Positions 1-64,000 of a stretch of 64,000 nucleotides of DNA are shown piece by piece; position 1 is the first letter of the stretch; every line of letters starts with the position of its first letter. The stretch is from the IMG/VR virus record IMGVR_UViG_3300027126_000006; one strand, 5' to 3'. The notes beneath the pieces were generated by a model. It saw only the letters and a program-made list of their open reading frames with translations, did not search any database and was not told where the DNA came from. The DNA is from a virus. Position numbers and translations under genes: made by a program.

Positions 1-318
1 TACACCTTGTGAACCTGTGTACCCTTGGCTACCAGTGTATCCAATTACACCTTGTGACCCGGTATATCCTTGGCTACCAGTGTATCCAATTACACCTTGT
101 GAACCTGTATACCCTTGCGATCCGGAGTATCCAATTACACCTTGTGAACCTGTGTACCCTTGACTTCCAGTATACCCTTGTAAACCAATGGATCCTGTAT
201 ATCCAGGCTGCACGGCCACGAGAACCCTTCGCCAAGAATTACTGGCAGAAGTGTATTGGTAGGTAATGTTATTAACTACCGCTGTCTGGCCATTTGTTGG
301 TGAAGTTGGAAAGCTCAT
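1..318 (-). CDS. Collagen-like GYTGSQ-repeat fibre protein, N-terminal part (runs off the left edge)
   Basis: Not in the ORF track. ATG at 318 reads MSFPTSPTNGQTAVVNNITYQYTSASNSWRRVLVAVQPGYTGSIGLQGYTGSQG...; GAGG RBS and a TATAAATA late promoter lie upstream. Confidence 0.85.
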   Translation of the reverse strand, partial: MSFPTSPTNGQTAVVNNITYQYTSASNSWRRVLVAVQPGYTGSIGLQGYTGSQGYTGSQGVIGYSGSQGYTGSQGVIGYTGSQGYTGSQGVIGYTGSQGYTGSQGV

Positions 319-339
319 GTGTTTATGTCCTCGTTCTGG

Positions 340-347
340 TATTTATA
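340..347 (-). promoter_or_regulatory. T4-type late promoter TATAAATA
   Basis: Exact TATAAATA on the minus strand, about 20 nt before the ATG at 318. Confidence 0.8.
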
Positions 348-364
348 GTGTACATAAACTCTAG

Positions 365-1153
365 TCAGAAAAGGAATATACTTCCTTGCCGATAAGCATT
401 TGCACTAGGTTCTTGCTCTACAGGAACCCATATCCGTCTTGGTACGGGGACAGGAAGGAACACTTGCCACGGATCCTGATATAAACTTTGTATTTCTGCT
501 GCTGAGAGTGATCGTGTCCATAGATAGTTGCAGTAAGTTGGATAGCCGGTATTACGATTTCCTCCCTCGCAATCATTGATAAATGCAAAAGCATTGCTTT
601 CTGGATTCAAAGTTCTTGTATCAGTATTCGCAGAATTAACATTCACACCATTCACGTAAGCTTTTATTCCATTCGTTGTATTGTATTGATATGTCAATGC
701 TAGTCCTAGTTTACTGTTATTATTACCTTGACCGTGAGCGAAACCATTACTTTGAGAGCTATAGTCACTATAGGTTATTGTCCAACCCGCATTAAGGTTA
801 TTACTATAACTTGATATCCCTATGCAAAATGTTATGCTGTTAACATTATCCTGCCTCCTTAATCTAATACCAAATTTTCCTGAACTGGGATTTGCCGTAC
901 CATTAACATATCCTATACTAAAGGTTGTTAATCCCAGCGGCGGGTTATATGCATAAGGAATTCTAAAATTTAGTTGTGTAGGGTTTATTCCACCGTTCGA
1001 AATTGGACTAGTTAATGTTTCAAATGTATTCGTGCTTTTACTAAGTTCCGGAGTAAAGTATTGATTTGCTGCACTATTGAACGCTATCACTAGATTTTGA
1101 GTAATAGGATTCGCCCAATTGATAGGTAAACTAGACTTTGGCTGGACGTTCAT
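365..1153 (-). CDS. LamG/concanavalin A-like domain protein (putative fibre-associated adhesin)
   Basis: Contains 'IKAYVNG' and 'LWTRSLSAAEIQSLYQDPWQVF', a typical LamG C-terminal signature. Confidence 0.65.
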   Translation of the reverse strand: MNVQPKSSLPINWANPITQNLVIAFNSAANQYFTPELSKSTNTFETLTSPISNGGINPTQLNFRIPYAYNPPLGLTTFSIGYVNGTANPSSGKFGIRLRRQDNVNSITFCIGISSYSNNLNAGWTITYSDYSSQSNGFAHGQGNNNSKLGLALTYQYNTTNGIKAYVNGVNVNSANTDTRTLNPESNAFAFINDCEGGNRNTGYPTYCNYLWTRSLSAAEIQSLYQDPWQVFLPVPVPRRIWVPVEQEPSANAYRQGSIFLF

Positions 1154-2715
1154 CTAGCACCACCTATAAGCCTAGTGGGAGGTCTGAATATCTGCCATGG
1201 ATTATCTGTTAGACTGTAGATTTCCTGCACTGATAATTCTCTAAGCCAAACATAGGAACAGTAGATTCTTGTACTTGCACCACCTCCGGTTGTAGTTATG
1301 CCGGCAAATGTGTATGAAGAATTAATATTAGTTTGTGTGGAAGTGTCAACTCCTATCAATTCTTTATTAATATATAATTCTCTATAATTTGTACCGAATC
1401 TTTGTTTTCCTACTGCATAATAGAGTGTGTTCAAATTTAAAGGAGATGAAGTAATGAACCCCCCACTATTACTATTATAAGTGTAGGATATTGAATTATC
1501 GTTGTTTTTAGTAAATTTGTTATAAACTGTGCTACTAACTCCGCCTCCTAACATAGTCTGATTGCCACCAGTTGTTGGAATTTCAAAAACTGTGAAGGTA
1601 GTAATACCCGGGTATGAGGACGGCGGTCTATATTTTGGTATTCTTCCGGAAGGATTTCCTATACTGATATTACTTACCGGGGTATTGTAATATCCTAACT
1701 TGCCTACACCAAACGTACTTCCTATTCCTGTATCAAATAATCTAGTCACTGCATCAAATATTCTACCATTTGGTCCATAGCTAGGAATAAATGCAGTTGC
1801 CAACTTATCAGTGATTGAATTCTCCCAATTGATTATAGGCAATCCCTGTGGTTGTGAAGTACGAACAGATTTAAAACTGGTTATGATGGCAGACTTGTTG
1901 CTCATGGTGCTTGAAGTACCAAGAATAGTACTTTCTCGCTGCTGCCATGGTGTTCTTTGGTTCAGTGAAGTTATGAAGATACTTTTTGCCGAAAGAAATA
2001 ATTGCCAAGGGTTTTGCGTGAGTCTGGTTACTTCCTCTGCACTCAACGGTCGATTCCAAACAAAACCTACGCTGGTAGCAATTGTAGCGGTGCTTACATC
2101 TTGTCCCTGATCGCTACTACCAAAACCAAAACACCTATTCCTAAAACTTGAGTCATAAGCGGTCATGGTATAAACACCACTGGCTACGACATTCGCATCG
2201 TAATAAAGAGTTGCTGTTGTGCCATTCGCAGTAATAGCAACCGTTCGCTTCTGCAAAGTGGTTCCGTGGTTTGCTAATGGGGATGCAAAAGTTCCCCAAA
2301 TACCGTACGCTCCATCAACACTACCACTATGTAGGCCAATGCCCCAGTTTTGGCTACCAGCAGTGGAGGCTCTTCCAATCCCGATATTTGCGTTTTGTTC
2401 GCTATCCTGCGATGCAACAATCAATGCAGATCCTATAGTCAAATCAAATCTTGATCCATATGGATAGGTAACGCTGGGAGGCTGATATGTGTACATCCCG
2501 CCTTTGAGAGATTTCCCTCCAATTCCTGGCCTAATTTGTACAGTAGGAGGAATAAAATCAGTATACATAGCTACCCCGTCAACTATATTAATTGGATAAC
2601 CGGGCAGAAACGCTCCAATCAAACCCCTACTTGAAGGATTCATCCAATTAATTCTAGGAACAAATTGAGGTTGTTTTGTTGTATCAGATATATCTAGAGG
2701 ACCTATAAACGCCAT
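1150..2715 (-). CDS. Tandem (2x) LamG-like domain protein
   Basis: Two units, each starting QPQ...INW.N and ending W.R.LS..E...L..NPWQ.F. Confidence 0.65.
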   Translation of the reverse strand: MAFIGPLDISDTTKQPQFVPRINWMNPSSRGLIGAFLPGYPINIVDGVAMYTDFIPPTVQIRPGIGGKSLKGGMYTYQPPSVTYPYGSRFDLTIGSALIVASQDSEQNANIGIGRASTAGSQNWGIGLHSGSVDGAYGIWGTFASPLANHGTTLQKRTVAITANGTTATLYYDANVVASGVYTMTAYDSSFRNRCFGFGSSDQGQDVSTATIATSVGFVWNRPLSAEEVTRLTQNPWQLFLSAKSIFITSLNQRTPWQQRESTILGTSSTMSNKSAIITSFKSVRTSQPQGLPIINWENSITDKLATAFIPSYGPNGRIFDAVTRLFDTGIGSTFGVGKLGYYNTPVSNISIGNPSGRIPKYRPPSSYPGITTFTVFEIPTTGGNQTMLGGGVSSTVYNKFTKNNDNSISYTYNSNSGGFITSSPLNLNTLYYAVGKQRFGTNYRELYINKELIGVDTSTQTNINSSYTFAGITTTGGGASTRIYCSYVWLRELSVQEIYSLTDNPWQIFRPPTRLIGGAR

Positions 2716-2734
2716 TTACTGCTCTTTATACCTA

Positions 2735-3241
2735 TTAGTTGTAGTACATTTCTTGTACAGCAACAGAGTGTCCTGAAGCTGCTAAGGCAGCACCGGCTTG
2801 ATTCTGTGCTACAATCACATACTTGGCAGGTACAGTTCCGCCGAATGCTGCGGCAATTGACAGTATCTTACTCTTATAGGCTACGCTGGTACCAGCAGCT
2901 GTTGCTACTAGAGCAACCGATCCTAGATAGATGCCATTGTTTCCGTTTGCAGAAAACGTAATAGCTTTATCAGTACCATCAACCAACTCATTAGTTGCGC
3001 CTGATGTACCAGACCAATTTGTTCCATCAATTGATCCATACGCAAAAAAGTTCACTACCGTCGTGCTGCTTGCAGTAAATGTTGCTGGACCATTGATAGT
3101 GATCACAACCTCGTGATCTGTTACATTGGCACTTGCACTACGAGTAATGGCAGAACAAGATGCTACTGCAGTGGTGCTGGATCCTAATGTGTTCCAGCTG
3201 GTATTAGTAGGTGGTGTAAGTGCTGTTCCGTTTAGTGCCAT
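2735..3241 (-). CDS. Hypothetical virion-associated beta-rich protein
   Basis: 168 aa, Ala/Thr/Ser-rich, tightly packed in the fibre operon. Confidence 0.6.
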   Translation of the reverse strand: MALNGTALTPPTNTSWNTLGSSTTAVASCSAITRSASANVTDHEVVITINGPATFTASSTTVVNFFAYGSIDGTNWSGTSGATNELVDGTDKAITFSANGNNGIYLGSVALVATAAGTSVAYKSKILSIAAAFGGTVPAKYVIVAQNQAGAALAASGHSVAVQEMYYN

Positions 3242-3243
3242 GA

Positions 3244-3651
3244 TTATTCTCCTAATTCTATTGCGCGTTCACACTCTTGCCAACTGACTGGATCACTCAC
3301 AGTGACAGCAGCAATTATTGTATTTAGGTTTGATTGAGGTATTACGTTAGTATTTACAAGATCCTGCAACATAGAGATGGTAGCCGAAGATCCAAAGTCT
3401 AGCTTATCTTGTTCCAACAGCTTCATTGACCAATTAACAGCCGAATTTGTTGTAGCTGCTTGTGTTAGCACATCCAAAAAAGTTCCGCCTACACTAGGAG
3501 TTAGTGTTTCTAACACCCAACCAATGCCTCCTAATTTAGAAGCAACCTTTGTTCTACCTACACTTACAGTTGCAGCAATGTCGTGATAGTTGCAGGGTTG
3601 TGTTAACTGCTGTTGAGAACACTTTGATAAAATTTCTTGATATAAAGTCAT
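3244..3651 (-). CDS. Hypothetical protein (possible fibre accessory/chaperone)
   Basis: 135 aa ORF with GAGGA RBS, directly downstream of the large fibre gene. Confidence 0.6.
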   Translation of the reverse strand: MTLYQEILSKCSQQQLTQPCNYHDIAATVSVGRTKVASKLGGIGWVLETLTPSVGGTFLDVLTQAATTNSAVNWSMKLLEQDKLDFGSSATISMLQDLVNTNVIPQSNLNTIIAAVTVSDPVSWQECERAIELGE

Positions 3652-3670
3652 TATTTTTCCTCTAGATCGT

Positions 3671-6600
3671 TTATTGTTGGTTTACAGATAGTATATCCCA
3701 GTATCCATCTGCTCCGTTGTAAATTAAACCTACATACAAGTTCTTACCTGACACTGTCGTTGTAGGTAAACTTACTCCCACGGCTCTATATGCACCTGCA
3801 GACGTTGTCCATGTAATTGCAACAGCGGATCCTGCATCCTTAAACCTCAGAACTAACTTTTGACCACCAGAGGGTGTGCCGCTTGGAGCATTTACAGTCA
3901 CTGGTCCAGTCAATCCCAACAACTCGTATTGGGTATTGGATCCCGATGGAGTTATACTTCCCGAATAAGTTGTTCCATTGTTACCGACAGAGTTACCTAC
4001 TCCAACTGCTACACCAGTATCAACTACTACAGGTCCAGTGACATCTATCCAGTAGTTTGTAGTGCCATCACTTGTCCACCTATAGATGACATCATTAGCC
4101 GTATCATACCAAATGTCTCCGATAGATGGTAGTGCAGGAGGGGTAGTGCTTGAGGTGGAAGTTCCTCCTCCACCTGTATTATCAGTAGCGTTAACCCAAA
4201 TACTACCGTTATATTTTAATACCTGACCATTAATTACATCAGTGATAGTAACATCAGTGAGATCATTAAGAGCAGATGCTCCAGCGCCTCCAGCAGATCC
4301 AGTATATCCTATTGGACCTTGTACGGTCGAAGCCGATCCTGTATATCCTTGCGATCCAGTGTACCCTTGTGACCCAGTGTAACCCTGTGAGCCGGTGTAT
4401 CCTATTGGACCTTGAACTGTTGACGCAGAACCTGTATATCCAATATCACCTTGAGACCCAGTATATCCTTGCGATCCAGTGTACCCCTGTGATCCTGTAT
4501 ATCCTTGAGAGCCGGTGTATCCTATTGGACCTTGAACTGTTGACGCAGAACCTGTATATCCAATATCACCTTGAGACCCAGTATATCCTTGCGATCCAGT
4601 GTACCCCTGTGATCCTGTATATCCTTGAGAGCCGGTGTATCCTATTGGACCTTGAACTGTTGACGCAGAACCTGTATATCCAATATCACCTTGTGATCCT
4701 GTATATCCCTGTGACCCAGTGTACCCTTGGCTACCAGTGTACCCTCTTGGTCCTATTGATCCAGTATATCCAACTTCTCCTTGAGACCCAGTATATCCTT
4801 GCGATCCAGTGTACCCTTGTGACCCAGTGTAACCTACAAGACCTTGGGATCCTGTATATCCAATTGATCCTGTATATCCAACTACTGTTAGGTCCCCTGA
4901 ACCTACAAGCGATTGACCGGTGATTGATTTAATATTAACACCAGACACCAATGTAGCTTGCTTACCATCCAATGCAGTTTGTAGACCAGTAATGGCGCTT
5001 ATTGGGTGTGCATCATCGGCACTACGACCTGTTAGTGCATTGTGCGTTGTTGCACTTGCCGAGCTAACAGAACTCGTTGCTACCTTTGCAAGGATCTTCC
5101 GCACGCCAGCAATCTGTATTCTAGCATCATTGCCAGTATAAGCTGAGCTATACTTGACAACAATTTGATACATGAATACTTGTTCGGCGAAGCTTAGTCC
5201 GTATTCGATAAAGCTTTCATTATACGCAGCATCGACTGTATCAAACATCTCTCGACCGAGCACAAGCTTAATTGATCCTCTACCTGCACGGAAGTCGTTG
5301 GTAGCAAGTAACCAATAAGAAATGTACTTACCTTCCGTTACGTTAGCAAGAGATCCACTACCAGTAGAGATTAAGTTGTAGCGAGCCACATTGCTGGAAT
5401 GTACCCAAGGAGTAGTGCTGCCCGATACAGTTGTATATGCTGTACCAGAATAATGTACCACTTCTAGGTTAGCAGCGGTTAAAAGAGTTTGTTCCCAATC
5501 TGCTGTTGGGGAAGCCGCATGTGTGATTGTGTGAACAAGATCCTCATCGGCAATCACAATTGGAGCACCAACACTTAACTGAACAGCTGTATCATCATTT
5601 AATGTGTATGTTAGACCACCACCGCTTCTCCAAACCGTACCGACATTGCTATGTTGGTTGACGTGCCATGTAGTGTCGCGTTTTGATCCGTGGCGTTCAT
5701 CGCCAACAATAACAGCTTTTCCTGTTGTTGAATTCCAATAAACATACGCAATGTTGACGTGCGTATCAAACATTGGTACCGACGACTCTACAAGATTCAT
5801 TGTAGTAGGCTCAATGTATATGAACCTTGCACCGTCTGTGTTAGCTATAGTAATAGTTTTGGTTGTTGATACAGTATATAATGTACCAATGTGATAGAAC
5901 TGCCAACTTCCACTAACTGGTGTCGCCGTAAGCTCTCTAGTGCTTTCATTGAACGACATCGTTAGTTGAGTTCTGTCAACTACGCCATGGATGTCTCCAG
6001 TAGCTGTGGCTACAGAAATCAATACGTTGGTAAGATCGGCTGATGATCCTGTATATCCAATTGGTCCTTGGACTGTTGAAGCAGATCCTGTATAACCAGT
6101 AATACCTTGTGAACCAGTATACCCTATATCACCTTGACTGCCTGTATATCCTCTAGACCCCGTGTATCCAGTATAACCACGTGGTCCTTGACCACCAGTA
6201 ACAGAATCAATGATTGCAACATAATCAAGTTGTGTGGCGTGAGCTACATTACCCGCATTAGAATGGTAGATCCTAACAGTTACGTTGCCGTTATTAATGT
6301 AAGGTGTGCTTGATATCACACCTAATTGAAACTGATAAAAAGATCCTAATCCAGTATACGCCTGTATGCTGTCCCAGCCAGTTGTGACATAATTATATAA
6401 TTGAACATATATTGTATGATTGGAACTCGCAGTGTAGTTAATATTAACAGCAACAAGATTAAACGATGTAACCCCTGTAAATCCTACATCAATATGCCAT
6501 GCAGGGGCTGAACCTGACCCATCAGTTATATTATATGAATCACCATCACTAAAGTTTTGAATACTAGCTAGATTGCCAGAAACGTATACGCCACCAGTAA

Positions 6601-7648
6601 GATTAATACTCTGAGCTGTATAGAGCACTGATTCAGGAGTTGCACCCACTGATCCAGTGTATCCTTGTGAACCAGTGTACCCTTGTGAACCCGTATAACC
6701 CTGGCTACCGGTGTACCCTTGTGAACCCGTATAACCCTGGCTACCGGTGTACCCTTGGGATCCCGTATAACCCCGGCTACCGGTGTATCCTTGGGATCCC
6801 GTATAACCCTGGCTACCAGCATACCCAACAGATCCCGTATAACCCTGGCTACCGGTGTATCCTTGTGAACCAGTATAACCCTGGCTACCGGTGTACCCTT
6901 GGCTGCCAGTGTACCCTTGGCTGCCAGTGTAGCCCTGGGATCCTGTATAACCCTGGCTACCGGTGTACCCTTGGCTGCCAGTGTACCCTTGGCTGCCAGT
7001 GTAGCCCTGGGATCCTGTATAACCCTGGCTACCGGCATACCCAATAGATCCTGTATAACCCTGGCTACCGGTGTATCCTTGTGAACCAGTGTATCCTTGG
7101 GATCCAGTGTATCCATCAGGCCCTTGGACTGTTGAAGCAGATCCCGTATAACCCTGGCTACCAGTGTACCCTTGTGAACCAGTGTATCCTTGGGATCCAC
7201 TGTATCCCTGACTGCCAGTATACCCCAGTGAACCAGTGTATCCAGCAGATCCAGTATATCCTATTGGACCTTGTACGGTCGAAGCCGATCCTGTATATCC
7301 TTGGCTACCGGTGTATCCTTGACTTCCAGTATAGCCCTGGGACCCAGTGTATCCATCGGGCCCTTGGACTGTTGAAGCAGATCCAGTGTACCCTTGGCTG
7401 CCAGTATATCCCAGTGAACCAGTGTACCCTTGGGATCCAGTATAGCCGTCACGGCCAACATACCCTGATGATCCAGTATATCCAATATTCCCTTGGGATC
7501 CAGTATAGCCTCCAGGATCTCCTCTAGACCCTGTGTATCCAAGTGGACCTTTGATTAGGTTTGATGGCGCACTGATATGGACTCCATCAGTCGATACTGT
7601 AGTTGATACAGTATCGACTTGTTGTACTGTGACTTTTATATCAGACAT
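3671..7648 (-). CDS. Large collagen-like GYTGSQ-repeat fibre protein (1325 aa)
   Basis: Two long Gly-X-Y blocks (GYT-GSQ) separated by globular domains; fibre motifs 'HPISAITGLQTALDGKQ', 'LNDLTDVTI...NGQVLKYNGSIWVN' and 'GDIWYDT'. Confidence 0.85.
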   Translation of the reverse strand: MSDIKVTVQQVDTVSTTVSTDGVHISAPSNLIKGPLGYTGSRGDPGGYTGSQGNIGYTGSSGYVGRDGYTGSQGYTGSLGYTGSQGYTGSASTVQGPDGYTGSQGYTGSQGYTGSQGYTGSASTVQGPIGYTGSAGYTGSLGYTGSQGYSGSQGYTGSQGYTGSQGYTGSASTVQGPDGYTGSQGYTGSQGYTGSQGYTGSIGYAGSQGYTGSQGYTGSQGYTGSQGYTGSQGYTGSQGYTGSQGYTGSQGYTGSQGYTGSQGYTGSQGYTGSVGYAGSQGYTGSQGYTGSRGYTGSQGYTGSQGYTGSQGYTGSQGYTGSQGYTGSQGYTGSVGATPESVLYTAQSINLTGGVYVSGNLASIQNFSDGDSYNITDGSGSAPAWHIDVGFTGVTSFNLVAVNINYTASSNHTIYVQLYNYVTTGWDSIQAYTGLGSFYQFQLGVISSTPYINNGNVTVRIYHSNAGNVAHATQLDYVAIIDSVTGGQGPRGYTGYTGSRGYTGSQGDIGYTGSQGITGYTGSASTVQGPIGYTGSSADLTNVLISVATATGDIHGVVDRTQLTMSFNESTRELTATPVSGSWQFYHIGTLYTVSTTKTITIANTDGARFIYIEPTTMNLVESSVPMFDTHVNIAYVYWNSTTGKAVIVGDERHGSKRDTTWHVNQHSNVGTVWRSGGGLTYTLNDDTAVQLSVGAPIVIADEDLVHTITHAASPTADWEQTLLTAANLEVVHYSGTAYTTVSGSTTPWVHSSNVARYNLISTGSGSLANVTEGKYISYWLLATNDFRAGRGSIKLVLGREMFDTVDAAYNESFIEYGLSFAEQVFMYQIVVKYSSAYTGNDARIQIAGVRKILAKVATSSVSSASATTHNALTGRSADDAHPISAITGLQTALDGKQATLVSGVNIKSITGQSLVGSGDLTVVGYTGSIGYTGSQGLVGYTGSQGYTGSQGYTGSQGEVGYTGSIGPRGYTGSQGYTGSQGYTGSQGDIGYTGSASTVQGPIGYTGSQGYTGSQGYTGSQGYTGSQGDIGYTGSASTVQGPIGYTGSQGYTGSQGYTGSQGYTGSQGDIGYTGSASTVQGPIGYTGSQGYTGSQGYTGSQGYTGSASTVQGPIGYTGSAGGAGASALNDLTDVTITDVINGQVLKYNGSIWVNATDNTGGGGTSTSSTTPPALPSIGDIWYDTANDVIYRWTSDGTTNYWIDVTGPVVVDTGVAVGVGNSVGNNGTTYSGSITPSGSNTQYELLGLTGPVTVNAPSGTPSGGQKLVLRFKDAGSAVAITWTTSAGAYRAVGVSLPTTTVSGKNLYVGLIYNGADGYWDILSVNQQ
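4290..4880. repeat. 18-bp-unit coding tandem repeat containing a perfect 120-bp higher-order repeat (about 4389-4693, 2.5 copies)
   Basis: Sequence lines 4441 and 4561 are identical, as are 4501 and 4621. Confidence 0.9.
6645..7545. repeat. 18-bp-unit coding tandem repeat array encoding (GYTGSQ)n
   Basis: Repeated gtataaccctggctaccg / gtgtacccttgtgaacc units. Confidence 0.9.
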
Positions 7649-7652
7649 TTAA

Positions 7653-7994
7653 TTATGCACCCTGTGTTATTTGGGGTGTGATTGTTACAATACCTTCAAT
7701 GATACGCTTTCTATATCCTTCAACAGTGTGATTAATTTCCACGTCATATAACCATCGTCCGGCCGGAATCACTTCCGATTGAGATGCGGTAAGGGATAAT
7801 TTAAGTTGACCAGCCACTGCGTTTATAATTGTTGCAGTGAAGTTGTATGCTACTGATGAGCTGAAGGACTTCCTCATTTGTGAAGTGGCCGCGTAATTGG
7901 TCAGATCGAGGGGAGTGCCGTCTGATGATGTTACAGTGATTATAGTTGCGAAGTCAGATCCTTGATCTACAAACAGATTGCTAATAGCAGCCAC
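7653..7994 (-). CDS. Conserved small virion structural protein of T4-like aquatic phages (BppU N-terminal-like)
   Basis: Pattern 'NLFVDQGSDF...PLDLTNY....QMRK...GRWLYDVEI....KRIIEG.VTITP'; GTG start with GGAG RBS. Confidence 0.7.
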   Translation of the reverse strand: MAAISNLFVDQGSDFATIITVTSSDGTPLDLTNYAATSQMRKSFSSSVAYNFTATIINAVAGQLKLSLTASQSEVIPAGRWLYDVEINHTVEGYRKRIIEGIVTITPQITQGA

Positions 7995-8031
7995 AACGGT
8001 ATCTCCTATACAGATTTGTATTTAATCTCAA

Positions 8032-8060
8032 TTGCATATATAATTGATCAATGTTATATT
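8032..8060 (+). promoter_or_regulatory. Possible sigma70 promoter for the glycosyltransferase gene (TTGCAT-17-TATATT)
   Basis: Near-consensus hexamers with 17-bp spacing, upstream of the ATG at 8079. Confidence 0.4.
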
Positions 8061-8064
8061 TATA
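8057..8064 (-). promoter_or_regulatory. T4-type late promoter TATAAATA for the leftward fibre operon
   Basis: Exact motif about 60 nt upstream of the 7994 start. Confidence 0.65.
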
Positions 8065-8078
8065 CTATTGGAATCTAC

Positions 8079-11000
8079 ATGATCTCAATCGCAATTATCG
8101 ACGTTATTGGTTTGACTTATGATGGTAGCACTCTTCAAAAAAGAGGCCTTGGCGGCTCTGAATCTGCTGTCATTCTCATGGCCAAAGAACTCCACAATCT
8201 AGGGTTCAAAGTAACTGTTTTCAACAACTGCATCGACAGAGAAGCCTCTCCGGGTATCTATGATGGGGTCGAATACATCGACTTAAGTCAAATTGAAACT
8301 CTAGAGGATCCGAAGTTCGACGTTGTTATCGGATCACGAACAGTTGCTCCATTCCTCCCACCACACATTTGGCCTAATTGGAGCTACCGAGTTGACATCC
8401 ATGAAAGGATTCGAAGACATGCTAAACTAAAGGTTCTTTGGCTCCATGATACGTTTTGTGCTGGTGATGAACTTCTTGAAGACCTAGTAGTAAACGGTCA
8501 CATTGACGAAATCTTCACACTATCTGATTTCCACACTTCGTATGTGACAAACTGTGATCACGGACGCAAACGGAACTTTGAGGTCCTTAAACATAAGGTA
8601 TTTATCACTCGCAATGGTATCACCAAGTACCATGATGAGGTCGATATTGCCTCCAAAGATCCCAATCTCTTTGTATATAATGCATCCGTCACTAAAGGGA
8701 TGATTCCTCTCGTCGAACGAATCTGGCCTCAATTTAAGGCGCGAGTTCCTGATGCTCAATTGAAGATCATCGGTGGATATTATAGATTCCGAGAGAATCT
8801 TGAACCAGATGAACAAGAAAAGAAGTGGCGATTGCTCGCCAACGATCCATCCAATCCTGAAAAAGGAATTGAGTTCACTGGGATCATTAAGCAAAGTGAA
8901 ATTGCAGATATCCTTGCCAAAGCTTCTTACATGCTTTATCCAGGAGCATTCCCTGAGACGTTTGGCATCTCAACTCTCGAATCACTTGCATACAATACAC
9001 CGTTAATCACTTCTAGGTTTGGTGCCTTGGAGGAGACTGCTTTTTCAGAAGCATGTTATCTACTCGATTATCCAATTGAGCCTAATGGTCTATTCCCCCA
9101 CATCAATGTTGACAGTCAAGCATCTAAGTTCACGGAGATGGCAGTTGCAGCATATCACAATAAGTACTTGCATCAGCAGAAGATGTATATGTGTTCCGCT
9201 GTAAAGGACATTTGTACATGGGATACGGTTGCGCTACAATGGAAACAACACTTCTTCAGAAAGCTTGGTCTATACCTCTCGAGGGACGAGTATAGGAAGG
9301 TTACCAAAATTAATTCTCGCGTAAAACAGGTGTTTGGCCGAAGGTTTTCCAACACCGAAGATGTATACATTCCTCGAAGCACTCAACAAAAGATTGTTGT
9401 TGTGACTCCTGCCTATAATGCTGAGCAGTATATCACCAAGTGTATCGAATCAGTAGTATCACAGGATTATGATAACTGGGAAATGTATATTATTGATGAT
9501 TGTTCCACGGACAATACGTTTAGTGTAGCAAGTCAAGCAGCGATGTTATCGGATAAAATCACTGTGATCAGGAATCCGATGAATATGGGAGCAGTGTATA
9601 ATCACGTGACTACTATCAAACAGTTTTGTGATCCCGATGATATTGTAATGTTAATTGATGGTGACGATGCTCTTGTTAACGACAATCAAATCTTCCAGTT
9701 TTACAACAACCTATATGATGGATCAACAGAATTCTCTTACGGTTCTTGTTGGTCGATGATTGATAAGATTCCTTTAGTAGCACAACACTATCCGAAACGC
9801 ATCAAAGAAACAAAATCATATCGCGGTCACGTATTCAACTGGAACATGCCTTACACACACCTTAGAACCTTCCAAGCGAAGTTTCTATTGCAGGTTGATG
9901 AAGATGAGTTCAAAGATGAGAATGGTGCATGGTATAAAGCTGGAGGTGATGGCGCTGTATTCTATTCTGTGATTGAGCAAGTAGATCCAGATAAGATTAA
10001 AGTTGTGCAGGACATTGTTTACTTGTATAATGACATGAGTCCAATTAACGACTATAAAGTAAATGGTGCTGAGCAAACACGAAATGCCAATCGAATTAGG
10101 TCTTCAAACCGCGTGAAGGATAAGTTTTCTGTTGTGATTCCAACAATGTGGCGGGCAATGGATCTAATGCCAGAGTTGCTTGAAAGTCTCGTTGCCCATG
10201 AACTTGTAGGCGAAGTGATCATCATCAACAATGAAGTAAACAATACACCGACATTGAGTGTGTTGAGGCACCCTAAGATTGTAATGATTGATCAGGAAAC
10301 CAATATCATGGTCAACCCTGCATGGAATCTTGGAGTGGAGATTGCCAAATACAATAAGATGTGTTTCTGTAATGATGATATTGTATTTGATGTTAGGTTG
10401 TTTAATAAAATTTACGATCGAATTACACCAGAATATGGACCGCATGGGATCATATGGGGTAAAGAAGAATTTAACCAACCTCCCACAACTGATGGATCAA
10501 TCGATTTTATCGAATGGAAGCCTGGAGATGTAATCCACTGCTTTGGACAACTCCACTTCCAACATAAAGATAGCTGGATACCCATTCACTCCGATCTAAA
10601 GATGTTTTACGGTGATGATTGGATCTTCCACAACGCACTATCTCGAAACTTAACGCCTTGGTTGATCTACAACATCAACTTCAAGTCACGTAACTCTGCT
10701 ACAGGTCTATGTGAAGATATTGTTCCTCTCGTCAATGAACGATATAAGTTAGAAACCCCAATTTATCAGAACTGGGCATCACAACATGTCGCTAACCAAA
10801 CTAATAGTAGGCTCACTATGAAAAAAATCTTGATTGCTATTCCAACAAACAAGTACGTTGAAACAACGACGATGAAGGCAGTATATGATCTTGAGGTGCC
10901 AGAAGGATACACAACAGACCTTCAGTTCTTCTACGGCTATCAAGTAGATCAAATCCGTAATCTGATTGCTGATTGGGCTAAGCACTATGACTATTTGTTT

Positions 11001-12113
11001 TCAGTAGATTCTGACATTGCATTCCCTTCCGACACCTTAAAGCGACTCCTATCTCATAACAAAGACATTGTGTCAGGGTTGTACATTCAACGTAAACCTG
11101 GTCAGCACATTCTTGAGCTGTATAGGAATGGAACAAACGTACCTTACCAAGACATTGAAGGTCAAGGTCTAGTGGAAATTGACGGATGTGGTTTTGGATG
11201 TGTTCTGATTAACTCCAACGTGATTCGTGCAATGGAGTATCCACACTTCGTCTACAAGTCAGCAATCGATCACAGTAATACTCTTTCAGAAGATGTATAC
11301 TTTTGTTTGAAGGCAAAAGAGAAGGGATTCAAACTATATGCAGATACAGACGTTCGCTGCGATCACTATGGTACCACAGCATTGAAAGTTCAATCACAAA
11401 AGCCTCCTGTGATAGAGCAACCTAAAACAAACAGAGATATTGATTTTCTACTTAACCTCAGCAACACTAGGATGATTCCCGCCGAACACGTGAACTATCT
11501 CTTTAGGATGAGAGATAGCGGATCCCAACCTCGCGTGATATACGATATCGGTGCTTGTGTACTACATTGGACGCGCGAGGCTATCAACGCATGGCCCCAC
11601 GCCAAGTTTATTGCTTTTGATGCCATGGAAGAATCCAAAGCAGTATTCGATCATTTTGGATTCGATAGCCACATTGGTGTGTTGAGCGATAGAGATGATG
11701 ACTATGTAACATTCTACAAGAACGTCACTTCACCTGGAGGTAATTCTTACTACAAAGAAAGTACGCAATACTCTCCTGCTGCCGATCAGATGTACGGTGA
11801 CTTTAATGCCCATATGCTTAGGACATTTACTCTCGATAGTATTGTTGAAGCAAAAGGGTTTCCACTCCCTGATCTAATTAAGATCGATGTGCAGGGTGCT
11901 GAACTAGATGTACTTAAAGGAGCGACGAAAACACTAGCATCATGTAAAGATATTATTGTAGAGCTTCAGTTGGTTGAATACAATGAAGGAGCTCCTTCTT
12001 ACATTGAGGTGATTACATACCTCAAGTCACAAGGATTTGAGCTGGTAGGGTCTTCATACTTCTCGAAGAATGGAGACACAGATGCCGACTTCCATTTTAC
12101 AAAGGTGAAGTGA
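8079..12113 (+). CDS. Five-domain glycosyltransferase/methyltransferase: GT4 (GT-B) + three GT2-like (GT-A) + FkbM methyltransferase
   Basis: GT4: LGGSE and ETFGISTLE (EX7E). GT2: VVTPAYNAE...IIDDCSTD...IDGDD. Further GT-A units: VVIPTMWR...NPAWNLG...CNDD, and IAIPT...VDSD...GFGCVLI...SEDVYFC. FkbM: YDIGA...LIKIDVQGAELDVLKG. True start is likely ATG 8079, since the ORF-track start overlaps the divergent gene. Confidence 0.9.
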   Translation: MISIAIIDVIGLTYDGSTLQKRGLGGSESAVILMAKELHNLGFKVTVFNNCIDREASPGIYDGVEYIDLSQIETLEDPKFDVVIGSRTVAPFLPPHIWPNWSYRVDIHERIRRHAKLKVLWLHDTFCAGDELLEDLVVNGHIDEIFTLSDFHTSYVTNCDHGRKRNFEVLKHKVFITRNGITKYHDEVDIASKDPNLFVYNASVTKGMIPLVERIWPQFKARVPDAQLKIIGGYYRFRENLEPDEQEKKWRLLANDPSNPEKGIEFTGIIKQSEIADILAKASYMLYPGAFPETFGISTLESLAYNTPLITSRFGALEETAFSEACYLLDYPIEPNGLFPHINVDSQASKFTEMAVAAYHNKYLHQQKMYMCSAVKDICTWDTVALQWKQHFFRKLGLYLSRDEYRKVTKINSRVKQVFGRRFSNTEDVYIPRSTQQKIVVVTPAYNAEQYITKCIESVVSQDYDNWEMYIIDDCSTDNTFSVASQAAMLSDKITVIRNPMNMGAVYNHVTTIKQFCDPDDIVMLIDGDDALVNDNQIFQFYNNLYDGSTEFSYGSCWSMIDKIPLVAQHYPKRIKETKSYRGHVFNWNMPYTHLRTFQAKFLLQVDEDEFKDENGAWYKAGGDGAVFYSVIEQVDPDKIKVVQDIVYLYNDMSPINDYKVNGAEQTRNANRIRSSNRVKDKFSVVIPTMWRAMDLMPELLESLVAHELVGEVIIINNEVNNTPTLSVLRHPKIVMIDQETNIMVNPAWNLGVEIAKYNKMCFCNDDIVFDVRLFNKIYDRITPEYGPHGIIWGKEEFNQPPTTDGSIDFIEWKPGDVIHCFGQLHFQHKDSWIPIHSDLKMFYGDDWIFHNALSRNLTPWLIYNINFKSRNSATGLCEDIVPLVNERYKLETPIYQNWASQHVANQTNSRLTMKKILIAIPTNKYVETTTMKAVYDLEVPEGYTTDLQFFYGYQVDQIRNLIADWAKHYDYLFSVDSDIAFPSDTLKRLLSHNKDIVSGLYIQRKPGQHILELYRNGTNVPYQDIEGQGLVEIDGCGFGCVLINSNVIRAMEYPHFVYKSAIDHSNTLSEDVYFCLKAKEKGFKLYADTDVRCDHYGTTALKVQSQKPPVIEQPKTNRDIDFLLNLSNTRMIPAEHVNYLFRMRDSGSQPRVIYDIGACVLHWTREAINAWPHAKFIAFDAMEESKAVFDHFGFDSHIGVLSDRDDDYVTFYKNVTSPGGNSYYKESTQYSPAADQMYGDFNAHMLRTFTLDSIVEAKGFPLPDLIKIDVQGAELDVLKGATKTLASCKDIIVELQLVEYNEGAPSYIEVITYLKSQGFELVGSSYFSKNGDTDADFHFTKVK

Positions 12114-12700
12114 TGTACATATATGATTCGCAGGTGTGGGATAAAGTAGATGCTAATGATTTGTGGATCTACGATAAGCTGATTCTTTGTAGGAAGTTAG
12201 GCTATGTGTGTGGTCCTGCTGGGGTACCTCTTCCAAAACCAGGAACATACATTGTAAAACCTATCACCAACATTCTAGGAATGGGCGTTGGTTCTTACTT
12301 CCATGAATTTACTGATACTGACACCGACTTCCTTGCACCAGGAACATTTTGGATGGAAGTGTTTACAGGACCGCATGTTAGCGTTGACGTGGTCGACGGC
12401 AAAACGGATATCGTATATGAAGGTATTCGAGATGGTCTCCAACGGTTTAGTCGTTGGACCAAACTAGACATCGAACCACAGCATGAGCCGTTTGTAATTG
12501 AGATGTCGAAGAAGTATGGCGTTGTCAACTATGAGACGATCGGCGGTAAGATCATCGAAGTCCATCTCAGAGCCAATCCTGACTGGCATAAGCACAAGGC
12601 AAGGGAACTAATCCCTGTTTGGGAAGGCGAGGAGATCCCTAAAGAAAATTTCGTATCAGATCCAGATATTGGAAGACTTGGGTTTGTAGTAGTCAGATAA
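12110..12700 (+). CDS. ATP-grasp-like protein
   Basis: Pattern 'YDKL.L...LGY..GPAG...YIVKPITN..GMG.G...FWME.F.G.HVSVD...N.E.IGGKIIEVHLR.NPD'; overlaps the glycosyltransferase stop codon. Confidence 0.55.
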   Translation: MMYIYDSQVWDKVDANDLWIYDKLILCRKLGYVCGPAGVPLPKPGTYIVKPITNILGMGVGSYFHEFTDTDTDFLAPGTFWMEVFTGPHVSVDVVDGKTDIVYEGIRDGLQRFSRWTKLDIEPQHEPFVIEMSKKYGVVNYETIGGKIIEVHLRANPDWHKHKARELIPVWEGEEIPKENFVSDPDIGRLGFVVVR

Positions 12701-13565
12701 CTGGCTTAAGAGATACTACATAGAACACTGGATAGGGGTGGCCGTTCTTGATTGGCTGAACGGTAACTCTGTATGATGGGTCGCGTGGTAGAGTCTGATC
12801 GAAGATATTACCATCCTTAACTACTTCCCACACCACATCATATATCTCGGGATTGTGTAGTATCTCTTTAACGTGCTTACCAATTGCATCTTTGTAGTTT
12901 GATATGTGGAAATACTTTAATGATTCATCGTTGCAGAAGAACACACATGAGTTTTTGTCTATAATGAAAATTGGATGGCTTGCGGAGTTCATCGCAATGT
13001 AACAAGCCTTAGTTCTTTCATGTTCAAGATATGGCTCTGTAATATCGCGACCTACGACGATGAGCTCTTTTGGTTCACCGGCATCATATGTTGGTGTCTT
13101 AATTACATCAAAGTATCTTGTGTTACCTGATGCATCCTTTATTATCTCGATCGTTCTATTTGAATGGCCTCGTCGCCATGCTTCAGTATCTGTCTCAACA
13201 CACACCTCTAATGTATCTTTGAGATGGGGTTTGATTTTACCTATATCCTCGTCTGTTTTGTTATAGTAGTCATCGAGGATAATATCAAACAACTTCTGTC
13301 CATATATGTTCAGAGTTTTCCAGCGGCCGCTGCTGTCTTTAATTAGCAGCAGGTCATCAATCGCATCGATGGTAGTATAAAACCTCTGCGTGTAGCTGGA
13401 TAGTTCCTTTTCAATATTCTGAGATGCAATACTAGCAACCTCAGACAACTCTGCTGTTGCTCGCTTCAACATGGTCAGCCCTGTATCGAGTTCGTGGGCG
13501 AACAATGACGGCATATCTTGATCAAACGCAACACTAATCTTACTTCTACCAGAAAACCAACCCAT
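12693..13565 (-). CDS. Tandem PAS-domain protein with no output domain
   Basis: PAS1: 'IDAIDDLLLIKDSSGRWKTLN...NKTD...YFDVIKTPTYD...LIVVGRDITE' (PAC DIT motif). PAS2: 'MNSASHPIFIIDKNSCVFFCN...IGKHVKEIL'. N-terminal helical/coiled segment. Confidence 0.8.
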   Translation of the reverse strand: MGWFSGRSKISVAFDQDMPSLFAHELDTGLTMLKRATAELSEVASIASQNIEKELSSYTQRFYTTIDAIDDLLLIKDSSGRWKTLNIYGQKLFDIILDDYYNKTDEDIGKIKPHLKDTLEVCVETDTEAWRRGHSNRTIEIIKDASGNTRYFDVIKTPTYDAGEPKELIVVGRDITEPYLEHERTKACYIAMNSASHPIFIIDKNSCVFFCNDESLKYFHISNYKDAIGKHVKEILHNPEIYDVVWEVVKDGNIFDQTLPRDPSYRVTVQPIKNGHPYPVFYVVSLKPVI

Positions 13566-13576
13566 AATAAACTCTC

Positions 13577-13855
13577 TTATTTTTTAGCGGCTTGGAAGGA
13601 AGTAAGAACGATCTTGATTTCGTGCAGGGCATGAATAAGATCAATATTACCCTGATGGTATCGTTCAATGATTTGACGAGTGGCCTCGAGTTCATGGTCT
13701 TTAGCTCCGACGTACTTGTCGGTTATCTCGTTCATTTCCTTTAGTATATGTTTGCGGTCCCATATCAGGGCACCAATGATGGCAACCAGGATTACAACAA
13801 TCGCTGAGTTACCACCTTGGACTAAAAACTCGACAAACAGCTTAGCGAGATCCAT
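13577..13855 (-). CDS. Small single-TM membrane protein with coiled-coil tail (holin-like architecture)
   Basis: Hydrophobic 'AIVVILVAIIGALIW' followed by a charged helical C-terminus; ends 11 nt upstream of the PAS gene. Confidence 0.65.
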   Translation of the reverse strand: MDLAKLFVEFLVQGGNSAIVVILVAIIGALIWDRKHILKEMNEITDKYVGAKDHELEATRQIIERYHQGNIDLIHALHEIKIVLTSFQAAKK

Positions 13856-13930
13856 CTTAGATCCTTATAGGTCTTTTTGTATTTGTTATGACAAGGATCA
13901 ATCGGAGCCAAAGATATGATTCAGATGCTT

Positions 13931-13938
13931 TATTTATT
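13931..13938 (-). promoter_or_regulatory. Late-promoter variant AATAAATA upstream of the TM-PAS pair
   Basis: One mismatch to TATAAATA. The same variant occurs upstream of structural genes at 21704, 35339 and 47847. Confidence 0.4.
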
Positions 13939-13999
13939 AAAACTCACTATTCTCTTCTTAGAAGCTACACCATAAGATTAATTTTAGATATCATATGGG

Positions 14000-14281
14000 T
14001 TATAGCTTCGTTTCTGCTGCACGGGCTTCTATTTCCATGGGATTGTTCTTGTACCCGTGCCGCAGATTAAGCCAGAGGTACTGAACATAAAACCGGATCA
14101 CACCGAGCCTTTGCGCCTGCTCCCAGTGCGCCTGTTCGTGACGAATTAGACGCTGGTCATTGATACGCTCGCTGAGAATAAAAATACCAAACGGTGGCAG
14201 TGTGATTCCAGCGTACTTGGTTGTACGGAGCCACCATCTAATTAGCCCAGATGCGCGGATTACCTTGGGAATTGTATCCAT
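14000..14281 (-). CDS. Small HExxH zinc-metallopeptidase-like protein (DUF4157-like)
   Basis: 'LIRHEQAHWEQ...Y...Y.......GY.NNPMEIEAR'; likely start ATG 14281 with GAGG RBS. Confidence 0.65.
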   Translation of the reverse strand: MDTIPKVIRASGLIRWWLRTTKYAGITLPPFGIFILSERINDQRLIRHEQAHWEQAQRLGVIRFYVQYLWLNLRHGYKNNPMEIEARAAETKL

Positions 14282-14360
14282 AATGCGAGACCTCGTGTGT
14301 TTATTGTTATACAATGGGTTCCCAGTCACTAACTAGTTACTGCATGGACTGACACAACTT

Positions 14361-14390
14361 ATTATATCACAAATAAGTAATGTTTGTCGA
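14361..14390 (-). promoter_or_regulatory. Possible sigma70 promoter with extended -10 (TCGACA-18-TATAAT, TGn)
   Basis: TGATATAAT overlaps the stop codon of the upstream gene. Confidence 0.45.
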
Positions 14391-15803
14391 AAATGTAGAA
14401 GTAACCTGTGTTAGACTTGTAGTCACAATACTCAAAGTGGCTGTACTTGTAGTATTTACACCAGCAGAATCTGAATCTGTGAGTGTGCTTACTGTAGAAG
14501 ATCCAGACGCCGGGCCGTAAGTGAAGTTACCGAATGTTCCAGAGAAAGCTCCATTTATAGTTCCGTTTCCCGGCAACTTCGCAACTATCCAATCAGTGTT
14601 ACCAACTGTTTGAGTGTCTTGGTATCCTGCGATATATACATTCCCAAAACTGTCTATACCGACACTCGTTCCCGTATCCGATCCCGTTCCATCAAGTTGT
14701 CTAGACCACTGCCAAGTCCCAGATGAGTTAAATTTGACTAAAAAGAGCTTGTTAGTAGTAAAGCCATGAGTTCCTATGCAATAAATATTATTGGACGAAT
14801 CTATAGCCACTCCTGTAAAGTTGTCAACTGAACTTGACCCAATGGTTCTCTGCCATTGAATTACACCAGAAGAATCATACTTAGCTATGAATGCATCATT
14901 AGATCCAGCGCCTTGTGAAGAGGTGAAGCCCACAATATAAACGTTTCCAGAAGAATCAACTTCTACTGCCTGTCCATTATCTGTAGCGGTTCCGCCTAAG
15001 GAGCGTTGCCACTGTAACGCTCCAGAAGAATTGAACTTAGCGAGAAGTATATTCTGGATACCAGATCCTGATGGCGGAGAAATTCCACTTACGTACACAT
15101 TTCCAGAAGAATCTACAGCAACATCACTAAATTGATTAGAGCTAATGGACCCAAACGTTACTTGCCATTGAAGAGTACCAGAAGAATCATACTTAGCTAT
15201 CAAAGCGTCGGTACCACCTGCACCTTGTGAGCTGGTTTGCCCTGCACAATAAATGTTGCTTGCTGAATCTATTACAATCCCGGAAAAACTTTCACCGCCC
15301 CCGCCGCTAAGCGAACGCTGCCATTGAAGAGTACCAGAGGAATCATACTTAGCTATCAACGTATCGGAGTTTATACCTAAAGTGGTTCCGACACAATATA
15401 CATTTCCTGAAGAATCTACAGCAACATCTTGAAAGTCTGTATAAACACTCGCCGATGTGCTTCCTAAAATGCGTTGCCATTGGATGACGCCAAATTCATT
15501 AAACTTGATTAAAAGAGCATTAGCAGAGCCGCCCGGGCCTTGCGAAGCGGTGGATCCCACAACATAAATGTTTCTAGACGAATCCACGACCAAGTAGTTA
15601 CCAAAATCATTATTGATCCCACCAACAGTGGCAATCCAGTAATTAGATTTACCATGAAGGTTGTTAAATCCAATGGCCCCGCTAGGAACACCAGCGAGCG
15701 CCCTAACAGGGGCATCATTAAGACTGGTCGCAGCAGTGGAATCACGCCCTATTTCGAGGTTGATTTGCGACATCGAAATTTCACCACTAGCTGGCAGTGT
15801 CAT
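14367..15803 (-). CDS. Fibre-tip/adhesin protein with beta-propeller repeats
   Basis: N-terminal 'MTLPASGEISMSQINLEIG' module, typical after fibre genes, then repeated 'VAVDSSGNVY..G......D.LIAKYDSSG.LQWQR' blades. Confidence 0.75.
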   Translation of the reverse strand: MTLPASGEISMSQINLEIGRDSTAATSLNDAPVRALAGVPSGAIGFNNLHGKSNYWIATVGGINNDFGNYLVVDSSRNIYVVGSTASQGPGGSANALLIKFNEFGVIQWQRILGSTSASVYTDFQDVAVDSSGNVYCVGTTLGINSDTLIAKYDSSGTLQWQRSLSGGGGESFSGIVIDSASNIYCAGQTSSQGAGGTDALIAKYDSSGTLQWQVTFGSISSNQFSDVAVDSSGNVYVSGISPPSGSGIQNILLAKFNSSGALQWQRSLGGTATDNGQAVEVDSSGNVYIVGFTSSQGAGSNDAFIAKYDSSGVIQWQRTIGSSSVDNFTGVAIDSSNNIYCIGTHGFTTNKLFLVKFNSSGTWQWSRQLDGTGSDTGTSVGIDSFGNVYIAGYQDTQTVGNTDWIVAKLPGNGTINGAFSGTFGNFTYGPASGSSTVSTLTDSDSAGVNTTSTATLSIVTTSLTQVTSTFSTNITYL

Positions 15804-18800
15804 TTTGCCTCCAATTCTTTTACACGAGCGGAGAGTTCCTTCACGGCCTCGACCAGCAGGCCGACCATATTGCCGTAGGCCAGCGATAATTGCTCGCCTT
15901 GCAGCACAGCTTCCGGCAACACTTTCTCAACCTCTTGAGCAACCAATCCAGTCTGGCGCTCTCCTGTGTCTGTACGTGTATATGTATATCCGGTCAGTTG
16001 CTCGACCTTGGCAAGCGCATTAGGAATTTGTTGCAGGTCGGTTTTCAGACGAATGTCAGAGTAGGCAGTGACGTTGCCGTAGGCAACAAAATTTCCTGAA
16101 ACGTCGGTGTACCACCGATTAATACTTGCAGTCTGGTCGTATAGCCCGGCGTTCGTCCCTGCCGCATTGTTGTACAAATAAACTGTGCGCGAATCATTGC
16201 TCAGGAATAACTGCTTTTCGCCAGATGTGGCATTACCGATGTTAATACTATTTCCTCTGATAGTAAGGCCGCCAGTTTCGAGTCTACCTGTTTCGGTTCC
16301 ATTTGATTGCCATATGTGCTTTGTTACGGCGTTGTAGTAAATATCCTGCGTTTTGTCGGCGTTATTTCCTACTGCACTGATTATGCTGCCAAACGTGGTT
16401 GAGTCTGTCGCCGTGTCTGTAAACGAAATCTGACCTACAGAAGAAATCAGACGACTTGATGTTGAGGTTCGTAAGAACTGGAAAACACCCGGGGCAGTAT
16501 TAGCGGTTGACGTAGACTCTACAACAATTCTTGAAGTAGATGCGCCGGTACCGACAACGTGCAAAGGATAAGACGCTGTTGTCGTTCCAATGCCAATCCT
16601 GTAAGTGCCGACAATATTCCCTGTCATTGTGCCGCCGGCTAGCGGCAGGGCATCGGTGATACCATATCCGGACAATGTAGTTGGGTTGGTTCCAGCGGTG
16701 ACCCGTCCTTTGGCGTCAACCGTCACGCTTTTGTACGTGCCTGCTGTGGCACCGCTATTGGCTAGCGTAAGGCTGATCGATGTAGATCCAGATCCAGTGG
16801 CGTCACCAGTGACCGAGATGCTTTGGTTGCCAGTGATGTACGTGCTGGTATCAAGCGTCCAGCTATCGGCCGCAGTTTTCTTTAGAAAGCCAGTAGTTCC
16901 AGCTAGTCCTGCAATCGCGGTCAGATCGGCGTCGAGCGCCTGTGCATCGGTGATGCCGTATCCGGACAGCGTTGTCGGGTTGGTTCCACCAGTCACACGT
17001 CCTTTGGCATCAACCGTTACGCTCTTGTATGTTCCAGCAGTGACACCACTATTGATTAATGATAAGCTAATTGATGTAGATCCAGATCCGGTGACGTCGC
17101 CAGTGACCGAGATGTTTTGGTTGCCAGTGATGTACGTGCTGGTATCAAGCGTCCAGCTATCGGCCGCAGTTTTCTTTAGAAAGCCAGTAGTTCCAGCTAG
17201 TCCTGCAATCGCAGTCAAGTCAGCATCTAGTGGTTGGGCATCGGTGATACCGTATCCGGTTAGCGTGGTCGGATTCGTTCCGCCAGTGACACGTCCTTTG
17301 GCATCAACCGTTACGCTATTGTATGCACCGGCTGTAACACCACTATTAGTTAGCATTGTGGTTGTTACAGTGGCTGAATCACCTGATGTGATTACTGTAC
17401 CAGTTGTTGCTGGTAGCGTGATTGTTGTTGTGCCAGCTACTGCCGCTGCTTGTAATGTTACGGTACCAGAAGTAGATCCAGAAAAAGCGGTACTTGTTAG
17501 TCCACTTATATCTGTTGCTGTAGATCCAAGAGAGATCGCCGTTGATCCAATTGTAACGGAACTGTTGGAAAGCTTAGCATTTGCAATAGAACCAGCCAAC
17601 ATGGTATTGGTAACTGTGCCAGTATCAGTCGTGTATACACCATTTGTTACCGTAGCAGCATTACCATTAATACTACCAGAAATGGTAGATGAAAATGTTT
17701 TTGTTCCAGCTATTGTTTGATCACCAAGGGTATATACACCATTTGTTACCGTAGCAGCATTACCATTAATACTACCAGAAATGGTAGATGAAAATGTTTT
17801 TGTTCCAGCTATTGTTTGATTACCAAGGGTATATACACCATTGGTTACCGTAGCAGAATTACCAGTACATTCTGATGATGTGGTAGATGAAGACGCATTG
17901 CCAGATAAAGATCCGACAAAATTTGTTGAAGTTACGCTTGTCAGCCCCGATAGAGTCGTGCTAGTTCCACCTAAAGCAATCGCCGTTGATCCAATTGTAA
18001 CGGAACTGTTGGAAAGCTTAGCATTTGCAATAGAACCAGCCAACATGGTATTGGTAACTGTGCCAGTGTCGGTTGTGTAAACACCATTGGTTACCGTTGA
18101 AGCGTTCCCGACAAAATTTGTTGAAGTTACGCTTGTCAGCCCCGATAAAGTCGTGCTACTTCCACCTAAAGCAATCACCGTTGATCCAATTGTAACGGAA
18201 CTGTTGGAAAGCTTAGCATTTGCAATAGAACCAGCCAACATGGCGTTAGTTACAGTACCTGAATCACCTGATGTGATTACTGTACCAGTTGTCGCCGGCA
18301 ATGTGATTGTTGTTGTGCCAGCTACTGCCGCTGGCTGTAATGTTACGGTACCGGAAGTAGATCCAGAAAAAGCGGTACTAGTTAGTCCCGATAAAGTGGT
18401 ACTTGTTCCACCTAAAGCAATCGCTGTTGATCCAATTGTAACGGAACTGTTGGAAAGCTTAGCATTTGCAATAGAACCAGCCAACATGACGTTAGTTACA
18501 GTACCTGAATCACCTGATGTGATTACTGTACCAGTTGTTGCTGGTAGCGTGATTGTTGTTGTACCAGCTACTGCCGCTGCTTGTAATGTTACGGTACCGG
18601 AAGTAGATCCAGAAAAAGCGGTACTAGTTAGTCCCGATAAAGTCGTGCTACTTCCACCTAGAGAGACTACAGTCGATCCAATTGTAACGGAACTGTTGGA
18701 AAGCTTAGCATTTGCAATAGAACCAGCCAACATGTTATTGGTAACTGTGCCAGTATCACTTGATGTGATTACTGTACCATCAACGTTTGGTATTGTCAAT

Positions 18801-19225
18801 ACGCGTGTGGTGCTAGGTGAAATGCTCGCCAGCTGAAACTGGAGTTTCTTGGAAGCGTCAATGTTATCTGTAAAGTAAGTGGAGCTATCATCAAGACTTT
18901 TGTTAGATAGTGTTTGACTTGTTGATAGATCTACAGTCCCTGATGTGTTAATACTCAGAGTTCCGCCACTCAATGACAACCCCGTACCTACGGAAATTTG
19001 CTCAATTGACCCTGAGCCAGCAGTTGTTCTACCTAATATCCTAGATGTTGACATTGTCAATAGAGATGACCCTACAGCACCCGACACAGCCTTGGTATCT
19101 AAATCATCGGCAATAGATTTGAAGTTACCATCAATCTCCAAATTTGTTAGAGGAGCATTTGCTGCTGTAGTGCTCCCAGGCTTTGCAGGAGTTGTTGTAC
19201 TCCCTCTGTACTTAATGAATGCCAT
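15800..19225 (-). CDS. Long tail fibre with C-terminal intramolecular chaperone (peptidase S74-like)
   Basis: C-terminus 'GNVTAYSDIRLKTD...GLVAQEVEKVLPEAV...LAYGNMVGLLVEAVKEL'; internal repeats 'VTVDAKGRVT.GTNPTTL.GYGITDA' and 'MLAGSIANAKLSNSSVTIGST'. Confidence 0.88.
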   Translation of the reverse strand: MAFIKYRGSTTTPAKPGSTTAANAPLTNLEIDGNFKSIADDLDTKAVSGAVGSSLLTMSTSRILGRTTAGSGSIEQISVGTGLSLSGGTLSINTSGTVDLSTSQTLSNKSLDDSSTYFTDNIDASKKLQFQLASISPSTTRVLTIPNVDGTVITSSDTGTVTNNMLAGSIANAKLSNSSVTIGSTVVSLGGSSTTLSGLTSTAFSGSTSGTVTLQAAAVAGTTTITLPATTGTVITSGDSGTVTNVMLAGSIANAKLSNSSVTIGSTAIALGGTSTTLSGLTSTAFSGSTSGTVTLQPAAVAGTTTITLPATTGTVITSGDSGTVTNAMLAGSIANAKLSNSSVTIGSTVIALGGSSTTLSGLTSVTSTNFVGNASTVTNGVYTTDTGTVTNTMLAGSIANAKLSNSSVTIGSTAIALGGTSTTLSGLTSVTSTNFVGSLSGNASSSTTSSECTGNSATVTNGVYTLGNQTIAGTKTFSSTISGSINGNAATVTNGVYTLGDQTIAGTKTFSSTISGSINGNAATVTNGVYTTDTGTVTNTMLAGSIANAKLSNSSVTIGSTAISLGSTATDISGLTSTAFSGSTSGTVTLQAAAVAGTTTITLPATTGTVITSGDSATVTTTMLTNSGVTAGAYNSVTVDAKGRVTGGTNPTTLTGYGITDAQPLDADLTAIAGLAGTTGFLKKTAADSWTLDTSTYITGNQNISVTGDVTGSGSTSISLSLINSGVTAGTYKSVTVDAKGRVTGGTNPTTLSGYGITDAQALDADLTAIAGLAGTTGFLKKTAADSWTLDTSTYITGNQSISVTGDATGSGSTSISLTLANSGATAGTYKSVTVDAKGRVTAGTNPTTLSGYGITDALPLAGGTMTGNIVGTYRIGIGTTTASYPLHVVGTGASTSRIVVESTSTANTAPGVFQFLRTSTSSRLISSVGQISFTDTATDSTTFGSIISAVGNNADKTQDIYYNAVTKHIWQSNGTETGRLETGGLTIRGNSINIGNATSGEKQLFLSNDSRTVYLYNNAAGTNAGLYDQTASINRWYTDVSGNFVAYGNVTAYSDIRLKTDLQQIPNALAKVEQLTGYTYTRTDTGERQTGLVAQEVEKVLPEAVLQGEQLSLAYGNMVGLLVEAVKELSARVKELEAK
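16640..18760. repeat. Nested intragenic direct repeats in the tail fibre (including about 294-bp and about 240-bp periods)
   Basis: 16807 and 17101 are near-identical; five copies of gttggaaagcttagcatttgcaatagaaccagccaacat. Confidence 0.85.
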
Positions 19226-19229
19226 TGTT

Positions 19230-19442
19230 TTAGCCTATTTTCTTAAGAAGAGTTGCGATCATTTCTTTAAGCTCATCTACTTGAGTTTGAAGTTTACTGA
19301 TAGATGTCTTTTGTTCAAGTATACTGTCACGTTGCTTAACATATTTATCATACCCATCTCTATCGCTTACTATAATAGATCCATTACTAGCTCTATACAA
19401 CCCAGGAATTATATTTCCCTGATCATCTTTTACCCTCATCAT
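19230..19442 (-). CDS. Small conserved hypothetical protein following VrlC-like genes
   Basis: 'GLYR..NGSII..D...Y..Y...R' plus a C-terminal coiled coil. Confidence 0.65.
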   Translation of the reverse strand: MMRVKDDQGNIIPGLYRASNGSIIVSDRDGYDKYVKQRDSILEQKTSISKLQTQVDELKEMIATLLKKIG

Positions 19443-21679
19443 ACAATTACAATTACCCTATAACGATTGACAACTGGAACAATGGCGGGATTAACAGACC
19501 TCATTACGCATTTCAGATTGTATGTATCAAATGGTGTGATGTCATCTAAGTAAAAAGTATATTCGTAGAAGCTGTTGGGAGAGCTAGATTTATTACGATC
19601 GACATCACACGATAGCAACTGCCACTTAGCATCTTTGTGTTGTGTAGCTCCACCCGAAATGCTAGTTTTAATGTACCAGTCAACGCTTGTATCTCTCGTT
19701 GAATATAGATCAACAAGAAGACGCACCCCCGTAGATACATCCGTCAGGGTAATTGGTTTTGTGATGTACCTACTGTAAGCGTTTCCTACGTCATTCAAAA
19801 TTTCAGAATTTACAGCTGGATTCTCAATATCCTCATCATTTTGATTATTGATAGCATTGCCATACATTGTAAGTGTAGGTCTAGCTGCTAAACTAATAAT
19901 TGGCGATACGTTTGGGTTAGTTGTTGACATAGTAACTGCTAGCTTTACTGACTCATCTCCTGCACGCTGTAGTGCTTCATTACGAGTAGACATCATCAGA
20001 TTGGTAGTCGACGTGTCATATGGAAGTCTTATATTAAAATCACTATATGGATCTAGAACGCTGTCGGTACCTGCTATGTTTAGTACTGATTGGATATCAG
20101 TATCCTTATATATCTTATGGGTGATTGAAGGGACAATTCTGTGGACAGGTCTATTCATAGCAACGGAAAACACAGCATCAACAACAGCTTTTAGCTTGGC
20201 GTTGGATCCACTACCAGATGTAACTGTTACTGTAGGTGGAGACGTATATCCACTACCTGGATTTGTTATTACAACATCCGTTATCACTCCATTTGTTACT
20301 ACAGCAGTGGCAGTTGCAGTAGTGCCAGTTGGTGGTGGACTTACTGTAATAGAAGGTAGAGTGATGGAACTATATCCAGTACCACCATTTTCTATTGCTA
20401 TTTTTTGTAGGAATCCACAACTCTCAATAGTACCTGTACTCGTAGCAGTACCTGCTGATGCTGCAAACGAAAACCTATATGGATTAATAATTGTTATTCC
20501 AAAGTTGCCATTAAGGGCCGATCCGTTTAACCCGTTATATTTTGTCGCAGCTGTTGTGCTTGTTATAATTGATACTTCATCATTGATACGAAAGCCATGT
20601 TGGACAGGAGAAGTTACTGTTACAATGTTGCTGCCGCTTGTGGTAGAGAATGAACTACCATTCAAATACATATAGTTTGCGCTACCGACTAAACTGAGAC
20701 TAGAAGATCCTGTAGTGAATTGAGCAACGTTTAATTTGAACTTAATATCTTCTAATTGCTCAGCAGTCCATGTGATCTTATTTTCAGATTTGAACATCGA
20801 TCCGACAAACGGTTGTTCAAAGATCGTCTGCCCTGTTTCATTTGACTTTTCGCCCATCTTCGAGGTGAAGATGTTATACTTGTTGCTATTGGAGTGCACA
20901 ACAAAACAATAATCTCGGTCTTGCTCAAGATATGCGGGTTGCGGGAAAGTAAACTTAGTGGAGACAGAAGCATCCGAAGAGATGTTAATGTCAGCCGATG
21001 CCTTCCATGCAATGTAGTTTGTATTTGCTTGAGGTTTGGATGATGGATATCCATTGACCATTTCACGTATCTCAACAGACACAGGCACGGAAGGATCTTT
21101 TGTGTAGAACCAAAGTTCAATTGAGGTCAAGAAGCATCCGCCATCAACACCATATGTGAAGAATGATTGTGCAAGGGGATCGGATAGTTGTGGAGGCGGC
21201 TGGATGTATCGAGGAATCATCACAGGCGCTGGTGTTGGCTTTGTTACATACTTGTCTTGCGTTCGAACTACTTCTTGCACTCTAACAGTTGTATTGGTAA
21301 CTGTCGTTTGATATATTTCTTTTAATCCTAAGGTTGTAAATGTAGCTGATGCAGATCCATTAGTGTTACCGGCTACATCTAGTAACGCCAGGTCACTGAC
21401 GTCAGCTACAACAATATTACGCTTACCAACATTGAAGGTACCGGGTGGGATTCGAAGGGCAAATTGAGCAAATCCACTATTATCGGCAATCAGATTGCCA
21501 CCCTCCACTCCACCATTTGGAGTAACAAGATGGTTTACTGCTGTTCTGTCAAAAAACACGTACAGTTTGGAGTTAGGCCTAACTCCGTTTGCGGTGATTT
21601 TAAGTACCTGTGGTCTAATGAATGCAATAGCATTTACATTCACTAGTTCCCTGGTTGATGATGTTGTCGTAGTTGCCAT
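19439..21679 (-). CDS. VrlC/DUF4815-like virion protein, C-terminal half
   Basis: 'FIRPQ.L...A.GVRPNSKLYVFFD', 'DPLAQSFF', 'GSMFKSEN..TWTAEQ.EDIKF', 'SRYITKPITL', 'FYEYTF'. Confidence 0.75.
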   Translation of the reverse strand: MATTTTSSTRELVNVNAIAFIRPQVLKITANGVRPNSKLYVFFDRTAVNHLVTPNGGVEGGNLIADNSGFAQFALRIPPGTFNVGKRNIVVADVSDLALLDVAGNTNGSASATFTTLGLKEIYQTTVTNTTVRVQEVVRTQDKYVTKPTPAPVMIPRYIQPPPQLSDPLAQSFFTYGVDGGCFLTSIELWFYTKDPSVPVSVEIREMVNGYPSSKPQANTNYIAWKASADINISSDASVSTKFTFPQPAYLEQDRDYCFVVHSNSNKYNIFTSKMGEKSNETGQTIFEQPFVGSMFKSENKITWTAEQLEDIKFKLNVAQFTTGSSSLSLVGSANYMYLNGSSFSTTSGSNIVTVTSPVQHGFRINDEVSIITSTTAATKYNGLNGSALNGNFGITIINPYRFSFAASAGTATSTGTIESCGFLQKIAIENGGTGYSSITLPSITVSPPPTGTTATATAVVTNGVITDVVITNPGSGYTSPPTVTVTSGSGSNAKLKAVVDAVFSVAMNRPVHRIVPSITHKIYKDTDIQSVLNIAGTDSVLDPYSDFNIRLPYDTSTTNLMMSTRNEALQRAGDESVKLAVTMSTTNPNVSPIISLAARPTLTMYGNAINNQNDEDIENPAVNSEILNDVGNAYSRYITKPITLTDVSTGVRLLVDLYSTRDTSVDWYIKTSISGGATQHKDAKWQLLSCDVDRNKSSSPNSFYEYTFYLDDITPFDTYNLKCVMRSVNPAIVPVVNRYRVIVIV

Positions 21680-21732
21680 ATAGGTGCCTTGTGTTGTTCC
21701 TACTATTTATTTGATGGTTATATCTATCAAGA

Positions 21733-24700
21733 TCATTTATCTGTTGATATAAACAACCCTGTCACAAAGAACTGTATACACCTCCACGATACCTTCAAAG
21801 CAACTTTGGCATTGCGTTTTTTACCTGTGAAGAACTCCACAAAATCTTTGAATTCTTGATAGTATAGGTGAGCTGTGCCATTGTTAACAACACGACTACC
21901 GTGGAATCTATATCCTCTTCTAAAGGCCTCTCCCCACCATTTATGATGTAAGTTGTTTACACACCAAACTACTGCTTGTTGTTTTTCTTCTGGGGTAAAC
22001 GATCCCATTGACACAGCATGTGTTGCAATAACACATCCCCCACCTCCGCCATCACCACCACCTCCGCCATCACCACCACCTCCGCCATCGCCTCCTCCGT
22101 CACTACCCCCGCCACCATCTGCACCATCAGATCCGTTACTACCATCTGAACTAGCATCTGATGATGAATCGGAGGATGAATCAGCCGATACAGACACACT
22201 GGCATCACTAGTACTAGCATCAGCAGTATATCCGCCATCAGAAAGTCCTCCAATATCACCAATACCACCATCAAAAATAGGAGGAGGTTCCCAGAGTACT
22301 GGCATGGTGGGCGGATGTTCTATGAAGATTTGTAGTGGTTCTAGATACACATCATAATATATTGGAGCAGGTTCAGGAACATCAAGATATATTGTTCGCT
22401 CAACAAACTTCTCAACAGTTTGTGTTTGAATTACTTCATTGACTACTAGTGGTGCTTCTTCTGTAACAGTCCAAGTGTCCAGAGGTGGTACAATGTTCAG
22501 AGTACCATTCCAGGCTAGAATCATAAACGGTTGTAGGTTAGTGATTCTTGAACTTACTGGTTGTTGAGCTAAAACCCTTTCTACATAAGGTCTTGTGATC
22601 AAATTACCAGTGATCTGAAAGTTTCCGGTATTTGATTCTAATGCAAGATTACATTCGCTTCTTTCTCTTCCGGCATTTAAGCAGTTATTTGCAAATACAC
22701 TGTTGAACCCTGGAGCTGTGATGTCACCTATGGTCAATGGATAATTAAAGTCTTCGACTAAGAATCCCGTCTTAAATCTATCAAGCCCTGTAGCAGCATC
22801 AACAACATTATAGGTTCTTAAATTATTTTCCACCGCAGTTAATGTTGAAAACTGCTCAAGTTTATATACACGATTCTCAAGCCGGCCGATATCCGACATT
22901 GTATATCTTGTAGTGGCTCTCCGTCTTAGTGTTATCTTTTTAACATCCCAAGTGTAAGCAGGTACAAAAATTGATGCTAGAACATACAATCCTTGTTTAA
23001 CAGGAGGATCAGAGGGTACATCAGACGGTGTTCCTTGAATTACACTTATCTCTCCCATCTTATCCACAACCACATGATCTCTTCTTGGCACGTAGTAATT
23101 GATGCCTGAAGACTGAATAAAGTAGTCGTTAGCTAAGGTGCTAGCAATATGAGCTCCTGTCCCTGTGAAGGTGCCGTTTGTTCCTACTGATGGTCTAAAG
23201 TCCAGACACTTGAGTAAGTTGAAGGTTCGACCTGAAGCCGACGCCTTATAAGTGGTACCATACTTCTCCCCACTGACCCCGGCATAACTATTGATAGAGA
23301 AATAATCACCGGCACCGTGGGAATAATAATCATAAGTGATTGACAACGTGCCTTGAGGGGCTGGTTTACCTGGTTTGAGGTTTAGAATACCTCTCAAGTA
23401 TGCGTAATCTCGCTGCCCATTATCAAGTGTAAAATTATCTGTGATGTTAGTTGTTACACTGAGGTATGTTTGTGTGATGGATACAATTTTGATCACATCA
23501 TTGTGGAGCAATGTAATCCTAGATCCAATTACACCAGTGCCATTGTTAACTAGATTAATTGCATCACCGCCAGCAGTAGTTGCTAGTTGGAAGGTATCAA
23601 GTGTTGCATTTTTTACGTAGTATACAGTACCGGCAGTTATCCCCGTAGTAGTCGTTATGCTACTGAACGTAATCGGAGATCCATTAACAAACTCATGCGA
23701 CGCAAGAGTCACAAGATTAGTAGAATCTGTAAATGTAACGTTGCTTAACGTAGCAGATTCTGTAAAGTTAGCAACAAGAGTTTTTGTCGCAGGGTTTGCA
23801 CTTACTTTACTAAGTACGTAAATTGTAACTGTTTCACTTCCTGCTGTTGGATTGTACCCATTCATTTGAATCGTTGATGAGTTAACGCCCGAACTATATA
23901 CCGTAAAGTACGTGGTTGGAATGATACCTGTAGTTGCGTTGTTAGGTCCCGTCTTGTTGCTAACAGCGACCAATATACCGGGTTCAATAGCCGGAACTTC
24001 TCCATCGACTGTAAAGCTACCATTCAGTCCTGTACCATACGTGATTGTAGCAGTAGTATTTTGCCATGCATAATATGTGATACCAGGAGCCGATTGCACT
24101 TCTGCTACAGGTAGAGGAAAAATATAGTTACTTCGACCTACGGATGATAATTGAACAACATCAGTTACTGTGCTTACAACCTTTCCTGCTTCATTAACGC
24201 TAGCGCCGTTTGTTACACTATCGTGTAATTGTAATGGGGCTAAGGATGCAGTAGATTTATGAGCATATACCTCATCCGTAGATATATTGTGGTATCCTAC
24301 AGTAACTCTTCGAAGTGGAGTTGTTCCATCAGACCCATAGTGGGTCAAGTTGGTTCCATATGCAAACTGAAATCCATTAGATGCTATAGTATATTTGTAT
24401 AACACCTTAGCTGCAAAGTTAGCTAACCCTGTTGTTGCTCTAATACCTCCAACATCATCAAATCCCTTACCAGCCTCAAACGTAACATCATACACCCAAA
24501 GTTTATAAACAGCATGGGTTGTTTGATCGCCATCATGATAATCAAACGCCATCACTTTAGCTGAACCTACAAGAGTAGGTGATCCTACTGTGACATCACT
24601 TGTATTATAGAGATTAACTGTTGTTCTTTGTTTTGGATTGATGGTAGACCCAAACATATCGGTAACAAAGAAGTACTGACCATACTCTGGCTTGAATGAT

Positions 24701-25782
24701 ATCGCTTTAGTCTTTATGTGTGCTGCGGTTCTACCTTTAGGTACTTGTATCAATCTTTGGTATAAGTTATCAACTTCAAAGCCTTCAATATATGCTTTTC
24801 CAGGAGAGACTTTAACCACAAAGTTATCTGCATTGCCAGTTGGCGCATCGTATACTCCGCCATTTTTACCAACACGTAGACTTTCTGTTACAGAGCATCG
24901 TAATCCATTAACCACGTAGTTACCAGACTCATCGTATGTTCTACGAGCAAGAGATTTTTCAAGTTCATTGTATTTTGCGTACCGAAGATGTTCTTCAAGG
25001 ACACCTTCTCTATATCTCATCAGTTCAATATAGTCGTTGCTAATTGTACTTTCATATGGGAGTGTGGTAAGAGTCAGTTTAATTTTATATCGATCTGCAC
25101 CTGGAGCAGCGTAGTTGAAGCTACCTTGGGCAGGATCCAGGAGAGTACCATCATCATCAACAGTAACAACACTCTCGGTGATTTGGAGTAAGACGTGACA
25201 ATCTGGTGTTTGAGTATACTTTGATATTACAACCGATTGTTTATCGACCGTTACAAATGTTCCTCTTGTGTAAAATACACCTTCATTCACAAATGCTAGC
25301 GATCCTATTCCAGTTGCTGCGGTGGCAGCAACGGTGGCTGTGATAGAAGGAGAGTCTTCAATCTCAATTCCTTCTCCAGCTGTAAAACTCAGTGCACCTG
25401 AACTACTACCACTAACGTAACTAACATAAAAAGTAATTGGATCGGCACCGCTTAAGTCTACAGTCTTCCTCACATAAGCTCTTACGCCTGATGTCACACC
25501 TTCGATAATTTTACCTTCAAATGAACTAAGCGATACGCCTGATCCTAACGAAGCTATTTTTACATAAGGTGCATTTGTATCCCCGTAACAATTCCCCGGT
25601 ATGACAACAGATCCCTCTTGAAATACGTGGTTGCCAAACTTTTCTATCTGGCCCCGTAGTATAGTTTGCATCTGAGTAAGTTCGCGTGCTTGAACAGCGT
25701 ACCCAGGCTTAAACAATACCTGATGGAAATTCTTTTGTTCATCAAAGTCATCATAGTAAGGGGCAGTATTGAATGTTTTCAT
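21733..25782 (-). CDS. VrlC/DUF4815-like virion protein, N-terminal half, with Gly/Asp-rich linker and Cys-initiated C-terminal domain
   Basis: 'FNTAPYYDDFDE.KNFH.VLFKPG.AVQARELTQ.QTIL', 'APGADR', 'LARRTYDESGNY', 'LDFRP', 'GLDRFKTGF.VE.F'. Confidence 0.8.
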   Translation of the reverse strand: MKTFNTAPYYDDFDEQKNFHQVLFKPGYAVQARELTQMQTILRGQIEKFGNHVFQEGSVVIPGNCYGDTNAPYVKIASLGSGVSLSSFEGKIIEGVTSGVRAYVRKTVDLSGADPITFYVSYVSGSSSGALSFTAGEGIEIEDSPSITATVAATAATGIGSLAFVNEGVFYTRGTFVTVDKQSVVISKYTQTPDCHVLLQITESVVTVDDDGTLLDPAQGSFNYAAPGADRYKIKLTLTTLPYESTISNDYIELMRYREGVLEEHLRYAKYNELEKSLARRTYDESGNYVVNGLRCSVTESLRVGKNGGVYDAPTGNADNFVVKVSPGKAYIEGFEVDNLYQRLIQVPKGRTAAHIKTKAISFKPEYGQYFFVTDMFGSTINPKQRTTVNLYNTSDVTVGSPTLVGSAKVMAFDYHDGDQTTHAVYKLWVYDVTFEAGKGFDDVGGIRATTGLANFAAKVLYKYTIASNGFQFAYGTNLTHYGSDGTTPLRRVTVGYHNISTDEVYAHKSTASLAPLQLHDSVTNGASVNEAGKVVSTVTDVVQLSSVGRSNYIFPLPVAEVQSAPGITYYAWQNTTATITYGTGLNGSFTVDGEVPAIEPGILVAVSNKTGPNNATTGIIPTTYFTVYSSGVNSSTIQMNGYNPTAGSETVTIYVLSKVSANPATKTLVANFTESATLSNVTFTDSTNLVTLASHEFVNGSPITFSSITTTTGITAGTVYYVKNATLDTFQLATTAGGDAINLVNNGTGVIGSRITLLHNDVIKIVSITQTYLSVTTNITDNFTLDNGQRDYAYLRGILNLKPGKPAPQGTLSITYDYYSHGAGDYFSINSYAGVSGEKYGTTYKASASGRTFNLLKCLDFRPSVGTNGTFTGTGAHIASTLANDYFIQSSGINYYVPRRDHVVVDKMGEISVIQGTPSDVPSDPPVKQGLYVLASIFVPAYTWDVKKITLRRRATTRYTMSDIGRLENRVYKLEQFSTLTAVENNLRTYNVVDAATGLDRFKTGFLVEDFNYPLTIGDITAPGFNSVFANNCLNAGRERSECNLALESNTGNFQITGNLITRPYVERVLAQQPVSSRITNLQPFMILAWNGTLNIVPPLDTWTVTEEAPLVVNEVIQTQTVEKFVERTIYLDVPEPAPIYYDVYLEPLQIFIEHPPTMPVLWEPPPIFDGGIGDIGGLSDGGYTADASTSDASVSVSADSSSDSSSDASSDGSNGSDGADGGGGSDGGGDGGGGGDGGGGGDGGGGGCVIATHAVSMGSFTPEEKQQAVVWCVNNLHHKWWGEAFRRGYRFHGSRVVNNGTAHLYYQEFKDFVEFFTGKKRNAKVALKVSWRCIQFFVTGLFISTDK

Positions 25783-25783
25783 A

Positions 25784-28336
25784 TTAGAATGTTAAGTAGG
25801 TTCTAACAGCCAAAGCTGATGTTGATGAAGGAGTGAATGTAGTTCTGTTTGTGACATATAGTAGATTACCGGAATATTTATCCAGAGTCGGAACGAAAGT
25901 TACAGCAGATACTGTGTATGTCTGAGACGGATTAGATTCACGAGATATCACGCTACCAGGAGGTGGCGTATATTCAATATTACCAAGCAATTGTAACTTT
26001 ATTGTAGTTCCTGATTTAGATATTACTCTAAACCGATGGGTATTGCACACGACAATTTCATCAACCAGAAAGTTATTTGGTGCACTTGTCATCACAACAT
26101 CATACGCCGCAATGATAGATTGAAAGGCAATCTTTTGAAATGTGTTGATGTCAGTTGGGTTTTCAATTAATCCAAATTGCCTATAATCTTGTGTGAGTGC
26201 ATTAAGAGCAATATCATCATCTCTAATTAAGCTATATACTGCAACGGTATCAGCATATAGTTCCTTCATAGCATCAGCGCCATGTCCTCCAGGTGGCGGG
26301 AGTACGGCATAAGCTTTGACATTTATATTAGGCACCCCAAGTCTTAGAGAGTCAGTAAAAGTCAAATTTGCGTATGTATATCCACTTCCTTTGTTTGTTA
26401 CATCAATCCTTGTAATCTTACCATCAACGACTGTACATGTAGCGGTGGCCCCTACACCATCTCCAGTAATTGCTACTGTTGTACCATTACCAGTACTGTA
26501 GCCTGTACCACCATTGACAATATTAAACCCGGTAACTAAACCACTAATATTAACGATTGGAGTAATGTCTGCGTTAAATCCATCACCCGTCACAGTTACC
26601 GTAGTTCCGGATGTTCCGTATCCCGATCCACTATTCACTAAAGTAACACCTGTGATAACTCCGCCTGTAATGATTGGCGTTGCCAATGCACCTGTTCCTG
26701 TTCCATTGATGGTGAGAACAGTTTTAGCGTGATATCCCGTGCCACCTGCTGCAATTATTCCCGTTCCATTGTTAACTAGGTCAATTGTAGCTCCGCCGGC
26801 AGTTAGTGACAATTCGAATGTATTTGCAGTAGCAGATTTGATGTAATATACTGTATTTGCAGTAATCCCAGTGGTAGTTGTTATTGAGCTAAACCTGATT
26901 GGGGAATCGTTAACAAATCCATGCGATTCGAGTGTCACTAGGTTTGTTGTTCCGTTAAAAGTAACATTTCCGCCTGGAGCAACTTTGATTGTGTATATCT
27001 CCCCTGGAATGGCCGTTTGTTCTACATCAGATTGATTAGATGCATAGTCCGCTCCACTAATCACAGCTGAACAGAATGCAGGAGTAGTACTTACTCCAGT
27101 AACCACTAAATTAATATATGAGTAGTCTTGACCGGTAGTACTAACAACAACGTCCACCAACTGGCCGTTATAGATTACAGGAGTGAAGGCAGCACCTTGA
27201 CCATCACCAGTTGAGACTATAGCAGCTCCTGATGAATTTGTTGGATATCCAATACCTGGATCTTCAATATAGATATAGTCGATACGACCATCCTTTATCT
27301 TAGCCCACACTTTTGCTGAGATATTACCTGGGTATTTGGCAGTTCCACCAGCAAGAGATGTTACAGATAGTGTCGGTGCTACGGTCCACCCTGTTCCTGC
27401 ATCAATTACCTTAATTTGTTGTATAGTGCCTGCGCTATCAACCCCAGGGATTAGTATTGGGTTAGCCCCAGCTTTAGCAGTACCTGTACCATCAGTGATT
27501 AAGTTTATAGCAGACCCAGTTGGTGTAGCAGCTAATTGAAAGTAATTGGGAGTTGAGTTGATGACGTAGTACCGCGTGTTGATCGATATACCAGTAGTTG
27601 ACGTGATTGCGGAAAATTCTACTTGCATCCCATTAGAGTATCCATGGGATGTCCAATTCACTCTATTAGTCGAGTCTGTGAATGTGACAGAACCTCCAGG
27701 TAGTTTAGTACCGCCTGAAATATCTATTGATGTCTGTATAGTTCCAGAATATCCTGAACCACTATCTGTAACGATAACTTCTTCAATTGCTCCCCTAGTA
27801 TAGAAGGAGTCAGAAAGAGACTTTTGAACTGGCATCTTACCGCGCGACAAGAACTTCTGCCGCTTAAATGATGGTATGTTATACATATACTTCCACACAT
27901 ACCCATCAGTCAAGTATAGTAAAAAGTTAGTATTTCCTACACCAGTTGGCTTGATGGTGGAAGGAGCTCCATTATTGTTATACAGGCATTTGTATACGTT
28001 ATACTCATCTTCTTCACCATCTGTCACACAATAGAAATTTACACCTTTCATTACCGCTGTGTGATCCCACTCCGCAAACACCGTACCAGATCCCCACGAA
28101 TGGCTTTGCGTCACTGCTGAAATTTCTGATGGTATTACTTTTCTGAGGAATAACATACCATCACGCACATCATTATCATTAATCAAAGCATCATTAGCTT
28201 CCTCTGGAATAGTGTCTGATACACTCCAGGGTTGTGTTCTACCGAGAAAGTAGTAGTAATTTGATCGCTGACGATAGATGTCATTCAACAGTCTAGTGCA
28301 TAGACTCGTTTTAAATTCCGGACGAATGTTTGCCAT
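25784..28336 (-). CDS. gp8: Baseplate wedge subunit gp8-like
   Basis: 'YYYFLGRTQPW', 'NFYCVT...YNVYKCLYNNNG.PST.KP', 'DGYVWKYMY', 'PPGGHG.DA..EL', 'DYRQFGLIENP', 'YSGNLLYVTNR'. Confidence 0.85.
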   Translation of the reverse strand: MANIRPEFKTSLCTRLLNDIYRQRSNYYYFLGRTQPWSVSDTIPEEANDALINDNDVRDGMLFLRKVIPSEISAVTQSHSWGSGTVFAEWDHTAVMKGVNFYCVTDGEEDEYNVYKCLYNNNGAPSTIKPTGVGNTNFLLYLTDGYVWKYMYNIPSFKRQKFLSRGKMPVQKSLSDSFYTRGAIEEVIVTDSGSGYSGTIQTSIDISGGTKLPGGSVTFTDSTNRVNWTSHGYSNGMQVEFSAITSTTGISINTRYYVINSTPNYFQLAATPTGSAINLITDGTGTAKAGANPILIPGVDSAGTIQQIKVIDAGTGWTVAPTLSVTSLAGGTAKYPGNISAKVWAKIKDGRIDYIYIEDPGIGYPTNSSGAAIVSTGDGQGAAFTPVIYNGQLVDVVVSTTGQDYSYINLVVTGVSTTPAFCSAVISGADYASNQSDVEQTAIPGEIYTIKVAPGGNVTFNGTTNLVTLESHGFVNDSPIRFSSITTTTGITANTVYYIKSATANTFELSLTAGGATIDLVNNGTGIIAAGGTGYHAKTVLTINGTGTGALATPIITGGVITGVTLVNSGSGYGTSGTTVTVTGDGFNADITPIVNISGLVTGFNIVNGGTGYSTGNGTTVAITGDGVGATATCTVVDGKITRIDVTNKGSGYTYANLTFTDSLRLGVPNINVKAYAVLPPPGGHGADAMKELYADTVAVYSLIRDDDIALNALTQDYRQFGLIENPTDINTFQKIAFQSIIAAYDVVMTSAPNNFLVDEIVVCNTHRFRVISKSGTTIKLQLLGNIEYTPPPGSVISRESNPSQTYTVSAVTFVPTLDKYSGNLLYVTNRTTFTPSSTSALAVRTYLTF

Positions 28337-28345
28337 ATTCTGCTA

Positions 28346-28828
28346 TCAGTTGATTGTCACGTTCCAGTTAATCGTAAGAGTGTCGGCAGCTTCCTTGGCC
28401 ACTGCACCAAATACTGTTCTACATAACATCGTACCACTGTTGATAGCACTGCTATTGAAGAGGCCGGCCTCTCTAAGAGCAGCATTGGTACCCTCACCAG
28501 GAGCAAAGATTGCTTGGAATGAAGCTACGTTATTTGAACTTGATGTAGTGCTGAAAGCTTTACGTGTGCTGGCCACTGAACCGGAGGTAATTTCTGCTTC
28601 AAGTCCAGTATTAGCGGCTGCCGGTGCTGTGCTACCAGTGCCTAGACCCATATGAGACATCGCATTATTAATAGTTGTTCCTTTAGCCAAATAGTTGGCC
28701 ATCACATTTTTACCTGCTGTTACAATCAGGTTTGGAATATAGATATGTTGTTTAACATTCTGAGAAGGCCCTAGAAGGATGATTTCTAGCTCACCCTTCA
28801 TTGTGAATAGTTCGTTAATGTTGGACAT
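28346..28828 (-). CDS. Conserved baseplate/tail-associated protein
   Basis: 'NLIVTAGK...SHMGLGTG..A...T.L..E...F..GEG...LREAGLFN...GTMLCRTVF..V.K...DTL.I.W'; lies between gp7 and gp8. Confidence 0.7.
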   Translation of the reverse strand: MSNINELFTMKGELEIILLGPSQNVKQHIYIPNLIVTAGKNVMANYLAKGTTINNAMSHMGLGTGSTAPAAANTGLEAEITSGSVASTRKAFSTTSSSNNVASFQAIFAPGEGTNAALREAGLFNSSAINSGTMLCRTVFGAVAKEAADTLTINWNVTIN

Positions 28829-28839
28829 TGGTATGCTCC

Positions 28840-31053
28840 TTATCCGAGGGTTAGAGTCTTAACTGCTACGTTATAGTACTCCGAGAAGTATGCTTCTGAG
28901 TCGTATATATCAACTGTTAGTGAGGATGTATCTGCAGAAACCATTGTTGCTGTTTCAAGTAACCCAGTAGGTTCTACTTGCTTAGTTAGGTCTTCGGTTG
29001 CTACTGCACTATCAGATATTGGTTTAACTACTGATATACTATTTATCGCGTCTGTTGGTGCTGATAATGTATCACTTGCAGGTTTATCTAATAATTTAGC
29101 TGCACTATCATTAGATGTGGCAGTATCAGATGCCGGCTTTGTAATCAATTTAGCTACATTGTTATCATCAGATGTAGCTGTATCATCAACAGGTTTAATT
29201 ATTAACCTACTTATTATTGAATCGGTTGGTTCTGCTAACGTCTCATCTCTAGGTTTATCGATGAGTTTTGCAACACTATCCTCTGGAGTAGAGGAGTCTG
29301 TTAACGGTTTTACTAACAGCTTACTAGTAATTTGTTCTGTTAGTGCAATAATTTCAGGAAGTGGTTTCTCAAGTATTTTGTTTGTTAACAAGTCTACTGG
29401 AACACTAAATTGATCAAAGAAGTTCAGTACTGTGTCTTTTGATACAGTACTTGCTGTTATATTAAACGCAAGACTATCTCTTATATCAAATGTAGTGTAT
29501 AATTTGGTACCGGCTGGGTGTAGTGATTGTAACACTCGTTTGAAACTCTTAGTGTTAACTTCACTAAACACATCATAGGAAAACTGCTGATAATATAGGT
29601 TGTCTTGTGTGTGAACCGTTTGATCCGATACAATGCTATTATTGGTTAACCAACTTCCAGGAAGATTGACGATTGTGTCGTATCCAATCTTGACGATTGC
29701 ATGAGCACCATAATAATCTTCTTCATTTAGTAAGTTGATTGCTGAGTCGCCTACAATGTCCACAAATGGCCCACTAGGACCTTCCGTCGCTAGGGTAAAG
29801 GTATTTGTTGTAGCGTTTTGAACGTAATAAAAAGACCTTGGCGTAGTGTCGGTAATTAAGTTTGTGTAAATGGTCGACGTTTTCAGTTCAACGATGTCGC
29901 CGTTTGCTAGACCATGGTTGGCTAACGTAATTGCATTTGTTACTGTATCAATAGTACCAGTCCCAACTACAAGTCCTGTACAGACATAAGGTACAGGAAC
30001 TAGTGCACTAGTGAAGTCTATTACAACACCACCTACAGTGTTTGTGAGTTTTATCTGTTTAGGAGAAAGTACTTCATGGACATAGTACGTTGTCCCTTCC
30101 ACTATTTGTGTAACAGAGTCTTTCGTTATCTTTTGGAATACTATAGGACTATTAACACTAAGCCCATGATTATAAGAAAACTCAATGTAGTTATTTGTTG
30201 TGTCAATGAACCCGCGATTGAACTCAGTCCCTGCAGCTCCGCCAATAAACAGTCCAGTGCCAGAAGTAATCGAATGATTATACCCATGCTTCGTAATTTC
30301 AGCATGTATAATCCCGCCTGTTGGTGTCGTCGATATTACTTTGGCCAGAGATGGTAGAACTGTTCCTGGTATTGTAAACACTTGACCCTTTTGCCACTTT
30401 TCTCCGGGATCAATAACATTGATTGATGCAGGTGATGGTATCAAAGAACCAATGTATATTACTGCGCCGTTACTATTCTTAATATTGACGAGTTGATTTA
30501 CATAGGTAGGTATGCCGTACAAAGTATTGAAGAACAGTCTTACTTCATCATTACCTATATCTGTATATCGTATACATCTAACGCGAAGGTCTTCTCCAGT
30601 TGATTCGCGTACATAAAAGTATTCAAACGTTGATGGAAATTCGCCGTATATCTTACTAACAGTGATGAAGCTCTCTCTTTGCCACTTAGAGTTAGATGCT
30701 TTAAATACCTGATCGTAAGGATACTTTACCGAGGCCAAATCATCTTGATATACAATGCGAAGGAGATTTGTTAGAGCAGCTTCGGACCCTTTAGCACTGT
30801 AAATCTCTTTGATATTTTTAATGTACTTGAGATCAGGTGCGTCATTGAACAAACCATATACGTCTAAGCGATTCCTGAAGTACTGAACAAACTGTTCAGG
30901 CGTTTTATCGATGTCGTTAATTGTTTCGAGGTGGTCGCCGTGGTTCTCTGACAACCACTTATAGTATTGCTTTACGAATTCGACGAAAGCAGGATACTGT
31001 TCCCTGACAAATTCAGGGAACTGATTCTTAACGACAAGTGGTAGAATATCCAT
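28840..31053 (-). CDS. gp7: Baseplate wedge initiator gp7-like
   Basis: 'QFPEFVRE.YP.FVEF.K.YY.WL', 'IY.AKGSE', 'QDN.YYQQFSY', 'LHPAGTK'; follows gp6. Confidence 0.78.
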   Translation of the reverse strand: MDILPLVVKNQFPEFVREQYPAFVEFVKQYYKWLSENHGDHLETINDIDKTPEQFVQYFRNRLDVYGLFNDAPDLKYIKNIKEIYSAKGSEAALTNLLRIVYQDDLASVKYPYDQVFKASNSKWQRESFITVSKIYGEFPSTFEYFYVRESTGEDLRVRCIRYTDIGNDEVRLFFNTLYGIPTYVNQLVNIKNSNGAVIYIGSLIPSPASINVIDPGEKWQKGQVFTIPGTVLPSLAKVISTTPTGGIIHAEITKHGYNHSITSGTGLFIGGAAGTEFNRGFIDTTNNYIEFSYNHGLSVNSPIVFQKITKDSVTQIVEGTTYYVHEVLSPKQIKLTNTVGGVVIDFTSALVPVPYVCTGLVVGTGTIDTVTNAITLANHGLANGDIVELKTSTIYTNLITDTTPRSFYYVQNATTNTFTLATEGPSGPFVDIVGDSAINLLNEEDYYGAHAIVKIGYDTIVNLPGSWLTNNSIVSDQTVHTQDNLYYQQFSYDVFSEVNTKSFKRVLQSLHPAGTKLYTTFDIRDSLAFNITASTVSKDTVLNFFDQFSVPVDLLTNKILEKPLPEIIALTEQITSKLLVKPLTDSSTPEDSVAKLIDKPRDETLAEPTDSIISRLIIKPVDDTATSDDNNVAKLITKPASDTATSNDSAAKLLDKPASDTLSAPTDAINSISVVKPISDSAVATEDLTKQVEPTGLLETATMVSADTSSLTVDIYDSEAYFSEYYNVAVKTLTLG

Positions 31054-32867
31054 TAGCTTCTACTGGAGGTAAACTTGTATGGGTCTGTTGGTAGATCAAC
31101 AATAGCCGAAACTGTTAGTAAGGCCTCATCAATATATGCAAACTGATGCTGGGTTGAAGCCACATCATTCGATTGAGGTTTGATAGTAAATGAGAAATTC
31201 TCATCATCATGACTAATAATATTTAGTCCAGTTATATACATAGTGCCACTACCATAGTCAACTGTACCAACATTCTTTACAGCTATCTTTTCGCCTGTGT
31301 TGTTATAGTAAAACAATCGAAGGGTTCCTTTGAGAGTGTCGACAGGAACATCTTCAATATAACACGTCTCTGTTGTGTCGGCAGCAGTAAATGCTCCTGA
31401 CAAGATAGATTCTTCTGCTACCCCTGAGGAGTATATTGGATTTCCTAATGGGATTGTATATGATGATTCAATCCCATATATTGGTACAATCTCTTTATGT
31501 AGTTTGACGGTTGTAATGTTACCAGTGATTGATCTATCTGTACCATCTATGATACTGTTTAACTTTGAAAACTTAAGAACTGAATTGAAGTCATTCAGAA
31601 CAGTATTGTTGTAGTTGACAATGTTTAGACGAGTGAGAGATTCGATATCCCCTGCCGTCTTTGTTGTATATTGAGGATTATAATATACGGAGGTGTGGAG
31701 TTCAATTTTTAGATACTCCGGGTCAACAATTTCTGCTGATATAGAGAGAACTTTCCTTGGTCCAACTATACTTTCAATTATGTATTTTTTCTCATCTACT
31801 GTCAACTGATCATTTGTCTCCGGAACAACGGAAATGAACACCTTACCGTACTGAGGTGGACTCATAGTCTCCCCACCCCATACATTGACAGACTTAGAGT
31901 TAGAGAAGTTGTTCTTAATTATTGTCTTATAGTCATCAATAGTAACGCATCTATTCTGAGACGCAAACGCTCTTGGTGCTGCCCATCTAATTGATTCTAT
32001 ATCTTCTGCGAAACTACCATTAGAAGCAGATGTTATGGTACTCACTACAGCAGATCCGCTGTTTGGCACTTCTCCGGCAAACGTAAACGCATTAGCTCCA
32101 TTCAATAACGACCCATTACAAGTCATGTACGTTATTGTAATGTAGTTACCATTATCAAGAGATCGACCAACAACACCATTGCCAAACTGTATCTCATACA
32201 AGCCTTCATCCGTTTCCTTGATAAAGTATGCATATGACGCAGAGTTGATGTTCATCACAGTCTCTGCCCGCGTGTAAGTGTCATACACATTGGATCCAGA
32301 GTTCTCTTGAACTCGTACTGTTAGTGTATTAAGATCGACGTTGGTGTTGGGGATGATGTATGTCTCACCTTCTGCTACCGTATAGGCATATGTCAGTTCA
32401 TTGCCTTCTTTGATTACCACATTATTGAATATAAACTGCGACCCTGTACGGATCGATGTATATGCTTGTGTGGTATTGAATACGTATGGTACACCATCCA
32501 CTTGTGTAGTGAACTTAGTTCCTTTACCAATCGTATATGTGTGGTCTGTATTTGTACCTGCATTAATTGTTAAGTTTACAACTGCAAGTGCCCCAGTAGC
32601 AGACCTCGGAATGTAACCAAGCTCCTTTGCTTTTGATACCACGCTTGCTCGTTTTGAAGCAGAATCAATGAACATCTCATTGATTGCAAGGTTTGTGTAG
32701 AGGGCGTTGTAGTGAGTGTTGTATGCTAACACATCAAGAAGCAAGGACAATCCAGATCCATCAAAGTTATAATCTGTATACTGAGCTTGACCGGATAGGT
32801 ATTCTTTGAGAGAAGCCTTGATCTCATCAAACTCTAATGCGGTTGTTGTAATCTTTTGGTTAGCCAT
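31053..32867 (-). CDS. gp6: Baseplate wedge subunit gp6
   Basis: 'LEFDEIK..LK.YL..Q...TDYNFDGS.LS.LLDVLAYNTHYNA', 'QFGNGV.G', 'QNRCVT..DY', 'WGGE...PPQYGKVFIS'. Confidence 0.93.
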   Translation of the reverse strand: MANQKITTTALEFDEIKASLKEYLSGQAQYTDYNFDGSGLSLLLDVLAYNTHYNALYTNLAINEMFIDSASKRASVVSKAKELGYIPRSATGALAVVNLTINAGTNTDHTYTIGKGTKFTTQVDGVPYVFNTTQAYTSIRTGSQFIFNNVVIKEGNELTYAYTVAEGETYIIPNTNVDLNTLTVRVQENSGSNVYDTYTRAETVMNINSASYAYFIKETDEGLYEIQFGNGVVGRSLDNGNYITITYMTCNGSLLNGANAFTFAGEVPNSGSAVVSTITSASNGSFAEDIESIRWAAPRAFASQNRCVTIDDYKTIIKNNFSNSKSVNVWGGETMSPPQYGKVFISVVPETNDQLTVDEKKYIIESIVGPRKVLSISAEIVDPEYLKIELHTSVYYNPQYTTKTAGDIESLTRLNIVNYNNTVLNDFNSVLKFSKLNSIIDGTDRSITGNITTVKLHKEIVPIYGIESSYTIPLGNPIYSSGVAEESILSGAFTAADTTETCYIEDVPVDTLKGTLRLFYYNNTGEKIAVKNVGTVDYGSGTMYITGLNIISHDDENFSFTIKPQSNDVASTQHQFAYIDEALLTVSAIVDLPTDPYKFTSSRS

Positions 32868-33259
32868 TATCGAGTTCTCTGTAAAATCAGGTTAACTGTT
32901 ATTGGTTCTGAGGTGTTTACAATCACAAATACTATCGACACGTATATGCTATTGTTATCTACGTTTGGCCGGACATCGACGTTAATTAAGTTTACTCTTG
33001 GCTCAAAATTTTCAATAGTATTTCGTATTGAAGTAATGATCATTGCTTTTGTAAGCGGAGTGAACATTTCAAACAACAAACTATTCACCTCAGATCCTAT
33101 CTCTGGATGGAATAGTCTCTCGTAGTGATTAGTCAACACTAGGTTCTTAACCGATTGTTTGATAGCATTATCGTCAAACTTTTTCGATATATCACCAGTA
33201 TCGGGGTGAGCAATAAAGTTTAGATCGATATCGGCAAATGTTCTGGTATATCTTGACAT
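32867..33259 (-). CDS. gp25: Baseplate wedge subunit gp25
   Basis: 'DIDLNF..HP.TGD', 'AIKQSVKNLVLT..YER.F.PEIGS', 'NFEPRV'. Confidence 0.93.
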   Translation of the reverse strand: MSRYTRTFADIDLNFIAHPDTGDISKKFDDNAIKQSVKNLVLTNHYERLFHPEIGSEVNSLLFEMFTPLTKAMIITSIRNTIENFEPRVNLINVDVRPNVDNNSIYVSIVFVIVNTSEPITVNLILQRTR

Positions 33260-33262
33260 AAT

Positions 33263-33538
33263 TTAGCCGCCGATGAAGACGTTACTGGAACCTTGAGCTA
33301 CTACAGATCCACAAGTGATTGGATCTCCAATTCTTCCTGCTGATTTACCGTTAACATAAACTGTCGATGATCCCATTGCTAAAGTGCCACTATGGCCAAA
33401 ATGAATTGCCCAGCCATCATCTTCACGATGAACTCCAATGCCATTTACAAATACATTACTTGATCCTTGTATACTAGGTCTTGGAGCTGCCTTTGCGTGG
33501 CCACTGCATAGATCACCAATACGAGTTGCTGCTGGCAT
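33263..33538 (-). CDS. gp5.4: PAAR spike-tip protein (gp5.4-like)
   Basis: 'MPAATRIGD.CSGH...GSSNVFVNG...H...GSSTVYVNGK..GRIGD...CGS'. Confidence 0.9.
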   Translation of the reverse strand: MPAATRIGDLCSGHAKAAPRPSIQGSSNVFVNGIGVHREDDGWAIHFGHSGTLAMGSSTVYVNGKSAGRIGDPITCGSVVAQGSSNVFIGG

Positions 33539-33561
33539 ACATTCTCCGTGTAGTTATTAGG

Positions 33562-33569
33562 TATTTATA
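33562..33569 (-). promoter_or_regulatory. T4-type late promoter TATAAATA for the PAAR-gp25-gp6 operon
   Basis: Exact motif overlapping the upstream TAA stop. Confidence 0.8.
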
Positions 33570-35313
33570 CTATCAATTTAGTAATAGCTGATTTATAATT
33601 TTGTAGTTCCTCAATTTGAGCTTGCTGCTCTTTGATAGCTTCTACTAATAGACCAACCATGTTGCCATAAGCTAGTGATAGATGATCTCCATGAACTACA
33701 GCCTCCGGTAACACCTTTTCAACATCTTGTGCTATCAAGCCTATCTGGCGATCGCCAGTGTCTGTTCGAGTATACGTGTATCCAGTCAACTGACGCACTT
33801 TGGAAAGTGCGTCAGGTATTTGTTGTAAATCTGTTTTCAAGCGAATATCAGAGTAAGCGGTGACGTTACCTTGAGCAATGAAGTTACCGCTAGTATCAGA
33901 AGTCCATCTATAGGTGTTTGCTCCATTTGACCAACCTCCAAGTCTAAACACATTGTCTGTGTCTAGACCCATGTTAATAGCGTATGCACCAGTTCTGTGA
34001 AACGACATAAGGGTACCGCCCGTGCCGGCATTCTGGATCTGAAACTGATCAGATCCACCGTTGGTACCTACTGTTACAGATGTAGTTTTGCTAATAGTAA
34101 CGGATGTGAACTGTGGGTTAGCAGGAGCGGATCCTGTATAACCAATAATACCCTGGGATCCAGTATAACCGATTACGGTAGACGCAGATCCAGTATAACC
34201 AATAATACCCTGGGATCCAGTGTATCCAATAATACCCTGGGATCCAGTATAACCGATTACGGTAGATGCAGATCCAGTATAACCAATAATACCCTGGGAT
34301 CCAGTATAACCGATTACTGTGGACGCGGATCCAGTATAACCAATAATACCCTGGGATCCAGTATAACCGATTACTGTGGACGCGGATCCAGTATAACCAA
34401 TAATACCCTGGGATCCAGTATAACCGATTACGGTAGATGCAGATCCAGTATAACCTTGGCTACCTGTATAGCCTTGTGATCCAGTATAGCCTCGGCTACC
34501 TGTATAGCCTTGTGATCCAGTATAACCTTGGCTACCAGTATAGCCAATTGGACCCTGTACCGTAGATGCTGATCCAGTATAACCTTGGCTACCTGTATAG
34601 CCTTGTGATCCAGTATAACCTTGGCTACCAGTATAGCCTTGTGATCCAGTATAACCTTGGCTACCAGTATAGCCAATTGGACCCTGTACCGTAGATGCGG
34701 ATCCAGTATAGCCTTGGCTACCAGTGTATCCAAGAGGCCCTACTTGCCAAGACCCATCACCGCGTAACCATGTAGAGCTATTTGCTGTGCCAGACCCTAA
34801 ACGAGCAGTTGATACTGTACCAGCGTTTAAATTACTAGCATTTTGATAATAGGATCCCTCTTGACCATCTAAAAGATCAGCGTTAAGGTTTGTGACGGCA
34901 GTCGTGGACGCAACAGTAAGAGGAGCAGTTCCTGTTGTGACTGATGATTTAAGAACGGTTCCTCGAATAGACCCATTGACTTGTAGCTTGTCGGTTGCAT
35001 TATCAGTTCCCGTACCTAGCAGTACGTTCCCGCCATACTGGCCAACCTTTACCAATCCTGTATCAAGAACCTCTATGCTTGGAATTCCCGAAACATCGTT
35101 GACTGAAAATATAGTACCAGATAATGAATTGGTAACACTAAACAGCTGACCACTGGATCCTTCAAATGACAGGGTACCATTGTCTGTGGGATAGACATTT
35201 AAACTAATCGTCTGCGGCCCTGTCGACGCATCTGCACCCTTAAACTCAATCTTAGGATCAGCCGTCTGTCCTATGTTGGGTGTTATTACTATGTTTTTAT
35301 CTGAAAGTGCCAT
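33565..35313 (-). CDS. GYTGS-repeat fibre with C-terminal S74-like chaperone
   Basis: Gly-X-Y block with 57-bp repeats (GYTGSASTVI-GYTGSQGII); 'GNVTAYSDIRLKTD...LAYGNMVGLLVEAIKE'. Confidence 0.85.
   Translation of the reverse strand: MALSDKNIVITPNIGQTADPKIEFKGADASTGPQTISLNVYPTDNGTLSFEGSSGQLFSVTNSLSGTIFSVNDVSGIPSIEVLDTGLVKVGQYGGNVLLGTGTDNATDKLQVNGSIRGTVLKSSVTTGTAPLTVASTTAVTNLNADLLDGQEGSYYQNASNLNAGTVSTARLGSGTANSSTWLRGDGSWQVGPLGYTGSQGYTGSASTVQGPIGYTGSQGYTGSQGYTGSQGYTGSQGYTGSQGYTGSASTVQGPIGYTGSQGYTGSQGYTGSRGYTGSQGYTGSQGYTGSASTVIGYTGSQGIIGYTGSASTVIGYTGSQGIIGYTGSASTVIGYTGSQGIIGYTGSASTVIGYTGSQGIIGYTGSQGIIGYTGSASTVIGYTGSQGIIGYTGSAPANPQFTSVTISKTTSVTVGTNGGSDQFQIQNAGTGGTLMSFHRTGAYAINMGLDTDNVFRLGGWSNGANTYRWTSDTSGNFIAQGNVTAYSDIRLKTDLQQIPDALSKVRQLTGYTYTRTDTGDRQIGLIAQDVEKVLPEAVVHGDHLSLAYGNMVGLLVEAIKEQQAQIEELQNYKSAITKLIV
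34125..34735. repeat. Coding tandem repeats (18-bp and 57-bp units)
   Basis: Repeated gatccagtataaccaataataccctgggatccagtataaccgattac. Confidence 0.9.
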
Positions 35314-35344
35314 AGCGTTCTTTTCTTAGATGGTGTTGTATTTA

Positions 35345-36652
35345 TTAGATCCCGTACCGACCACGGAGAGCATTAAAATTGGCTTTAACCTCAGCAGCGG
35401 ATAGCTTCCTGGTGTATAGTTTAACAGCATATATCCTTCCATAGTATCCACCTGCATATCCGCTACCAATTGTTATTGGTGTGCTGTGAGTTGTTAGTGT
35501 ACCAAAGGAATGAGCGTATGAATTATATTCAACTCCATTCTTATACCATATCGATTGAGTCGTATCTCTGGTAACACATATACATGCTGTTTCATTCTGT
35601 AATACAGTAAATGAAGATGTATGACCAATATATGGTTGTGCGTTACCTGCCCCATCACCATAATAGTAGTTTATGCTTCCATCAGGCTCATGTGTGAGTG
35701 TGCCATATCCACCGTATGCTTGATTGTAAGGATTTCTTCTATTGGCATCATTTTCTTCGGGTTTAAGCCATATCTCTATTGTTTGTTCTGATGGAAAATC
35801 AATAGATGGAATCGTAAACCCATTATTATTCAGGAAACTTATGGTGCCATCTGAATTGTAGCTTGCATCAGAGATGGTTGCAACTCGGTTAGATGTTAAA
35901 TCTATTATTGATTCTGTATTTGAACGAGTAAAGCTTTTACTAAATGTGGAACCTACTCCTGTTTCAATCTGTACATCGGCAATCTTTACTGTTCCTCTAT
36001 TTCCGTAATGACCGTACATATAGCAGGCCCACCACGATGCTGTATCAATTACAGCATTAAGTGTAAACGTAGCATAAACTCGTTGCCACGTTCCTACTTT
36101 TGTATTGAATGCAGTTCCCTGAGAGTTGCTTTGTCCATCCCAAAAGTTATATGTCGCATCCGATAATCTTTTAGAGTACATACCTGCGTTAGCACATTTT
36201 GTAATATCACTGGTCCACGACAACCATGATATTGTGTATGTGCTACCTGCAGTCAATCCCATATCTGAAGGAAATGAGTTTCCTTGAAGGGCAAAACTTT
36301 TAGCTTTCCATTGCCCATCAACATCTCTCATTGTCACTACTGGCCTTTGCAGATCTTGTTCATAGGTCCATATTGCATGATAAGTGTTAGTCCAGTCAGT
36401 TACTCCTGTATTAACATAACCAGTAATTTCCGAACCTAAGTCGTTATAGACTCTAATTGCATCTGGATGTTTGGCGTTCCATGTTCCTGATGCTGTTGCA
36501 CTATAGCTTGCATATGATGAATCTACTCTAGGATTTTGGAAGTATGCATGATTTGAGGTTGGCTTACCCTTCCATGACTTCACTGTATTTCCGACATCAT
36601 AGTAAAATACGAGTCCGGTCTCATCGAGCATTGGTCCTGCGCTCACACTCAT
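35345..36652 (-). CDS. LamG-like domain protein with an extra carbohydrate-binding-like module
   Basis: 'GLVFYYD.GN..KSWKG' N-terminus; 'VKLYTRKLSAAEVKANFNALRGRYGI' C-terminus. Confidence 0.72.
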   Translation of the reverse strand: MSVSAGPMLDETGLVFYYDVGNTVKSWKGKPTSNHAYFQNPRVDSSYASYSATASGTWNAKHPDAIRVYNDLGSEITGYVNTGVTDWTNTYHAIWTYEQDLQRPVVTMRDVDGQWKAKSFALQGNSFPSDMGLTAGSTYTISWLSWTSDITKCANAGMYSKRLSDATYNFWDGQSNSQGTAFNTKVGTWQRVYATFTLNAVIDTASWWACYMYGHYGNRGTVKIADVQIETGVGSTFSKSFTRSNTESIIDLTSNRVATISDASYNSDGTISFLNNNGFTIPSIDFPSEQTIEIWLKPEENDANRRNPYNQAYGGYGTLTHEPDGSINYYYGDGAGNAQPYIGHTSSFTVLQNETACICVTRDTTQSIWYKNGVEYNSYAHSFGTLTTHSTPITIGSGYAGGYYGRIYAVKLYTRKLSAAEVKANFNALRGRYGI

Positions 36653-37845
36653 ATGCCATACCTCCCACGTTGAGCATTAAAGTTTTGTCTGACTTCGGAA
36701 GGGGATAAGGATCGGTTATAGATTCGAACCGCCGGAATCTTTCCGCTGAAGTAGGTATTACCTATACCATTCCATGCTCCAACGTAGGCAGCCATAGTTC
36801 CATTTGTGGTAGAAGTTGCGCTCGATGCACTTATAACGGATGTTCCGTTGACGTACAGTGATACAGTTGACCCATTGTCAGTTGCTGCCACATGGTACCA
36901 TGTATTCAGAGATAATCCTGTTGAGTAAGCTACATTATATGAAGTATCAGATGTATTGAAATTATGATGTCGAAGTTGTAGTTTAGAGTCTGGGCCCACT
37001 AACGAAAAGATCCAACCATTATACCCACCATATGGTATTACTATTTGGTGTCCTATATTGGTATCGGGGCTATGGATGGTGTGGTATATCCATGACTCTA
37101 CAGTAAAATTATTTGGACTACTTTGTGTGTATGGAAAGTACAATACGTTAGACGTTCCGTCAAAACTAAAGCTACCATCTACATTATATGTTAGGCTAGT
37201 TGCTGTTATTGTATTGTTGCCTAATAGATCAAGTAGTGCTTGGGTATTAGATCTAGTGCCACTGACATATGGTGATGTTAAGCCTTCTTCAAACATCTCA
37301 TTATATACATCAAAGGTGTTGCCAACATATGTTGTATCAGCTCCTGTCGATACACCGTATGTTAGTATAGCAAATCCGGTTGGAGATGCAGATGCTGTAA
37401 ACTTATAGACTAGATAGTACCAACCTTGGCCAATCAACGTTTGAGTTATAGAAGTAGCCGTTAGAGTATTTGATCCAGAAGCTTCTGGGTTACCTTTACT
37501 TGCATCGCAAACAAATGAGGGTGTAGTTGTATTAGATCCGTTGTATCTGATATAGCACGAGAAGCTGTAAGATTGTCCTACTGTTAGTGCTGGGACAATC
37601 ATTGCACGAGCTACGTTGACGGCAGATGTTATAGTGTACCTGTTGACGTTAGCAGACTCTTGGTTTAGTCGAGTGGATGCTGTAACAACTGGTCCACTTG
37701 CATATGCATAAGTTTGAAGAGATAGTGGAACGGTAGATATTAAGTTGGAAGTTGGCCGACCCTTCCACGACTTCTGAGTGTTTGCCATGTCATAGTAAAA
37801 CACCAATCCATTTGTAGCAATCTGCGGTGAATGGTCAAGAGCCAT
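36649..37845 (-). CDS. LamG-like domain protein (paralog of 35345-36652)
   Basis: 'FTVESWI', 'WYHVAAT', 'LYVNG', 'YFSGKI..VRIYNRSLS..EV.QNFNA.RGRYGI'. Confidence 0.78.
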   Translation of the reverse strand: MALDHSPQIATNGLVFYYDMANTQKSWKGRPTSNLISTVPLSLQTYAYASGPVVTASTRLNQESANVNRYTITSAVNVARAMIVPALTVGQSYSFSCYIRYNGSNTTTPSFVCDASKGNPEASGSNTLTATSITQTLIGQGWYYLVYKFTASASPTGFAILTYGVSTGADTTYVGNTFDVYNEMFEEGLTSPYVSGTRSNTQALLDLLGNNTITATSLTYNVDGSFSFDGTSNVLYFPYTQSSPNNFTVESWIYHTIHSPDTNIGHQIVIPYGGYNGWIFSLVGPDSKLQLRHHNFNTSDTSYNVAYSTGLSLNTWYHVAATDNGSTVSLYVNGTSVISASSATSTTNGTMAAYVGAWNGIGNTYFSGKIPAVRIYNRSLSPSEVRQNFNAQRGRYGI

Positions 37846-37951
37846 ATATAGCCTCGTACTGCTCTGGCGTCATTTCTATAAACATAGGCATCCCGTCTTG
37901 ATCTTGTTCATTCACAAGATAGTTGCCGTTTTCTAAGATGGTATATGTCAT
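37835..37951 (-). CDS. Small 38-aa protein not in the ORF track (MTYTILENGNYLVNEQDQDGMPMFIEMTPEQYEAIYGS)
   Basis: ATGA overlap with the upstream stop at 37948-37951, and overlap with the downstream start; it fills the intergenic gap exactly. Confidence 0.6.
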   Translation of the reverse strand: MTYTILENGNYLVNEQDQDGMPMFIEMTPEQYEAIYGS

Positions 37952-38835
37952 ATGGAGTTTGTGTTAACAGGGGATGTATATAGCATAACATCGTCAATTA
38001 AATACTTCGCTGAAGTCGCCTCACTACGGGCATAGTTACCTAAGTTCATGTACTTTATAAACTTTGTACCATATCTAAATGGAAGTGAAGAGTTTCTGTT
38101 TTCTCCAGTAAACCACCCACTATCATATAATGTCCATGTTTCTGGTATCTCAGGTACCCAAATATAATTGAATGTACCGCCAGCCACTCCTCTGGCAACT
38201 GGGGTGCCTATTGGTAATGAGTGTCCAATGTTAGGCATCGTTGTATCTGCTGCTCCATCAGAGGATAGTTTTAATCTATATTCTGTCCCATTTCCGGAGA
38301 TATCTACAATTTCATTGTAGTAAAGAGTGTAATCTCCAAACCCTATCCGTGTATACTGCCAGGCTGTTGAATATAGTGGGTGGGTGGCAGGGTAAAACAA
38401 TACGTTCCGGAAATAATATAGAACGGTGACAGGGTCCCAACCGGAATTGGATGCAATGTATATGTATTGATCTCCTGGGTTACATGCTCTAGTGAGGGTA
38501 GTATTACCTACACCACCACAATTCCGAAGGTCTACAAAATTATAGAATTGATCGTAGGTGGCAAATCCTAGGTGCCCGTACCCGAGGTAATTGTTTGGAG
38601 AACTTCTTGATATCGTTTTAGCTCGTACTGTCATTCTATAATACTTGGAAGTATTCACTGAAATAAACTCACCGCCAAGTACATGTTGGTTGTTCTGTTG
38701 CATTAATAAGGAATATTTTCCACTATAACTATCAGCGGAGTATATAGGACTGAAAGTAAAGTTTGCATTGGTTCCTGTCTCAAAGTCTCCATTTGTAAAT
38801 AAACCGCGCTTTGACTTTCCATACACAACACCCAT
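37948..38835 (-). CDS. Putative carbohydrate-binding beta-sandwich virion protein
   Basis: 'LFTNGDFETG...YSGKYSL' CBM-like start; likely start ATG 38835 (MGVVYG). Confidence 0.6.
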   Translation of the reverse strand: MGVVYGKSKRGLFTNGDFETGTNANFTFSPIYSADSYSGKYSLLMQQNNQHVLGGEFISVNTSKYYRMTVRAKTISRSSPNNYLGYGHLGFATYDQFYNFVDLRNCGGVGNTTLTRACNPGDQYIYIASNSGWDPVTVLYYFRNVLFYPATHPLYSTAWQYTRIGFGDYTLYYNEIVDISGNGTEYRLKLSSDGAADTTMPNIGHSLPIGTPVARGVAGGTFNYIWVPEIPETWTLYDSGWFTGENRNSSLPFRYGTKFIKYMNLGNYARSEATSAKYLIDDVMLYTSPVNTNSI

Positions 38836-38836
38836 A

Positions 38837-41623
38837 TCAAAACTCCACTTGCAATTTCTCAACATCAATCCGCTCAGCAAACACAGTATAGTAGCAATGG
38901 ATCAATGATGGCATAAGTTCTGTGTTAGCAAGAAACACCTTATTGTCTTCAACTGCCTTGACGTATATAGTTTGATGAGATCCAATTGACGTTATGTTTA
39001 CAGTGATTGAGGTAGGATCGACTAGCTTTGTCCAGTAGTCTGGTAGCTCAATAACATTTGTTCCTTTCAGCTTACCTCTAACATACACTCCATTTTCTGG
39101 ACCCTCAAGAGACCCATAACGAAGTTTCATTCCAGGATTAGATGGATGATCAATTACGAACGACTTAGTGGTTGCAGCAAATGATCCGTTAACTTCTAGT
39201 TTATATCCGGGAGTAGTTGTTCCAATACCAACATTGCCGTTTCCTCTAATCACCATTAAGGTATTAGAGTTGTATCCGCTGCTATACAGGCTTCCAAATA
39301 CCATACTAACCGTGCTACCGTCATATTCTGTGGCTATTCTACCCGTGATGTTAGTTGCATCGCTCCATCTAATTCCGCCGCGATCGCTTCTAGAGGTATC
39401 ATATGTTACGTGCAGTCTTAATAATTCTGTGCTACTGGAGCTGCTTCCTAGTTGTAACAATGCATTGGGTGACCCTGTACCAATTCCCAGTCTACCAGAC
39501 GAGTCAATGGCCATCTGAGTAGTACCATTCTTAACAAATAAAGTACCACCTGTATGATCAGCATCGATACTTCCAATATATAAAGTATTTACTGCGTTCA
39601 TACCGAATAATCTAGTTGTCGTCCCGGCAGCTAGTTTGCCTTTTAGATAGGTTGCATTGTCTTGTTGTATATCACCACTAACATGCAATTTACTTGCTGG
39701 TGAACTCGTCCCAATCCCGACGTTGCCGGAGGAGTCGAGGCGCATATACTCATTACCACCAATCGACCAAGTTTGAGCGTTCGTAGTCCCGGTGGAGTAG
39801 GTCATTTGGTAGTTAGTAATACCCGCCGTTTGAGTAATCCGCAGGCGGTTGTTGTTGCCTGTCGATGTCTCAAGCAGTTGAATGCCTACGCCGGATGCGC
39901 CGTGGATATCCAATTTATAAGCAGGCGAACTTATCCCAATGCCGAGATTTCCAGCAGAAGTGAGACGTATGCGCTCTGAGGCGTTACTGAACGTCAACGA
40001 ACCGTCAACACGGTTGTTATCGATCGTCCATACGCCCCCCTGAGAGTCCAGCTTTAACCGCGCAACTGCCGAGGAGTCGGTTGAAAAGTTAGTTATCTGC
40101 GCTGCTACTACCCCCGCAACCGTTCCAGACACATCCAACTTTGACGCCGGTGCCCCCGTCCCAATGCCTACATCACCAGTGGAATTAATACGCATGCGCT
40201 CGATACCGGCGGTGCCAAATATGAGGCCGTAGTATCCAAACATTCCGGTACCGGACCCGGCCATCCCAGTGTAGGTTCCCCACCCAATTCCATAACTAGG
40301 GACGGTTACGCCAGCAATCGTGCCCGTATCTGTCTGTGCCAAATATCCAATGCGCCCCGTTGATGGGACATTAATGTTTCCATTGACCTGTAGGACATTG
40401 GTGCTATTATCCCATGTGAGGTTTGCAGATCCTGCTGTAGTTCCACTATTGTTGTATAATACCTGTGTGTTGGACCCACCTATTGGGCCCGCAGATCCAG
40501 TGTAACCTTGGCTACCGGTATATCCTATAGCAGCAAATGCTCCAACTGATCCAGTGTATCCCTGCGATCCAGTATATCCTTGGCTACCTGTATAACCTTG
40601 TGATCCAGTATAGCCTTGGGACCCAGTGTACCCCTGTGAGCCGGTATATCCAATAGATCCGGTATACCCTTGGCTACCTGTATAACCTTGGGATCCAGTA
40701 TATCCAATAGGTCCTTGTACTGTCGATGCTGAACCAGTATATCCTTGACTGCCAGTATATCCTCGAGAACCAGTATAACCTTGGGATCCAGTATACCCTT
40801 GGCTACCAGTATAGCCTTGGGATCCAGTATATCCAATAGGTCCTTGTACTGTCGAGGCAGATCCAGTATAGCCCTGGCTACCTGTATATCCAATAGATCC
40901 AGTATACCCTATTGGACCTTGGATAGTCGATGCGGATCCTGTATACCCCTGGGACCCAGTATAACCTTGAGATCCCGTATACCCCCAGGACCCAGTATAT
41001 CCCTGGCTTCCAGTATACCCTTGGCTACCAGTATAGCCTTGGGATCCAGTATATCCAATAGGTCCTTGTACTGTCGAGGCAGATCCAGTATAGCCCTGGC
41101 TACCTGTATATCCAATAGATCCGGTATATCCTTGACTGCCAGTATATCCTCGAGAACCAGTATAACCTTGGGATCCAGTATATCCTTGGGAGCCAGTATA
41201 ACCTACTCCCGCGTACGCCCCACTAGATCCTGTATATCCAATCGATCCTGTATATCCAATTGACCCAGTATATCCTTGGCTACCTGTATATCCTTGACTA
41301 CCGGTGTATCCTCGGCTACCTGTATATCCATCAACACCAATGTACCCAGCAGACCCTGTATATCCAATAGCAGTGGAAGCGGATCCTGTATATCCCCGAG
41401 GTCCACCGGGCAAAATTGATTCCCATACGGTACCATTCCATATGTTGAGTAACGGTACAGTTGTATTATACCACAACGCTCCTAATTGAGGATCCTGTGG
41501 TGCTGTTGCAGATATTGTAACAGAACCACCATGCTCAGCTATCCATTGAAAGTTGATGTCTAGGTCGGATAGCTGAACTGTATCTTGCTTAGTAGCAAAG
41601 GTTACAGGAAGATTTATTGCCAT
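38837..41623 (-). CDS. GYTGSQ-repeat fibre with (GNVGIGT) repeats and C-terminal chaperone-like domain
   Basis: Gly-X-Y block; repeated 'ERMRI.S.G.VGIGT..P..KL.V'; C-terminal 'KSFVIDHP....KLRYGSLEGPENGVYVRG...IELPDYW'. Likely start 41623 (MAINLP). Confidence 0.85.
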   Translation of the reverse strand: MAINLPVTFATKQDTVQLSDLDINFQWIAEHGGSVTISATAPQDPQLGALWYNTTVPLLNIWNGTVWESILPGGPRGYTGSASTAIGYTGSAGYIGVDGYTGSRGYTGSQGYTGSQGYTGSIGYTGSIGYTGSSGAYAGVGYTGSQGYTGSQGYTGSRGYTGSQGYTGSIGYTGSQGYTGSASTVQGPIGYTGSQGYTGSQGYTGSQGYTGSWGYTGSQGYTGSQGYTGSASTIQGPIGYTGSIGYTGSQGYTGSASTVQGPIGYTGSQGYTGSQGYTGSQGYTGSRGYTGSQGYTGSASTVQGPIGYTGSQGYTGSQGYTGSIGYTGSQGYTGSQGYTGSQGYTGSQGYTGSQGYTGSVGAFAAIGYTGSQGYTGSAGPIGGSNTQVLYNNSGTTAGSANLTWDNSTNVLQVNGNINVPSTGRIGYLAQTDTGTIAGVTVPSYGIGWGTYTGMAGSGTGMFGYYGLIFGTAGIERMRINSTGDVGIGTGAPASKLDVSGTVAGVVAAQITNFSTDSSAVARLKLDSQGGVWTIDNNRVDGSLTFSNASERIRLTSAGNLGIGISSPAYKLDIHGASGVGIQLLETSTGNNNRLRITQTAGITNYQMTYSTGTTNAQTWSIGGNEYMRLDSSGNVGIGTSSPASKLHVSGDIQQDNATYLKGKLAAGTTTRLFGMNAVNTLYIGSIDADHTGGTLFVKNGTTQMAIDSSGRLGIGTGSPNALLQLGSSSSSTELLRLHVTYDTSRSDRGGIRWSDATNITGRIATEYDGSTVSMVFGSLYSSGYNSNTLMVIRGNGNVGIGTTTPGYKLEVNGSFAATTKSFVIDHPSNPGMKLRYGSLEGPENGVYVRGKLKGTNVIELPDYWTKLVDPTSITVNITSIGSHQTIYVKAVEDNKVFLANTELMPSLIHCYYTVFAERIDVEKLQVEF
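40490..41400. repeat. 18-bp-unit coding tandem repeat encoding (GYTGSQ)n
   Basis: Repeated ggatccagtatatcc / ccttggctacc units. Confidence 0.9.
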
Positions 41624-42141
41624 GGCCAAATATCCTCGTTCCAATCAGTGCGTTCGTTCCAACGATTGATCCACACGACAGAGTTGTTGTTATTATTCTT
41701 CCAAGTTGCTGTTATTTCTTTATATCCGCCAGTTTTCAAGAAGGACATTAGACGATTTCTATTAGATGATAAGTTATTGTTGACAATGATCTGATACAAT
41801 TTTGTTTCGTTATTAGCGCTGGCAGTGTAATGGAAGGTTATTGTTTCTGCTGGGTCTGCTGTAAAGCTGAAAATTGATTGTCTATCAATTTCAGGTACAC
41901 CTCGGAGAGTATCGGCTGATTGCACATCCAATCCAGATTTATATTGGACATCGTCATTGAAGGGATGCCTAAAGAACCCACTAATCTTATTGCCTAAGAT
42001 TGTTACATAAGGGTTTGTTACAGATGGTGTTATAGTAACAGGATGTTCTGTTACACCATCTGTATATTTAATAGTATACTCAAACTCCGTACCTTCATAC
42101 ACAGTAGCAAGAACAGTTTGATCTGGCGTAAACATTCCCAT
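41614..42141 (-). CDS. Hypothetical protein downstream of gp5
   Basis: 175 aa ORF starting 1 nt after the gp5 stop. Confidence 0.6.
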   Translation of the reverse strand: MGMFTPDQTVLATVYEGTEFEYTIKYTDGVTEHPVTITPSVTNPYVTILGNKISGFFRHPFNDDVQYKSGLDVQSADTLRGVPEIDRQSIFSFTADPAETITFHYTASANNETKLYQIIVNNNLSSNRNRLMSFLKTGGYKEITATWKNNNNNSVVWINRWNERTDWNEDIWPWQ

Positions 42142-42142
42142 A

Positions 42143-44863
42143 TTAGATTAATACAAATGATGTTTTGTTAGTGACCTTATCATCAACCATGGTGAAGCAC
42201 ATCTTACGATTTACGCCACCACCAGATGTGTCGCCGGCCTTCAATCCCCTATATCCAATGTGGATCCAGTTCCATCCCTTAGATGGAGCATATTCAAGAA
42301 TTAGCTGGTCATATGGGATGGTTCTTTCGATTTGTTGAATTAACTCATATGTGTGTGGGTGACGAGCTGATCCACCTGGCTTAAGAAGGCCAATATCAAC
42401 TGCACGTCCCATTCCATGATCGCTATTTCCACTACCCTGACGATATCCTGATGTGATTCTCCATAACTTACCATACCCAGCCATTCCTTCTGGAAGAACA
42501 CTCAGTAGTGGTTCCATACAATTAGCAGCAACTTGAGCAAGGTTACATACAATCTGCTGTTCTGTTAGCCCCATTTGGGCAACTAATCTATGCTGACGGT
42601 TGAATCCACCATCAAAGAACATACCTAAGGTAAAGTTGGGTGATAGTCTAAACGTCCCAGTAAATTCAGATACATTTTGAACAATCGCACATGGAACAAC
42701 AGTATTCGTATTTGCACCTCCGGATGGCTTAGCTTCTTCCTGTGGTGTAACGGTTTCTGTCTTACCGTGGTCAGCTTCTGTCTTTGTTTTAAACTCTTGT
42801 CCGTCTTTTGTAGCCCACTGATCTGGAGTTTCAAACTGATACGGCTTCTCTCCTTCTAGTGGAGGTGGTGAAAGGAAGTCCATTCTAACATTGAGAGCTT
42901 CTTTGGCACCAGGTGTAGTTAGAGAATACGATGTAGCATCAGACGCAACCCCACTATTCAACCACACATTGGATCCATCAACGCCAATATCACCACCGGC
43001 CTTAATACTTGCAGAGGCACCTGATGAGAGGTTAGCAGCTCCCCCTGATTTCATTTCAAGGTTACCGCCTGCTTGTAAACTAGACAGACCAGTCGAGTAC
43101 ATCTTGAAGTCACCGCCAACAGCAATAGACATATTGCCTGTGACGCCAATGTCATAGTCACCACCAACTTCCATCTTTGCTGAGCCAGCGACTTCAATAT
43201 TAGCATCTGATCTACAGTATATGTTAATGTTTCCGTTTACAGTAAGGTTAGCAGAACCTTGAATGTATATCACACCATTACGATCAACAATCTGGTAGTC
43301 ATCTCCAATTATTCTTGTAACACGAGTTCCATTTACGTCAATCTCTTCAAATGTACCAGCTCGATGGTACCGGTGGGTACGCTCATATCCAGGAGTGTCA
43401 TCAAACTCTTGAATGTGGCCTGATTCCGTCTCATAAGTGTGATTGAACGGATACTTAGCACCATATGGAATTGTTGGTTGATCAACTGTACCTTGACCAA
43501 GAGCTAAAGGAATACTTCGGACTCTCTTTGAATTCTTGAGAGGAACAATTGTCCCATCAAACATACCACGAGCTAGACGGTGCGTATCTGGCTCTTTTAG
43601 TAGCGCCTTGAGAGGATACTTTTTGTTTGGGTCCTTGAATCCCGACTCACCATCTGTTGGAGGACTTGGAACAAAGGTTTCGTTAGGCCCTAAAACAACT
43701 GTAGTGGGTGGTGGATCACCGGCCGTCTTCTCAACTGCTTCTATAGCTGTTGTCTCAGTCTTAGTTCCATAGAAGTACTCATAGTATTTTAATCGCTTTG
43801 CTAGTGCTGTATCATTTGCAGCAGCTCCAACAGCAGTCTTAGCAGCATAGAAGTACCCGGGATTAGCGTTGGCTGGAGTAGATGCAGGTGTTCTTCTTTT
43901 AATGTAGTGAGCAGCACATAGTGCGCTAACATCGACGTCAGTAATCAACAGATCTGGATTAGAAAGAATGTCTACACCCATGACTTGTGAATACACTTTG
44001 TAGTTGGATCTACCAGTAATCTGGAGCATTCCTCTACCATAATACTTACCACCATCACCTGCTTGGGTATTTCCTAACCCTCTTCCGTTATTTTCTGGAG
44101 CATATACAAAGTCAAAGAACGACTCTCGTGTACCTTTCCAGTAAGCATACTTCTCAGCAAGTTCTGGTTTTCCGTTAAACGTATAGCCAAAAGTTCGCAT
44201 TAGATTAGGAGCTGGATACACGTATCCTTCAGGAACAGCTTGCCATCCCGATTCTCCTCCACATAATGCAAGGAGAGTACACTTTTGCTCTCTAGTTGTT
44301 AACCCAACTTTATCAGCAGCAGCGATTAGAGCTTTAATTCCAGCGGCCGCTGCAATGCGATTTCCTTTGTACCAGGGAGGAGGTTCTGTTGGAATGTCAG
44401 TCGTTACTGTAGTTGTAGCTGGTTTTGTAGCAGCGTCAGCTTGGTCTTTAGCTTGAGGTTGTGATGCTGGTACTGGTGCTGTTTGAGCTGGAGCAGACTC
44501 AGTAGCCGGTTGTGTTACTACTTCCGGTGGATCGTCAAATAGCTTTCCAATCGTAACACTTTCTGCTTGAGGAATTCCACCAAGCGTACCCATCATAATT
44601 GGTTGCTGATTGTATGGAGGATCTCGGAAAATGATTAGGATTGATGTCCCTTCCACTGGACCTAGAGGTGAATGTCCAATACCATTCATTGATGCGGAAG
44701 TTAGTGGTCCTACTGGATAAGCCCAGGGTAGATCGTTGGTAGGAAGAATCGACTTATCATGGGTGTGAAGACCAACTATTCGAACTTGGCACCGACCAAG
44801 TTTCAAGGGGTCCATTCGGTTTTCTACAACCCCGATATAGAACATATTACTTTCGGTAGACAT
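42143..44863 (-). CDS. gp5: Baseplate hub/spike gp5: OB-fold + GH19-type lysozyme + beta-helix + C-terminal M15-like peptidase
   Basis: 'GVVENRMDPLKLGRCQVRIVGLHT...LPWA'; 'DGGKYYGRGMLQITGRSNY'; 'YPFNH..ETESGHIQEFDDTPG.ER...YHR.GTF.E'; 'ITSGYR...SDHGMGRAVD...DQLILEY...WIHIGY'. Confidence 0.92.
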   Translation of the reverse strand: MSTESNMFYIGVVENRMDPLKLGRCQVRIVGLHTHDKSILPTNDLPWAYPVGPLTSASMNGIGHSPLGPVEGTSILIIFRDPPYNQQPIMMGTLGGIPQAESVTIGKLFDDPPEVVTQPATESAPAQTAPVPASQPQAKDQADAATKPATTTVTTDIPTEPPPWYKGNRIAAAAGIKALIAAADKVGLTTREQKCTLLALCGGESGWQAVPEGYVYPAPNLMRTFGYTFNGKPELAEKYAYWKGTRESFFDFVYAPENNGRGLGNTQAGDGGKYYGRGMLQITGRSNYKVYSQVMGVDILSNPDLLITDVDVSALCAAHYIKRRTPASTPANANPGYFYAAKTAVGAAANDTALAKRLKYYEYFYGTKTETTAIEAVEKTAGDPPPTTVVLGPNETFVPSPPTDGESGFKDPNKKYPLKALLKEPDTHRLARGMFDGTIVPLKNSKRVRSIPLALGQGTVDQPTIPYGAKYPFNHTYETESGHIQEFDDTPGYERTHRYHRAGTFEEIDVNGTRVTRIIGDDYQIVDRNGVIYIQGSANLTVNGNINIYCRSDANIEVAGSAKMEVGGDYDIGVTGNMSIAVGGDFKMYSTGLSSLQAGGNLEMKSGGAANLSSGASASIKAGGDIGVDGSNVWLNSGVASDATSYSLTTPGAKEALNVRMDFLSPPPLEGEKPYQFETPDQWATKDGQEFKTKTEADHGKTETVTPQEEAKPSGGANTNTVVPCAIVQNVSEFTGTFRLSPNFTLGMFFDGGFNRQHRLVAQMGLTEQQIVCNLAQVAANCMEPLLSVLPEGMAGYGKLWRITSGYRQGSGNSDHGMGRAVDIGLLKPGGSARHPHTYELIQQIERTIPYDQLILEYAPSKGWNWIHIGYRGLKAGDTSGGGVNRKMCFTMVDDKVTNKTSFVLI

Positions 44864-46145
44864 TATCTAAATCCTGAATAAAGGAGTCTTTGATTAGTTG
44901 CATTGTGCACTCGTGCTTTTCTCTACTAATCTTGTGGCAAATCGTTGCAACTAAGTAGTTACCAGATAATAATTTATCCATTGAGTCTTCAGGTGAATCC
45001 TTGCCTGCGATTGATCCTCTGATAGGAATCTGAACTGTTACCTTTTGCCCAGCAGTATATTTACTTCTACCGGGTACCGTGATCTCTAATTTTGAAGCTT
45101 CTGCAGCGCTAATTAGATGATTACGTCGTTGCATGAATGATATATTGCTTACATCCTGATATCCTTCAAAGTTGTTGAAGTATCCGGGTTCGTTGAATAT
45201 ACGAGAGCTACCTTGAAAGACTAAGTTGTTAGAGTGTAAAGAAAATTTGTTGAGGTGCTTGTCTTTTTCGGTTGTAAACGTAGGCTTAAATCCTACATGA
45301 GAATATCTCTTCGTAGTGATATCGTATGATATCAGTTGCGACCCATACATCCCCAATTGAATTCGATCAACATAATTAAAGTTTTCGGGGATGTTATAGT
45401 TTAAAATCTTTGAGAAGTCTGCTTCTACATCATGTGTAGATGAGCCTCCATTGATGTTGCTCTTTGAAACTAAATCTGTGTAGTTGTCGGCAACAAACTT
45501 AGATTGGATTGGATTGTCATATAATGTCTCAAGCGACTGGAAGATAAATCCGCCTCTATTTTCAAAAAATACATAGTCGGGAGTTCCTGCCGAGCTTTGT
45601 GCTTGTGATGTCAAATACATTATATTCTGTACAGGTGACCAGAAGTTTGAAACATATTTCGTTGAGTTTGAAGTCTCCTCAATTGCGTAGTCTTTCACAC
45701 TCTCTAATGCAGTGCTATCCTTTAATATCTTTTCAACAAGCGTAGATACTTTACCGGAAAACGTCTTCGAGAGCTTCTTGTTAAGGTCAACAATTCCCTC
45801 GATTGACATCAAATGTAAAATATAAACCTGCTCTCGTTCAGCTGACTTCTCTGCGCCATCCATCTTATAGATATAAAAGATGTTGGTGAATACATCTTTA
45901 TCATTAGATCCTGGAGTTCTAAACTGAAGGTCTACGCGCTCTTCTCCAACTAAAGGAATCTTATTTGGCAGGTCAATTGGATCTTTCAGAACCATTCTAG
46001 CTGTAATGAATGGTGCAAATATGTCCTCAAACACTTCAACGTACGCTAGTTGATTGGTGATGTCGACAGAGGTGCCGTTTAGAGATACAATATTACATGC
46101 AAGTATCTCTACATCACCAGCAAATGTATTCTTGAAGTATGACAT
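44847..46145 (-). CDS. gp27: Baseplate hub protein gp27-like
   Basis: '.FEDIF.PFIT....L.D...L....P.VGEE', 'YVFFEN..GF.F.SL', 'LSGNYLV..I.H'; synteny gp48-gp53-gp27-gp5. Confidence 0.65.
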   Translation of the reverse strand: MSYFKNTFAGDVEILACNIVSLNGTSVDITNQLAYVEVFEDIFAPFITARMVLKDPIDLPNKIPLVGEERVDLQFRTPGSNDKDVFTNIFYIYKMDGAEKSAEREQVYILHLMSIEGIVDLNKKLSKTFSGKVSTLVEKILKDSTALESVKDYAIEETSNSTKYVSNFWSPVQNIMYLTSQAQSSAGTPDYVFFENRGGFIFQSLETLYDNPIQSKFVADNYTDLVSKSNINGGSSTHDVEADFSKILNYNIPENFNYVDRIQLGMYGSQLISYDITTKRYSHVGFKPTFTTEKDKHLNKFSLHSNNLVFQGSSRIFNEPGYFNNFEGYQDVSNISFMQRRNHLISAAEASKLEITVPGRSKYTAGQKVTVQIPIRGSIAGKDSPEDSMDKLLSGNYLVATICHKISREKHECTMQLIKDSFIQDLDNVYRK

Positions 46146-46639
46146 TACTTAATGAACTGTTCTAATTGATTTACTAACTGCGGAACTGCATCAGGGTGTA
46201 TGATCTTTATCCTACGCTTGGATTCATTGACACTTTGTTCATAATCCCAGTTTGTCACTGCCGTTGCACCAAATGTACCAGGCAAAACAATACTCCCATC
46301 AGCTAGCTGGTAATGTTTTATACTGTATAAATTTGCCCCGTATTTTTCTGTGGCATACTCAAGAAGGTCACGGTCACTGAGAGGAAAGTCGTTGATGTAA
46401 TCAAAAGTTTCGTTCGTTAACATTACCACCCAATGGTATAGAGGAGATCCGTATACCTTTGCTGCAATGATTTCTGGTGTATCTCCATCTTGTATATCGT
46501 ACGAATCATATAATGTGATGGAGCTAAGCACGTCTCTACGAATCCGTACGTTAAGGGTAACGTCCCTCACAGCACGAACAACAGTTTCCCCATTTATTAT
46601 GAATTCATAAGGGATAATAGGAAATTTTTTGAAATACAT
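46145..46639 (-). CDS. gp53: Baseplate wedge protein gp53
   Basis: 'MYFKKFP.I.Y', 'Y.IQDGDTPEIIA.KVYG....HWVV.LTN', 'NESKRRIKI'. Confidence 0.9.
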   Translation of the reverse strand: MYFKKFPIIPYEFIINGETVVRAVRDVTLNVRIRRDVLSSITLYDSYDIQDGDTPEIIAAKVYGSPLYHWVVMLTNETFDYINDFPLSDRDLLEYATEKYGANLYSIKHYQLADGSIVLPGTFGATAVTNWDYEQSVNESKRRIKIIHPDAVPQLVNQLEQFIK

Positions 46640-47811
46640 CAGTATCCGTCCTGAATATTTTCTTTTGTGAGGAGTGCCAACTCTTTGAATGTCAGGGTTA
46701 CATTAATTTGGGTCGGATGTCCATCCGGAAACATGGCTACTACCCCCTGTGGCATGTAGGAGATATTCATATCAGTCAATACACAAGAAGTGTGTCGGTG
46801 GAGGCTTTTATTTTCCTCACCGTTGTGGTAGTATGCAATATCAAACTCTGAAGGAACTAGATACAAAAACTCGGATTCACTTTTAAACTCCGGGTGCATG
46901 TGCAACTTGAACATCTTAATGATTGCCTGTACGTTCCGTGCCTCTGTGAAGCTCTTCGGGTGGAATTGATATGAAAATGTAAATGTCCTGAAATCTACAT
47001 TCTTAAACAGCTGTTCTGATTTGGGATTTGCAGCAACCCCTGCACCCTTTGCGAGGAATTTGCCGATCCCTGGTGTACTTAACGCTACAGATGCAGCATA
47101 GTCAGTCGCAGCACCACCTCTTCCTTCAGCAGATACTAATGCCTTAGCAATATCAGCAACAGATCCTCCTAGATTACCAGCTATTGAGTTTAGGACCTGT
47201 GAACCGGCCATTGTCTCTTCTTCGTAATTTACACCATACTTGATAGAAAGGTCTGTTGGAATGTGAAGAGCAATACACGTTTTTAATCGCTTAAACTTCT
47301 TCTGAGTAGCTAATCTTCCAATTGTATTTCCTATTACCGCTCCACCAGCAGTATCAGCTACCTTGGCCGCCACTGCACCTCTTCCTGTTAGTTCAATTCC
47401 TGCACTACCTAAAATCTTCTTGGTTAATCCACTTGAAGCTCCGGCTATTGCTCCTGCTGTTGTTGCAAGAGTTTTACTATTAACGTCGGTTCTACTGACG
47501 TTGCCACTAAACCTTTCTGGCTGCTCTGATGATACTATAGATGGGTCAGCTCGTATGATCTTAGAATCTTCATGTACATTTAGGTAAAATATTACGTAAT
47601 TGCCTCCATACTCTGACGTATTTAAGAGGTCTTCGGGATATGAGTGTTGATTCGCGGAATAGTTAGTCGGATTCCATTGTATGCTATTACCGCGTCTAAC
47701 AGAATCAGAAGCTTTTGGTTGTCCCGCTACAGAAGGCTGTGAGCTAGATGACCCCACCTGAGCCATCAATAAAGCATCATCGGTGCCAGTAGCCATTCCA
47801 TCGTTTGCCAT
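46639..47811 (-). CDS. gp48: Baseplate tail-tube cap gp48
   Basis: 'NP..EQLF..VDFRTFTF.Y.F.PKS..EA..V..II..FK.HM.P', 'PSEF.I', 'CVLT...ISY.P', 'TL.FKE'. Confidence 0.85.
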   Translation of the reverse strand: MANDGMATGTDDALLMAQVGSSSSQPSVAGQPKASDSVRRGNSIQWNPTNYSANQHSYPEDLLNTSEYGGNYVIFYLNVHEDSKIIRADPSIVSSEQPERFSGNVSRTDVNSKTLATTAGAIAGASSGLTKKILGSAGIELTGRGAVAAKVADTAGGAVIGNTIGRLATQKKFKRLKTCIALHIPTDLSIKYGVNYEEETMAGSQVLNSIAGNLGGSVADIAKALVSAEGRGGAATDYAASVALSTPGIGKFLAKGAGVAANPKSEQLFKNVDFRTFTFSYQFHPKSFTEARNVQAIIKMFKLHMHPEFKSESEFLYLVPSEFDIAYYHNGEENKSLHRHTSCVLTDMNISYMPQGVVAMFPDGHPTQINVTLTFKELALLTKENIQDGY

Positions 47812-47855
47812 ATCGTGTACCCTAAATAAAATGTAAGCGCTTAACCTATTTATTT

Positions 47856-48311
47856 ATGCCACACTATCATAAAAGAAAATACATTCCCATCCACCCAGAA
47901 AAGTATGAAGGGGATCCCACAGACATCATTATGAGGTCTTCATGGGAGACCAAGTTTGCCCTATGGTGTGATAATAATCCTAATGTACTAAAGTGGTCAT
48001 CGGAAACAACAGTGATCCCATATGTATGTCCTACCGATAATAGACCTCACCGCTACTTTGTAGACTTTAAGATTAGAGTGAAGACCAAGACAGGATCGTT
48101 AAAGACCTACCTTGTTGAAATCAAGCCAGAAAAGCAGACAAGACCACCAGATACACCCAAAAGGAAAACCAGGCAGTACATTGCAGAAGTAATGACGTGG
48201 GGAAAGAACGAAGCTAAGTGGAAGGCAGCAACAAATTACTGTAAGGATAGAGGATATGAATTCATCATCCTTACAGAACGGGATTTATTCAACACCTCAG
48301 GGCGGACATAG
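47856..48311 (+). CDS. gp4: Head completion nuclease gp4
   Basis: 'P.HPEKY.GDP..I..RSSWE..F..WCD.NP.VL.WSSE...IPY...D.R.HRYFVDF', 'NEAKW.AA'. Confidence 0.93.
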   Translation: MPHYHKRKYIPIHPEKYEGDPTDIIMRSSWETKFALWCDNNPNVLKWSSETTVIPYVCPTDNRPHRYFVDFKIRVKTKTGSLKTYLVEIKPEKQTRPPDTPKRKTRQYIAEVMTWGKNEAKWKAATNYCKDRGYEFIILTERDLFNTSGRT

Positions 48312-48313
48312 TG

Positions 48314-48342
48314 ATTATAGCGGCCGAAAAAAATAATGTCAA
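48314..48342 (-). promoter_or_regulatory. Perfect sigma70 consensus promoter (TTGACA-17-TATAAT) pointing antisense into gp4
   Basis: Minus strand reads TTGACA ttatttttttcggccgc TATAAT. Confidence 0.75.
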
Positions 48343-48350
48343 ATTTTTCT

Positions 48351-48358
48351 TATAAATA
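48351..48358 (+). promoter_or_regulatory. T4-type late promoter TATAAATA for gp2
   Basis: Exact motif 5 nt before the gp2 ATG; with no room for an RBS, the mRNA may be leaderless. Confidence 0.75.
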
Positions 48359-48363
48359 ACAGT

Positions 48364-48942
48364 ATGGGAATATACACCACAATCTTTCAGAAGAACCAAT
48401 ACGACTTGCAACAGATGGCAAAGAAGTCGCAGAGTTGGTTCCAGCAGCAGGCTCAAATGCTGGGCGGGCAGCGTATCGCTCCAATGACCTTGATTAGGTC
48501 CGACTCATCGAAGAATGTCACCAAGATCATTCCGGGTGAGATGTATTTGTTTGCTTATGATCCAAAATTAAAAGACACTTTACCATACTGGGATATGTAT
48601 CCTTTGGTCTTTCCATTCAGACGGCTTCCAGATGGATTTATTGGTCTAAACATGCACTATCTACCTTACATGCTTAGGGCTAGGATTCTAGATAGGTTGA
48701 TGAGTTACGCTACAAATAAGACGATGGATCAGACCACGAGATTGAAGTTCTCATGGGCCACAATCCAGAGTGCATCTAAGTTGCAGCTTGCAGAGTCTTG
48801 TGTTCATAGATATCTGCTCAGCAATGTTAAATCTCCCTTCAAACGAATTGAATCTGCTCACTGGGCAACAGCTCTCATGCTCCCAGTAGAGAAGTTCGTA
48901 GGGTCCTCAAAACAACGTGTATGGACTGAATCGCTAAGATGA
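48364..48942 (+). CDS. gp2: DNA end protector protein gp2
   Basis: 'PG.MYLF.YDPK.K.TLPYWD.YPLVF', 'GF.GLN.HYLP..LR', 'CVHRYL', 'W.TA.MLPVE.F'. Confidence 0.9.
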   Translation: MGIYTTIFQKNQYDLQQMAKKSQSWFQQQAQMLGGQRIAPMTLIRSDSSKNVTKIIPGEMYLFAYDPKLKDTLPYWDMYPLVFPFRRLPDGFIGLNMHYLPYMLRARILDRLMSYATNKTMDQTTRLKFSWATIQSASKLQLAESCVHRYLLSNVKSPFKRIESAHWATALMLPVEKFVGSSKQRVWTESLR

Positions 48943-49676
48943 GTACAATCAAAGACTTCATTGCTCAAGTAAAAACGAGAGGAGCGGCTCGGGTCAACAG
49001 ATATATTGTGCAATTGCCCATGGTATCGAAAGATCACATCACGGCATCCGCACTATATTGTGAGAGTGTAACATTACCTGGAATGTCTGTGAATACGAAC
49101 CCATATATGATAACCAGTGAAGCTATAGACTTCCCCTCCAATAGGATTTTTGAACCCGTAAACATGACATTCTATGTTGACTCAAATTTATCTCTTAAGA
49201 CGTGGTTTGATGCCTGGGTACGATATTCAATAGATGATAGGACAGGAGCAGTGAACTACTATCAATACTATGCCAAAGATAGTGATATTAGTATTACAGT
49301 ACTAGATGTAAATGATACCCCCGTATACAAATGTACACTATACGAGGCTTGGCCAAAGACTGTCGGAGATGTAGTTCTTTCAGCTGTAGATAATAATGTG
49401 ATGAGGTTAAACGTGACGTTTAACTATCGTAAATGGTCTTACGAAGTATTGAATTCATCTAACCCAGAAGGAACTATCCGTAGCAGATCAAGTCGACCAA
49501 TAGAAGCTAATGGTCCTAATGAAGGTGATGTTCAGGGAATCATCACTGGAACTCCAGATGAGCTTACTACTAATGTATCAATGATTGCTCCAATAGGTCC
49601 TGTCTCTTCTGGATCACTATATAATATGAGTATGCCAGCATATGAAGATGATGGCACCCCTACTTTTGTGACGTAA
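48939..49676 (+). CDS. gp54: Baseplate/tail-tube initiator gp54-like
   Basis: 'AR.NRY.V', 'CESV.LPG', 'TFYVD....K.WFD.W', 'LYEAWPKTV', 'VTF.YRKW'. Confidence 0.75.
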   Translation: MSTIKDFIAQVKTRGAARVNRYIVQLPMVSKDHITASALYCESVTLPGMSVNTNPYMITSEAIDFPSNRIFEPVNMTFYVDSNLSLKTWFDAWVRYSIDDRTGAVNYYQYYAKDSDISITVLDVNDTPVYKCTLYEAWPKTVGDVVLSAVDNNVMRLNVTFNYRKWSYEVLNSSNPEGTIRSRSSRPIEANGPNEGDVQGIITGTPDELTTNVSMIAPIGPVSSGSLYNMSMPAYEDDGTPTFVT

Positions 49677-49677
49677 T

Positions 49678-50082
49678 ATGAATACACTCAATGATAAGTT
49701 TGGTATAGAAACACTGCCAGTAGAAGTTGTAACCAAGACTGGTGAGGTTATTGTACCTGCACCTAATAGCGATGAAGAAGCTATTGAGTATGATTATGAA
49801 AAGACGAGGAACAATCTACATTCTCTTCTAGAGCAAGGTCAAGATGCGCTAATTCATGCACTTGAAGTAGCAAAGCAATCAGAACATCCGAGGGCATTTG
49901 AGGTAGTTGGTGGCTTAATGAAGCAACTTGCTGACGTTAATCATCAACTACTCGATCTAACAGAAAAGAAACAGAAACTCAAGGGCAAACCAACAACAAC
50001 ACCAGACAAGCAAGTGACAAATAACAACGCTTTCTTTGTAGGTTCTACAGCTGAATTGAACAAATTATTAAAAGGTGAATAA
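49678..50082 (+). CDS. gp16: Terminase small subunit gp16 (cyanophage-type)
   Basis: 'DYEKTR.NL..L.E.GQ.A...A.E.A..SEHPRAFEV.G.L.K', 'VTNNNAFFVGSTAEL.KLLK'. Confidence 0.8.
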   Translation: MNTLNDKFGIETLPVEVVTKTGEVIVPAPNSDEEAIEYDYEKTRNNLHSLLEQGQDALIHALEVAKQSEHPRAFEVVGGLMKQLADVNHQLLDLTEKKQKLKGKPTTTPDKQVTNNNAFFVGSTAELNKLLKGE

Positions 50083-50084
50083 TT

Positions 50085-50798
50085 ATGGCTTTACCAATCA
50101 ACACAATGCCCGTGTACACACTGACTATTCCTTCGACAAAGAAGGAGATGAAATATAGGCCGTTTCTTGTTAAGGAAGAAAAATCTCTATTAGTAGCTCA
50201 ACAATCCGAAGATAGTATGGTGATGTTGGATACAGTAAAAGCTGTAATTGCATCATGCGCTAAGACGCCAATTGATGTCGACAAGTTGGCAACATTCGAT
50301 GTAGAGTACATATTCTTGCAACTTCGGGCAATGTCAATTGGAGAGGTTGTTGATCTAACTTTTAAGTGCGATACGTGCGAGGATGAAAAGGCTAGAGCTA
50401 AGGTATCATTGAATCTTCAGGAAGCTAAGGTAGTGTTTCTGGATGAACACACCACCAAGATTCCTCTATTCAACGACGTTGGTATGGTAATGAAGTATCC
50501 TACATTGGATATTATTAAGAAAATTGAAAACTACAATTCAACAGACATCGAAGATAAGATTAACAACACAATTGAGTGCATTGATTACATCTACACAGGG
50601 GATGAGATGTTTCCTGCTGCTGATCAGACACAAGAAGAGTTACGAGAGTTTGTGGAAAACCTAACAGCAGACCAATTTGATAAAGTTCAACAATTCTTCA
50701 ATACAATGCCATCTCTACGACAGTATGTCAAATATAACTGTCCTGTATGCAATAAGCCACATGACAAATATGTTGAAGGACTAGCAAGTTTTTTTTGA
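50085..50798 (+). CDS. gp26: Baseplate hub assembly protein gp26
   Basis: 'MALP....P.Y.L.IPST...KYRPFLVKEEK.LL.A', 'FD.EYIFLQLRA.S.GE', 'FF.TMP.L', 'EGLASFF'. Confidence 0.9.
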   Translation: MALPINTMPVYTLTIPSTKKEMKYRPFLVKEEKSLLVAQQSEDSMVMLDTVKAVIASCAKTPIDVDKLATFDVEYIFLQLRAMSIGEVVDLTFKCDTCEDEKARAKVSLNLQEAKVVFLDEHTTKIPLFNDVGMVMKYPTLDIIKKIENYNSTDIEDKINNTIECIDYIYTGDEMFPAADQTQEELREFVENLTADQFDKVQQFFNTMPSLRQYVKYNCPVCNKPHDKYVEGLASFF

Positions 50799-50983
50799 TA
50801 TGCCTAGCGCACGATGACTTATATAACTACTACAAGACAAATTTTTCATTGATGCAGTACCACAAGTATACGCTAGGCGACATTGAAAATATGGTACCGT
50901 TTGAACGTGAGATTTACGTTAACATGTTGATACAATATCTTGAGGAAGAAAAACAAAGGTTGCAGCAAAAAAAACAAGGGTAA
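50795..50983 (+). CDS. gp51: Baseplate hub assembly catalyst gp51
   Basis: 'L.NYYKTNFSLMQYHKY.L..IENM.P.EREIYV.ML.QYL.EE'. Confidence 0.88.
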   Translation: MICLAHDDLYNYYKTNFSLMQYHKYTLGDIENMVPFEREIYVNMLIQYLEEEKQRLQQKKQG

Positions 50984-50986
50984 ACC

Positions 50987-52504
50987 ATGGCTCAAGTTAT
51001 TAAGTTTTCGGATATTGTAGCAGCACAGAAAAATCAGCAGATGGCAGTGAATGCTGAACAGCTACAAGAACTGACCCGTGCTGTCATTCACCAAAGCGAA
51101 ACTCAATCTGCGAACCAAGAAAGTTTTATTCAGAACCTTAACGACACCCTTAAGAAAGGGTTTGATAAGGTCACAAACGAATTAAAATCAATTGGCGAAC
51201 TCCAATCTAAATTGGGAGTCATTGCAGCCCAAGGATCCAAATATACACCTCAATCAGCCTTGCAGCAGATTAAAGGTGGAATACAGCAGATGGGTACAAT
51301 TGAAGGCTTCATTGACGTTGAAAAATCAACAGGATTAATTGGAAATGCTCTGAAGCGCCGGCAGGCAAGAAAAGAATTCATCCAAGAACAGATGGAAATG
51401 GATACTACTCTCACAGGAACAAATGAAGAAAAGAAAGTATTACTGACGGAACGATTTAAAGAGGTAGAGAAGTTAAGATCACAAGCCAATGTAACTAACA
51501 ACAAGGTAGATCGTTTACGAGAAAAAGGATACAGCGATACTCAGATAGAGAGAACATCCATCTACCAAGAAATGAAACAGATTAACGAGCGACTACAACA
51601 AGTAGATGCTTTATATAAAGAGAGACTTGAAATAGAGAATCAAAGTCAGAGGGATACTACTCTGCCACTGGGTCAATCGAGAATCAAAGTTAATGATATG
51701 ATTGCAGCAAATGATCCTCTAATCACATCAGAAGAGAAGCAACAAGATGCACTAAAGATCCAGCAAGATGTTGCTGGAGAAACTATAAGGAATCAGATAG
51801 ACACCATAATAATACTCAGACAACAAGAAGATATTCTTAAAAAGGTTGAAGAAAATACTAGAGCCTTTTTGACGAAAGAGATTTCTACAAGTAGTGGAGA
51901 TGGAATCGAACTTAGTGGAAAGGCAGTATTAGGTGGAGGTAAAGCTATAGCCACTGGAGCTAGAGCAGCGTTATCAGGAGGAGCTCGATTAGCTTCAGTA
52001 GCATTACCTTATGCTGCTCCTGCTGCCATTGCTTATGGTGCCGCTAACGTCGTTGATTATGGAGTAGGTAAACTGGGTATTGGAAAAGATGCAGAAGGCA
52101 ATGACATTGCTGTCAACGCAGAACAAGATGATAAGAATTGGGAGAAAATGACCACATTCCAGAAGCTTCAATCTGGTTTTGCCCGTGGCATTGAAAAGAC
52201 TGGATCGTTTGTTGGATTGAGTAATATAGCAAGAGAGGCTCAGGCGAAGAGAATTGAAAGTGAAACAAAGTACCTCCAAAAACTAGAGCCAGCGCAGGCG
52301 CCTTCAATGGCCAATATAGTAGAAGGCCAATCAATTGAAGTTGGAACATCCAAACAATCAATATCATCTGCTCCAGTAGTAATCAATGCACCCCAGAGTA
52401 CCAACATCGATAATAGTACCTCAAACTTCGGCGGTAAGCCAGTTACGAGGAATACTGATTCCACAATGTCAGATCTCAATCGATCACGATACAGGTTCGC
52501 ATAA
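50987..52504 (+). CDS. Putative tape measure/hub protein (gp29-like)
   Basis: Long helical Q/E/K-rich protein with a Gly/Ala-rich segment and a C-terminal 'PVVINAP' motif; follows gp26-gp51. Confidence 0.6.
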   Translation: MAQVIKFSDIVAAQKNQQMAVNAEQLQELTRAVIHQSETQSANQESFIQNLNDTLKKGFDKVTNELKSIGELQSKLGVIAAQGSKYTPQSALQQIKGGIQQMGTIEGFIDVEKSTGLIGNALKRRQARKEFIQEQMEMDTTLTGTNEEKKVLLTERFKEVEKLRSQANVTNNKVDRLREKGYSDTQIERTSIYQEMKQINERLQQVDALYKERLEIENQSQRDTTLPLGQSRIKVNDMIAANDPLITSEEKQQDALKIQQDVAGETIRNQIDTIIILRQQEDILKKVEENTRAFLTKEISTSSGDGIELSGKAVLGGGKAIATGARAALSGGARLASVALPYAAPAAIAYGAANVVDYGVGKLGIGKDAEGNDIAVNAEQDDKNWEKMTTFQKLQSGFARGIEKTGSFVGLSNIAREAQAKRIESETKYLQKLEPAQAPSMANIVEGQSIEVGTSKQSISSAPVVINAPQSTNIDNSTSNFGGKPVTRNTDSTMSDLNRSRYRFA

Positions 52505-52506
52505 AC

Positions 52507-52533
52507 AAAAAGGGGCCAATGGCCCCTTTTCTT
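52507..52533. terminator. Bidirectional rho-independent terminator
   Basis: AAAAAGGGGCC-AAT-GGCCCCTTTT between convergent genes. Confidence 0.88.
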
Positions 52534-52547
52534 TAGATCAGTTGATC

Positions 52548-53492
52548 TTACTCTTCAGCGATTGATTTGAAGTAGGACATCATATCCTCGTCATCATCTT
52601 CATCTAGACCAGCTGCTACAGCCTTGCGTGGCTGAGGAGCAGGTTTGGATGGCCGAGCAGGTTTGGCAGCAATAGTTTCAACTTCTTCGTCTTCGGCAGT
52701 TGCAGCCTGATATGCCGTCTCTGCCATTGAAGTACCAGAAAGTACTGCATCGAGCTTAGCCTTCAGCTCATCGTATGTCTTGAAGTTCTTAGGATCAAGA
52801 AACTCGTTCAGGTCGTACTGCTGCTTAGCAACATCAAGGATCTCTTGATCGTCGTCGGCTACAGCAGATACAGACTCAAACTCTGATGAGTCGTAGTTTG
52901 GATACTTGTCAACTACTTTCATCCGAAGCTTGAAGTTAGCACCTTCCCAGTAATCGAACACATTTACAGGATCCTCGTCCTCGAATGTTGGTCGAGCTTT
53001 CGCCATGATCTTGTCGAAAATCTTCTTACCAAACTTATAGAGGAACACCTTACCGTTGTTCTCTGGATGCTTTGGATCATTGACAACAAGAATGTTAGCA
53101 ATGTAGTTCAGCTTACGCTTTTGGTTGCGTGCCTGCTTCCGCTCAGGTGAGTTATCATCACCAGAAGCATTCCACAACTTCATATTCAGCTCGCCAACAG
53201 GATCAGGCTTGCCGATTGTCGTCAGTGAATTCTCAATATACCACCGACCAGTCGGGCCCTTGAAACCATGAGACCATACCTTGACCCAAGGTAGCTGATC
53301 TTGATTTGTGTTGGGGAGAAAGCGGATCGTTGCTGTTGCGTTGCCCGCCTTGTCGCGCTCTGGTTTCCAGAAACGAGTGTCTTCATAAGACTTAGTGCTG
53401 GATTCTGGATTAGTGCTCTTCTCAAACTCCTGAGACATCTTGCTGAAGCTTGAGTTCCGTGATGCGCGTAGTGATTTTAGATTTAGTTCCAT
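52548..53492 (-). CDS. gp32: Single-stranded DNA-binding protein gp32
   Basis: 'DTRFWKPE.DKAGN..A.IRFLP', 'WSHGFKGPTG.WYIENSLTT', 'RNQKRKL.Y..NI.VV.DP..PEN.GKVFLYKFGKKIFDK', acidic tail. Confidence 0.96.
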   Translation of the reverse strand: MELNLKSLRASRNSSFSKMSQEFEKSTNPESSTKSYEDTRFWKPERDKAGNATATIRFLPNTNQDQLPWVKVWSHGFKGPTGRWYIENSLTTIGKPDPVGELNMKLWNASGDDNSPERKQARNQKRKLNYIANILVVNDPKHPENNGKVFLYKFGKKIFDKIMAKARPTFEDEDPVNVFDYWEGANFKLRMKVVDKYPNYDSSEFESVSAVADDDQEILDVAKQQYDLNEFLDPKNFKTYDELKAKLDAVLSGTSMAETAYQAATAEDEEVETIAAKPARPSKPAPQPRKAVAAGLDEDDDEDMMSYFKSIAEE

Positions 53493-53545
53493 TTTGTATT
53501 TCCTTTAAACGTAGTATTGACGTAGTATTGCGTATGATTCATTAC
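53493..53545 (-). promoter_or_regulatory. gp32 leader with tandem CAATACTACGT repeats (candidate autogenous translational operator)
   Basis: Two exact 11-nt repeats (53509-53530) plus a degenerate third, adjacent to the AAGGA RBS. Confidence 0.5.
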
Positions 53546-53549
53546 AAAC

Positions 53550-53753
53550 TTACTCTTCACGTGTCTTATTTATAATGATCTCATCCTCAATTGAAACTCC
53601 ATCGTCAAAAATATCATCTTCGTCTTCTTCATAGACATTGATGTACTTCATGCCACCAGTCTTTCGATTATTTGCATGGCGATGGTGTTTGCCTCGACGG
53701 CTGCCTTGATGTTCATCATCGAATGATGGTTGATGCCGAACTGTCTTACCCAT
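53550..53753 (-). CDS. Small hypothetical protein (basic N-half, acidic C-half)
   Basis: Fills the gap between gp59 and gp32. Confidence 0.6.
   Translation of the reverse strand: MGKTVRHQPSFDDEHQGSRRGKHHRHANNRKTGGMKYINVYEEDEDDIFDDGVSIEDEIIINKTREE
53567..53574 (-). promoter_or_regulatory. Late promoter TATAAATA upstream of gp32
   Basis: Exact motif inside the 3' end of the upstream small gene. Confidence 0.6.
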
Positions 53754-54345
53754 GATACGTGCCTTGTTGCTCCTCTTTAAATTGCATATAGGCGTCTGCT
53801 ACCTTCTGCTTATCAAACTTAACGAACCCAGCAGACTTTTCAATCTTTGAGAGCTCGCTATCTAACAGCAAAGCCACGTGAGGACTCTGCTTAAACTTCG
53901 AAACAACTCCGTCCAACTTATTAAGGATGACCATTGTCTCTAACGTGATTTGTTTAGCCATGTATAATTGTAACACATCGGGGATTTTATTTCCACTAAA
54001 TTCATACTGAGCTCCAGACTCAGCAATTGTACTGAGGTCGTCACGGAAAATCTTAGTCATTGATTGACGACGTCGAAGATACTCTTTGTAGTTGGTCATC
54101 CCAGAGTTCGGATCATACACAACATCAGGATTGTCGTACATGAAGTTTGATGCAATGTACTGAATGTACTCTTTCTCGAGTTTAAACTGACGAGCCAACT
54201 TCTCGAAGATCATCCGATCGTTCCTACCAACAAACTTCTCCATGGAACTTTTTACACGGCCATTGGTAACGAACACATCGTACTTCTGGGAAGTGAAATG
54301 AAGCTTCACTGCCGTGTAGTATTTGAATGCTCTAAACCCGTCCAT
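53746..54345 (-). CDS. gp59: Helicase loader gp59
   Basis: 'AFKYY.A.KLHFT..KYD.F...GRV..S...F..RND...FEKL', 'ITLET..IL'. Confidence 0.88.
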   Translation of the reverse strand: MDGFRAFKYYTAVKLHFTSQKYDVFVTNGRVKSSMEKFVGRNDRMIFEKLARQFKLEKEYIQYIASNFMYDNPDVVYDPNSGMTNYKEYLRRRQSMTKIFRDDLSTIAESGAQYEFSGNKIPDVLQLYMAKQITLETMVILNKLDGVVSKFKQSPHVALLLDSELSKIEKSAGFVKFDKQKVADAYMQFKEEQQGTYHG

Positions 54346-54569
54346 TATACATCCAGCTGTGCTTGTTCAGGGAGGTAGTTGAGATTGCGAAAGTCTTGTT
54401 CAAGTTTCTCACGAAGAGACTTGTTGATCTTCGACGCGATATCTTCTGGTTCAAGACTATGCTCATTGCAGTACTCGAGTGTTGCCTCGAGATAAGTTAC
54501 CTTATGATCGACTGCATACTTCTCAATATAAAGAGAAAGTTCGTTTGCAGTCCTAAAAACATTTTCCAT
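54345..54569 (-). CDS. gp33: Late transcription co-activator gp33
   Basis: 'IE.......TYLEA.L.YC.E..LEPE.I...I.KSL.EK.......LNYL'. Confidence 0.88.
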   Translation of the reverse strand: MENVFRTANELSLYIEKYAVDHKVTYLEATLEYCNEHSLEPEDIASKINKSLREKLEQDFRNLNYLPEQAQLDV

Positions 54570-54824
54570 TTATACCCCTGCTTTGTTGATGTAAAAGTTA
54601 GTCACGCGGATCAAGTCATTCAACGTGGAGTACTCAGATAGCATCATCTTGTATGTCTTCCACTCATCTGTGTCAGTATCTCGCTCATCCATATTCGAGT
54701 TCGATAGGAACACGCTAAAGAACTTGTCCATTTTCATCTTAGCCACAACGAGTTTATTGTAGGTGTTGTTTAGTTCGGTTGCGGATTCATCTTTCAGAGA
54801 TTCACGGATCAGTTTATAGTTCAT
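54570..54824 (-). CDS. Hypothetical protein
   Basis: Likely start ATG 54824 (MNYKLI), which avoids overlap with the upstream gene. Confidence 0.6.
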   Translation of the reverse strand: MNYKLIRESLKDESATELNNTYNKLVVAKMKMDKFFSVFLSNSNMDERDTDTDEWKTYKMMLSEYSTLNDLIRVTNFYINKAGV

Positions 54825-54825
54825 G

Positions 54826-55131
54826 TTATCGTCGCATGGAAGCCAAGTCTTTGGCCTCTTCTTGTTTGAAAATAGGAATGGCATTCGACTTGTGGAGAGT
54901 CCCAATACCAAGTAACTTATCACCAGTATACATCAGAACATCTTTTTTGACACCGTTGCCAATTCCATCGCCGAGACTAGGAATCGGTTTCGTTTCGCGA
55001 ATGTAAGGTCCCGTTGATGTCACAGTTACACCACGAAGACTTCGTTTGAGAGCTCGCTGCTCTTTCAGCATTGCCTTACGAGCCTCGAGTTGTTTCTTGG
55101 ACAGGTTTGATCGTTGATTAGTATATATCAT
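54826..55131 (-). CDS. Conserved basic hypothetical protein of T4-like phages
   Basis: 'YTGDKLLGIGTLHKSNAIPIF....A.D...MRR' motif. Confidence 0.7.
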   Translation of the reverse strand: MIYTNQRSNLSKKQLEARKAMLKEQRALKRSLRGVTVTSTGPYIRETKPIPSLGDGIGNGVKKDVLMYTGDKLLGIGTLHKSNAIPIFKQEEAKDLASMRR

Positions 55132-55158
55132 TTTACAATTGTCTCACACAATTGAATA

Positions 55159-55392
55159 TTATTCAACGATCGACTCAAGCCAATTCTGATGAGACTGAAC
55201 AACCTTTGCCTTAGCAGCAGGAGACCAGACAATCTCATCACAGCGACCATTGACGTAGGTCAAGACACGGTACTCAGCTCCTAGCGATTCGAGATCGTTA
55301 ACGAGCTCAGACATTTCATGTTGATCTTCGACAGTCATACTGAAGATGAAACTTTGGTTGTTGAATTGAACTTCTTTGTAGTCTTTCATCAT
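55159..55392 (-). CDS. Hypothetical protein
   Basis: ORF with a GAGAG RBS in a co-oriented cluster. Confidence 0.6.
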   Translation of the reverse strand: MMKDYKEVQFNNQSFIFSMTVEDQHEMSELVNDLESLGAEYRVLTYVNGRCDEIVWSPAAKAKVVQSHQNWLESIVE

Positions 55393-55407
55393 TTTCTCTC
55401 TTTGAAT

Positions 55408-55890
55408 TTAAGCAGGAATCCCAAGACCAGCGAGACAATCTCGCGTGGTGTAGAATGAATCGCGGCCATCGCGAGTAGCTGCAATTTCGACGGTCGCGCC
55501 GATCTCACTGATCAGGTGCATCTTACGATTGTTGTACTCCACCGTAACATCGTTGATTTCGAAATAGTCGCCAAAGTCTTCACGAAGCAGTTGACGAGCT
55601 ATATAAAGCGACTCTGCAAACAACATCACATTGAGTTGTTTTTCTTCGCCCTCAATACTGAGGTTGTACATCACTAGGGAATTCATAACCTTGCTTTCAC
55701 TTTTCATCATAAGTACATTATCCGACAAATCGGAATTAATGTCAACGGCCATCTCATCCGCTGCAATCTGCAGCTCGCTGTTGATGTCCCAGAACTGACC
55801 CTCTTGTCGAACGGTATCCGTCCACCGTGCGAACTCAAACTCGAATTCCATAACATCTGCAGCATTCCAGTTCTCAGGATACATAATCAT
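55408..55890 (-). CDS. Hypothetical ORF containing an in-frame internal promoter cassette; probably also expressed as a shorter protein from ATG 55686
   Basis: The peptide VDINSDLSDNV is the translation of the promoter cassette at 55717-55746. Confidence 0.55.
   Translation of the reverse strand: MIMYPENWNAADVMEFEFEFARWTDTVRQEGQFWDINSELQIAADEMAVDINSDLSDNVLMMKSESKVMNSLVMYNLSIEGEEKQLNVMLFAESLYIARQLLREDFGDYFEINDVTVEYNNRKMHLISEIGATVEIAATRDGRDSFYTTRDCLAGLGIPA
55717..55746 (-). promoter_or_regulatory. Early promoter cassette, copy 1 (GTTGACATTAATTCC...GATAAT)
   Basis: TTGACA-17-GATAAT. Confidence 0.8.
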
Positions 55891-56117
55891 TTACCTTGTT
55901 GATGGAGTTTGTTGGCGTTCAGCTTGACCATAGATTCGACATGCTTCAGAAACCGCTTCTGCGAAGCTTTGCTTTCGCGTCGCAGGAAGCTCGTGATCGT
56001 ACCATGAAGATACCCTTGAGCGTAGTGGCGATCTTCGCTGTCGAGCAGTCGATTGAGAGTATTCATCTGCTTGTCAATCTGATCTACGAGGGTGATTTCG
56101 ATCGCTGGCTGTTTCAT
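55887..56117 (-). CDS. Hypothetical protein
   Basis: Likely start ATG 56117 after a GGAG RBS, downstream of promoter copy 2. Confidence 0.6.
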   Translation of the reverse strand: MKQPAIEITLVDQIDKQMNTLNRLLDSEDRHYAQGYLHGTITSFLRRESKASQKRFLKHVESMVKLNANKLHQQGK

Positions 56118-56147
56118 TTCATCTCTCCGTTCTTTCACTGTAGGGAC

Positions 56148-56177
56148 ATTATCACATAATTCGGAATTAATGTCAAC
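56148..56177 (-). promoter_or_regulatory. Early promoter cassette, copy 2
   Basis: GTTGACA ttaattccgaattatgt GATAAT. Confidence 0.85.
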
Positions 56178-56194
56178 AGCGGGGAAATGCCCGA

Positions 56195-56455
56195 CTATTT
56201 TGGTAGGGTATTTTGATCAACCCCGAAAGATGCCTTGATGGATTCGATGCAGTAGCTACGGAATGCGTCTTCGATCTGATTCCGGTAATCTTGGTAGCCA
56301 GGAGGAACACCTTCTACGATCTTAACACACTCCCGAACAATCAACTCGGCGAACTTATTCCTATCGAATTCCCAATGTGGTGATCGCTCACTATACAACG
56401 GCTCGTTGGTATGAGTCCAACACTGTTCAGCAAGTTCACGAATTCGTTCGTTCAT
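56195..56455 (-). CDS. 'MNERI...KFAELIVREC' family protein, paralog 1
   Basis: Motifs shared with 56452-56661 and 57057-57248. Confidence 0.7.
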   Translation of the reverse strand: MNERIRELAEQCWTHTNEPLYSERSPHWEFDRNKFAELIVRECVKIVEGVPPGYQDYRNQIEDAFRSYCIESIKASFGVDQNTLPK

Positions 56456-56661
56456 TCTTCAACACCGAAACTATCCAATATTGCGGCACCAATATTCTTC
56501 CTACCTTGATGCTCCATAAGACCAGCAGTAATCGCACATTCCCTGACAATCAACTCGGCGAACTTTTCTTCCCATAAGAGATCGTACAAATCATCTCCAG
56601 CAAAATGCTGGTCACACCACACATCGGTCTGTTGGGCCAATTTAAGAAATCGTTCGTTCAT
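56452..56661 (-). CDS. 'MNERI...KFAELIVREC' family protein, paralog 2
   Basis: MNERFLKLAQQ...EKFAELIVRECA...FGVEE. Confidence 0.7.
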   Translation of the reverse strand: MNERFLKLAQQTDVWCDQHFAGDDLYDLLWEEKFAELIVRECAITAGLMEHQGRKNIGAAILDSFGVEE

Positions 56662-56673
56662 ACTACACCTTAG

Positions 56674-57057
56674 TTACTGAGCATAATCAATTTTTGACCA
56701 ATCACAATCATCCATGATATCTACTTGAATGTTAGGATGATCTTCAGCTTGTTTTAAGATACCAGCCAACACCGAATACCCATATCCAGTTGTTCGGTAG
56801 TTGTTCTTGTGGCATCGGTATATCGACCCTGAGTATCCTTTGAATAAGTAACAGTTGCCATCCTCTTCAACACTAACGATACCGCTATTGATCTTCCACG
56901 ATTCGCCTTGAGTGTATCCACCGTACCACTGGGCAAATACTTTGTATGTGATCATATTCAAAGTATCTTCAACGAACCTAACGATCACCCAAGCATCGGG
57001 TGTATACTCTGTAGAATTCATATAGTCGCCTGCAGTGGTAAATTTTAGGTCGTTCAT
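56674..57057 (-). CDS. Conserved phage hypothetical protein
   Basis: 'YTPD.WV.V......YKVFA.WYGGY..GESW..NSGI..V......Y.F.G.SGS.Y.CHK..Y'. Confidence 0.7.
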   Translation of the reverse strand: MNDLKFTTAGDYMNSTEYTPDAWVIVRFVEDTLNMITYKVFAQWYGGYTQGESWKINSGIVSVEEDGNCYLFKGYSGSIYRCHKNNYRTTGYGYSVLAGILKQAEDHPNIQVDIMDDCDWSKIDYAQ

Positions 57058-57248
57058 TATTCAATACCAAAATGCTCAAACATCTGCCTAACCGCTTGGC
57101 TATTTTCATCACCAACAAATGGTGCGCATTCCAGAACAATCAACTCGGCGAACAGTTTCTTATCAAAAATCTCCTGCCTGTAATCAGGATCATCGGGTTC
57201 AATCACCCGGGTTGCTTGCTGGATCAGTTCTTGAATTCGTTCGTTCAT
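57057..57248 (-). CDS. 'MNERI...FAELIV.EC' family protein, paralog 3
   Basis: Start at ATG 57248 by alignment with the paralogs. Confidence 0.7.
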   Translation of the reverse strand: MNERIQELIQQATRVIEPDDPDYRQEIFDKKLFAELIVLECAPFVGDENSQAVRQMFEHFGIE

Positions 57249-57337
57249 TATTTCCGCCCCCACGCTTGATCTTGACACTTCTTCCAAGTCTTTGCGACCC
57301 ACTCGCTCATCTCTTGGGGTGTGATTGGCTTGTTCAT
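57248..57337 (-). CDS. 29-aa ORF (MNKPITPQEMSEWVAKTWKKCQDQAWGRK)
   Basis: Fills the gap; TAATG overlap with the downstream start; AGGGGTG RBS. Confidence 0.5.
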   Translation of the reverse strand: MNKPITPQEMSEWVAKTWKKCQDQAWGRK

Positions 57338-57340
57338 AGT

Positions 57341-57541
57341 TCACCCCTTGAAGTAGTCTACCACACGACCACGACCTGCGTCAATAACTCTAGCCAGAAT
57401 GTGCTCTCCGCCTAGTTGAGCCTTGGCGAACATTCGGGCTTCATCGAGGTCATCAAAGTAAAGAACCTCGTCAGTCCAGGGATCGGTGGTACCATAGTAG
57501 GTACCGTCAACATCTTGGAGTTCAACATAGAATTCAGTCAT
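57341..57541 (-). CDS. Hypothetical protein
   Basis: Start ATG 57541 (MTEFYVEL), TGATG-coupled, GGAGG RBS. Confidence 0.6.
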   Translation of the reverse strand: MTEFYVELQDVDGTYYGTTDPWTDEVLYFDDLDEARMFAKAQLGGEHILARVIDAGRGRVVDYFKG

Positions 57542-57687
57542 CACATAACCTCCCACCAAATATCAGGATTCTTTTTCTTACGATCAGTCCAGTACTTGAT
57601 AGCCCATTCAATGTCGGTCTCAATCGCAATCGGAACCCGATTGCCAGTAACCGGATGCTTCCACGTGCCGATGTAGACTTTCATCAT
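57541..57687 (-). CDS. 48-aa ORF (MMKVYIGTWKHPVTG...)
   Basis: Not in the ORF track; fills the gap and is coupled to its neighbours. Confidence 0.55.
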   Translation of the reverse strand: MMKVYIGTWKHPVTGNRVPIAIETDIEWAIKYWTDRKKKNPDIWWEVM

Positions 57688-57689
57688 AA

Positions 57690-57815
57690 TCACAGCACTT
57701 CCTGTTCGAGGATCTCAGTAGAGTAGCGGTCACCATACTCAGAGCAGACCGCCTTCTCATAGGAATCATATACGCCGCGAACGACACCAGCAAACATTAC
57801 AATGTAAACCTTCAT
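57690..57815 (-). CDS. 41-aa ORF (MKVYIVMFAGVVRGVYDSYEKA...)
   Basis: GGAG RBS, directly downstream of promoter copy 3. Confidence 0.6.
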   Translation of the reverse strand: MKVYIVMFAGVVRGVYDSYEKAVCSEYGDRYSTEILEQEVL

Positions 57816-57844
57816 TTCTTGCTCCGTTCTTTCACTGTAGAGAC

Positions 57845-57874
57845 ATTATCTGATAATTAGGATTTAATGTCAAC
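57845..57874 (-). promoter_or_regulatory. Early promoter cassette, copy 3
   Basis: GTTGACA ttaaatcctaattatca GATAAT. Confidence 0.85.
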
Positions 57875-58048
57875 ACAGAGCTCACGTGTGTTTTCTGCAG
57901 GAGAAGCGAGTGATTTAGGAGGTCGAAGGGGTTGTTGCGGAGTTTCTGTGATCTCCCCTCCGTGCGATTGCTGGTACATTTCTGCCATTGACTTGATGTA
58001 AAATTTCATTACTTTACCTCGTTTCGTAACCAGCGTGTATCGCATCAC
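57857..58048 (-). CDS. Hypothetical protein
   Basis: AAGGAG RBS; the last residues VDIKS are read from promoter copy 3. Confidence 0.6.
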   Translation of the reverse strand: MMRYTLVTKRGKVMKFYIKSMAEMYQQSHGGEITETPQQPLRPPKSLASPAENTRELCVDIKS

Positions 58049-58066
58049 ATTACTCCTTTACCTAAG

Positions 58067-58096
58067 ATATTAGATGATTATGGATTTAATGTCAAC
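58067..58096 (-). promoter_or_regulatory. Early promoter cassette, copy 4
   Basis: GTTGACA ttaaatccataatcatc TAATAT; the TGA in the -35 box is the stop codon of the ClpP-like gene. Confidence 0.7.
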
Positions 58097-58763
58097 TCGC
58101 CTTCTTTTTCGCAGCAGGGCGCGTTGTCGCTTTCTTCTTCGCTTTGGCTGCAGCGTTGTCTTTCCTCTCTGCAGCCTTTTGCTTCGCTTCGAAGAACTGA
58201 ACTCGCTTAGTCATTCGCTGTTTAATATCTTCTGCATCGAACCAAAGTTCAACACCAGCTTTGACTTGAGCCATTTCCTCCTTTGTGAGGAACCCTTCAT
58301 ATGTTTCGGCGAGGATCTTTTCTACTTGACGAACGGTAAATTCCGTATGGAGTTTTACGTTGCCAGCTGTTCCAACAGATCCGAAAGATGCTGTGTGGAC
58401 CATTGAGTATGCACTATCCAATACAATCACCTCATCGCAATACATCGAAATAATTGATGCTGCTGAATGACATGCACCAACAAGGACGGCTGTCACTTTT
58501 GCTGGTGTGTTCTTCAGGCCTTCGATGATCGCCATAGCAGTATCAAGCTGACCACCTTCTGAATTGATGATTAGGTTGAATACATCGTCATCCCCTGCAT
58601 TAAACAGGAGGGAAATCAACTCACGATATTCAGAAGGATCTCCAATGCTACCGTCAAGGAAAACATCGTGATGTTGGTAGCTATGGACTACCGAGTTGAT
58701 ATACTGGTCACCCTTAAGAAGAGCTGCCAGAGACATTGGACTGCCTAGATTTTGTTCTTTCAT
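58092..58763 (-). CDS. ClpP-like protease (S14/S49 fold) with Lys/Ala-rich tail
   Basis: 'INSEGG.LD.A.AI', 'G.CHSAASII', 'MVHTAS.G..G', 'ELWF.AE'. Confidence 0.8.
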   Translation of the reverse strand: MKEQNLGSPMSLAALLKGDQYINSVVHSYQHHDVFLDGSIGDPSEYRELISLLFNAGDDDVFNLIINSEGGQLDTAMAIIEGLKNTPAKVTAVLVGACHSAASIISMYCDEVIVLDSAYSMVHTASFGSVGTAGNVKLHTEFTVRQVEKILAETYEGFLTKEEMAQVKAGVELWFDAEDIKQRMTKRVQFFEAKQKAAERKDNAAAKAKKKATTRPAAKKKAS

Positions 58764-59331
58764 TATCCACTCCATAAAAAATGTGCTGGCCGATTCTGGC
58801 TGTGACCCTCAAGTTTGTCATTCCTAGTTCGCTTTTGTGTACATAATCAGCATGGTAAAATAGTGCACCACGGGTGATATCAGGAAGGGTACGATAATTT
58901 ATAAAAACATCATGCGCGATCTTCCAAATTTCTTGATATGTTTCGCGATTGAAGGCTCTTCTTACAGCAGTCATTCGCGACCTCTCATCACACCACCAGG
59001 AGAATTGGCAAACAGGGCCAACTTGTTGTTTAACCACTTCACAAACGGTCTTTGGAAATCTGCGTGAAGTAGCCCGGTTCATTGTGACAAACGCTACTGC
59101 ACGTTTGCCTTCTTTACTCTCTGAACGCGCTTCGAAATAGATGTTGGCAGCCAGACAATCAATCTGCGCTTTCATATGTTCATCGATGTGCGTCTGTTTA
59201 TATGTATGGGTAGTAGGCTCCTTGTTAACAGAAACAATTTCAGCTTTCACAGGCTTACTATCCTGCGTGGATCCAATGGTCAATAAAGTCGTCAGGAATG
59301 CGGCAATGCAAGCAGATAGATTTGGTTGCAT
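58714..59331 (-). CDS. SleB/Hydrolase_2-family cell wall hydrolase with N-terminal signal/TM segment
   Basis: 'CLAANIYFEARSE...G..AVA.VT.NR.....FP.TVC.VV.Q....CQFSW.C', 'GALFYHADYV', 'IGQHIFY'. Confidence 0.9.
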   Translation of the reverse strand: MQPNLSACIAAFLTTLLTIGSTQDSKPVKAEIVSVNKEPTTHTYKQTHIDEHMKAQIDCLAANIYFEARSESKEGKRAVAFVTMNRATSRRFPKTVCEVVKQQVGPVCQFSWWCDERSRMTAVRRAFNRETYQEIWKIAHDVFINYRTLPDITRGALFYHADYVHKSELGMTNLRVTARIGQHIFYGVDNERTKSRQSNVSGSSS

Positions 59332-59362
59332 GATCTTCCTTATGTTGTAGGGTAATATTGTA

Positions 59363-59391
59363 ATAATACCCGGTTAGTGAAGTACAGTCAA
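59363..59391 (-). promoter_or_regulatory. Sigma70 promoter TTGACT-17-TATTAT for the hydrolase/ClpP genes
   Basis: Near-consensus, about 30 nt upstream of the 59331 start. Confidence 0.65.
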
Positions 59392-59392
59392 A

Positions 59393-59400
59393 TATAAATA
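59393..59400 (+). promoter_or_regulatory. Late promoter TATAAATA for the membrane protein gene
   Basis: Exact motif 30 nt upstream of ATG 59431. Confidence 0.8.
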
Positions 59401-59430
59401 TTCAACAACAAAAATGGACTGTACACGAAA

Positions 59431-59838
59431 ATGAAACAGTACGATATCGACAGAGATGGCATTGTGACATCCCAGGATATTGATAATGCAGATCACATCA
59501 GTGAAATAGTTCTACGAGAAGAGAAAGCTGCCACGCAAAAAAGAATGGCGTGGGTTGCCTTCGCTTTAATGGCAGTGTTTACTGCAGTTCTCTTTTCACC
59601 GATTGTAACAGACGCGCGAGTCCACGCTTTAGCAGACTTGTTGGGTCTATTTTACATTGCCCAGGCAGGTATTGTGGGCGCATACATGGGCGTCACAGCT
59701 TGGATGTCTAATACTGCATCCAGAAGTTCAAGTTACGGTTATGGTGGGCCAATTGCCCCTAAACCAGCAGATCCTAAAGACACTTCTCGATTCAGGGCTC
59801 CAGACCCCGATGATGTTCCGCCACCTAAAGGGCGCTGA
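59431..59838 (+). CDS. Two-TM membrane protein with an N-terminal EF-hand-like loop (holin candidate)
   Basis: DIDRDGIVTSQD loop; TMs 'MAWVAFALMAVFTAVLF' and 'LLGLFYIAQAGIVGAYMGVTAW'; Pro-rich tail. Confidence 0.65.
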   Translation: MKQYDIDRDGIVTSQDIDNADHISEIVLREEKAATQKRMAWVAFALMAVFTAVLFSPIVTDARVHALADLLGLFYIAQAGIVGAYMGVTAWMSNTASRSSSYGYGGPIAPKPADPKDTSRFRAPDPDDVPPPKGR

Positions 59839-60466
59839 ACTGATCTCTTAGTTCTCGGAACTTAAAGATCCAATCATTCCTCTTTTCTTGGAATATCAAC
59901 GGGTCATGGTCATCAACGCCCATGATAATCAGAAGTCTTCCAACAGGAATTCCTGTTAACTCCTCAAACATAACTGCATATGCCGAAGTCTGCATAAAGT
60001 AGTCATGAATCCAATCTCTTTGCTTAGGCTTTGATGCAGTCTTAAAATCAATCACATGCAGCTTGCCTTCATACTCAGCAATACAATCAACTGTTCCAGC
60101 CACCTTAAGATGATGTGAATATAGTTGTGTCTCAAGGCAGTGAATATTATTTATCTTATCCAGAAATGGCTTGATAGAATTGAACACCTCAACATCCGGC
60201 AGCGATGGCTTAGCATAGCCAGTCTTCAGATAATCCTCACAAAGAGTGTGTACAGCAGTACCACGCTTTGATGCCTTTTTGCTGATCTGGTTAGCCTGCT
60301 CATGTCCTACCCTATTCCGCCACTCCTGTATGTGCTTAGCTTTGTGTTGGCCAACAACAGTAGTGACAGAGGGATATGCGTTCCCGTCGGGAGTCTGATA
60401 GAGTCTGCCTCCATCAGAATCCACACGCACTAATTTTGGAATGTCATGGTGAATAAAAGTCTTCAT
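59825..60466 (-). CDS. PD-(D/E)xK exonuclease of T4-like phages
   Basis: 'RLYQTPDG..YPSVTTV', 'RGT.VH..CE.YL', 'AGTVDCIAEYEG.L.VIDFKT', 'YFMQ.SAYA.MFEE'. Confidence 0.88.
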   Translation of the reverse strand: MKTFIHHDIPKLVRVDSDGGRLYQTPDGNAYPSVTTVVGQHKAKHIQEWRNRVGHEQANQISKKASKRGTAVHTLCEDYLKTGYAKPSLPDVEVFNSIKPFLDKINNIHCLETQLYSHHLKVAGTVDCIAEYEGKLHVIDFKTASKPKQRDWIHDYFMQTSAYAVMFEELTGIPVGRLLIIMGVDDHDPLIFQEKRNDWIFKFRELRDQFSAL

Positions 60467-61086
60467 GCAAAATAGTTCATAATTTTATCGTAGTATGCTT
60501 GCCGATGATCAAGACCATTGTAGCCTCCGTTGACGGCCTTGGTCATTCTCCGAACATCTCTATCATCAGCATACACATTAATGTTATTAATTGTCCAGTA
60601 CCATGTTGCAGTCGCAATCGACACACTCTTATCATTAATCAAGACGTCAGGATCTTCCATAATGAAATCTTCATTTCCTGGATAGACATCACGAGCAAAA
60701 TGTAGGTAGTTGTTTCTGCCCGTCAGATGGATAGGTCCTCGTCCACGAAACTTCCAACCATCCTCTGTCTCAGCAGGACCATTACCCATCCGATTGCCAT
60801 ATGCATAGCTGGCAACTAGAACTGGTTTGTAGTGGCATTTGTTGGCTAGTTCTCGATTAAAGATTCGTGGCCACACTTGCATCATACGATCGGCAGAGTA
60901 GTTCATGTTCTCTTCGAACCATCGCCAGCCACCTGTCTCAGCACCACATTGAGACAGAAATCCAGCTACACGATCAAGCGTATCGATGTCAAATGTTGGG
61001 AGAGTTACGTTTAGCGCATCAACCCATTCATCAGCTTCAATTGCAGTGGGAAATACACTCTTAAAAAATTCAGATGTTATTTGCAT
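60463..61086 (-). CDS. GH19-family endolysin
   Basis: 'R.A.FL.Q...ETGG....EEN.NYS', 'YGNRMGNG....DGWKFRGRG.I.LTGR.NY', 'TK.VNGG.NGL..R'. Confidence 0.88.
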   Translation of the reverse strand: MQITSEFFKSVFPTAIEADEWVDALNVTLPTFDIDTLDRVAGFLSQCGAETGGWRWFEENMNYSADRMMQVWPRIFNRELANKCHYKPVLVASYAYGNRMGNGPAETEDGWKFRGRGPIHLTGRNNYLHFARDVYPGNEDFIMEDPDVLINDKSVSIATATWYWTINNINVYADDRDVRRMTKAVNGGYNGLDHRQAYYDKIMNYFA

Positions 61087-61090
61087 TTTC

Positions 61091-61852
61091 CTATCCTTGA
61101 GAGTCCATTATATCTTCGTATTTAAGTTTAGCTAAGATGTAATCACGAACTAATGAAGAACGAACGATATCATCTACCGTGAATTCAATCCTCGTGAATG
61201 CTTCCATGTGATATGCAATATCGAAGAACTTTAAGATACCACTAACATCATTCTTTTTCTTGTTTAAGTCTGTCTGGCGATAATCTCCACACCAGATGAT
61301 TTTCGATCGATACCCAACTCGAGTCATAACAGTATCGATCTCTTCGTAAGTCAAGTTCTGCATCTCATCAACAATAATGATTGCATCATCAAACGACATC
61401 CCGCGAATGAACGACGTGGAGATGAATTCGATGTGATGTTGCTCTTCGAGTCTATCCCATGCATCTTTCCTACCAAAAAGAGTTTCGCAGATTTGTCTGT
61501 ATGGTTGTTGATAGATCTCCATCTTTTCATTCACGTCACCAGGAAGATGACCAATCTCTCTTCCCTGCACTGCTGAGCGAACAACAATAATTTTATTGAA
61601 AGGGTTGGATTTGTCTAGGACTTCTTCAATCGCCTTATACATGGCACAGAAAGTTTTACCAGTACCGGCAACACCATGTAGAGCTATAAAGTAGTCTCCT
61701 GTCTTGTATGCTTCGAAGAACTTCTTTTGATTTTCCGTAAGAGGGTCGAAAGTCTTTAGGTCGTCTATCCTTAATTTAAGGTGATTGTTTGGTTTGATTG
61801 GTTTTACATTATCTTCTTCTTGTTCAGATACTTTTACAGCACGACGAGCCAT
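61091..61852 (-). CDS. phoH: PhoH-family ATPase
   Basis: Walker A 'GVAGTGKT', 'IGHLPG', 'FIRGMSFDDAIIIVDEMQN', 'GDYRQTDL', 'DIVRS.LV'. Confidence 0.95.
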   Translation of the reverse strand: MARRAVKVSEQEEDNVKPIKPNNHLKLRIDDLKTFDPLTENQKKFFEAYKTGDYFIALHGVAGTGKTFCAMYKAIEEVLDKSNPFNKIIVVRSAVQGREIGHLPGDVNEKMEIYQQPYRQICETLFGRKDAWDRLEEQHHIEFISTSFIRGMSFDDAIIIVDEMQNLTYEEIDTVMTRVGYRSKIIWCGDYRQTDLNKKKNDVSGILKFFDIAYHMEAFTRIEFTVDDIVRSSLVRDYILAKLKYEDIMDSQG

Positions 61853-61862
61853 CTGATTCCTT

Positions 61863-62105
61863 TCAAATGTTGGTTGTCCTATTTAGAACACTCCCGGGAG
61901 TTGTTGCGTGAATTTTTTGAAGCACCTCTTTGAACCCACCACTATTTTTAACACCTATCCGAATAGGGTCTGCGGCAACTGGTGCGGCCAATATAACTTG
62001 CTCGAGATGTGGATTGTCTTTGAGGAATTGTTCCCTACCTGACATTGACATCACCATCTCAGTTACTTCACCTGACCGCTTGTCTCTAAAATTATATGTT
62101 GGCAT
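61863..62105 (-). CDS. FmdB-like small protein (zinc-ribbon cysteines absent)
   Basis: 'MPTYNFRD..SGE..E..MS....E.FLK.NP', 'GFKEVL.KIH...PGS'; sits just upstream of phoH. Confidence 0.7.
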   Translation of the reverse strand: MPTYNFRDKRSGEVTEMVMSMSGREQFLKDNPHLEQVILAAPVAADPIRIGVKNSGGFKEVLQKIHATTPGSVLNRTTNI

Positions 62106-62113
62106 AAAATCCC

Positions 62114-62446
62114 TTAACAATGATTATCCGTGGGGTCAAAAATATCCAGGAGATTACCGCATATCCAGTTGGCAAACTTACCACGCCAGCTGTTTGGATC
62201 AGTTTCTATGTAACGCTTCAAGCGAGCCGTAACAAGCCACTCTCTCGGAATATCTAAAAACACTACAGATGCAATTGTAATATTACTCAATGCATCTACT
62301 AACAGACCAAGGAACAACCAAGGCCCGCCAAGTATATATGTTGTTGTGGATAGCTTCTTGTGTAGATGAGCTCTATACAACCCCATCACCAACACATACA
62401 AAGACCAAAACGCCCACAAGTATACAATTAAGTAAAGTACAATCAT
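62114..62446 (-). CDS. Membrane protein
   Basis: Hydrophobic N-half; 'D.P.EWLVT.RL.RY', 'WIC..LLD.FDP...HC'. Confidence 0.65.
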   Translation of the reverse strand: MIVLYLIVYLWAFWSLYVLVMGLYRAHLHKKLSTTTYILGGPWLFLGLLVDALSNITIASVVFLDIPREWLVTARLKRYIETDPNSWRGKFANWICGNLLDIFDPTDNHC

Positions 62447-62631
62447 GTCCCCTCTTCCTCTTTTTTGTTTACAAGAATGGCATCGTGCTTAAGCACGATG
62501 TTACTATAACCCGATGGCGTTCGCGATAGAAACTCCGTCTCGTACTCACACAGCAATGGTACATCTTGTCCTACCATACCAGCATACCACATGCGAGAAT
62601 CGCTACATTTTAAAATACGGATTACTTTCAT
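62443..62631 (-). CDS. Hypothetical protein
   Basis: RBS present; ATGA overlap with the downstream gene. Confidence 0.6.
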   Translation of the reverse strand: MKVIRILKCSDSRMWYAGMVGQDVPLLCEYETEFLSRTPSGYSNIVLKHDAILVNKKEEEGT

Positions 62632-62649
62632 ATATATCTTCCCGTAAAC

Positions 62650-62671
62650 AAAAAAGGGAGCCGAAGCTCCC
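62650..62671 (-). terminator. Rho-independent terminator with UUCG tetraloop
   Basis: Minus strand reads GGGAGC-TTCG-GCTCCC-TTTTTT. Confidence 0.9.
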
Positions 62672-62695
62672 TAAGAAACTCTAAACTACTCTATG

Positions 62696-63124
62696 TTACT
62701 TCTGGACGTTGTAGTAGTAAGTAGTCGCTCCAGCTTTCTGCATCTCGAGCTCAGTCATAAACGCGTTGATGATCTCACCACGCGACTTACCTTGCTTAGT
62801 AAGATTGATGAACAACTCACGAGCTCGAGCGAGCTTAGAGTTTGCACGAGCATTGCGCTCGACTTTCACCTTAGCAGGCTTAGGTGCTTTGACAGCTTTC
62901 GCCTTAGCAGGCTTAGCTACCTTCTCCTTCACTGCTTTGACGAGCTTCGTCTGCTCAACAGCAGGTTCGTCTTCCGGAATCTCAGGCAGAGACATTCCAG
63001 TCATAAGAGAGATGTCACCCTCCGCTTCCGGATACTTCTGGATGAGAATCTCACGAGCCTCTTCGGTCGTATAGGACTGAACGAGGTGGTTAAACATCGC
63101 TTGCATCACTTGTTCGCTAACCAT
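62696..63124 (-). CDS. Early protein with Lys/Ala/Pro linker and small C-terminal helical domain (possibly DNA-binding)
   Basis: AAGGAG RBS before ATG 63124; 'KPAKAKAVKAPKPAK'; 'ARELF...SRGEII..F..ELEM..AGATTYYYN'. Confidence 0.65.
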   Translation of the reverse strand: MVSEQVMQAMFNHLVQSYTTEEAREILIQKYPEAEGDISLMTGMSLPEIPEDEPAVEQTKLVKAVKEKVAKPAKAKAVKAPKPAKVKVERNARANSKLARARELFINLTKQGKSRGEIINAFMTELEMQKAGATTYYYNVQK

Positions 63125-63149
63125 AGTATAACTCCTTAGGATCAAAAAA

Positions 63150-63458
63150 TTACTGCACGTTCGGCTTGGTCACAACCACAGGGCTCGGCTTGCGAGCTTT
63201 CTTCTTAGCAGCGAGACCAACGGTTCCTACTTCCTTCGACAAGTTCTTCTTATACAGTCGATCGAGGCGGTCCTCGAGTCGCTGGATCGCAGCCTTACGC
63301 TTCACCTCACGAGCTTCACGCTTCGCTTGGACAGCAGCAGCCTTAGCAGCCTTCAGTCGAGCAACTTCATCGTTGATCATCTGATCAACACGGTCGCGTT
63401 CTTGTTTGAGGTTCGAAATGGTTTCGGCAATCGCCATCAGTTGTTCAGTCGTCATCAT
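63150..63458 (-). CDS. Basic coiled-coil early protein
   Basis: AAGGA RBS, directly downstream of promoter copy 5. Confidence 0.65.
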   Translation of the reverse strand: MMTTEQLMAIAETISNLKQERDRVDQMINDEVARLKAAKAAAVQAKREAREVKRKAAIQRLEDRLDRLYKKNLSKEVGTVGLAAKKKARKPSPVVVTKPNVQ

Positions 63459-63504
63459 AATATAGTTCCTTTCAGGTTAGGTGCAGATCACTTACTACAA
63501 GACC

Positions 63505-63534
63505 ATTATAGGTCAAATTGGAATTAATGTCAAC
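63505..63534 (-). promoter_or_regulatory. Early promoter cassette, copy 5
   Basis: GTTGACA ttaattccaatttgacc TATAAT. Confidence 0.9.
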
Positions 63535-63739
63535 AGCGGACACTCGTCACACACTCGTGCTCGAGGAGCACACGGCACACCGGTTCGCTGCGCCAGCGAA
63601 GCGAAATCGGCTCCTCGAGCACAACGGTGTGTTGAACTTTGCCGCCGTACTTGACGCGCGACAGTTCGACACGACCCTTGACAGGGTATTCACCCATGTA
63701 CTTGCCTTCAACAATCATTCCTTCAAAATTCCACATCAC
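63530..63739 (-). CDS. Hypothetical protein
   Basis: AAGGA RBS; the stop TGA lies within the -35 box of promoter copy 5. Confidence 0.65.
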   Translation of the reverse strand: MMWNFEGMIVEGKYMGEYPVKGRVELSRVKYGGKVQHTVVLEEPISLRWRSEPVCRVLLEHECVTSVRC

Positions 63740-63760
63740 GTTTCCTTATTCAGTATGATC

Positions 63761-63790
63761 ATTATAGGTCAAATTGGAATTAATGTCAAC
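63761..63790 (-). promoter_or_regulatory. Early promoter cassette, copy 6 (identical to copy 5)
   Basis: 30 bp identical to 63505-63534. Confidence 0.9.
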
Positions 63791-63890
63791 GGTCGTTATC
63801 GCGGGGATTTACAGCGAAAAGTGCCAGCACAGCCGCGATAATAACAACATACAACCCAAACCAGATGCAGAATGCAGCAAATACACTCAC
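63786..63890 (-). CDS. 34-aa single-TM peptide (MSVFAAFCIWFGLYVVIIAAVLALFAVNPRDNDR)
   Basis: GTG start with GGAG RBS; the stop is the TGA in the -35 box of promoter copy 6. Confidence 0.5.
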   Translation of the reverse strand: MSVFAAFCIWFGLYVVIIAAVLALFAVNPRDNDR

Positions 63891-63891
63891 A

Positions 63892-64000
63892 TTATTCTCC
63901 TTTACTGCAGATGTACACTACGATACATCCAGCGATAGTCAGCGACAGAACCAACGTCCAGTCGAGAAGCGTTGCAGAAGCAGGAAGCTCGGTGATCCCA
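63892..64000 (-). CDS. C-terminal part of a small membrane protein (runs off the right edge)
   Basis: ...ITELPASATLLDWTLVLSLTIAGCIVVYICSKGE*. Confidence 0.45.
   Translation of the reverse strand, partial: GITELPASATLLDWTLVLSLTIAGCIVVYICSKGE

Follow-up and report, generated by a model that had tools for sequence, protein, structure and literature searches.

A T4-like phage carries, within the 64,000-nucleotide stretch of DNA analysed here (the window), two adjacent genes for a 92-aa single-pass membrane protein and a soluble 290-aa protein with two PAS domains and no output domain. We propose, with a probability that we put at about one half, that the pair is a phage-specific, bipartite, membrane-tethered sensor whose output passes through the membrane protein, with lysis timing as the leading candidate for that output. 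With the pair, the phage could probably make an event at the membrane, perhaps lysis, depend on the condition of its infected host. Phages are known to detect superinfection, as in T4 lysis inhibition, and quorum signals, as with VP882 VqmA and arbitrium; we know of no prior description of a dedicated PAS sensor inside the cell that is coupled to a membrane protein, and our search of the literature on phage PAS modules, antiholin-PAS, cyanophage PAS and the Sinorhizobium phage Phosso found no description of the pair. Since the pair is abundant, limited to phages within the collections searched, and modular, its constant chassis bearing between one and three PAS domains that can be swapped, and since it occurs in cultured Phosso, whose host Sinorhizobium meliloti is genetically tractable, the reading of host physiology by lytic phages late in infection, and its output, become directly testable. 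The pair also offers a compact two-part membrane sensor scaffold.

Table 1. Features of the two-gene locus and its surroundings (positions in the window; residues are those of the protein concerned)
Feature	Position	Strand	Remarks
113-aa gene	7653-7994	minus	directly after the PAS gene in 7 other loci
290-aa soluble PAS-PAS protein gene, no output domain	12693-13565	minus	
PAS2, residues 199-288	12702-12971	minus	shortened NifL/MmoS/Aer-like PAS
GRDITE motif, residues 172-177	13035-13052	minus	end of PAS1
PAS1, residues 72-174	13044-13352	minus	best-conserved domain
N-terminal helix, residues 20-68	13362-13508	minus	small-residue heptad stripe L33, L37, T40, A44, A47...
Intergenic spacer, 11 nt	13566-13576	minus	GAGAG Shine-Dalgarno-like motif before the PAS start codon
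92-aa single-pass membrane protein gene	13577-13855	minus	acidic N-tail, TM helix, helical heptad-repeat tail
YHQGN motif, residues 66-70	13646-13660	minus	nearly invariant; between two tail heptad runs
TM segment, residues 14-32	13760-13816	minus	invariant G14 and A18 (GxxxA spacing), then invariant R34
T4-type late-promoter-like motif AATAAATA	13931-13938	minus	75 nt upstream of the membrane-protein start codon
Sigma-70-like promoter TCGACA-18-TATAAT	14361-14390	minus	TG-extended, 11/12 matches; consensus match only

Firstly, we examined the layout of the locus and the membrane protein. The original prediction, read from the letters alone, had placed here a two-gene unit with an 11-nt gap, led by a 92-aa protein with one transmembrane (TM) segment and a coiled-coil tail. 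Both reading frames are present (Table 1), and the short spacer apparently couples the membrane-protein and PAS genes tightly. The best 19-residue hydropathy window of the membrane protein reaches 2.19 (the maximum in the PAS protein is 0.6) and coincides with the TM segment, while the remainder is predicted to be helical with a heptad pattern, both by fold prediction and by direct reading, in agreement with that description. The invariant columns of the TM region were read from alignments A3 and A5. Within the YHQGN motif, alignment A3 shows no variation at Y66, G69 or N70 and at least 90% conservation of H67; the counterpart of the motif is YYKGN in Phosso and YHRGN in a 415-kb contig. Throughout the family, the TM segment is flanked by acidic residues on its N side and basic residues on its C side, so that by the positive-inside rule we predict an N-out, C-in topology, with a periplasmic part of only ∼13–16 residues. 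The family comprises 206 clusters at 90% identity, nearly all of 91–108 aa and all unnamed.

Secondly, we analysed the 290-aa protein, which runs from a basic-aromatic N-terminus, found in about 30 of the 53 PAS-protein members, through a 49-residue helix, PAS1 and a linker helix to PAS2. Pfam assigned PAS_4 to residues 67–178 (E = 1.6e-10; 41.6 bits, cut-off 23.1) and PAS to residues 192–253 (E = 1.9e-11; 44.4 bits, cut-off 22.6). The AF2 model (pLDDT 90.3) consists of a helix (20–68), PAS1 (72–174), a helix (176–193) and PAS2 (199–288), both PAS folds being modelled at pLDDT 95–98. By these thresholds and folds, the protein belongs to the PAS superfamily (Pfam clan PAS_Fold); Foldseek matched the model to DosP, MmoS and FixL at E values of 1e-9 to 1e-12. 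Beyond the two PAS matches, Pfam at E ≤ 1 returned only overlapping PAS-clan models and a sub-threshold chance match to FBD (E = 0.21). Neither HisKA with HATPase_c nor GGDEF was found at E ≤ 1 in the 290-aa protein or in eight variants; by its domains it is neither a histidine kinase nor a diguanylate cyclase. Pfam and AF2 thus agree on what had been predicted, namely two PAS domains, the first ending in GRDITE, without a kinase, GGDEF or HTH domain.

Thirdly, we assessed how the two genes are kept together, reading the genomic context from 38 related loci and one GenBank phage. A PAS-only gene directly follows the membrane-protein relative in 22 of the 22 distinct loci with room downstream, the two genes overlapping by up to 4 nt (ATGA) or being separated by at most 24 nt; the pair that had been predicted is thus conserved across phages. 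Paired loci have a GC content of 30–58% and lie in T4-like structural regions, in 267-kb (complete) and 415-kb contigs and in the cultured 469-kb Phosso. Searched against 50,697 cultured phage records, the PAS protein gave no match by blastn or tblastn; with the membrane protein, Phosso was recovered as a weak match (E = 9e-3 and 7e-4), and the annotated neighbour there confirms the pair. Within the collections searched the pair is restricted to phages, and a single atypical locus, L031, has a PAS paralogue without a membrane partner. The number of PAS domains per protein is one, two or three, and the one-PAS variant, from the complete 267-kb phage genome, is exactly the N-terminal helix plus PAS1. 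In distant pairs the PAS proteins cannot be aligned pairwise; the family profile still matches them, mainly along the N-terminal helix, and the membrane protein retains G..A, WDR and YHxGN. Of the PAS protein, it is this helix, with L33 and A44 invariant, that is kept in all cases in which the membrane partner occurs. As far as these comparisons go, the membrane protein and the N-terminal helix are the constant parts, and the PAS domains vary and appear exchangeable. Synonymous sites are saturated; dN/dS is 0.05–0.2 in the membrane-protein gene and ∼0.3 in the PAS gene, and conservation is stronger in the membrane protein (76% identity, versus 42% in the PAS protein, between one pair of loci). 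Judged from the sequences, the pair is under purifying selection.

These data decide against an origin of the locus by decay, in which the PAS gene would be what is left of a bacterial sensor kinase or cyclase taken up by the phage, and the small upstream ORF would be there by chance. PAS1 does resemble PAS domains of bacterial multidomain proteins. However, long bacterial GGDEF/EAL and kinase proteins match PAS1 only, and the closest homologues are not full-length kinases, which would have spoken against the original prediction, but stand-alone proteins of ∼300 aa: about 45 clusters (50% identity) of 285–340-aa proteins align over residues 24–287, with the same length and both ends. Moreover, the sequence is kept although synonymous sites are saturated, and the upstream ORF belongs to the 206-cluster family, which had a PAS gene as its partner at every locus examined. 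A kinase remnant is therefore ruled out, and we give this origin next to no probability.

We propose the following arrangement for the membrane-tethered sensor. The 92-aa protein would sit in the inner membrane with its short acidic N-tail outside and a 60-residue helical tail in the cytoplasm, the putative GxxxA packing motif lying in its TM helix. The cytoplasmic 290-aa protein may dock on the membrane and on the partner's tail by means of its N-terminal peptide and 49-residue helix; PAS1 would read a cytoplasmic cue and pass the change via the helices to the membrane protein. The output of the PAS protein must be a protein contact, one that we infer. Because the membrane protein and the N-terminal helix alone are constant while the PAS domains vary, the regulated activity is most likely that of the membrane protein, and would be its own oligomeric state in the membrane. 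The foremost candidate for the consequence is a permeabilisation of the membrane late in infection, that is, a holin-type lysis timing coupled to host physiology. Folding of a read-through 'natural fusion' (locus L042, stops read as Q/W) gave a pTM of 0.61, with the tail as one long helix at pLDDT 65–71. The idea that the tail is a duplicate of the PAS N-terminal helix was rejected: hhalign found no homology between the two (probability 0.9%), a result that is mute on binding.

The same parts could instead serve as a decoy of host signalling, in which the membrane protein is no more than an anchor gathering the PAS protein at the inner membrane, where PAS1 heterodimerises with host PAS-GGDEF/EAL or PAS-kinase proteins, blocking or redirecting c-di-GMP or two-component signalling during infection. 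PAS domains commonly dimerise, and the PAS protein has no output domain. PAS1 is related to the PAS_4 domains that directly precede GGDEF/EAL or HisKA in bacteria: it is 27–36% identical to bacterial PAS_4 domains, shares with those of PAS_4-GGDEF(-EAL) proteins and PAS kinases the signature K-D-x-x-G-x-W...N...T-D-x-x-A-W...F-D-x-x-K-x-P...G-R-D-I-T-E, and nine of the ten PAS_4 relatives examined are followed immediately by GGDEF, alone or with EAL. Whereas the DIT(E) and following helix of these bacterial sensors enter GGDEF or HisKA, those of the phage protein enter a second PAS domain or the end of the protein. We nonetheless regard a decoy as unlikely, since the PAS domains vary whereas the anchor is conserved most strongly, opposite to the pattern expected if it were a simple anchor, and since the same membrane protein is found across phages of very different GC content, which probably have different hosts. 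One of the nine GGDEF proteins also has a histidine-kinase module, and the tenth case is a plain PAS histidine kinase. In favour of the membrane-tethered sensor, no histidine-kinase ATPase domain that might act as an output was found in the phage records searched, except for one ORF of a single record.

We then asked whether the membrane protein is a holin. It has general holin traits, being small, with one TM helix and a charged helical tail, and its feature neighbours in the Atlas are viral 'Holin' clusters (0.93, a score that according to the tool's note 4–10% of shuffled proteins also reach) and a Holin_BhlA cluster (0.90). It resembles BhlA-type and other single-TM holin-like proteins in size, in the N-terminal position of the TM helix and in its charged helical C-terminus (Atlas 0.90–0.93), but has no HMM match to Holin_BhlA or a holin PHROG and no adjacent endolysin. 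No holin family of Pfam or PHROGs matched any of 13 membrane-protein members at E ≤ 1, and the 19 neighbours of pairs scanned at eight loci, which are structural, tail-fibre or unassigned, include no lysis gene. The sole holin-like neighbour belongs to L031, the locus without a membrane partner, where a holin-like PG-binding membrane protein (phrog_962, E = 8e-6) is encoded two genes ahead of the PAS paralogue. T4-type holin T (PF11031) was absent from five pair-carrying phage records, which carries little weight as the control found PF11031 nowhere. Thus, of the holin-like gating that the original prediction had put forward, the conserved output-less PAS module stands, while the holin identity of the membrane protein finds neither a family match nor a lysis neighbour. 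Lysis is our leading guess, drawn from the architecture, the Atlas language-model lead, the late promoters and the one atypical locus. The fuller claim of a widespread, phage-only control, in which a holin-like protein would be gated on its cytoplasmic side by a PAS sensor with exchangeable inputs and killing timed to the metabolic or redox state, we hold very tentatively and consider rather doubtful.

T4 provides a precedent for such a gating. Holin T is likewise a late phage single-TM membrane protein whose activity is set by a small partner; the antiholin RIII binds the cytoplasmic domain of T (PMC11413866) and acts from the cytoplasm, RI being the periplasmic antiholin. T, however, is oriented N-in and exposes a large domain to the periplasm, the opposite of the N-out topology and cytoplasmic tail predicted for the 92-aa protein, and the two are unrelated in sequence; neither protein of the pair matched a PHROG for RI or RIII, and the likeness to these antiholins is a functional analogy only. 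The membrane protein also gave weak Rz-like PHROG matches (E = 5e-4 to 0.19), which are of the kind that TM plus coiled-coil composition gives. An i-spanin was rejected on account of the opposite predicted topology and of a partner that is a cytoplasmic PAS protein and not a lipoprotein.

We analysed the timing of expression from promoter-like motifs. The late-promoter variant reported earlier at 13931 is present. ATAAATA occurs 17 times in the window, equal to the chance count; 12 of these 17 copies, against an expected 6.5%, fall in the 120 nt that precede an ORF start on the same strand (binomial p = 2e-11), and NATAAATA is found 36–74 nt upstream of the homologous membrane-protein gene in nine other loci. 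This concentration at gene starts and the recurrence across loci take the motif beyond chance as a late-promoter signal. The sigma-70-like promoter further upstream precedes a 109-aa gene and could allow read-through into the pair, so strictly late expression is not certain. This promoter bears on a role in superinfection exclusion or in defence or counter-defence, whereby the complex would sense an infection signal and alter the envelope, for instance blocking DNA entry, in the way of Imm and Sp, small membrane proteins of T4, but supplemented with a sensor. Early expression from the sigma-70-like promoter would suit such a role, as would a small single-pass membrane protein whose two-gene cassette is self-contained and recurs in many unrelated genomic settings. 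The conserved NATAAATA directly upstream, however, points to late transcription, and the predicted periplasmic part is very short; we judge this role improbable.

Late transcription would suit virion morphogenesis, with the pair taking part in tail-fibre or baseplate assembly at the membrane and the PAS folds serving as scaffolds and not as sensors. At T4-like loci the pair has a late promoter in front of it and tail-fibre and baseplate genes around it, and a small tail-fibre-assembly-like gene follows it in seven loci. A relative of the corresponding 113-aa protein matches phrog_1084 and phrog_3304 (tail fibre assembly, E = 7e-7); in the window, an inverted glycosyltransferase/ATP-grasp operon (7962–12700, plus strand) separates the 113-aa gene from the PAS gene. 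In jumbo-phage contigs and in Phosso, however, the pair stands isolated, outside structural clusters, and PAS1 retains residues common to bacterial signalling PAS domains. We give morphogenesis a small probability and retain the membrane-tethered sensor as the preferred reading.

Finally, we compared this proposed sensor with known PAS systems. VqmA of vibriophage VP882, a PAS-HTH quorum-sensing receptor (PMC8284805), is likewise a phage-encoded PAS sensor reading a chemical cue, but its output is DNA binding and it lacks a membrane partner. Output-less short PAS/LOV proteins and the PAS domains of KCNH channels act, as proposed here, purely by protein contacts: in KCNH (eag/hERG), the membrane channel is modulated by a PAS domain that lies at the N-terminus and carries an N-cap helix. 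KCNH PAS domains are among the PDB matches of PAS2 (E = 6e-5 to 1e-2); the kingdom and the partner differ, and the resemblance is mechanistic only. In fold, the 290-aa protein resembles MmoS PAS-A/PAS-B (PDB 3EWK) in its tandem PAS-helix-PAS arrangement (Foldseek TM 0.73, normalised to 3EWK), and the PAS2 family profile matches 3ewk (6e-24), NifL PAS1 (2GJ3, 9QQ6; 5e-13 for 2gj3) and 8dik (8e-9). These PDB matches of PAS2 came from the profile search, a single-sequence PDB search giving none. MmoS and NifL bind FAD within kinase or regulator proteins, whereas the phage protein has no output domain. An FAD-binding PAS of the NifL PAS1/MmoS PAS-A/Aer type was downgraded, the flavin-contact positions being mostly absent from PAS2. 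Among E70, R80, W87 and N102, which we take to be the flavin contacts in NifL numbering and whose spacing agrees with the printed alignment, PAS2 keeps only the equivalent of W87. In the PAS2 family profile, hydrophobic or variable residues stand at E70 and R80, and PAS2 is short by 3 and ∼10 residues at the E-F loop and G-H hairpin bearing R80 and N102 in NifL. The N102 position is deleted together with the hairpin in the short PAS2 of this phage, while long-form relatives keep the Asn.

We found both genes of the proposed two-gene unit on the minus strand, separated by an 11-nt spacer that includes GAGAG. The 92-aa small protein holds a single strongly hydrophobic segment (residues 14–32, Kyte-Doolittle 2.19), and the remainder is predicted to be helical, with two heptad runs flanking YHQGN. 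The 290-aa PAS protein has no hydrophobic segment (Kyte-Doolittle maximum 0.6). Pfam places PAS_4 at residues 67–178 and PAS at 192–253, and finds no other domain in it except overlapping PAS-clan models and a sub-threshold chance match to FBD (E 0.21); kinase, GGDEF and HTH domains are absent, as had been stated. No PHROGs family matches either protein. The AlphaFold2 model of the PAS protein (pLDDT 90.3, with a 44-sequence family alignment as input) consists of a disordered N-terminus, a 49-residue helix (20–68, the N-helix), a first PAS domain (PAS1, 72–174) terminating in G172-R-D-I-T-E177, a linker helix (176–193) and a second PAS domain (PAS2, 199–288). ORF calls, Pfam, AlphaFold2 and hydropathy therefore bear out every descriptive statement of the original prediction: the 11-nt gap, the single transmembrane segment with its coiled-coil tail, and the helical segment followed by two PAS domains, the first ending in GRDITE.

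Coordinates of the gene pair, its putative promoters and the neighbouring or related features discussed in the text (window positions unless a locus or accession is named)
Feature	Location	Strand	Basis
Small-protein gene, 92 aa	13577–13855	minus	ORF call
PAS-protein gene, 290 aa	12693–13565	minus	ORF call
Late-promoter-like motif AATAAATA	75 nt upstream of small-protein gene	minus	motif match
Sigma-70-like site, TCGACA-18-TATAAT with TG	14390–14361	minus	11/12 consensus matches
Region with 109-aa protein (HExxH)	14000–14390		phrog_37302 and weak 'protease' PHROG matches
478-aa protein, seven SBBP beta-propeller repeats	14367–15803		Pfam E 3e-33
Counterpart of the ~112-aa gene	7653–7994	minus	
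Region with glycosyltransferase and ATP-grasp-like gene	7653–12700	plus (1383-aa gene)	
Phosso pair	L068 5001–6550 = PV764938.1 332586–334135		annotation and comparison
HDOD-type signalling protein	L053 3138–3929		by eye
434-aa protein with N-terminal PAS	L065 1471–2775		by eye (C-terminal region)

The pairing is strict. All eight IMG/VR loci with a full-length PAS relative encode a 92–96-aa single-TM homologue directly upstream of it, as do six metagenome loci. A profile of the small protein retrieved 21 viral loci, two of which end at a contig boundary with no room downstream, and each locus with room has a PAS-only gene next. Conservation across phages, by which the original prediction proposed to judge the pair, is thus complete among the distinct informative loci (22 of 22), where the two genes overlap by up to 4 nt or stand up to 24 nt apart. 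In the reverse direction one locus departs from the rule: L031, a 14.3-kb metagenome contig with two PAS paralogues and no recognisable small-protein homologue. Among its other products are a holin-like, PG-binding protein (phrog_962), further small coiled-coil proteins with a single TM segment, a periplasmic binding protein and, by eye, ThyX-like and tubulin/FtsZ-like proteins. The small-protein family comprises 206 clusters at 90% identity, nearly all of 91–108 aa; all are unnamed and lack a Pfam domain. One cultured phage, the 469-kb Sinorhizobium phage Phosso, carries the pair as an isolated two-gene unit. The two genes overlap by 1 nt and bear no annotation beyond 'hypothetical protein' (81 aa) and 'PAS domain S-box protein' (434 aa); the latter contains three PAS domains and lacks an output domain. 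This jumbo phage is a usable experimental system for the pair. Just upstream of the pair in L053, a locus with the three-PAS variant, lies a gene whose product by eye resembles an HDOD-type signalling protein and has no PHROG match. The 132.6-kb IMG/VR contig of locus L041, which carries the pair, also encodes (L065) a 434-aa protein with an N-terminal PAS domain and, by eye, a C-terminal region similar to the signalling domain of methyl-accepting chemotaxis proteins; the phage would then have a soluble protein of chemoreceptor type.

The original prediction had named descent from a full-length bacterial kinase, as a decaying fragment, as the reading that would overturn it. A word-indexed search returned 19 relatives of the PAS protein, all metagenomic and unnamed, of 289–335 aa and 33–44% identity over about 90% of the length. 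In an exhaustive search of 1.84 billion representatives, 35 proteins scored below 1e-30 and about 45 clusters of 285–340-aa proteins aligned with residues 24–287, while the long bacterial proteins among the matches covered PAS1 alone (residues 50–185). Across 185,579 genomes of bacteria and archaea, a scan yielded single-domain matches only, at 27–36% identity. Where computable, dN/dS lies at 0.05–0.2 in the small-protein gene and near 0.3 in the PAS gene, synonymous sites being mostly saturated. The closest relatives are thus stand-alone proteins of the same length and not kinases, the bacterial matches are confined to PAS1 and dN/dS is low, which refutes the decaying fragment.

Comparison across the family separates a constant from a variable part. 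The PAS protein exists in a one-PAS form of 190 aa, found on a complete 267-kb genome and consisting exactly of the N-helix and PAS1, in the two-PAS form of the window and in a three-PAS form. In the most distant pairs (on a 415-kb contig, GC 56%), the PAS protein cannot be aligned pairwise with that of the window and its N-terminal helix is still matched by the family profile; distant small proteins retain the invariant G14/A18 (GxxxA spacing), R34 and Y-H-x-G-N. The small protein changes more slowly than its partner (76% versus 42% identity in an example pair of loci). Throughout its family, the stretch before the TM helix carries acidic residues and no positive charge, and the C-flank begins W-D/E-R-K/R, so that the positive-inside rule predicts an N-out, C-in topology, which would place the helical tail in the cytoplasm alongside the PAS protein. 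About 30 of 53 PAS proteins start with a short basic-aromatic peptide (MGWFSGRSK, MFKWWKDLWK, MNWFGKKK), probably of the type found at membrane interfaces.

Because the pairing is strict, the coupling tight and the chassis constant with exchangeable PAS inputs, a split membrane-tethered sensor is the simplest account. The N-terminal helix of the PAS protein would serve to dock it on the small protein's cytoplasmic tail, and the PAS protein would regulate the small protein. The 'natural fusion' of the related locus L042, which consists of two in-frame genes read through stop codons and was folded with an unpaired alignment, gave pLDDT 89.5 and pTM 0.61, with the tail as one long helix at pLDDT 65–71; comparison of the tail with the N-helix revealed no homology. 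That the pair is a decoy for host signalling through PAS-GGDEF proteins or kinases would suit the ancestry of PAS1, since nine of ten bacterial relatives examined are PAS-GGDEF(-EAL) proteins, one of which also has a histidine-kinase module, and the remaining one is a PAS histidine kinase; but this reading fits poorly with an anchor that is the best-conserved part. Full-text literature searches returned no description of such a membrane-protein and PAS module. We class the pair as a sensor of PAS type that is specific to phages, lacks an enzymatic output and has its membrane anchor on a separate protein.

PAS1 is the conserved core of the domains: W82, N86 and P158 are invariant and D71, K76, W130, D153, K156, G172, R173 and T176 nearly so, and these residues are common to bacterial signalling PAS_4 domains. 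The folds closest to the whole protein are the tandem-PAS sensor modules DosP, MmoS (TM 0.73), FixL and NifL; similar predicted viral structures comprise PAS-containing histidine kinases of phages and several phage proteins that are short and PAS-only, all uncharacterised. The PAS2 family profile resembles the FAD-binding group (MmoS 3EWK, 6e-24; NifL 2GJ3, 5e-13; Aer 8DIK, 8e-9), but the positions equivalent to NifL E70 and R80 are not conserved in the family. Moreover, the window PAS2 is a short form that lacks three E-F loop residues and about ten residues of the G-H hairpin, including the Asn matching NifL N102, all retained in long-form relatives. For these reasons we did not adopt a flavin sensor for the window protein.

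The pair appears to have its own T4-type late promoter, a reading we accept since the motif is placed non-randomly and recurs. The overall frequency of ATAAATA in the window is that of chance (17 copies, 17.3 expected), whereas 12 of them are found no more than 120 nt ahead of an ORF start on their own strand (6.5% expected, p 2e-11), and NATAAATA stands 36–74 nt upstream of the homologous small-protein gene in nine other loci. The late-promoter variant originally noticed ahead of the pair is present. The placement of ATAAATA just ahead of gene starts on the coding strand also serves as a provisional late-promoter map of this phage. Read-through from the upstream sigma-70-like site may transcribe the pair earlier in infection.

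Lysis timing, suggested at the outset, is the likeliest single output of the sensor, at roughly one chance in four. The small protein is holin-like in its size, its one TM helix, its charged tail and its GxxxA motif, and these features count in favour, as do the late promoters. Its language-model neighbours are 'Holin' clusters of viruses (0.93) and one Holin_BhlA cluster (0.90), scores that serve as leads only. Also in favour is L031, the one locus with no small-protein homologue, where a PAS paralogue lies two genes behind the phrog_962 protein (E 8e-6). A T4-type holin T was found in none of five phage records with the pair, which speaks for a holin only weakly, as the control genomes gave no match either. 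For cytoplasmic control of a holin there is a counterpart in T4, where RIII is a cytoplasmic antiholin (PMC11413866). Several results count against a holin: thirteen members of the small-protein family gave no holin family match, Rz-like matches were compositional only, and 19 neighbours of pairs in eight loci included no lysis protein, the pair occurring in settings as varied as tail-fibre clusters and, in jumbo phages, isolated units. That the pair acts in superinfection exclusion or in assembly is possible, with little in support of either.

The surrounding genes are of T4-like myovirus type (gp5 hub/lysozyme, gp6, gp48-like tube cap, tail fibres), with gp6 just 35–38% identical to those of pelagimyophage HTVC008M, Methylophilales phage Melnitz and cyanomyophages. 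The HExxH protein encoded just upstream of the pair, behind the sigma-70-like promoter, is not kept beside it in other loci; the SBBP protein matches large 'virion structural protein' PHROGs. In seven other loci a gene of about 112 aa directly follows the PAS gene, and in the window a plus-strand 1383-aa multi-glycosyltransferase and an ATP-grasp-like gene part the two. Since this gene is split off in the window and the related loci L006–L008 have the glycosyltransferase upstream of the pair and on its strand, the glycosylation operon has the look of a mobile insertion next to the pair.
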